Shown: one piece after another, positions 1 to 23,749 of the stretch
How positions within the stretch are numbered: position 1 is the stretch's first letter
Layout of the letters: every line of letters starts with the position of its first letter
From: Candidatus Heimdallarchaeota archaeon
Lineage (GTDB): Archaea; Asgardarchaeota; Heimdallarchaeia; JABLTI01
Direction of reading: 5' to 3'
Length of the DNA stretch: 23,749 nucleotides
Assembly: GCA_019058275.1 (NCBI GenBank)
Contig: JAHLVW010000003.1
Span: forward strand, 1-23,749
Notes under the pieces: model-generated
Told to the model about the DNA's origin: nothing
Database searches by the model: none
The model's input: only the letters and a program-made list of their open reading frames with translations
Made by a program: the position numbers and the translations under genes

Positions 1-640
1 CACCTGCAATGAACATCATACCAAATGATATACCAGTTGTAACAACTGGCATAAACAATGAAAAAACATACCCACTGTCTGCTAATGTTGGAAAAAGAGG
101 TGTGAAACCAAGTAGTCCAGATATCACATCTTGGAATATAACTGCTGGTATAGATAGTAAAGCAAAAGTTGTTAGTGGATCATAACCTATTGCTGGTAAA
201 GCAACTGCTGCTAATGAAGAATATCCCAAGGCAATCATTATAGGTTGTAACATAGTTACAGGAGTTGCTCCAATAGAAACCAAAAAACAACCCAACCCAA
301 TGTTGATGAACATAATTTGAAATGGTTTCTTGCCCTCTCCACCCAACGTTTTGAATGCAACTGTTATACGTTGTAATGCACCTGTTTTCTGCATATACGT
401 AATCATAAAGATGCTAGTGCAAACCATTAGAGCAATAGGATAGGATTTTATGAATCCTGTAATAGTAGCTAGAAAAACTACTCCTACATCAGTTTTGAAA
501 TAGACAATCACAAAAATTACAATTACTACCCACATAGCAAAACCTGTGCTATCTGCTTTCCATTTAAAAACTGTCAGTAAAAGTAATGCTCCAATAAAGG
601 GTAAAAGTACCATGAAAGTTCCTAACCAAGTTGAAACCAA
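1..640 (-). CDS. L-lactate permease (LctP family), 5' part; runs off the window edge
   Basis: Not in ORF track. Manual translation from TTG at 640 (GGTGA RBS upstream) is open to base 2: MVSTWLGTFMVLLPFIGALLLLTVFKWKAD...MQKTGALQRI...FLVSIGATPVTMLQPMMIALGYSSLAAVALPAIGYDPLTTFALLSIPA. Multi-TM, with the LctP-like GATP...P.LIALG segment. Confidence 0.8.
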   Translation of the reverse strand, partial: MVSTWLGTFMVLLPFIGALLLLTVFKWKADSTGFAMWVVIVIFVIVYFKTDVGVVFLATITGFIKSYPIALMVCTSIFMITYMQKTGALQRITVAFKTLGGEGKKPFQIMFINIGLGCFLVSIGATPVTMLQPIMIALGYSSLAAVALPAIGYDPLTTFALLSIPAVIFQDVISGLLGFTPLFPTLADSGYVFSLFMPVVTTGISFGMMFIAG

Positions 641-684
641 TTGACTTCACCAAGCTCTCTAATTCGATTCTTTTTGATGAAGCG

Positions 685-692
685 TATTTAAA
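685..692 (-). promoter_or_regulatory. Putative archaeal TATA box for the lactate permease gene
   Basis: Minus strand TTTAAATA about 45 nt upstream of the TTG start. Confidence 0.4.
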
Positions 693-737
693 CTAAAAAA
701 TATTTTTGAAGAATAGACGAAAAAGGTAAGAGAAATT

Positions 738-1052
738 CTAACTTGTTTTCTTGTAAAGAGATATTCTAAATGGTTCTAATTTCAAAATAGTTTGTATTCC
801 TGCTTTTACCGATGGATCATTTTCCATCAGGATTTTAGCTTCTTCTTTATTTTCACATTCAAAAATTAGCAAACCAAATGGTTCTTTTTCATTCAATACA
901 GGACCAGCAAGAACAAGCTTTCCTTTTTCTAAAAGATCTTTCAAATATTGGAAATGATCTCCCATTATTTTGTTATCTTCCTCTGTAGAATTAATCATAA
1001 AATCTTCACGGATTGGTTTTATCATTACGAGAAAGTGTTTAACATCTGACAA
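738..1052 (-). CDS. YciI/YCII-related dimeric alpha+beta barrel protein
   Basis: HFQYLKDL..GKLVLAGP..FGLLIF..A..LMENDP motif set. Start is more likely the in-frame TTG at 1052 (AGGTTGA RBS) than the GTG at 1073. Confidence 0.8.
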   Translation of the reverse strand: MSDVKHFLVMIKPIREDFMINSTEEDNKIMGDHFQYLKDLLEKGKLVLAGPVLNEKEPFGLLIFECENKEEAKILMENDPSVKAGIQTILKLEPFRISLYKKTS

Positions 1053-1248
1053 ATTAATCAACCTTATTTTCACAATAAAACATATAGCTAATTATAATAT
1101 TCGAATGAATCGGATTTTTGTTAAATAACATTTATTGCTAATTCAAAATGAAAAATTCTTTGGTTTGAGCTATTAAGAAGTAAATTAAATAACTAAAAAA
1201 ATCATTAGAACCAAAAAAATTAAACACAAAGCGATATTACTTCCATTT

Positions 1249-2085
1249 ATGAAACTTCTAATTCTTGGATCTGGTCAAGACGCAGGTGTACCACAAATAA
1301 ATTGTGATTGTGAAAATTGTTCAAATGCTAGAAAAAACCCAGATCAAAGAAGGTTAGGTCCCACTATTGCATTTCTTGATAAAGAAAAGGAATATTGTTA
1401 TATAATTGATGCTTCACCAGATATGAAAGATCAAACTGAAATTATAAAAAAAGCAATTACAAAAGTAAAAAGCCAAAAATCAATACCAATATCTGGAATT
1501 TTCTTAACACATGCTCATTACGGACATTGTTCAGGTCTTTGGTCGCTAGGCAAGGAATGTTGTGATGCTGATGAAGTCATGGTATTTTGTTCAGCAAAAA
1601 TGAGTGAATTTTTGAAGAATAATCATCCATTTCAGCATCTATTCGAACGAAAAAATCTTGCCTTATTCAGTATGAAGATGAATTATGAGTATCCTATGGA
1701 AGATTTCACTATTAAAGCATTCAAAGTTCCTCATAGAGATGAATATGCTGATACAGTTGGTTATCTAATTGAACATACAAAAAAGGTAATTTATTTGCCT
1801 GACCTTGATTACTGGACAGAAGATCTCATAGAACTGATAAACAGTGTTGATATAGCAATTATTGATGGATCATTTTATAGTAAGGGTGAATTACCTAGAA
1901 TGACTGAAATCCCTCATCCACCCATTATAAAAACAGCTGAACTATTCAAAGATTCAAAAGTAGAGATTTACTTTACGCACTTCAATCATACAAATCCAAT
2001 TTTAAAAGAAAATAGTAAAGAAAGAAATGAAATACTAAAGAAGGGGTTCAAAATAGCTCGTGATGGATTAGTAATCGATATTTGA
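1249..2085 (+). CDS. MBL-fold metallo-hydrolase, PqqB/PhnP-like
   Basis: LGSGQDAGVPQINCDCENC N-terminal Zn motif, IDASPD, LTHAHYGH, VPHRDE, IDGSF, PHP, THFNHTNP. Confidence 0.85.
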   Translation: MKLLILGSGQDAGVPQINCDCENCSNARKNPDQRRLGPTIAFLDKEKEYCYIIDASPDMKDQTEIIKKAITKVKSQKSIPISGIFLTHAHYGHCSGLWSLGKECCDADEVMVFCSAKMSEFLKNNHPFQHLFERKNLALFSMKMNYEYPMEDFTIKAFKVPHRDEYADTVGYLIEHTKKVIYLPDLDYWTEDLIELINSVDIAIIDGSFYSKGELPRMTEIPHPPIIKTAELFKDSKVEIYFTHFNHTNPILKENSKERNEILKKGFKIARDGLVIDI

Positions 2086-2179
2086 CACTTCAAAGTTTAA
2101 AAAACCAGAGAATGCTAATTTTGATAAACCCATAAAAAATTAGATATAATGAATCACAGCAAAGTCATGTTGAATTATA

Positions 2180-2986
2180 ATGGGCCAAAAAGGAATAATT
2201 TTTGATATAAAGAAGTATGCAGTACATGATGGCCCAGGTATTCGTACAACTATTTTCTTCAAAGGATGTCCCATGGATTGTTGGTGGTGTCATAATCCGG
2301 AAAGTCACAAAATTGAACCTGAAACTATCACAAGGAAAATTGTAACTAGTTCTTCAACAAAAGCTTGCCATGAGAGGAAAGAAGTTATTGGTAGAGAGGT
2401 TACAACAGAGGAGGTAATGAAAGAGATTGAAAAGGATATGGTTTTTTATGAAGAATCAGATGGAGGAGTAACTTTCTCAGGTGGAGAACCATTATCTCAA
2501 CCAGAATTTTTGATTGATTTATTACAAAAATGCAAGAAAAGGGGTATACACACAACCTTAGATACTTCAGGTTGTGCCTCTAAGAAAGAACTACTCAATA
2601 TTGTTGGTCTTGTAGACTTATTTCTTTACGATCTTAAAATTGTAGATGATGAAAAACATCTGCATTATACTGGTGAATCTAATAAACAGATTTTAGGTAA
2701 TCTAAAAACGTTAGCAGAAAAAGGGGAGAAAATAATAATTAGAATTCCTATTATTCCTACAGTTAATGATGATCAAGAATCGATAGATCAATTTGGTAAA
2801 TTACTTTCTACAATAGATATTCTACGAGTAGAATTATTACCATTTCATAAGATAGGTGAAGAAAAATATCCACAACTAAATAAAGTAAACCGAATGAAAG
2901 ATATTCAAAAACCAACAAAAGAGAATATTGAAGTTATCAAAGAAAGTCTCGAGAAATTTGGATTGAAAGTTAAAGTAGAGGAATAG
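2180..2986 (+). CDS. Glycyl-radical enzyme activating enzyme (radical SAM), cognate to HypD
   Basis: HDGPGIRTTIFFKGCPMDCWWCHNPES (CxxxCxxC), GGVTFSGGEP, LDTSG, ELLPFH. Ends 2 nt before the GRE gene. Confidence 0.93.
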   Translation: MGQKGIIFDIKKYAVHDGPGIRTTIFFKGCPMDCWWCHNPESHKIEPETITRKIVTSSSTKACHERKEVIGREVTTEEVMKEIEKDMVFYEESDGGVTFSGGEPLSQPEFLIDLLQKCKKRGIHTTLDTSGCASKKELLNIVGLVDLFLYDLKIVDDEKHLHYTGESNKQILGNLKTLAEKGEKIIIRIPIIPTVNDDQESIDQFGKLLSTIDILRVELLPFHKIGEEKYPQLNKVNRMKDIQKPTKENIEVIKESLEKFGLKVKVEE

Positions 2987-2988
2987 TA

Positions 2989-5349
2989 ATGATAGAAAGA
3001 ATCAAAAAACTAAGGAATCAAAGTCGAAATGCAATTCCTACCCTTTCTATTGAAAGAGCAAAATTGATGACTGAATTCTATAAAAGTGGTAAAGTGGAGA
3101 AGGTATCAATTCCTGTTGCTAGAGCTCTAGCATTCAAGTACTTACTTGAAAATAAGGAAATTTGCTTTAATGATGATGAACTTATTGTTGGAGAACGTGG
3201 TCCAACACCAAAAGCAACTCCTACTTATCCTGAAATTTGCTGTCATACATTGAAAGATTTAGATATATTGGATTCTCGAGAGAAAATATCTTTCAAAATA
3301 AGTGATGAAACAAGAAAACTAACAGAAGAAGAAATTATTCCCTTTTGGGAGGGAAGATCGATACGAGATCGCATATTCTCTGAGGTTGATTCTGAATGGA
3401 TAGATGTCTATAAAGCAGGAGTATTTACAGAGTTCATGGAACAAAGAGCACCTGGACATACCGTCGCAGATGGTAAAATATTCATAAAAGGTTTTCTTGA
3501 TTTCAAGAAGGACATTCAAAATAGTTTTGAAAACTTGGACTTTTATATTGATCCCGAAGCCTTAGATAAACGTGAAGAATTGAAAGCAATGGAAATAGCT
3601 GCAGATGCTATTATTGCATATGCTAAACGACATGTAATGAAAGCAAAGGAATTAGCTAAAAAAGAAAAGGATCCTAATCGTAAGAAAGAGCTTGAATTAA
3701 TTGCTAAAACTTGCAATCATGTTCCTGAAAATGCACCACTTACTTTTAGGGAAGCATTGCAACATTACTGGTTTATTCATTTAGGAGTAATCACAGAACT
3801 AAATACTTGGGATTCATTTAATCCTGGTAGATTAGATCAGCATCTTTATCCATTTTATAAAAGAGAAATTGACAAGGGAACATTAACAGAGGAAGAAGTA
3901 AAAGAACTACTAGAAGCATTCTGGATTAAGTTTAACAACCAGCCAGCACCACCAAAGGTAGGTGTTACTGCAGAAGAAAGCAATACTTACACTGATTTTT
4001 GTTTGATAAATCTTGGAGGATTAAAGGAAGATGGATCAAATGGGGTTAATGAGCTTTCATACATAATCCTAGATGTAATAGAAGAAATGAGGATTTTACA
4101 ACCAAGTTCTATGGTTCAAATTAGCAATAAAACACCAGACACTTTCTTAAAAAGAGCATTAAAAATCGTAAAAACAGGTTTTGGTCAACCATCAATATTT
4201 AATACTGACATTATAATCCAAGAAATGCTACGAGTAGGTAAAAAAATAAAAGATGCAAGAAACGGTGGAGCCAGCGGTTGTGTGGAGACTGGTGCTTTTG
4301 GAAAAGAAAATTACAACTTGACAGGTTATTTCAATTTAGTTAAAATCTTAGAAGTAACTTTGAATAATGGGTTTGATCTTAGAACAAAGAAGCAAATTGG
4401 ATTAAAAACAGGTGATCCTACTAAATTTTTAACCTATGATGAGCTATTCGAGGCTTTTAGTAAACAAGTGAAACACTTTGTAGATATTAAAATTAAAGGA
4501 AACAACATAATTGAAAAATTATGGGGTGATAATTTGCCATCACCATTCTTGTCAATCATTATAGACGATTGTATTCTGAATGCAAAAGATTACAATGCTG
4601 GTGGAGCTAGATACAACTCATCTTATATTCAAGGAGTCGGTTTGGGTAGTATTATAGATTCTCTTACATCGATAAAGTATAATGTGTTTGACAAGAAAAC
4701 ATGTTCAATGAAAGAAATGCTTGATACATTATCAAGCAACTTTAAAGAAAAGGAAGATTTTAGACAGAAGCTCATATGCGATACACCAAAGTATGGCAAT
4801 GATAACGATTATTCAGATGAACAAACAAAAGAAGTATTTGAACTCTATTTCAATGCAGTTGATGGTCGTCCAAACACAAAAGGTGGACATCATAGAATAA
4901 ATCTTTTACCTACTACAGTTCATATTTATTTTGGCAGTGTCATTGGTGCTACACCTGATGGAAGAAGAGCTTACGAACCATTATCAGAAGGTATTTCACC
5001 TGTACAAGGAGCAGATATACAAGGACCTACTGCTGTCTTAAAATCTGCTAGTAAAATTGACCATGTTAGAACTGGTGGAACATTATTAAATCAGAAATTT
5101 ACTCCAAATTTCTTAGCAACTGATGTAGGTATAGATCAAATATCACATTTAGTTAGAGCATATTTCAAATTAGGTGGACATCACATTCAGTTCAATGTTG
5201 TTTTAGCAGAAACTTTAAGAAAAGCACAAAAAGATCCAGAAAAACATCGAGATTTAATTGTAAGAGTAGCAGGATATAGTGATTACTTCATCAATTTAGG
5301 AACTAAACTACAAAATGAGATCATTAAAAGAACGGAACATGGAAAGTAA
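2989..5349 (+). CDS. hypD: Glycyl radical enzyme, trans-4-hydroxy-L-proline dehydratase
   Basis: Gly loop RVAGYS and Cys loop SGCVE. HypD-diagnostic segments FTEFMEQRAPGHTV, NTWDSFNPGRLDQ, NQPAPPKVG, ESNTYTDF, LTGY and LLPTT match C. difficile HypD as recalled. Confidence 0.9.
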   Translation: MIERIKKLRNQSRNAIPTLSIERAKLMTEFYKSGKVEKVSIPVARALAFKYLLENKEICFNDDELIVGERGPTPKATPTYPEICCHTLKDLDILDSREKISFKISDETRKLTEEEIIPFWEGRSIRDRIFSEVDSEWIDVYKAGVFTEFMEQRAPGHTVADGKIFIKGFLDFKKDIQNSFENLDFYIDPEALDKREELKAMEIAADAIIAYAKRHVMKAKELAKKEKDPNRKKELELIAKTCNHVPENAPLTFREALQHYWFIHLGVITELNTWDSFNPGRLDQHLYPFYKREIDKGTLTEEEVKELLEAFWIKFNNQPAPPKVGVTAEESNTYTDFCLINLGGLKEDGSNGVNELSYIILDVIEEMRILQPSSMVQISNKTPDTFLKRALKIVKTGFGQPSIFNTDIIIQEMLRVGKKIKDARNGGASGCVETGAFGKENYNLTGYFNLVKILEVTLNNGFDLRTKKQIGLKTGDPTKFLTYDELFEAFSKQVKHFVDIKIKGNNIIEKLWGDNLPSPFLSIIIDDCILNAKDYNAGGARYNSSYIQGVGLGSIIDSLTSIKYNVFDKKTCSMKEMLDTLSSNFKEKEDFRQKLICDTPKYGNDNDYSDEQTKEVFELYFNAVDGRPNTKGGHHRINLLPTTVHIYFGSVIGATPDGRRAYEPLSEGISPVQGADIQGPTAVLKSASKIDHVRTGGTLLNQKFTPNFLATDVGIDQISHLVRAYFKLGGHHIQFNVVLAETLRKAQKDPEKHRDLIVRVAGYSDYFINLGTKLQNEIIKRTEHGK

Positions 5350-5475
5350 ATAAAGATTCATTCTAAATTTGTTTTCAACACAAAAAATACCAGATTAACT
5401 TACCATCAATATTTTGCTTTTAGTGCTATTATAAAAATAAAAAAAAGAAAATGATTTTCTAATCATCTTTTTATA

Positions 5476-6222
5476 TCATTCAATTTTTTCCTTTTTGGTA
5501 TCAAACTTCTCAGAGAATTGTTGACCTTCGCTAATTTTTAGTGTCCATTCTTCTCCTTTGATTGCAGCTATGACACTTGGAATATGTCTAGGTAATTGTA
5601 CTAACCACATACACAAAGCAATAAGGAAGGGTACTAAGAAGAAGATTGGATGAGCTTCTGTAAAGGTTAATGATTCTAACATATGTTTTGACCACATAGG
5701 TGCAATTGGCATAAATAATGAAGCTGGTAGATAGAATATTGCTGCAAGTACAGTTGAGACTCGAGTAGGAACTTTCAATACCCCTATCATAACACCAAAT
5801 GGTAAGAAGTGTATGATTAGAACTAAAGGATTGACCCAGAAAAGCGTTCCAATGAAAACAGCTGATCCTCGTCCACCTTTGAAATTTTAGAAAGGTGAAT
5901 GATTATGGCCTAAAATACAGAAAGCAGGTCCTAAGATAACAGCAAGTTGATAATATATGGAATCAATACCATATAAATTGGAAAAACCCCAATCAATCAA
6001 TGCAATTGGAATAAACCCCTTCAATATATCAATAAAAATCACAGATATTCCGATTGGTAATCCATAAGTCATTACAGCATTGAACCCTCTAGGATTACCA
6101 ATATTGAATTCTCGTAAATCCTTTCCTGTAGCTAATCGACCAATTATAACTGCATAAGGAATGGAGCCACTTAAAAATGAGCCAAGTAAGGCTAATATGA
6201 GCCATAAAACTTCGAATGCCAT
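5476..6222 (-). pseudogene. plsY: Glycerol-3-phosphate acyltransferase PlsY, interrupted by an in-frame TAA at 5887-5889
   Basis: ORFs 5887-6222 and 5476-5790 are in one frame. Read-through gives GSIP...DLREFNIGNPRGFN...DILKG...GHNHSPF*NFKGGRGSA (PlsY motifs 1 and 2), about 248 codons. Confidence 0.85.
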
Positions 6223-6334
6223 AAGAATATCTCCTACATTTCTAATCTATTTTCGTAAATGCACTTAATAATTTTTCATATGAAAAAAAAGATTGATTTT
6301 GTAGAAAATAAAGAAAAAGAAGGAAAAAGTAGCG

Positions 6335-6904
6335 TTATTCATTAGTTACTTTGTCTTTTTTAAATAGATACCTTTCACCGTAAATATACCTGGAATAAAG
6401 AGCCATTCTAATAATATGTAAAATTGGCATCAAAATCCATAATAAATTAGCAGCAACTATAGGTAAAGGATTGCCACCAGCATATTTTGGATCAGTGAAT
6501 TCAACAATGAAAATTATTGAAACATTTGTTAGCATCATTGTTGCCCACATGATACTAGGAATTCTTATCTCTAATGAATGCGTAAATGGTTGTTATGTAA
6601 AATGTACCAAATAATATTACATCTATTCAGATTGTTGCTTGCCACCAAGGATCTCGATAGAGAAGTGCATGATCGAATTGACCAACAAAATGATTTAAGT
6701 CAACTATAAATTTAGGTGGCCACAAAGGATATTCGCTATCAGCTAAAGGCCAATTTACTGTGGATCTTCTCCTGAAACAACTAGTTGTTCAATATCGAAT
6801 AAGTAACAAATAAAGATTATATTGATGAAGAAGAAAACAAGTAAAATAATATCAATAACCTTTCTAGCTACATCTCTTTCTTTAATAGGAACAGCTGTTC
6901 TCAT
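6335..6904 (-). pseudogene. EXPERA / emopamil-binding-protein-like membrane protein (EBP/TMEM97 superfamily), degraded
   Basis: Reconstruction: MRTAVPIKERDVARKVIDIILLVFFFINIIFICYLFDIEQLVV.. [frameshift near 6760] ..YPLWPPKFIVDLNHFVGQFDHALLYRDPWWQATI*IDVILFGTFY..IYAFIR [frameshift near 6565] IRIPSIMWATMMLTNVSIIFIVEF..ANLLWILMP. TGA at 6627-6629 sits where Trp is expected. Confidence 0.7.
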
Positions 6905-7021
6905 TAATATCAACTCATAGGTGGAAATTAGTAGGAATTATCCTCATCTAGAAACACTTTGGAAATTAAAAAGATTGTTCTGGTTTTTTAAGATAATCAG
7001 GAAATTGAATACTGGAATTGC

Positions 7022-7465
7022 TTAAATCTCATTCTCGTATTTGATTAGATTTTCGTAAATCCTCTTAAGATAATTCTCGAATTGTTCATAATCTTTGTCT
7101 GAAAAACCTTGATATGTCAAGTCATTCATATCTTGAGATATTTGGATATATTTCTCTTGAAGTAATCTGTCTTTCTCTGTTAATTCTATGAAGATCTTTC
7201 TTCGATCGTCTTTTGATGGAACCCGACAGATATATCCAAAACTTTCAAGCCTATCTAACATTGATGTTAATGTTGTTTTACTAAGAGAGGTTTTTTTGAC
7301 CAACTCTTGGATTGTAATATTATCATTTCTCCACAAAACAAACATAATCCTTCCTTGTGCTGGGTTAAGTTCAATTTGATGGTTCTTCAAAAGCTTTGAG
7401 AATATCCGACCAGCAAGTTGATGTATTTTAGCTATTAGAAAGCCACCTTGTTTTTGCTGCTTCAT
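7022..7465 (-). CDS. MarR-family transcriptional regulator
   Basis: LNPAQGRIMFVLW, TTLTSMLDRLE..GYI.RVPSKDDRRKIFIELT winged-helix motifs. Confidence 0.92.
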   Translation of the reverse strand: MKQQKQGGFLIAKIHQLAGRIFSKLLKNHQIELNPAQGRIMFVLWRNDNITIQELVKKTSLSKTTLTSMLDRLESFGYICRVPSKDDRRKIFIELTEKDRLLQEKYIQISQDMNDLTYQGFSDKDYEQFENYLKRIYENLIKYENEI

Positions 7466-7467
7466 AT

Positions 7468-7938
7468 TTAATCACTGGTAGCAAAATCATGTATTCCTGA
7501 TTTATACCAAGTCTTTAGATATATAGGTTTTAATCTGAGAATTGTAAAATCGGGATCACTGTATCCCTTGGGGTAATACCTTTCCCATCCTTCTGTCCAT
7601 ATCTTTTTCTTTAATTCTATATCGTCAATAAACTCAGCATTTCCTTGAAGCATAATCCCTTTGTATTCATTTGGTAAACAGAAATAGATTGATATAGCAC
7701 TATTTTTCTTTACTTGTTTCACTTTCATTGAAGATGTATTTGTTGATATATACACATTCAAATCATCTTGATCGTATTTACTTAACACTTTTGCAGTATG
7801 AGGAAATTTCTCAACAGACTTCATGTTTTCAATAGCTCTTATGTGTGGAAAACCATTTTCATCTATTGATGCCATATACCCTACTGGTGCTTTCAGCATT
7901 AATTCTTTGGCTACTTCTTTAATCTCTTTTTCATCCAT
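7468..7938 (-). CDS. Pyridoxamine 5'-phosphate oxidase-like FMN-binding split-barrel protein (general stress protein 26-like)
   Basis: MASIDENGFPHIR, STNTSSMKVKQV, GIMLQGNAE, YYPKGYSDPDFTILRLKP. Ends 2 nt upstream of marR. Confidence 0.85.
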   Translation of the reverse strand: MDEKEIKEVAKELMLKAPVGYMASIDENGFPHIRAIENMKSVEKFPHTAKVLSKYDQDDLNVYISTNTSSMKVKQVKKNSAISIYFCLPNEYKGIMLQGNAEFIDDIELKKKIWTEGWERYYPKGYSDPDFTILRLKPIYLKTWYKSGIHDFATSD

Positions 7939-7965
7939 TTTAATCCCATAAATTAGTTCGATATA

Positions 7966-7989
7966 AAATAGTCCTATATAGTACTATTT
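7966..7989. promoter_or_regulatory. Palindromic operator, probably bound by the MarR protein, overlapping the TATA box of the PNPOx-marR operon
   Basis: AAATAGTcCTATATAGtACTATTT is a 24-bp palindrome with one mismatched pair. A related site TAGTTCGATATAAAATA lies at 7954-7970. Minus-strand TTAAATAG at 7983-7990. Confidence 0.7.
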
Positions 7990-8029
7990 AAGAGTTATTA
8001 TAAGATGAAAATAATGATTAAGAAAAGAG

Positions 8030-9259
8030 TTAAACATCAAAGGTTTGAGGGATTCTATTTTTTAAAGAAATAGGTGAAATCTTGTTAATCTTTAGAGCAG
8101 TACAATTGTGAAACTCAGCAAATAGTTTCAAACCCTTATGAAATCGATCAAAAAATGTATCATTAATTAGCTTTTCATCGAGATAAAGAGCCTTTATTTC
8201 CAGCAAACAATCTTTTCTATGAGCTTTAATATCAGCTCGTCCTATCAGTATATTAGTATCTAATATGGGTAAAACGCAGTAACCATAAATTCTTTGATTC
8301 TCAGGTGTATATGCTTCTAATTTGTAATCAAATTTCCAAATTTATGATGGATATTTGCGTTCTCGTATAATTTTATCTAATGGAGAAAGGAATTTCAAAG
8401 GTTGTTTTGTTAGATCATCACTTTCATTAACTAACCTATTAGCATCCTTACTCAATACAAAATGAATAGAATCTATACCTTCTACTTGAACGCTTTCTAA
8501 TATTCCTTCTTTTACACAATCATCTAGAAATTGAATTATTTTTTCTCTTTTATTATTCCATAGAAATTTTACATGAGATGTTCCCAAATAAGATTGCATT
8601 TCTTCAAAATTGCCTAGTCCTATAGAGGAAAAGACAGTATTAACTATGAAATAAGGAAGTTCATCTTTTGCCATCGGTTCTTTATCTATACTTGGTGGTA
8701 GAATTCTTTCAGTTAAATCATAATATTTCTGAAATCCTTTTCTAAAGTCAATCATCAATTTACCTATTCTGAACAGGTATTCCATGGCACGTTTTTCACC
8801 TTTCCAATCCCACCACCTTTGTGATTCTTTGCCTTCTTCCCTTTTGAAATCAGCACTGCAAGTAGTTCCATTCTTTTTGATATATTTGTAAATGTCATTT
8901 ATCAGTTGTTTATTTTCAACAACCCATTTATTCCACCAATTCGAGATATTATCTTCTAAATAGTCCATTTTCCAAGCATAAAATGAATAGTCTTCAATCG
9001 GAATCAAACAGATTGCATGAGACCAATATTCAAACAGTTTTCTATCTTTAACGTATTTCCAGACTTCTTTTTCCTGATAATTAGGTAAGCGATTGAAGAG
9101 AGTTAAATCGTGAGACCTTGCAACTACTGAAATAGTATCTATTTGAATATTGTGAATTCTTTTAGCAACATCAATTATGGATTTTGATGGAGATTTCGTT
9201 CGTAATCCCTGTTTTTCCAGAATAAAATTTTGTGCTTTTTCTAAAGGAACTTCAATCAT
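8030..9259 (-). pseudogene. ycaQ: YcaQ/AlkZ-family (HTH_42) interstrand-crosslink DNA glycosylase with an in-frame TAA at 8342-8344
   Basis: Catalytic IQIDTISVVARSH (QxD), FEYWSHAIC, WWDWK, FQKYYDLTER. After the TAA the same frame continues IWKFDYKLEAYTPENQRIYGYCVLPIL..IGRADIKAHRK to a TAA at 8030-8032, about 409 codons in total. Confidence 0.85.
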
Positions 9260-9346
9260 AAGCTAAAGTTACAGCTTAATTACTAAAATCCTTTTGTGTC
9301 ATATGAAAGTAATAATTATCAATACTTTATTTGTTAACGTGGTTGA

Positions 9347-9537
9347 AGGTGATGAAACACAAACAGTCAACACAATAGATGTACCTAACTTGGATGAAGC
9401 TATTAAAAAAGTATATAAAATGGTGGAACTATAGTTCGTCCTAAAGGAGCAGTACCAGGTGTTGGATGTTAGCTTATTTCAAGGATCCAGCTGGCAACAT
9501 GTTTGGCATGATGCGGAATGATCCAAATGCAGGTTAA
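9347..9537 (+). pseudogene. VOC/glyoxalase-family protein remnant (C-terminal half, two frameshifts)
   Basis: Reconstruction: TVNTIDVPNLDEAIKKV / NGGTIVRPKGAVPGVG / LAYFKDPAGNMFGMMRNDPNAG*. The N-terminal half is absent. Confidence 0.7.
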
Positions 9538-9626
9538 TATAAAAAATAGAACATATCTATTTAAATTAGATTCAAATAATCAAACATCCTATATTATCAT
9601 AAAAGGATGCTAATAGAGGGTAATTT

Positions 9627-9863
9627 ATGGTAGCTCAAAGATATCATGATAGATTCTTTCGTTTGTATGGTTTTATTGTTTCAGGAGTTTATGCTTTATG
9701 GATAGTCATGGGCTTATCTTTTGGTTGGCCTTATTGGGCTGTTTTTGCAATCCCACTTCCTGCTATGTTGCTTATATATCTAATTTGGAATTTCATTAAT
9801 CATATGAAAAATCCACAAAAAAGCAAAGAACCGAGTATAAATTACATTGATAAACCATTATGA
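9627..9863 (+). CDS. Small hypothetical membrane protein (2 TM)
   Basis: GAGGGT RBS upstream and two hydrophobic stretches. No family recognised. Confidence 0.6.
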   Translation: MVAQRYHDRFFRLYGFIVSGVYALWIVMGLSFGWPYWAVFAIPLPAMLLIYLIWNFINHMKNPQKSKEPSINYIDKPL

Positions 9864-9927
9864 TAATAATGCCTTTATTTTATTTTACAAAGCATTAATT
9901 AAGGCAGAAAAAATAACGTTTTTCACT

Positions 9928-11751
9928 ATGACAAAATATAAACCTAAACCACTACCTTTTGATGAATTACTAAGTCTCCCTTCTTATAGTATGCCTAATT
10001 TGTCTGAAGATAAGAAGAAATTAGCTTTCTATTGGGATAAAACAGGGAGAATTGAAATGTATGTAATGGATCTCGAAACTAAAGAGATCAAACAAATATC
10101 ACATGGTGAGTTACCAAAAGCACCTAGAACAGGATATACTTGGGATAGAAAAAATGAGAAAATGTTCTTTGGAAAAGATGCTGGTGGTAATGAGCAAAAT
10201 GATATTTGGACTATTGACTTAAATGGCAAAGCGAAAGCATTAACTGAAACACCAAAATTCCAAGAACATGTCAGTGAAGTTAGTCATGATAATGAATGGA
10301 TAACCTTTGTTAGTACTAGATCAGGTCAAATGAATGTTCATAAAATGAAAATAGATGGAACGGAAGAAGTTCAACTATCTGCTTCCGACATACCAGTAAC
10401 TGGTGGTTCTTGGAGCCCAGCTGACAAATGGATAACTATGGGTACAAATGAAATGAAAACTAATCTCGAGAATGATGACATTTACCTTTATAATATTGAA
10501 ACAGGTGATATGAAAAGAGTAATCAGAATATCTGAAGAGGGTTCTCATGATAATTTTAGTGATTGGTCTCCAGATGGTAAGAGCTTTTCATTCACATCAG
10601 ATGCATCTGGATTAGAACAAGTAGGAATCTATAATATTGAAACAGAGGAAATAAGATGGTTAAGTGATGGTAAAAATCTTGAATATGCTGGTAAATTCTG
10701 TCCTGAAGGAACACAACTAGCTGCTTTAGTAAATTACGAATCAACGATAAAACCAATCATTTACAATGTTGAGACAGGTGAGAAGACAGAACTAAAAATA
10801 CCTGAAGGACTAGCCTTCAGCGTACAATGGATATCCTGTACCAAAATACTATTCTTTTATAGCAGCGATCTCGATAGACCAGAAGTTTGGTTATATGATC
10901 TTTCTACTGACAAATATGAGGTAATATTGAAAGCTGAATATGGTTCTATAGATAAATCACAATTTTCAGAACCTGAATATATCAAATACAAGTCATTTGA
11001 TGGAACTGAAATTCCTGCAATTGTCTATAAACCAAAAGATATACCTGAAGGTGTAAAGCTACCAGTAATTGTAAACATTCATGGAGGTCCAACTGGACAA
11101 TACTTTAGGATGTTTAATGCTTTCATGCAATATGTTTCTTCTGAGGGATTTGTTGTTATCTTACCAAATGTTCGTGGAAGTACAGGTTATGGTGTTGAAT
11201 TCAGAGATGCTTGCATAAAAGATTGGGGCGGTAAAGACCTAAAAGATGCTGTATATGCTGCTGAATATTTGAAAACTTTACCTTATGTAGATTCTGAACG
11301 AATTGGTGTTGGTGGTGGATCTTATGGAGGTTTTATGACATTCTTAGCTGTTACTAAAGAACCCGAACATTGGAAAGCAGGATTTGCTTGGATTGGTATA
11401 AGTGAGCTTTTCTCAATGTTTGAAGAATCTATGCCACACTTCAAGTATTTCTTAAAGAGACAAATGGGAAATCCTGTTGATGACAAAGATCTCTGGTATG
11501 ATCGAAGTGCTGTAAATTTTGCTGATAAAATGACAGCTAAATTACTCATTATGCATGGAGTCAATGACCCACGTTGTCCAATAGGACAAGCTAGAATATT
11601 CAAAGATAAATTACTAGAACTTGGAAAAGAAGAAGGAAAGGATTTCGAGTATATTGAATATGCAGAAGTTGGCCATGGTGGTTTTGGAGATATCGAAACT
11701 CGTAAGAAAACCATTAAAGCTATGACAGATTTCTTCAAAAAATCACTCTAA
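9928..11751 (+). CDS. S9 (prolyl oligopeptidase / acylaminoacyl-peptidase) family serine peptidase with beta-propeller
   Basis: Repeated WSPDGK-type propeller blades, IHGGP, NVRGSTGYG, nucleophile GGSYGG, Asp in NDPRC, His in GHG. ATG 9928 is preferred over the overlapping 9847 start. Confidence 0.92.
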   Translation: MTKYKPKPLPFDELLSLPSYSMPNLSEDKKKLAFYWDKTGRIEMYVMDLETKEIKQISHGELPKAPRTGYTWDRKNEKMFFGKDAGGNEQNDIWTIDLNGKAKALTETPKFQEHVSEVSHDNEWITFVSTRSGQMNVHKMKIDGTEEVQLSASDIPVTGGSWSPADKWITMGTNEMKTNLENDDIYLYNIETGDMKRVIRISEEGSHDNFSDWSPDGKSFSFTSDASGLEQVGIYNIETEEIRWLSDGKNLEYAGKFCPEGTQLAALVNYESTIKPIIYNVETGEKTELKIPEGLAFSVQWISCTKILFFYSSDLDRPEVWLYDLSTDKYEVILKAEYGSIDKSQFSEPEYIKYKSFDGTEIPAIVYKPKDIPEGVKLPVIVNIHGGPTGQYFRMFNAFMQYVSSEGFVVILPNVRGSTGYGVEFRDACIKDWGGKDLKDAVYAAEYLKTLPYVDSERIGVGGGSYGGFMTFLAVTKEPEHWKAGFAWIGISELFSMFEESMPHFKYFLKRQMGNPVDDKDLWYDRSAVNFADKMTAKLLIMHGVNDPRCPIGQARIFKDKLLELGKEEGKDFEYIEYAEVGHGGFGDIETRKKTIKAMTDFFKKSL

Positions 11752-11765
11752 AAGGAACTTTATCC

Positions 11766-11778
11766 CTTTTTTCTTTTT
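11766..11778 (+). terminator. Oligo-T archaeal-type terminator after the S9 peptidase
   Basis: T-rich run directly after the stop codon. Confidence 0.4.
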
Positions 11779-11870
11779 ACCTACAAAAGAAGAATTATAT
11801 CTCTAATGTTCAATATACTATAACTATCAAAGAATTTTGTCTCTTTAGAGCAATCATAGAGTGCATTTAG

Positions 11871-14057
11871 ATGTTTCCTGTTGATAATTCGACCAAAATA
11901 ACAGAAATCAGAGATTTAATTCGAAATGGGAAATTTGACAATGCTCTTTCTATAATCGAAGAAAATGAAAATCAAACTAATATCCGAATTGCAGAACGCT
12001 TTAAATTTCAATTGCTTAGAATAGAAGTTTACAATGAAATTGGTCGATATGATGAAGCTTTGAAACTATCAGAAAACATTCTCAACAATAGTCAAAAACT
12101 CGAAGATTCATTACAAATGCTTGATGCAGTTACCTCAAAAGCAAAATCACTTTCACATTTGGGTGAATTTGGCAAAAGCTTGGCTTATATCAAACTTGGT
12201 GAAAGAATAAATGATAAACTAAAGGATGTGGATACAAACCAGCTATTCTCTCGAAAAGCTATTCTTTCATATTCAAAGGGACAAATTCTTGAAGAAGAAG
12301 AAGATTTGAAAACAGCATTGGATAACTACTTGCGAAGTCTTTCATTAAGAAGAGAAATTGATGATAAATCAGGATTACTACTATCTAATAACAGCATTGC
12401 CAGAATTTATTTTAAAATGGGTGATGTAACTAGAGCTCTTCTAATTTTCCAACAGTGTTTAAGTTCAGCAAGAGAAATTGGAAATGATAAAGCAGCTGCT
12501 GATATTTTGGATAGTATAAGTCGAATTTATTTATGGAGAGGAGAATATGGCCCAGCCTTAGAGAACTCGCTTCAATGTTTAGCTTTGAGTGAAGAGCTTG
12601 GAAACCAGAAACTTATTGCTAATGCTTTGAACGGTATAAGTCTAATCTATAATCACCTTGGAGAACTAGAACGTTCACTACAGAATTTGGAACGTTGTTT
12701 GGTTATACGAGAGGAAATTGATGATAAAATAGGAACTGCTGAAACATTAAACACATTAAGTTATGTTTTGTTTCTCAAAGGAGAGCTAAATGAAGCAACA
12801 AAATATCTGAATCAAGGACAAGAAATACTCGTTACTCGTGAAACTCCTAAGGGTCTTGCGAACATTTTCAAAACTGTAGGGATGATTCTCTATCAACGTG
12901 GCGATTTCGATCAATCTATAGAACAGCTTAGTAAGTGTTTAGATTATTGGAGAGATTATAAGAACAAGAAAGAATATATCAGAGCACTCTTTTGGTTAAT
13001 TTTAGTCAATATTGAAAACAATTCATTGGAAATAGCACAAGAACAATTAAAGAAAATGCAGAAAATCATTGAAAAGCAAAGCAACCTAGAAAACAATTTA
13101 AGATATAAACTTGTATCAGCTTTAGTTTTGAAGAAGAGCTCTAATCTTGATATACTCCGAAAAGCAAATAATATTTTCAATGAAATAATTAGTGGAGAAA
13201 CAATAGACTTAGGATTAAGTGCTATATCTATCTTCAATTTGTGTGAACTATATTTAAAACAAATGCATCTAAATAACAACCAAGATGATATGAAAAATCT
13301 CGAAGCATTAATTGATAAACATCTCAAAATTGCCAAGCAAATTGAATCTCATGCTATGTATGCAGAAAACTTCTGGTTGAAAGCTAATACTTCTTTACTT
13401 AATCATAATGTTCCAGAAGCTAAATTGTATCTTGAACAAGCTGAACAAATTACTGAAGAAAAGGGTCTACGAAGATTTGGTATGAAAATCACTCGAGCCT
13501 TGGAAATAATAAACAAAAGGTTAGAAGAAGCACAGACTCAAAATATAGATGACAAGATAATAAGTCTTGAGCAAGAAACTGCTGATGTAAATAATGATGT
13601 TGTACGAATGATAGATAGACGTACAATAGAGATTCCAAAATTGCAAGAAGAAGAACCAGTCTTGTTGATTATTGTTTATGAAGGAGGAGTAACGGTCTTT
13701 TCTAAGAAATTCTCACATAAAGAAATGATAGACGAAATGTTCGTAGGAGGATTTCTAACTGCGATAGATGCTTTTATGCATCAAACATTTGCTACTGGAG
13801 GTTCAATAGAAAGAATACAACATCAAGAATATACTTTACTTCTGAAAGTCGAAAATCCGTTACTATTCTGTTATGTTTTCAAAGGTCAATCCTTTACAGC
13901 TATCCAAAAATTAGATCAAATAATAAAAGAACTAAAGAAATCGAATTCTATGTGGCATGCTCTCACTGTTAATTCAGGTGAACAACTAGGAGACATTGAA
14001 AAAGATATTATAAGTGAACTTGCTTATCAAGTTTTCATTATTGAAGAAGAAAAATAA
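11871..14057 (+). CDS. Tetratricopeptide-repeat protein with C-terminal longin-like domain
   Basis: About 40-aa TPR repeats (LSLRREIDDK, LSSAREIGND, LALSEELGNQ, LVIREEIDDK). C-terminal VLLIIVYEGGVTVFSKKF..DEMFVGGFLTAIDAFM..IERIQHQEYTLLL..LLFCYVF fits a longin beta-beta-alpha-beta-beta-beta pattern. Confidence 0.8.
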   Translation: MFPVDNSTKITEIRDLIRNGKFDNALSIIEENENQTNIRIAERFKFQLLRIEVYNEIGRYDEALKLSENILNNSQKLEDSLQMLDAVTSKAKSLSHLGEFGKSLAYIKLGERINDKLKDVDTNQLFSRKAILSYSKGQILEEEEDLKTALDNYLRSLSLRREIDDKSGLLLSNNSIARIYFKMGDVTRALLIFQQCLSSAREIGNDKAAADILDSISRIYLWRGEYGPALENSLQCLALSEELGNQKLIANALNGISLIYNHLGELERSLQNLERCLVIREEIDDKIGTAETLNTLSYVLFLKGELNEATKYLNQGQEILVTRETPKGLANIFKTVGMILYQRGDFDQSIEQLSKCLDYWRDYKNKKEYIRALFWLILVNIENNSLEIAQEQLKKMQKIIEKQSNLENNLRYKLVSALVLKKSSNLDILRKANNIFNEIISGETIDLGLSAISIFNLCELYLKQMHLNNNQDDMKNLEALIDKHLKIAKQIESHAMYAENFWLKANTSLLNHNVPEAKLYLEQAEQITEEKGLRRFGMKITRALEIINKRLEEAQTQNIDDKIISLEQETADVNNDVVRMIDRRTIEIPKLQEEEPVLLIIVYEGGVTVFSKKFSHKEMIDEMFVGGFLTAIDAFMHQTFATGGSIERIQHQEYTLLLKVENPLLFCYVFKGQSFTAIQKLDQIIKELKKSNSMWHALTVNSGEQLGDIEKDIISELAYQVFIIEEEK

Positions 14058-14062
14058 AGAAA

Positions 14063-14083
14063 AAATATACTAGAAGTATATTT
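14063..14083. terminator. Hairpin between convergent genes, possible bidirectional terminator
   Basis: AAATATACT-AGA-AGTATATTT, a perfect 9-bp inverted repeat between stops at 14057 and 14100. Confidence 0.4.
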
Positions 14084-14099
14084 CATTATTGGATTTTAA

Positions 14100-15302
14100 T
14101 CACTTTTTCTTACATCTTTTGATGATTATTACACTTAAAGCAAAAATTCCTGTAGAGAGAATTGTTACTATGTAGGTGAATCCTGGTAATGCTATAGTAG
14201 GAGGTATTGTTCTAGTTTCATCTTCGAACACACCAAAAACAGTGATGTCTTCTCCTTTATTACTAAAGTAATCAAATGCTTGCACCCAAACAACATGGTA
14301 ACCTTCTGCTAAATCATAGAAAGTATATTCTGAAGTATAGATTGGATTAGTAACATTAATCCATGGTCCATAATCTAGGCTAATTGATGTATATTCAATA
14401 CCTGAACCAACATCTGAAGCATCCCAATCGACTTCAACTGTGTTATTATCATAAATATTTGTACCGTTAGCAGGTGTATGAATATAAACAAATGGTGGCA
14501 TTGTATCTGGATAAACAGGTACATCACCAAAGTAGAAAGATCCTTCGAAATCAAAAGCTGTTAAATTGACATTGGAATCTTCATAACCAGACATGAAATC
14601 TAGTAAAATATAATTTACAGGAATATCAATTCCAGTTGCCCAATAATTACAAGTTAAAATATTATCTGTATAAGGAACTCTGCATTCAGCGTACAAACCT
14701 GAGAAGTTCCTAATCATTAGAAGTTCTAGTACATCAGTTAAATCTGCAGAACTATGTGGAGATAAGATCTGATTTTCTATTCCATAAGGATATGCACTTG
14801 TAAAATAACGCGCACTTTCTCCAGGTTGGTTATCTATGATTCCAATTTCAGCCAGATAGCTTTTTGCAGACAGATAATAAGGTAATCCTAGGTAAACATC
14901 ACGATCATAATTGTAATAGCTTCCTGCTATCATTGCGAAACTTAGTTCATCAATATCATATGACATATTAAATTGAAATCTAGTTGTGATTGAGAAATCA
15001 GATACATTCCCAAATAAACCAAGATCTAAAATATAATTCTCATGATTGTAATAGTGTGTAGAACAACCATTATAACTATAATAAATTATATGATTTGATT
15101 TTGTACTTGTAACGTTTGGATTATTTTCATGTAAAGTGAAATTAGAAAAATCATCATGATCAACTGGTCCGATAATATCCTTTTTTGTTAAAATTTTATC
15201 ATCTATCGTATTGAATGAATGAGTATTTATTGTACTATTCGCTCCTATTGATAGAAGCAGAATCATCAAAATAAAAAGTACTTTTCCAGCTTTAATTCTC
15301 AT
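14100..15302 (-). CDS. Secreted cell-surface protein with Ig-like domain and PGF-CTERM-type sorting signal
   Basis: Signal peptide from MRIKAGKVLFILMILLLSIG (ATG 15302, GAGGA RBS), many N-x-S/T sequons, Ig/FN3-like DTMPPFVYIHTP..VDWDASDVGSGIE..DLAEGYHVVWVQAFD, and C-terminal LPGF + TM helix + KRCKKK. Confidence 0.8.
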   Translation of the reverse strand: MRIKAGKVLFILMILLLSIGANSTINTHSFNTIDDKILTKKDIIGPVDHDDFSNFTLHENNPNVTSTKSNHIIYYSYNGCSTHYYNHENYILDLGLFGNVSDFSITTRFQFNMSYDIDELSFAMIAGSYYNYDRDVYLGLPYYLSAKSYLAEIGIIDNQPGESARYFTSAYPYGIENQILSPHSSADLTDVLELLMIRNFSGLYAECRVPYTDNILTCNYWATGIDIPVNYILLDFMSGYEDSNVNLTAFDFEGSFYFGDVPVYPDTMPPFVYIHTPANGTNIYDNNTVEVDWDASDVGSGIEYTSISLDYGPWINVTNPIYTSEYTFYDLAEGYHVVWVQAFDYFSNKGEDITVFGVFEDETRTIPPTIALPGFTYIVTILSTGIFALSVIIIKRCKKK

Positions 15303-15466
15303 ATTCCTCAATCTTATAATTTTACCCGTAAATTCCATAACCAGTTGTGTATATTATAGTCTGTTAACTATTAAAGATATTGTAAATACTCAAGTTTTTT
15401 TGCATAAAATGGTATTACTAGAGTTTTGATAAGATATAAGTAGAAGAAGCAAACAACAGAATAGTA

Positions 15467-15556
15467 TCTCAGGTACGTGAGAAACCTCATACAAACAACA
15501 GATCCAGAAGTTTGACAAACAAGTTCTGGAAACTTGTCGTACTAGAAACTTCGGAT
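15467..15556 (+). promoter_or_regulatory. Structured leader / nested inverted repeats upstream of the uvrA-like operon
   Basis: ATCCaGAAGTTT (15502-15513) pairs with AAACTTCGGAT (15546-15556). Inner stem ACAAGTT/AACTTGT (15519-15537). Small TCTCA/TGAGA hairpin at 15467-15482. Strong AGGAGGT SD downstream. Confidence 0.45.
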
Positions 15557-15580
15557 TAAAATGATGATAGGAGGTATAGT

Positions 15581-16822
15581 ATGAGAGACACTATTTCAGT
15601 GAAAGGTGCAAGAACAAATAATCTAAAGAATATAGATGTGGAAATTCCTCGTGATAAACTCACGGTTATAACCGGAGTATCAGGATCAGGGAAGACTTCG
15701 TTGGCTTTTGATGTCATTTTTGGAGAAGCACAGCGAAGGTTTTTCGAATCAATGTCAGCAACTTCTAGAACTATGTTACCAATGTAAGAACGAGCAGATG
15801 TAGATTCGATATTATGCTTATCACCAGTTGTTGCTATTCAGGAAAGAACTGGAACACAGAACCCACGATCATCAGTGGGAACTATGACTGATATAGCCAC
15901 ATACATGAGAATCTTATTCTCAGTACTAGGACAAGCACATTGTCCTTATTGCAATGAATCTATTGTAACTCGTAATGCAAATCAGATAGTTGATCATCTG
16001 ATGACATTACCTGAAGGAACAAGTATAGAAATCATTGCTCCAGTGAATAAATTCTATGGAGAAGACTATCCCTATTTGTTTGATGACATCCGACAGAAAG
16101 GGTATAAACGTATTAAGATTGATGGAAAACAACACAGTCTTAATGATGAGATTGAGTTAGATGAAGATAAAGACTATCGAATAGAGGTCTTAGTGGATAG
16201 ATTTGTTATTAAAAGAGAACTCTACAAACAGCTAACCCTATCTATAGAGAATGCTAGAATGGTTGGAATGAATTTTATCCGCTTTGAATTCTCAGATGAG
16301 AGCATCTCTGATGATGTTGAGAAGAAATTCTACAAGAACTTTGGTTGTAAAAGACATCATGTAATCATGCATACATTACTACCTGGAGGATTCTCTCCTA
16401 ACATACCAGAACATGCCTGCGTTAATTGTTTAGGTGTTGGCACACTACTGAAAGCAGAACCATACTTGATTATAATTTATCCTAAAAAAAGTATGAAGAA
16501 AGGAGCAACAAAATGGTACCCAAAGTATTGGTTGTATAGTATTGCTAAACATCTAGAGTTTGATGTAGAAAACACTCCATGGCAAGATATGCCTGAAGAT
16601 ATCCAACAACTACTGAAGACTATAAACAAGCTTGTTGATGCTGGTAATACAGTTATAGTTATTGAACATCACTTAGATGTCATAAAGTCAGCTGATTGGG
16701 TTATTGCCCTAGGTCCTGAAGGTGGAACCGAAGGTGAGTATGTCATAGCAGAAGGAACTGTTTAAGACATCGTTAAGTGTAAGGATTCCTATACAGGACA
16801 GTTCTTGCAAAAAGTACTTTAG
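15581..16822 (+). pseudogene. uvrA: UvrA-like ABC ATPase pseudogene (two in-frame TAA stops and a large internal deletion)
   Basis: [12 protein letters not shown], Walker [18 protein letters not shown], Zn knuckles CPYC / CKRH / CVNCLGVG, and C-terminal [38 protein letters not shown] at 15785-15787 and 16763-16765, all in one frame. About 413 codons versus roughly 940 for a typical UvrA. Confidence 0.88.
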
Positions 16823-16842
16823 GATGAACTGGAGGAAAAACA

Positions 16843-17678
16843 ATGTTTTGTACAGTTAATGATTGTGAGATATACTATGAAGTAGTTGGTGAAGGTAAAC
16901 CAATACTAATGTTGCATGGTTTCCCACTCGATCATCAGATGATGAAAGGATGTATGGAGCCTATCTTCAAACATCGTCATGGTTGGAAACGAATATACTT
17001 TGATTTACCTGGTATGGGGAAATCGAAAGTAGCTGATCATGTAAAGTGTACAGATGATATAGTAGATATTGTATTGGGTTTCATCAAAGAAGTAATTGGT
17101 GATGAGAATTTTGTTATAGCTGGTGAATCTTATGGAGGAGTTATGGCTAGAGCAATCATTTATCATCAACCTAAAAAAGTTGATGGGTTGTTCATCTTCT
17201 GTCCAGCAACTAAATTTGGCGAAGAAACTATAGATTTACCAACCAGAAATGTTCTGAGGATTGATGAAGACTTTGTTAATACTCTGGAAAAAGATGAAAA
17301 GGAGTTTTTCCAATCTTTCGCAGTTGTTCAAAACAAGTATACATGGCATCGTATAAAAAATGAGTGTTTTCAGGTTTCACTATAAGAGACAAAGAATTCA
17401 TTGCAAGGTACTCTAGTGAAGAATCTCGTAGACTGACATATGATATTGACAATCTAAAGAAACCATTTGATAAACCTTCTTTATTACTAACCGGTAGACA
17501 AGATCATTGGACTGGATATAAAGGAGCTTGGGACTTCTATGAAAATTATCCTCGAGGATCATATGTAGTTTTAGACAAAGCAGGTCATGGTTTGCAATAC
17601 GAACAAGTTTTACTATTCAATGTGTTAGCTGATGAATGGCTTGATAGAGTTGAAGAAGAACTGGAGGAGATGAACTAA
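16843..17678 (+). pseudogene. Alpha/beta-fold hydrolase split by a 1-nt frameshift near 17364-17370
   Basis: LHGF, DLPGMG and nucleophile GESYGG in the first ORF. Asp (GRQD) and His (AGHGL) in the overlapping second ORF. Confidence 0.82.
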
Positions 17679-19548
17679 ATGGAAGATCCAAAAGTTCGAG
17701 AAAAATTCGATACCACCCTAGAACTGTTTGTTGAAAGAGCAAAACAAGACACTCAAGTTCTAGGAATCATCCTTTTTGGCAGTCTTGCACATAACAGAGT
17801 CTATGAACGCTCGAATATCAATATCATGGTAGTAACTAAGGAAGCTCCGGCTACAAAAGAATCGTTGAAAATGGAATTCCCTTTGACATAGGTATCTACA
17901 ATATCAATGCCTTTAGAAGAAATATCTTTGGAAGAAGAAGAGTTGCTTATCATCAGAGCTTATCTCGTAGCAGATTATTGTTTAGTAGAGATAATAGTAT
18001 TGATGACATGTATAACAATATCAGCAAATCTATTAGCGGACAAGATCAAGAAATCAATCATATACTATATCATGGTGCAACTCATTATGACCTCAAAAAG
18101 GCTGAGAAATTTCTCTATATAAAAGATAAACCAGAATACAGTATGTGGCTTGTCGTACATACACTCAGCGAAATGGGTTATCTTATGTGCTACATGAATG
18201 GAATATTCCCACCTCGAGAGGTTATACTTGAAGCCAAAAAACTCTATCTGAAATTTATGCTCCACTTTACGACAACTTGGTAAATAGCACTGCAACAAAG
18301 GAAATCTTAGAAAATACTATAAGAGAAACTTATAGATTTCTTGATGAGCATACACTAGATAACTTTAGACCAATATTAAACTACATAACAGAAAATGATG
18401 GAACTGCTACAGAAAAAGAACTGGAAATCTATACGAGAGCTAAAGGATTGTATTTCGTTGATTTAGAATACTTGCATAGAAGACGAATCATTCGAAGAAC
18501 TTTTGCTCCAGTTAAAATAACAAAGAAAGGACGTATAGAGTATAACATGCCCCAATATCATTTTGATTGGGATTCCTTTGATTCAAAAGAGGTAATACCT
18601 TCACAAATAGGACCATCAAATGTTGATAGATCGATTATAGTTAAAGATTATCAAGCAGCTTTTGATTCATTATTTGAGAAAGTAAAACAAGATGAATATA
18701 TCCTATCACTTATGGTTTTTGGTAGCTTAGCGTACGATAAAGTATGGGAAAAATCAGATATTGGAGCCATATTAGCTACAAGTGATGAAAAATATAGAAG
18801 TCGTCATTCTTTGATAGAAATGGATGTATCAATTGATACTTTGGTTTATACTCGAGATGAGTATAGAAAGATACTTCAAAGAATAACTGATGGAAGTGTT
18901 ATACAATCACTTTTCTCAAAGAGTAAAGTAGTCTATACAAAAGATGAAACAATATATGACATATATGAAGACATTCAGAAAATGGGTTCTAGAGATTTAG
19001 AACACATACTTCTAGCAAATTATGTATATTGTAGAGATTTGTTAAATAAGGCTTTAAGAGCACTTAACGTCAACGATGATCCGGCATTTAGCTTTATACT
19101 TTCAGCAATAAGACGATTAGCAAATATAGAAGTTATATTAGACAAACAAATACCCATAAGAGAATCAATAATACAAGCACTTGAAATTAATCCAAAGTTC
19201 TTCAACACAATATTCATTGAAGCGGTTCGCAAGTCATCAAAAGACGAAAAAGCATTGAATGCACTAATCCAGAAAATAGAAGAGTATTTGGATGAAAGAC
19301 TAGAAAAGATAGTTCAACCTATCCTACGACTCATAGATAAATATCAAGAAGCAACATATTCACTCATCTGGAATTATCTCAATGAAATTAATATTCCAAT
19401 AGATTTGAGTGACTTTGTAAAGAAAGATCTTATTGATGAAATTGACACACCAATTCGTTTTGTTAGAAAAAGTTCTTCGAATATGAATCAACCAGCATAT
19501 ATTTTAGCAGATAGTACCTCAGATATGATGATGGGATTTGATGTTTAA
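17679..19548 (+). pseudogene. Tandem-duplicated Pol-beta superfamily nucleotidyltransferase (two NTase + helical + winged-helix-like units), two frameshifts
   Basis: ORFs 17679, 17978 and 18277 join via -1 shifts near 17845 and 18240 into about 623 aa. Unit 1 has FGSLAHNRVYERSNINI and unit 2 has FGSLAYDKVWEKSDIGAI. The units align along their whole length. Confidence 0.75.
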
Positions 19549-19580
19549 TCAATATTTCATCATTACTTCTTTTCTTTTTC

Positions 19581-19928
19581 TCATTTCCTCTTTGGTATAT
19601 TTATTGTTATAAGAAAAAGCTCTTCCTTTCCATTATTTTTATAGCCATGAGATATACCAGCAGGAATTTCAATTACTAGATTAGGCTCAATAATATATTC
19701 TTCATTATCTAAATAGCCCACACCTTGTCCTTTTATGAAATACAACACATGATGATAAGAATCTATATGTTTCTTAAATTCACCATTATGTTCTACTTTG
19801 GTATATGATATAGTAACATCTGTCAATTCATTTGGGAGTAAAGATTTACCAAAAACATTTGAGGAAATATCCTTTCTTATCGGTAACCAATCAACTTTTT
19901 CAATATTATAGACCTTCTTCTTAATCAT
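19581..19928 (-). CDS. Cupin-domain protein
   Basis: KKHIDSYHHVLYFIKGQG...EIPAGISHGYKNNG cupin motifs 1 and 2. Confidence 0.85.
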   Translation of the reverse strand: MIKKKVYNIEKVDWLPIRKDISSNVFGKSLLPNELTDVTISYTKVEHNGEFKKHIDSYHHVLYFIKGQGVGYLDNEEYIIEPNLVIEIPAGISHGYKNNGKEELFLITINIPKRK

Positions 19929-20072
19929 TTGAAACCCTCAATTTATTTATCTACAGTACTTTTCATATATTTTACATAAATTACATAATAGTTAATAATG
20001 AAGATTTTGATGTAATTTCATTGGAGAGAAGTAAATTTCTAGATGATCACTGAAAGAAAGGGATGAAGTCTA

Positions 20073-20579
20073 ATGTCTAGTGAGCCTTCAAGAAAGAGAT
20101 CATGGATATATGGATCTATAATTACAGTTTGTTTTATAGCAATAGCTATTTTGATAGGTTATTTTACCGATTCATGGGAAGGTGCTCTAACTTTATTTGT
20201 TTTAGCAGGCCTAGGATTGGTAATTACAATACTATATTCTACTCTATTTTATATCAAAAAACTTGAAATACCAAATATTAATTTTGAGTTAATTTCGATT
20301 TTGGATATTGATAAGGAAGAACAAAATACTGAGGATAAAAGAAATAACACTGATGAAAAAGTCTACTACTATGTTGAAAGGATAAGCAATCCACCAAAGG
20401 AAGAAAATTGCAGAATATCATTAAGGTCAATAGAAAAAGAGCGAGAAGCAATCCAATGTCTTTTTTGTAAATCATTTTTCATTGAAGATTATCTAAAGAG
20501 ATGGCTGTTAGAGGATGAAATCTGTCCTGTATGTAAAGCTGTCCTAATGAGTTCATTTGATGAAATTGAGAATACTTAA
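20073..20579 (+). CDS. Membrane-anchored (2 TM) protein with C-terminal degenerate RING finger, putative E3 ligase
   Basis: Two N-terminal TM helices. CRIS-x12-CLFC-x3-FIEDYLKRW-x6-CPVC. Confidence 0.75.
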   Translation: MSSEPSRKRSWIYGSIITVCFIAIAILIGYFTDSWEGALTLFVLAGLGLVITILYSTLFYIKKLEIPNINFELISILDIDKEEQNTEDKRNNTDEKVYYYVERISNPPKEENCRISLRSIEKEREAIQCLFCKSFFIEDYLKRWLLEDEICPVCKAVLMSSFDEIENT

Positions 20580-20603
20580 AAGCATATAAATCCAAATTCA
20601 ATT

Positions 20604-21089
20604 ATGCGTTTTAATAGATATTTTGAATTAATAACTTGGATAACTCTTATTGGTGGTATAGTCCTTGCAGGAGTTGGGTTATACAAATTCGGTTTTGCTG
20701 AAAATTCTGATTATGCAATTTTGATGTTGGTTATTGGATTAGTTATGCTAACAATAGGTATAGTTTTGTTTGTTATTAATGAAAGAAATCAAAGAAAAAA
20801 GAAATCTATAAAAGAGAAACCAACTAGACAACAACGATCTGTTAATTATTCTATAAGAACGCAACTAGATGATGAAAAACCAATGAAAAAAGGGAAGTTA
20901 ATTGCTTCCATTGTTGATTATCCAGTTGTAGGGGAAGTTTGTATGATATCAAAGCTTCCTATAGAGGATGATGACAATGTCTTGCAATGCCCATTTTGTA
21001 GTTCTTACTTCATAAAGAAATATCTTGAGGAATGGACTAAGAACAATAAAACTTGTCCAGTATGTAAGAGCATTATACTTGAAGAATAA
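20604..21089 (+). CDS. Membrane-anchored (2 TM) protein with C-terminal degenerate RING finger, paralog of the upstream gene
   Basis: Two TM helices and a basic linker. CMIS-x12-CPFC-x3-FIKKYLEEW-x6-CPVC. Confidence 0.75.
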   Translation: MRFNRYFELITWITLIGGIVLAGVGLYKFGFAENSDYAILMLVIGLVMLTIGIVLFVINERNQRKKKSIKEKPTRQQRSVNYSIRTQLDDEKPMKKGKLIASIVDYPVVGEVCMISKLPIEDDDNVLQCPFCSSYFIKKYLEEWTKNNKTCPVCKSIILEE

Positions 21090-21164
21090 TCAAATAACTT
21101 AGTTATTCTTATTCTGGAATTAAAAAAATAGAAATAAGAAAATAGAAAGAATTGATTATAATTA

Positions 21165-22052
21165 TCAATACTTTCCAAAATACCAATTTGTGTCCCAGTT
21201 GCCAATCCATGATAAAATCAATGATTTTGGTCCTATATGAACTCCAATTGTTGGACCGATTTCGTAGAGCTTAAGTTCTTTTGGTGCATTTGGTATGTCT
21301 TTTATTACATCATAGAGTTTTGCAGCATTAGTATCATCAGCAGCGTATCCTATCCATACTGTATCTACTAATAGATTATCGAATACCTTAGGAGCCATAT
21401 CTACAAATTTATTAAACGCTTCATCAAATCCTTTGACTTTCCCCACACTTTCAATAACCCCATCCTTAAGATTCAAGATAGGTTTCATTTTCAATAGTGT
21501 TCCTAACACTTTAGATGCTCTGCCAATCCTACCACCTCTATGTAAATACTCTAAAGTATCAACAACACCAAAAACACGGACATTAGGTCTGAAACTATTA
21601 TTCAAAACATTTTCTAATTGCTCTTTTGTTTTACCTGCTTCAACCATCTTAGCTATTTCAGTTACGGTTATACCTAATCCATGTGTCACTGAATTGCTAT
21701 CAACTAGAATAAGGTCTTTGTCTTTTAGCATTTGTTTTGCTAAATTAGCAGAATTTATAGTACCGGACATATTCGCGTTTATATGGATTGAGAAAACAGT
21801 TTCATATCCATTATCAAAAGCTTTATTATAATATTCTAGCATTTCTCGAGCTGATGGTTGTGAGGTAGTTGGCCAAGGACCTTTCCCTTCTTCGAGTCTA
21901 CTATAAACTTCATTTGCGTCTATAGTTTTACCATCTTTATATTTCTCTTCACCGAAGAAAATATTTAACGGAACAACATCAATGTTGTATTTTTTTGCAA
22001 CATCAGGCGGAATATCACTTGTAGAATCTGTGATAATCTTAATCTTTGACAT
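21165..22052 (-). CDS. DegV family fatty-acid-binding protein (FakB-like)
   Basis: IITDSTSD, VVPL, PTTSQPS, SGT..SA, VDS, TLEYLHRGGRIG, KPIL, IGVHIGP. GGAGA RBS. Confidence 0.93.
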   Translation of the reverse strand: MSKIKIITDSTSDIPPDVAKKYNIDVVPLNIFFGEEKYKDGKTIDANEVYSRLEEGKGPWPTTSQPSAREMLEYYNKAFDNGYETVFSIHINANMSGTINSANLAKQMLKDKDLILVDSNSVTHGLGITVTEIAKMVEAGKTKEQLENVLNNSFRPNVRVFGVVDTLEYLHRGGRIGRASKVLGTLLKMKPILNLKDGVIESVGKVKGFDEAFNKFVDMAPKVFDNLLVDTVWIGYAADDTNAAKLYDVIKDIPNAPKELKLYEIGPTIGVHIGPKSLILSWIGNWDTNWYFGKY

Positions 22053-22066
22053 AATCTATCTCCTGT

Positions 22067-22090
22067 AAAATAGTTTTTTCAAACTATTTT
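22067..22090. promoter_or_regulatory. Perfect inverted repeat upstream of degV, probable operator or leader hairpin
   Basis: AAAATAGTTT-TTTC-AAACTATTTT, between the degV RBS and a TTTTAAAT box on the minus strand. Confidence 0.45.
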
Positions 22091-22300
22091 TTTATATTCT
22101 ATCTTGTTCATTTAAAAGACTTTTTTAAATTTAACAGTAAAAAACCAATATAATTGTCGGTTTAGAATCTTAAGTTTGAGTTAAAGCGAACATTTTAATA
22201 AAGGAAATGAATGAAGGAATTTGAGAGTAATGAGCCCTCTCTGATCCAAATTTGCTTTCGGATTGAATAAAACTCTAATTATTTATCATTGGTGAAATCA

Positions 22301-23236
22301 TTGGAAATTGTAGCAAAATTTGGTCGTGAGGATTTAGCCATTCTATATATTGCTCGAAAAAATGAACGTTATTTTGAATTTGTTGAATCTCTCCAACCAC
22401 CAGTTCCTCGAGAGAAGAAATGGGTTCTAATTATCTCTACTATGTTCGGTTGTCCTGTACGATGTTCTATGTGTGATGCAGGAAGTTATTATCACGGGAA
22501 AATAACAGAGGATCTTCTTCTCGAGCAAATTGATCATATGGTTTCAAAACGTTATCCTGACAGAACTATTCCTGCAGATAAATTCAAAGTACAATTCGCT
22601 CGTATGGGCGAACCTACATTAAATCTTGATGTTCTCAATGTTATGAATAAATTATCAAGCCTCTACAATGCTCCTGGATTAATACCTTGCATTTCAACAA
22701 TCGCTCCTGAAAAAGCAACAAATTTTATGGAAAAAATGATAGAGATAAAAAATAATCATTATTCCAATGGACACTTTCAATTACAATTCTCAATTCATTC
22801 AACAGATAAGCAAGTTAGAAAAAAAATTATACCATATAAAATTTGGTCGCTAGAAGAAATAGCAACTTATGGTGATAGTTTTTGGAACAAAGGAGATAGA
22901 AAAATAACCTTGAATTTTGCTGCTGAAAAAAGAAATCCTTTGGTACCTGAAAGATTAGCAGAACTTTATGATCCTAATAGATTCTTTATTAAAATTACTC
23001 CAATTAATCCTACAGAAAAAGCAAAAGCACACAGCTTGCAATCTATGATTTCACCTGAAACAGGTGAATTTGCTAAGCAAAAAATAAAAGAAATACAAGA
23101 TCATGGATTTGAAGTGCTTTTAAGCATAGGTGAGCTTGAAGAAAATCACATAGGCAGTAATTGTGGGCAACATGCTTTAAAATTCGAGAATGGAACATAT
23201 ACTATAGAAGAGTTTCAAAGGTATCAAGATTCTTGA
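22301..23236 (+). CDS. Radical SAM protein, RlmN/Cfr-like but atypical
   Basis: ISTMFGCPVRCSMCDAG (CxxxCxxC), FARMGEP, LQFSIH, C-terminal IGSNCGQ. Start is likely the TTG at 22301, after the GGTGA RBS at 22291-22295. Confidence 0.8.
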   Translation: MEIVAKFGREDLAILYIARKNERYFEFVESLQPPVPREKKWVLIISTMFGCPVRCSMCDAGSYYHGKITEDLLLEQIDHMVSKRYPDRTIPADKFKVQFARMGEPTLNLDVLNVMNKLSSLYNAPGLIPCISTIAPEKATNFMEKMIEIKNNHYSNGHFQLQFSIHSTDKQVRKKIIPYKIWSLEEIATYGDSFWNKGDRKITLNFAAEKRNPLVPERLAELYDPNRFFIKITPINPTEKAKAHSLQSMISPETGEFAKQKIKEIQDHGFEVLLSIGELEENHIGSNCGQHALKFENGTYTIEEFQRYQDS

Positions 23237-23251
23237 AGCTGGTAAAGATTC

Positions 23252-23749
23252 ATGAAAAAAGAGAATTACTTCACTAAAAACAATAAAGATAAGAAAATTC
23301 TAGAATGGAAAAAAATTCTCTCTAACTATTATTCTTCAAAAAAGAATATTAAATTTGAGAAGGATAATGCAGTCTTACTCATTATTGATATGCAAGAGTA
23401 TTTTCTTGATCCATCTTCTCATGCTTATCTTCCTGCTTCTGAAACAATCATTGAACCCATAAAGAAATTACAAGATGCTTTCCATAGTAGAAATAAAGCT
23501 GTCTTTTTTACTAAACATGGTTTAACTGAAGGGTTAGATGATAATATAATGCATAAATGGTGGAATGGCTCTTTGTTTATCGATGATCCATTGGCTAAGA
23601 TAAGTGGAAATTTTGATACTAATGCAGCTACTGTAATTTCTAAAACAACATATGATGTTTTTATTAGAACAAATTTTCTTCATTTGTTAACTAAACTAGG
23701 TTATACTCAATTAGTTATTACAGGTGTTGCAACTCATCTGTGTTGTGAA
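23252..23749 (+). CDS. Isochorismatase-family cysteine hydrolase (partial, runs off the window)
   Basis: Not in ORF track. ATG 23252 is open to the end: LLIIDMQEYF (Asp), ISKTTYDVF (Lys), ITGVATHLCCE (Cys) catalytic triad. Confidence 0.9.
   Translation, partial: MKKENYFTKNNKDKKILEWKKILSNYYSSKKNIKFEKDNAVLLIIDMQEYFLDPSSHAYLPASETIIEPIKKLQDAFHSRNKAVFFTKHGLTEGLDDNIMHKWWNGSLFIDDPLAKISGNFDTNAATVISKTTYDVFIRTNFLHLLTKLGYTQLVITGVATHLCCE

Follow-up and report, generated by a model that had tools for sequence, protein, structure and literature searches.

The three tightly coupled genes at positions 15581-19548 of the window, the 23,749-nt stretch of an Asgard archaeal genome that was analysed (Candidatus Heimdallarchaeota archaeon, GCA_019058275.1, contig JAHLVW010000003.1), encode a UvrA-like ATPase, an alpha/beta hydrolase and a tandem-duplicated nucleotidyltransferase (NTase), and are very probably a recently inactivated, dead copy of a conserved, self-contained module that joins a UvrA paralog to a kanamycin-NTase-like (KNTase-like) NTase with a winged helix. 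In bacteria, nucleotide excision repair (NER) classically begins with UvrA, and to our knowledge the class IIa drug-resistance proteins are the only characterised UvrA relatives that act outside NER. A separate, full-length UvrA clade nearly always paired with an NTase-like protein points to an unstudied coupling of DNA-distortion sensing to another downstream activity, and what this locus newly contributes is the fused pseudo-dimer form of the NTase partner. The features of the locus are as follows.

15440..15580, + strand: conserved upstream leader/promoter, with nested palindromes, near-invariant across 5 species of the genus
15581..16822, + strand: UvrA-paralog pseudogene (ORF pieces 15581-15787 and 15875-16765; UvrA_inter E 5.5e-25, Pfam)
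16843..17678, + strand: alpha/beta-hydrolase pseudogene (ORF pieces 16843-17385 and 17364-17678; Abhydrolase_1 E 9e-14)
17679..18615, + strand: double NTase, N-terminal half (NTase, helical domain and winged helix), with motif SNIN in place of SDID
18616..19548, + strand: double NTase, C-terminal half, frame open, motif SDIG

As the preliminary description proposed, the genes are closely spaced, with a 20-nt gap between the true uvrA stop (16820-16822) and the next ATG (16843), and a 0-nt gap between the TAA at 17676-78 and the ATG at 17679. AGGAGGT lies at 15569-15575, ahead of the first ATG at 15581, and the 11-mer GAACTGGAGGA is found at 16826-16836 and again at 17658-17668, with start codons 7-10 nt downstream of each copy. 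By a rough estimate about two repeated 11-mers are expected per 4 kb, close to chance for this repeat; the position and GGAGG core of the 11-mer, rather than its repetition, are what matter. Upstream, the leader carries nested palindromes, GTATCTCAGATAC and ACAAGTT-N5-AACTTGT, within 15463-15538, and a CCTC able to pair with the Shine-Dalgarno GGAGG at 15570-15574, which a predicted hairpin would hide (RNAalifold and RNAfold, z = -2.67). This leader is almost unchanged among the 5 species of the genus, despite a coding dS of 0.26-0.87, and has no match in Rfam. Neither uvrB nor uvrC is adjacent, as had also been stated; they lie on contigs C11 and C69, respectively.

Comparison with the intact G004 ortholog located the lesions and bore out the earlier impression that all three genes are decaying together, through two nonsense codons, an in-frame deletion of ~522 codons and three frameshifts. 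The uvrA gene has TAA codons at 15785-87 and 16763-65, and aa 346-867 are missing from it in frame, the junction (16595-16615) falling at a short EDIQ repeat. Against the 942-aa ortholog, what is left shows 95% identity over aa 1-345 and 91% over aa 868-942; it still has the N-terminal Walker A, Zn module 1 and the UvrB-binding-like domain, together with a portion of the insertion domain and the final 75 residues. The hydrolase, compared with the 278-aa gene of G004, lacks 1 nt near 17365, while the NTase, which survives as Pol-beta NTase ORF pieces at 17679-17891, 17978-18283 and 18277-19548 (ORF and Pfam), has a 4-nt deletion near 17841 and a 1-nt deletion near 18247, both frameshifts in its N half, together with a 6-nt in-frame deletion near 19090 in its C half. 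These are not assembly errors of the homopolymer type. An independent assembly encodes, on a 930-kb contig, a 98%-identical protein (P0007) that begins at the same secondary start, 18277.

Intact operons occupy the same syntenic site in four sister species, with three genes in G004 and G005, and with the hydrolase shrunk to a 65-codon remnant beside intact UvrA and NTase genes in G003 and G007. The intact orthologs are under strong purifying selection, with dN/dS values of 0.04-0.06 for UvrA and 0.06-0.09 for the NTase. The suggestion that the three genes behave as one unit is supported by G004 and G005, where all three lie intact in synteny, but the unit that is conserved more widely consists of two genes, the UvrA paralog and the NTase. 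The hydrolase, which has a GESYG nucleophile elbow, is accessory, confined to genus g1 (stand-alone in G009) and absent at 10 Thorarchaeota loci and 74 bacterial loci; it is a genus-specific insertion between the UvrA and NTase genes. The module comes in a single layout, NTase then UvrA, in bacteria and Asgard archaea, and in a double layout, UvrA then a tandem-fused NTase pseudo-dimer, in Asgard archaea of the Heimdall and Thor groups; the window has the double layout with the hydrolase inserted. In this genus the single form is preceded by an ArsR and GyrI-like regulator, and an intact single-NTase copy lies behind such a regulator on contig C22 of the same genome. That copy may make the one in the window dispensable, and the locus exemplifies loss of a module while a second copy persists in the same genome.

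Linkage of the two genes recurs widely, as the preliminary description would predict. A UvrA paralog stands beside an NTase homolog at all 36 Asgard loci and at 74 of 80 bacterial loci, three of the six exceptions falling at contig ends (110/116 overall). The pair occurs in at least seven bacterial phyla, its bearers including Paenibacillus, Cohnella, Alicyclobacillus, Symbiobacteriaceae and Chloroflexota as well as Armatimonadota, Abditibacteriaceae, Latescibacterota, Gemmatimonadota and Acidobacteriota. No third gene is conserved among the ORFs that flank 70 bacterial loci most closely on either side, nor at the Thorarchaeota and f3 loci, and the families listed for the nearest ORFs of the 70 bacterial and the Asgard loci include no biosynthesis-type domains. 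A tblastn search with the NTase matched none of 72,556 plasmid and 50,697 phage records, and the operon DNA matched only generic uvrA pieces in plasmids. Fusions of NTase to UvrA were not found among the longer proteins searched, which is weak evidence; natural fusions (P0076, P0084, P0094) do join the NTase module to an AraC HTH or to ECF sigma factors. In the former, the NTase occupies the position of the ligand-binding domain in some AraC-family regulators, such as Rob. Together with the ArsR/GyrI-like regulator and with occasional glyoxalase/bleomycin-resistance, AlkZ-like, GNAT and DinB neighbours, these fusions hint at a small-molecule theme. The literature searched (UvrA paralogs with nucleotidyltransferase, YgxA, UvrA classes) does not describe the pair, in agreement with the earlier view that this is not a characterised system.

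The UvrA of the module is also not the ordinary NER protein of the lineage; had it been, the original proposal would have been undone. In the tree, UvrAs linked to an NTase group in a single clade (SH-aLRT 100, stem length 0.4) that lies apart from the uvrB-linked UvrAs, and the latter occur separately in the same genomes, as uvrB-uvrA-uvrA clusters (the Thorarchaeota have such a separate cluster) or as fused UvrA-UvrA. Each of three complete Paenibacillus genomes has exactly two UvrA_inter genes, one scoring 148 bits, presumably the canonical UvrA, versus 72-83 bits for the NTase-linked one. The intact orthologs resemble class I UvrA (9gxk, 3zqj, 2r6f, 3pih) in their two ABC modules, zinc modules, and UvrB-binding-type and insertion domains, in scoring 1096 bits on TIGR00630 (cut-off 730) and in matching 9gxk at E 1e-282. 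This full domain set is present in the intact orthologs but not in the window copy, with aa 346-867 lost and two stops. They differ from class I in falling below the NF001503 equivalog cut-off (1132 vs 1147), in never lying beside uvrB and nearly always beside the NTase, in a change of one zinc ligand from Cys to His, and in loss of an Arg conserved only in canonical UvrA (G004 position 179). The ATPase domains of the clade are conserved. Its UvrB-binding-like domain, which was said to be kept in the window UvrA and is indeed recognisable there (UvrA_inter E 5.5e-25), scores 69-90 bits in the clade versus 84-148 in uvrB-linked or best-scoring UvrAs, has only 5% of its conserved sites in common with canonical UvrA and possesses clade-specific residues of its own. 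UvrA changes specific to the double form are not enriched in this domain, giving no support for co-adaptation there.

Class IIa UvrAs (Ecm16, DrrC), which lack both the UvrB-binding domain and zinc finger 1, are additional UvrA paralogs whose ATPase activity protects DNA from bound drugs without UvrB/UvrC, and Ecm16 gives resistance without UvrB, UvrC or UvrD (PMC9328131). Since the zinc module 1 CxxC and UvrA_inter are both present in the NTase-linked clade, it falls outside class IIa. Furthermore, class IIa genes have no NTase partner and sit within biosynthetic clusters, whereas this clade has an NTase partner, and the sequence match to class IIa (7sh1; D. radiodurans UvrA2, 2vf7) is weaker, with E 1.7e-139 for 7sh1 vs 1e-282 for class I. 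The likeness we propose is a functional analogy, in which an extra UvrA paralog without UvrBC may guard DNA.

In line with its first description as a double nucleotidyltransferase with a winged-helix-like tail, the 626-aa product of the third gene in its intact form is, in high-confidence predicted structures, a fused pseudo-dimer of a KNTase-like module that carries a winged-helix tail (pLDDT 88.5 and 90.9; pTM 0.89 for the double). Foldseek placed the models closest to 3c18 (E 1e-12) and ANT(4') (E 1e-8), with TM-scores of 0.65-0.70 normalised to the matched chain (0.62-0.69 across the ANT(4') comparisons); 3c18, an uncharacterised YgxA-like protein, is also a distant relative in sequence (E 1.4e-9). 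ANT(4') (1kny, 6un8) likewise has a Pol-beta NTase domain and a helical substrate-binding domain and works as a dimer, but identity in structural alignments is 11-15%, the present family adds a C-terminal winged helix, and only this family is tied to a UvrA gene. A minimal Pol-beta NTase core is also shared with MNT/HEPN toxin-antitoxin NTases and Hailong HalB, although the matches (MntA E 3e-9, HalB E 8e-6) lie far below cut-offs, the HEPN motif Rx4-6H is replaced by a conserved R-x4-Q, and this family has neither a toxin/effector partner nor a defence context.

The catalytic DxD is intact in all 80 bacterial single NTases. Among 25 doubles it is dead in the N half of 24, and the C-half site is present in 21. 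P0043, on a 6.4-Mb contig, is a 624-aa double NTase with the opposite half dead. In the window and in each of the genus's four intact orthologs, loss of the second Asp leaves the C half with DxG (SDIG), and the hG[GS]...DxD/E metal site of ANT(4') is replaced by SNIN and SDIG. With the N half dead and the C-half motif degenerate, a simple drug-inactivating role is doubtful in this genus; and because selection on the NTase is strong although both DxD motifs have degenerated, catalysis alone does not account for its retention. A partner selected after both motifs degenerated implies that binding or scaffolding matters, and not catalysis only.

Our best guess for the function is a NER-independent response to DNA-binding toxins. 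Working without UvrB or UvrC, the UvrA paralog would draw on its ATPase to locate DNA that a bound or adducted small molecule has distorted, and would clear that molecule, as Ecm16 and DrrC do, with the NTase dimer or fused pseudo-dimer as its ligand-binding partner. In most lineages the NTase would probably also nucleotidylate the ligand; where both motifs have degenerated, as in this genus, it could only bind or scaffold, and the hydrolase would provide an extra detoxifying step. We place this mechanism, drawn by analogy, just short of an even chance, and hold the explanation as a whole, an inactivated module together with toxin clearing, to be evenly balanced. Of the two roles first put forward, the context weakly supports genotoxin resistance and offers nothing for signalling or defence. 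Several observations speak against a toxin response: the clade keeps the UvrB-binding domain that is missing from the known drug-resistance UvrAs of class IIa, a small-molecule NTase has no obvious need of a winged helix, the neighbours are mostly unrelated housekeeping genes, the families listed for the nearest ORFs give no sign of biosynthetic clusters, regulators are rare beside the bacterial pairs (3 AraC in 70 nearest upstream ORFs), and one genus retains its NTase with neither DxD motif intact. A broader formulation, a possibility of which we are doubtful, is a widespread two-protein DNA-surveillance machine in which UvrB has been replaced, beside a class-I-like UvrA paralog, by a dimeric KNTase-like partner that marks, binds or inactivates DNA distorters. 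If true, damage recognition of the UvrA type would feed a second output, independent of NER, in bacteria and the archaeal relatives of eukaryotes, with a fused pseudo-dimer bearing one active site as the partner in Asgard archaea.

The retained UvrB-binding-like fold, with its own conserved surface and lost Arg (G004 position 179), would fit a scheme in which the UvrA paralog finds a lesion and recruits the NTase through this altered domain, the NTase then nucleotidylating DNA, at a blocked end or lesion, or a DNA-bound protein, and opening a pathway of repair or tolerance other than NER. The winged-helix tail would fit a DNA or protein contact, one active and one dead half would suit an asymmetric macromolecular substrate, and there are weaker fold matches to the DNA-synthesising NTase HalB. 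We nonetheless consider such repair unlikely, given that the top fold matches are small-molecule O-nucleotidyltransferases, that the surroundings hold no conserved nuclease, ligase or helicase, and that the pair is kept in a genus with both motifs degenerate. The same winged helix, along with the AraC HTH and ECF sigma fusions, the conserved palindromes upstream of the operon and the apparent dispensability of catalysis in one genus, could instead make the NTase merely a ligand-sensing transcription regulator of the UvrA-paralog gene, the two proteins forming no working complex. This seems distinctly improbable: DxD is retained in 80/80 bacterial singles, the NTase gene is transcribed together with its partner, stop and start codons overlapping, and not divergently, the genus's single form already has a separate ArsR/GyrI regulator, and a 626-aa pseudo-dimer duplication would be unusual in a repressor.

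Very little probability attaches to an anti-phage, other defence or signalling system in which UvrA senses foreign or damaged DNA and the NTase makes a signal. NTases are common in defence systems, HalB and MntA match weakly, and the PADLOC mad3/mad8 (MADS) profiles match the C-terminal half of UvrA (E 5e-78). The mad3 match is, however, confined to generic UvrA ABC regions, and PADLOC gave only generic ABC (mad3/mad8, AriA) and short PDC-S09 NTase-core matches, with the partner genes not found; no effector gene is conserved among the housekeeping neighbours, the NTase is missing from the plasmid and phage records, and CD-NTase fold matches are negligible (E about 0.06). That the locus is the usual NER uvrA beside unrelated genes, or pseudogenes clustered by chance, has next to no likelihood. 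The intact orthologs do exceed the TIGR00630 cut-off, but they miss that of NF001503, and both versions are contradicted by the linkage across Asgard archaea and bacteria (110 of 116 loci) and by a separate UvrA clade in genomes that carry uvrB-linked UvrAs elsewhere.

Our analysis indicates that a gene for a UvrA paralog paired with a Pol-beta-fold nucleotidyltransferase (NTase) gene is a widespread, apparently uncharacterised module, of which the window carries a copy with an added hydrolase gene. The three-gene operon noticed at 15581-19548 in the preliminary description was correctly observed, and it is real but dead in the source genome, a 4.1-Mb MAG that belongs, judging from the source names of homologs, to the Heimdallarchaeota group of Asgard archaea (window G+C about 31%). 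The ribosome-site signals claimed for it can all be read in the sequence, namely AGGAGGT at 15569-15575 and the repeated GAACTGGAGGA at 16826-16836 and 17658-17668, and the genes are spaced by 20 nt and 0 nt. Lesions were mapped by alignment to the intact ortholog:

15581-19548, + strand: UvrA-like ATPase, then alpha/beta hydrolase, then Pol-beta-fold NTase, all in pieces
15785 and 16763, + strand: TAA stop codons in uvrA
uvrA residues 346-867, + strand: in-frame deletion, flanked by two short EDIQ-coding repeats
near 17365, + strand: 1-nt deletion in the hydrolase gene
near 17841, near 18247 and near 19090, + strand: 4-nt deletion, 1-nt deletion and 6-nt in-frame deletion, respectively, in the NTase gene

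The substitutions to stops, the 1.5-kb deletion and the 4-nt deletion cannot be put down to assembly noise. A protein of 98% identity, encoded in a different assembly, starts at the same secondary start in the NTase gene. Compared with intact relatives, the window copy has a slightly raised dN/dS of 0.05-0.20, and because this is far below 1, inactivation must have been recent. Over 15581-16615, the 5' portion of the broken uvrA shows a dS of 0.115 to the sister species G004, versus 0.4-1.7 for the remaining operon, a mosaic suggestive of recombination between members of the genus.

At the same syntenic site, sister species G004 and G005 carry the intact operon (942/943, 278 and 626 aa), while in G003 and G007 the UvrA and NTase genes are intact and the hydrolase has shrunk to a 65-codon remnant. 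Comparison of the intact copies with one another gives dN/dS values of 0.04-0.06 for UvrA, 0.06-0.09 for the NTase and 0.15 for the hydrolase. The hydrolase is confined to the window's genus, with a stand-alone gene elsewhere in the G009 genome, and is therefore an accessory insertion outside the core. Thus the unit proposed initially stands as an operon, with the hydrolase as a local add-on to a core of UvrA paralog and NTase.

This core recurs widely. Every one of the 36 Asgard loci that gave a strong NTase match has a UvrA paralog directly next to it. In bacteria, scanning a single genome per species with degenerate patterns returned 80 loci, spread over at least seven phyla, of which 74 have the pair. 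In nearly all of these 74, a full-length UvrA begins at most ~150 nt downstream of the NTase, the widest gap being ~1.4 kb (L070); contig ends account for three of the six negative loci. In the single form the NTase precedes UvrA, with stop and start overlapping; the double form, UvrA followed by a double NTase, occurs in the Heimdall-group genus and Thorarchaeota. The source genome also encodes a second, intact, single-form paralogous operon:

contig C22 (L020:4897-9598): ArsR-HTH/GyrI-like regulator, single NTase of 315 aa with an intact SDID motif, and UvrA paralog of 963 aa, with overlapping stops/starts

No conserved third gene was found upstream or downstream of the pair, either among the nearest ORFs of 70 bacterial loci or at the Asgard loci.

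The UvrA partner is distinct from the repair protein. No element of the class I architecture is missing from the intact orthologs, which score above the TIGR00630 cut-off and just below that of NF001503. A tree of 40 sequences groups the NTase-linked UvrAs in a single clade (SH-aLRT 100), apart from uvrB-linked and best-scoring UvrAs; it includes one Anaerolineae paralog whose genome has the NTase elsewhere. Asgard sequences make up a subclade of their own (SH-aLRT 96), which is part of a polytomy with Bacillota lineages; a long stem leads to the double-form UvrA nested inside this subclade. The ATPase regions are conserved across the clade; the UvrB-binding-like domain shares 5% of its conserved sites with canonical UvrA and has clade-specific residues of its own. 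Ordinary repair genes persist in the same genomes. Thorarchaeota (L151, L152) have a uvrB gene with a tandem pair of uvrA genes behind it, and the source genome has a fused 1973-aa UvrA-UvrA on C52 (L154:1859-7780), uvrB on C11 and uvrC on C69, this duplicated UvrA presumably being the ordinary NER UvrA of these Asgard archaea. A similar fusion (1888 aa) is present in a Latescibacterota genome (L158). In each of three complete Paenibacillus genomes there are exactly two UvrAs, one high-scoring and presumably canonical, the other NTase-linked. Since the linkage is recurrent and the clade separate, neither a lack of association nor identity with the ordinary NER gene, the two outcomes that would have spoken against the original proposal, applies.

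The 626-aa NTase is a tandem duplication of a ~313-aa module comprising an NTase domain, a helical domain and a winged-helix tail (three helices plus hairpin). Structure models are confident for both the single (pLDDT 88.5) and double forms (pLDDT 90.9, pTM 0.89), the latter pTM implying that the two halves would sit in a fixed arrangement. Among solved structures, the best hits are to 3c18, an uncharacterised protein, and to ANT(4'), a kanamycin nucleotidyltransferase. The S-D-x-D catalytic motif is intact in all 80 bacterial single-module NTases. In the doubles, the N half reads SNIN in 20 of 25, with another Asp-lacking variant in 4 more; the C half has DxD in 21 of 25 and SDIG in all members of the window's genus, intact copies included. 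In P0043, a distant double NTase, the dead half is the opposite one. Judged by its motifs, the double form is a fused pseudo-dimer that would need at most one active site, and catalysis has probably been lost in the window's genus, though selection on the NTase is still strong. Natural fusions among metagenomic proteins (P0076, P0084 and P0094) join the module either to regions 2 and 4 of ECF sigma factors, in two separate clusters, or to an AraC-type HTH. In the AraC fusion, the module takes the position that a ligand-binding domain has in some regulators of the AraC family, such as Rob.

The literature searched contained no account of a pairing between a UvrA paralog and an NTase. We infer that the pair may mediate a small-molecule or genotoxin response, in line with the resemblance of its fold to drug-modifying NTases, the GyrI-like regulator adjoining the single form in the window's genus, the fusions to AraC HTH and ECF sigma factors, and the glyoxalase, AlkZ-like, GNAT and DinB genes scattered among its neighbours. 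A precedent is the UvrA-like ATPase Ecm16, which shields DNA from echinomycin without UvrB, UvrC or UvrD (PMC9328131). However, class IIa UvrA-like proteins lack the UvrB-binding domain (PMC9328131), whereas NTase-linked UvrAs retain a UvrB-binding-like domain; this retention, the winged helix of the NTase, the lack of biosynthetic or consistent regulatory context at the loci and the degenerate catalytic motifs in the window's genus all weigh against a small-molecule or genotoxin response. It is conceivable, if unlikely, that the NTase stands in for UvrB, acting at the lesion on DNA or protein, and decidedly doubtful that NTase and winged helix are merely a sensor-regulator of the operon. A defence system is very improbable, as its profile matches are generic only, the neighbours are housekeeping genes and plasmid or phage matches are absent.

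A stretch of about 130 nt upstream of the operon (15440-15580) is near-invariant in five species, against a coding dS of 0.26-0.87. It holds two palindromes and a predicted hairpin in which CCTC pairs with the Shine-Dalgarno GGAGG (z = -2.67); nothing in Rfam matches it, and it may serve as an operator, or as a leader sequestering the ribosome site. At 8342-9259 (- strand), 6 kb upstream of the operon, is a gene for an AlkZ-like DNA glycosylase, whose family is linked to the repair of interstrand crosslinks and of genotoxin damage; in 2 of 70 bacterial loci, too, the closest ORF on the downstream side of the UvrA paralog is AlkZ-like. At 20073-21089, a tandem gene pair shows weak matches to RING fingers, and its place beside the operon is conserved in sister species.

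Follow-up and report, generated by a model that had tools for sequence, protein, structure and literature searches.

A tandem pair of membrane-anchored RING-like proteins with a predicted one-zinc domain in a Heimdallarchaeon

Introduction

RING E3s are the largest class of E3 in eukaryotes. Their zinc-poor derivatives, namely SP-RING, U-box, and hemiRING, are usually regarded as eukaryotic inventions. SP-RING and U-box domains start with a retained first Cys, which is followed by x-I-[ST], that is, a hydrophobic residue plus Ser/Thr.

A RING-related domain can work with a reduced zinc content. SP-RINGs are functional with the distal zinc alone (PMC10873205, PMC12751080), and the hemiRING of UBR4 is proof that a RING with half the zinc may still act as a ligase (PMC10873205). 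The proteins SNE_A08690 and SNE_A19470 of Simkania negevensis were at first taken for SP-RINGs and later reinterpreted as degenerate RINGs (PMC12591485). RING E3s from archaea have been found active in vitro (PMC5654768; bioRxiv 10.1101/2023.07.25.550441).

Here, we describe two neighboring genes, A and B, of a Candidatus Heimdallarchaeota archaeon, each encoding a small protein with a membrane hairpin and a RING-like domain that is predicted to bind one zinc. The orthologs come from organisms named Candidatus Heimdallarchaeota, Asgard group, or Promethearchaeati. The features of the locus, numbered along the window (the whole stretch of 23,749 nucleotides that was analysed), are as follows.

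20073..20579, + strand: gene A (protein P0001), 168 aa; upstream partner with a two-TM hairpin, an acidic linker, and a predicted one-zinc RING-like domain
20103..20249, + strand: hydrophobic hairpin of gene A, two predicted TM helices at about residues 11-31 and 37-59
20391..20549, + strand: RING-like domain of gene A, residues 107-159, C113-R-I-S116...C129-x2-C132...I137...Y140...W144...C151-P-V-C154
20580..20603, no strand: spacer of 24 nt between genes A and B
20604..21089, + strand: gene B (protein P0002), 161 aa; downstream partner with a two-TM hairpin, a basic low-complexity linker, and a predicted one-zinc RING-like domain
20619..20780, + strand: hydrophobic hairpin of gene B, two predicted TM helices at about residues 6-28 and 37-59
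20922..21080, + strand: RING-like domain of gene B, residues 107-159, C113-M-I-S116...C129-P-F-C132...I137...Y140...W144...C151-P-V-C154-K155

Results

The paralogy between P0001 and P0002 is limited to the C-terminal 53 residues, which are 42% identical (E 5e-14). Since the genes lie on the same strand with a short gap between them, they are probably co-transcribed. Their adjacency is preserved in five relatives whose gene context was compared (G003, G004, G005, G007, and G009).

Membrane segments were called from 19-residue Kyte-Doolittle windows scoring above 1.6, which gave two peaks per protein, at about residues 9-31 and 36-62 in P0001 and 6-28 and 36-61 in P0002, and the AlphaFold2 model of P0002 has helices at residues 2-31 and 36-70. 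In the gene A product, S-R-K-R stands ahead of TM1 and K-K past TM2, and there are acidic residues in the short loop. With positive charges flanking the hairpin and acidic residues between the helices, this arrangement fits an N-in/C-in topology. In the gene B product, the run R-N-Q-R-K-K-K-S-I-K-E-K directly follows TM2; by the positive-inside rule, these basic residues would place the RING domain on the cytoplasmic side. NCBIfam gave weak, sub-threshold matches to the membrane segments only.

The C-terminal domains were compared with known families and structures. Against Pfam zf-RING_2 (PF13639), P0001 scored 21.1 bits (E 3.8e-4) and P0002 24.3 bits (E 3.7e-5), and neither reached the curated cut-off of 27.3 bits. 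Despite these scores, RING homology is clear from a profile of the family. Its PDB matches, with RING-H2 structures from E 1e-4, were Arkadia, RNF165, RNF4, ZNRF3, RNF13, gp78, and Hrd1, spanning E 1e-4 to 0.03. Because helical hairpins matching the TM part crowded the list of the full-length search (VIA), the domain was also modelled alone. The model of the gene B domain, a prediction and not a solved structure, has a beta-beta-alpha RING fold (pLDDT 89.1, pTM 0.72). An unbiased search with it returned RING and U-box domains nearly exclusively. The top seven of 48,161 PDB representatives were RING E3 domains, mostly RING-H2, with Z of 7.2-7.9 and rmsd of 1.6-2.7 A over 53-60 residues. The best match was RNF12 (Z 7.9, rmsd 1.6 A, 58 residues aligned), and the others were Ark2C (7.8), ZNRF1 (7.7), RNF165 (7.7), HRD1 (7.4), RNF38 (7.4), and RNF13 (7.2). 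The U-boxes, Prp19 and one other, scored more than one Z unit below RING-H2 (Z 5.8-6.4). SP-RING structures were absent among the best 50 structural matches, which says nothing against a shared fold. Foldseek and VIA agreed with the RING-fold result. The Atlas structure search led to RING clusters at TM 0.34-0.42, and its feature-search scores, all below 0.8, were uninformative. Taken together, RING-H2 fingers are homologs of this C-terminal domain, which is about 55 residues long and has a RING fold in the model.

A plain CxxC...CxxC zinc ribbon behind a membrane anchor, with no RING at all, would account for the four Cys ligands that are left and for weak, sub-threshold Pfam matches to Zn_ribbon_19 and Zn_ribbon_15. 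We consider this extremely improbable, as profile and structure searches gave RING domains nearly exclusively, there is a continuous gradation from the family to eight-ligand RINGs, and the helix with the invariant Trp and C-P-x-C are RING hallmarks.

The residue numbering of the ligand pattern is identical in P0001 and P0002. Five Cys are left in each protein, and the full eight-ligand set is absent. Four of the five, C129, C132, C151, and C154, would form site 2 and are invariant or nearly so across 172 relatives. At site 1, the E2-proximal site, C113 is kept as ligand 1, and ligands 2, 5, and 6 are S116, I137, and Y140 in both proteins. These assignments came from an alignment to the solved RING-H2 domains of Arkadia and RNF165, in which C132 corresponds to ligand 3 and S134 falls where His-4 normally sits. 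The fourth ligand of site 2 is presumably C129, which lies three residues before C132. The pattern fits a domain that has lost site 1 and binds a single zinc, distally, through ligands 3, 4, 7, and 8, and the motif is unchanged in 18/18 orthologs. Positions that contact E2 in other RINGs are well kept at the sequence level in the one-zinc group: I115 in 96%, W144 in 100%, and P152 in 99%. A Lys or Arg directly behind the last Cys occurs in 71% of the one-zinc group vs 23% of the two-zinc group. In these respects the preliminary description of the locus was accurate; it had reported two TM helices in each paralog, a RING with site 2 intact, a retained E2-contact Trp, and a site 1 lost in the same way in both proteins. 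The lost site adjoins the E2-binding loop, and a counterpoint to any ligase reading is that E2 docking could be altered or lost.

We also considered C113 as a catalytic Cys in the style of RBR or RCR ligases. We see no support for this role. A structural role is simpler because this Cys serves as ligand 1 in the two-zinc sisters and is retained at the start of SP-RINGs and U-boxes.

Both proteins fit a family characterized by two N-terminal TM helices, C-P-x-C at ligands 3/4, and W-x6-C-P-V-C. It has no existing name and is delimited by a profile built in this analysis; we refer to it as the Heimdall 2-TM RING family. A search gave 1,097 representatives at E <= 1e-3 and 141 at E <= 1e-10, with full-length matches to many proteins of 150-200 aa, and the family was present in 41/41 genomes of the class searched. 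Its eight-ligand form reads C-x2-C...C-P-x-C...H-x2-H...C-P-x-C. In hmmsearch, the pair matched eight-ligand RING paralogs encoded elsewhere in the genome (C61:66406-66966, - strand, E 5e-16). The 172 relatives classified comprised 93 with the full eight ligands, 75 with C-[ST]...x...Y, and 4 that were mixed. The replacement is coupled, with Ser/Thr at ligand 2, Ile, Leu, or another residue at ligand 5, and Tyr at ligand 6. In the sampled genomes, only one genus of the class had the complete one-zinc pattern. A maximum-likelihood tree, built without the three ligand columns, had only 7 state changes between one-zinc and two-zinc, and a single one-zinc clade was not rejected (AU p 0.41). Judged by these comparisons, the one-zinc variant is a conserved subfamily that arose from two-zinc 2-TM RINGs of Heimdall archaea.

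The preliminary description went further and proposed an intermediate between RING and SP-RING or U-box. The first Cys followed by x-I-[ST], like the SP-RING and U-box starts, and the Asgard host would suit a true evolutionary intermediate of this kind. The same is true of the zinc sites, since the site that is lost and the distal one that is kept are those of SP-RING (PMC10873205). However, we regard the proposal as highly improbable. The nearest sequence relatives are the Heimdall two-zinc RINGs with near-identical flanks, the one-zinc pattern is confined to the genus mentioned above, and RING-H2 structures outscore U-boxes. Profile matches are also lacking: zf-MIZ (PF02891) and zf-Nse (PF11789) were listed for neither protein at E <= 10 in Pfam, nor did a six-frame search of the genome match them on contig C34 at E <= 1, and U-box PF04564 matched neither protein nor any other part of the genome at E <= 1. 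Moreover, ligands of Zn1 have been lost independently in bacterial RINGs (PMC12591485). Because of the two-zinc relatives, the structural ranking, and the missing U-box and SP-RING profile matches, the likeness to SP-RING is best read as parallel loss of the same zinc site.

The genome has the ubiquitin machinery on which a ligase would depend, as the preliminary description had supposed for an Asgard archaeon. Contig C30 encodes an E2 (C30:28161-28616) with H-P-N and the catalytic Cys; it is the sole PF00179 E2 with a catalytic Cys, is of the general UBC type, is 56-91% identical across the class, and was present in 20/21 genomes searched. Ubiquitin, with 77 aa and a G-G end, is encoded on contig C115 (Pfam match at C115:48900-49094; ORF at L004:1477-1710), as is one of three ThiF/E1-like genes (C115:27130-27828), whose paralogs are on C28 and C33. 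In the neighborhood of the pair that was inspected, there was no E1, E2, or ubiquitin gene. The neighbors, which include cupin, DegV, nucleotidyltransferase, and radical-SAM genes, are a conserved but functionally unrelated set and give no hint of membrane-protein quality control.

These surroundings bear on the possibility that the proteins are ubiquitin-independent membrane zinc fingers, in which a RING-like treble clef binds a peptide or a protein partner, e.g. a membrane protease or transporter, and no E2. The pair is unlinked to E1, E2, and ubiquitin genes, and the genome has about 16-20 RING-like proteins vs one catalytic PF00179-type E2. Burroughs, Iyer, and Aravind reportedly proposed in 2011 that many prokaryotic RING-like fingers have such roles outside ubiquitin pathways. 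Nevertheless, this explanation is quite improbable in our view: precisely the positions that contact E2 in eukaryotes (I115, W144, P152, and K155) are strictly conserved, and both the RING family and the E2 were found in nearly all genomes of the class searched.

The two genes differ in their rate of change. The gene A ortholog in L048 is 84-85% identical, but identity falls to 25-37% for copies in species of the genus that are less closely related; the gene B orthologs are 40-93% identical. For gene A, dN/dS was 0.51 overall, 0.74 in the N-terminal part, and 0.18 in the RING part, and for gene B it was 0.29 overall and 0.15 in the RING part. The RING parts of both genes are under purifying selection. 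These values mark gene A as the fast-evolving partner and gene B as the conserved one. Some relatives have an interrupted or truncated gene A, so at least this copy is dispensable, and the relatives with a decayed gene A still keep gene B. This argues against an obligate A-B pair; the two proteins may act jointly, and nothing requires such pairing. The dispensability of gene A, the lack of ubiquitin genes near the pair, and the Pfam scores below the curated cut-off are counterpoints to reading the proteins as ligases.

Non-catalytic RING partners exist in eukaryotes, such as BARD1, Bmi1, and MdmX. By analogy, the one-zinc domain might no longer activate E2~Ub and instead serve as the dimer partner of an active RING or as an adaptor for E2 or substrate; the RING partnered could be the other member of the pair or another of the genome's RING proteins. 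Tandem paralog pairs of 2-TM RINGs, some one-zinc and others two-zinc, are seen repeatedly in the genus (L035, L036, and L038), gene A evolves quickly, and the lost zinc site is by its geometry (PMC10873205) the E2-proximal one, all of which would agree with a pseudo-E3. We hold this to be unlikely, since the one-zinc group conserves the E2-contact residues and the Lys/Arg linchpin better than the two-zinc group does, which is unexpected for a dead partner, and gene B is retained where gene A decayed.

Discussion

Our preferred explanation, to which we give a probability of about 55%, is that the pair are small ubiquitin ligases of the RING type, tethered to the membrane, with a RING that takes up one zinc and not two. 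In this mechanism, packing and hydrogen bonding by Ser116, Ile137, and Tyr140 would make up for the missing zinc, much as U-box and SP-RING domains do. The RING-like domain would lie on the cytoplasmic side, dock the E2~Ub of the genome through I115, W144, and P152, and promote discharge through the Lys155 'linchpin'. Substrates would be proteins in or close to the membrane, which the fast-evolving TM hairpin or linker would contact. The stronger statement, that the one-zinc proteins are active membrane-embedded ligases acting on membrane proteins and thus the counterpart of eukaryotic transmembrane RING-H2 ligases (ATL, RNF13, and Hrd1-like) with a zinc-free E2-proximal loop, is tentative, and we think it unlikely. 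If it is true and A and B act as a pair, Heimdall archaea would have evolved both the 'zinc-free site 1' and the ubiquitylation of membrane proteins either earlier than eukaryotes or independently of them.

Membrane-anchored RINGs have thus expanded in an Asgard lineage that has E1, E2, and ubiquitin of its own, and by a fixed Ser/Ile/Tyr replacement one conserved subfamily has lost the zinc site that is also lost in SP-RING. With two-zinc and one-zinc sisters side by side in one genome, there is a natural matched pair for the role of the E2-proximal zinc in E2 binding and activation. As small archaeal proteins, they would also suit work on whether membrane ubiquitylation predates eukaryotes. 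The finding by itself leaves the picture of U-box or SP-RING origin unchanged.

Several known systems resemble the pair in part. The SP-RINGs (Siz/PIAS, Nse2/Mms21) are likewise a RING-derived one-zinc fold, with the distal site retained and no E2-proximal site (PMC10873205, PMC12751080). Their distal site is C-x-H...C-x2-C, whereas the archaeal pair has four Cys with C-x2-C. Unlike SP-RINGs, the pair is membrane-anchored, has no apparent SUMO/Ubc9 context and no profile match, and would have been derived independently from an Asgard RING family. The U-boxes (PF04564; CHIP, Prp19, Ufd2, and plant PUBs) have, as predicted for the pair, a site-1 region stabilized without zinc, and their E2-contact Ile, Trp, and Pro are similar. 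In contrast to the archaeal domain with its four conserved Cys, a U-box binds no zinc, and RING-H2 is structurally closer to the pair. The UBR4 hemiRING is also a one-zinc RING-related module that binds E2 and is active, but it keeps the proximal zinc, has a water-mediated hydrogen-bond network in place of the distal one, and requires a large helical UZI subdomain (PMC10873205). The archaeal pair would thus retain the opposite half.

The two Simkania proteins are conventional RINGs with first-zinc ligands missing; they 'probably coordinate only a single ion' (PMC12591485). They are isolated cases in a bacterial intracellular pathogen, whereas the archaeal set is a conserved, expanded, and membrane-anchored subfamily in a host with its own ubiquitin system. 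Eukaryotic transmembrane RING-H2 E3s (RNF13 of the PA-TM-RING type, plant RMR1, ATL, Hrd1, and gp78) likewise place a cytosolic RING-H2 behind a membrane anchor. The RINGs of RNF13, RMR1, Hrd1, and gp78 were among the best structural or profile matches and plant ATL-like clusters among the nearest Atlas models; this likeness is one of fold and profile, and these E3s have two zincs and other membrane and luminal parts.

Among archaeal E3s, srfp of Caldiarchaeum subterraneum (PMC5654768) and the Helarchaeia RING E3 (bioRxiv 10.1101/2023.07.25.550441) are RING-H2-like and active with cognate E1, E2, and Ub. In srfp, C3/H4 are shifted by two residues and there is an extra Cys ('C3B'), which recalls the C-P-x-C of the pair (PMC5654768). 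Both E3s are soluble, are encoded in ubiquitin operons, and have full zinc ligands, whereas the pair is membrane-anchored, unlinked, and without site 1; the srfp-type placement with Ub, E1, E2, and Rpn11-like neighbors was not found at the pair's locus. The closest system is found in the same organism clade. The Heimdall/Asgard eight-ligand 2-TM RINGs, such as C61:66406-66966, have the same architecture of two TM helices, a charged linker, and a C-terminal RING, with the motif C-x2-C...C-P-x-C-x-S-x-F-H-x2-H...W...C-P-V-C. They share C-M-I-x-K-L, L-Q-C-P-x-C, W-L, and C-P-V-C with the one-zinc proteins, along with C-x2-C at ligands 3/4. The flank of ligand 2 reads C-M-I-C-K-L in the two-zinc relatives vs C-M-I-S-K-L in the one-zinc proteins. 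Ligands 2, 5, and 6 are Cys, His, and His in the former, in place of the Ser/Thr, Ile/Leu/other, and Tyr of the latter, and the loop past ligand 2 is basic in the eight-ligand sisters and acidic in the one-zinc proteins.

Gene pair and membrane anchor

Two short genes on the same strand, with 24 nt between their ORFs, encode the proteins analyzed here. The features at this locus are as follows.

20073-20579, +, gene A, ORF of 168 aa (P0001)
20604-21089, +, gene B, ORF of 161 aa (P0002)
upstream of A and B, divergent, cupin gene
downstream of A and B, convergent, DegV gene

P0001 and P0002 were similar (42% identity, E 5e-14) in their final 53 residues only. Both proteins start with two hydrophobic segments, modelled by AlphaFold2 as helices 2-31 and 36-70 in P0002, and these are followed by a charged linker of ~40 residues that was poorly modelled (pLDDT about 40). 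Positive charges precede the first segment and cluster densely after the second, and the short loop between them is acidic. Since this distribution fits the positive-inside rule, both termini, and hence the C-terminal domain, would be cytoplasmic.

Elsewhere in the window, a 296-aa ORF (15875-16765) matched no more than the UvrA interaction domain and the UvrA DNA-binding domain and is thus a fragment, and the reading frame of an alpha/beta hydrolase (16843-17678) is broken into ORFs 16843-17385 and 17364-17678, which overlap. Both genes resemble pseudogenes.

A RING domain that retains one zinc site

The C-terminal domains share one pattern with identical numbering: C113-x-I115-S116 ... C129-x2-C132 ... 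I137 ... Y140 ... W144 ... C151-P152-V-C154. Pfam zf-RING_2 matched P0001 (E 3.8e-4, 21.1 bits) and P0002 (E 3.7e-5, 24.3 bits), both below the curated cut-off of 27.3. A profile of 18 orthologs compared with the PDB retrieved RING-H2 ligases, with Arkadia best (E 1e-4) and further matches to RNF165/Ark2C, RNF4, ZNRF3, RNF13, gp78, and Hrd1. The alignment to these structures places S116 at ligand 2, C132 at ligand 3, I137 at ligand 5, and Y140 at ligand 6; S134 occupies the usual His-4 position, and C129 lies three residues ahead of ligand 3. By this alignment, the E2-distal site 2 retains four cysteines (C-x2-C plus C-x2-C) and the E2-proximal site 1 retains only its first, C113. The preliminary description, in which site 2 was intact and site 1 lost alike in both proteins, was therefore correct.

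The full-length AlphaFold2 model of P0002 was of middling confidence (pLDDT 67.7 overall, 77-83 in the domain). When the domain was modelled by itself, from 34 sequences of the window and of retrieved loci, confidence rose to pLDDT 89.1 (pTM 0.72), and the elements followed the strand-strand-helix order of a RING. This domain model was aligned, independently of Foldseek, to 48,161 PDB representatives and matched almost exclusively RING-type domains. RNF12 was best (Z 7.9, rmsd 1.6 A, 58 residues), followed by Ark2C (7.8), ZNRF1 (7.7), RNF165 (7.7), HRD1 (7.4), RNF38 (7.4), and RNF13 (7.2); U-boxes ranked lower (Prp19, Z 6.4 and 5.8; entry 3lrq, Z 6.2). Foldseek and a VIA second look with the full-length model agreed. 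The predicted models support a RING fold; they indicate fold, not zinc content or function. Together, the hydrophobic segments, the ligand pattern, and the RING-H2 profile and structure matches support the proposal that these are archaeal membrane-anchored RING-fold proteins of a predicted one-zinc type. A limited literature search found no description of this one-zinc, two-TM RING subfamily.

Origin of the one-zinc variant

Searched with a profile, 1.84 billion representatives yielded 1,097 proteins at E <= 1e-3, many of them 150-200 aa and aligned end to end, and 141 at <= 1e-10. Close orthologs are labelled Candidatus Heimdallarchaeota, Asgard group, or Promethearchaeati, and the host is a Heimdall-group Asgard archaeon. 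Two records carry the labels Bathyarchaeia and Zixibacteria, one each; these (P0017 at locus L052, DATKZI010000014.1, and P0146, HUU77294.1) are clear Heimdall-family members in MAGs, and the labels are probably mis-binning or naming errors, in the case of L052 because the locus has the cupin/A/B/DegV synteny of the window.

Ligand classes were assigned for 172 family proteins. The full set, C-x2-C ... C-P-x-C-x-S-x-F-H-x2-H ... W ... C-P-V-C, was present in 93. In 75, the replacement was coupled: ligand 2 was Ser/Thr, ligand 5 non-His (mostly Ile/Leu), and ligand 6 Tyr (rarely Leu/Asn). Only 4/172 were mixed. The flanks are nearly alike in both classes (C-M-I-C-K-L vs C-M-I-S-K-L; L-Q-C-P-x-C; W-L; C-P-V-C). 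Both kinds occur in the window's own genome, with eight-ligand two-TM RINGs such as C61:66406-66966 (E 5e-16 against the domain profile). This genome yielded 16 RING-type matches with the family profile A1 (E <= 1e-3) and 20 with zf-RING_2 (E < 0.1). The simplest history is one or few origins of the one-zinc state inside the Heimdall family, since the ligand states need only 7 changes on a maximum-likelihood tree from which the three ligand columns had been left out, and a tree grouping all 75 one-zinc sequences was not rejected (AU p 0.41). The best matches inspected in 30 genomes from five other families of the class all keep both His.

A third one-zinc variant in the genome, C54:12686-13432 (+) (L018:1435-1626), has C-M-V-S ... 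K ... L with a one-residue loop insertion and a different, longer N-terminal part (249 aa). Its relatives P0142, P0146, and P0154 share Leu at ligand 6, and the variant may be a separate loss of site 1. At L047, in another family of the class (G018:C210, ORF around 1197, +), a RING has C-A-I-S at ligands 1-2 and keeps His at 5 and 6; ligand 2 is the sole replacement, and this RING may represent a transitional state or have a three-ligand site. Several two-zinc paralogs in the genome carry a C-x2-C ... C-x2-C zinc ribbon directly before the RING. Their N-terminal parts are highly diverse: some are multi-pass membrane regions, and one of the proteins is 1,022 aa long.

C42:24340-25401, zinc ribbon and two-zinc RING
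C98:125506-126576, zinc ribbon and two-zinc RING
C1:94150-95082, zinc ribbon and two-zinc RING
C94:32643-33167, zinc ribbon and two-zinc RING
C94:49099-52164, zinc ribbon and two-zinc RING
C78:6091-6597, zinc ribbon and two-zinc RING

Conservation and decay of the tandem pair

The block nucleotidyltransferase/cupin/A/B/DegV/radical SAM is kept in several species of the genus. In comparisons of the more distant species, identity was 57-80% for the neighbours, about 47% for gene B, and just 25-37% for gene A. The latter has one in-frame TAA in genome G007 (C112:15983-16450) and is a 75-aa remnant in G009 (C14:106936-107151; L052:2672-2899), which lacks a membrane anchor and has Tyr at ligand 7. 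In G010 (C8:4022-4378), decay also affects the upstream member of a two-TM RING pair, with two TAG codons. Four relatives have a third one-zinc paralog (177 aa) as a single gene at another site, but it was not found in the window's own genome (93% complete). Two-TM RING genes repeatedly stand as tandem pairs or triplets in the genus, and some of the pairs are two-zinc (L035, L036), a pattern suggestive of birth-and-death turnover in a ligase-like family. P0001 and P0002 may form a complex, but gene B cannot depend on it.

Candidate E3 ligases and the ubiquitin system

Positions equivalent to I115, W144, and P152 contact the E2 in eukaryotic RINGs, and they hardly vary in the one-zinc group (96%, 100%, and 99%). 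In comparison with the closest ortholog (L048), dN/dS of the RING part was 0.15 in gene B and 0.18 in gene A, and the N-terminal part of gene A was nearly neutral (0.74); all derive from one pair of low divergence. Also in favour of an E3 role, a ubiquitin system was found in the genome: a 77-aa ubiquitin ending in G-G, three ThiF/E1-like genes, and a catalytic E2 on C30. This 152-aa E2, 56-91% identical across the class, is the only one of three PF00179 matches with H-P-N and a catalytic Cys. The remaining two, UEV domains that lack the catalytic Cys, have coiled-coil tails and look UEV/Vps23-like.

L002:1102-1854, -, weaker PF00179 match (contig C89)
L003:1162-1854, -, weaker PF00179 match (contig C33)

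A 212-aa gene, possibly Vps28-like, comes after the C89 gene.

Activity with the cognate E1, E2, and Ub has been demonstrated for archaeal RING E3s (PMC5654768; bioRxiv 10.1101/2023.07.25.550441), and RING relatives with one zinc can have ligase activity (PMC10873205). However, the lost site 1 adjoins the E2-binding loop, and genes A and B have no linkage to ubiquitin genes. On balance, the sequences lean slightly toward P0001 and P0002 being E3 ligases (probability about 0.55). A role in membrane-protein quality control, as suggested initially, is a reasonable guess from architecture, nothing more.

The 'linchpin' position after the last Cys, a further point in favour of an E3 role, is Lys/Arg in 71% of the one-zinc vs 23% of the two-zinc group. 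The two groups also differ in the loop that follows ligand 2, E/D-rich and acidic in the former and R/K-rich and basic in the latter. In the family alignment, P0002 residues 121-125 correspond to window 20964-20978 and residue 155 to 21066-21068. The charge swap and the Lys/Arg might reflect a changed E2 or ubiquitin-like partner.

Comparison with SP-RING, U-box, and other RINGs

U-boxes lack zinc ligands, whereas relatives of P0001 and P0002 have four invariant Cys, and RING-H2 structures fit the domain model better (Z 7.2-7.9 vs 5.8-6.4). The zf-MIZ, zf-Nse, and U-box profiles did not match either protein at E <= 10, and a six-frame genome search with them found nothing on the contig of A and B at E <= 1. 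Membership in the SP-RING or U-box families was ruled out on these grounds.

The SP-RING binds one zinc (PMC12751080). It retains the E2-distal zinc without the proximal one, and the UBR4 hemiRING is the reverse, with the proximal zinc kept and the distal not (PMC10873205). The site lost in P0001 and P0002 is the one lost in the SP-RING. Two bacterial RINGs of Simkania, SNE_A08690 and SNE_A19470, have also lost their Zn1 ligands and at first appeared SP-RING-like (PMC12591485). Given these bacterial parallels, the missing profile matches, and the RING-H2 fit, we replaced the earlier proposal of a RING-to-SP-RING/U-box intermediate with parallel loss in the Heimdall RING family: the SP-RING likeness arose in parallel and does not mark a step toward the eukaryotic domains. 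The unusual C-x2-C at ligands 3/4 in this family recalls the active Caldiarchaeum srfp, in which the authors noted C3/H4 shifted by two residues and an extra Cys (PMC5654768).
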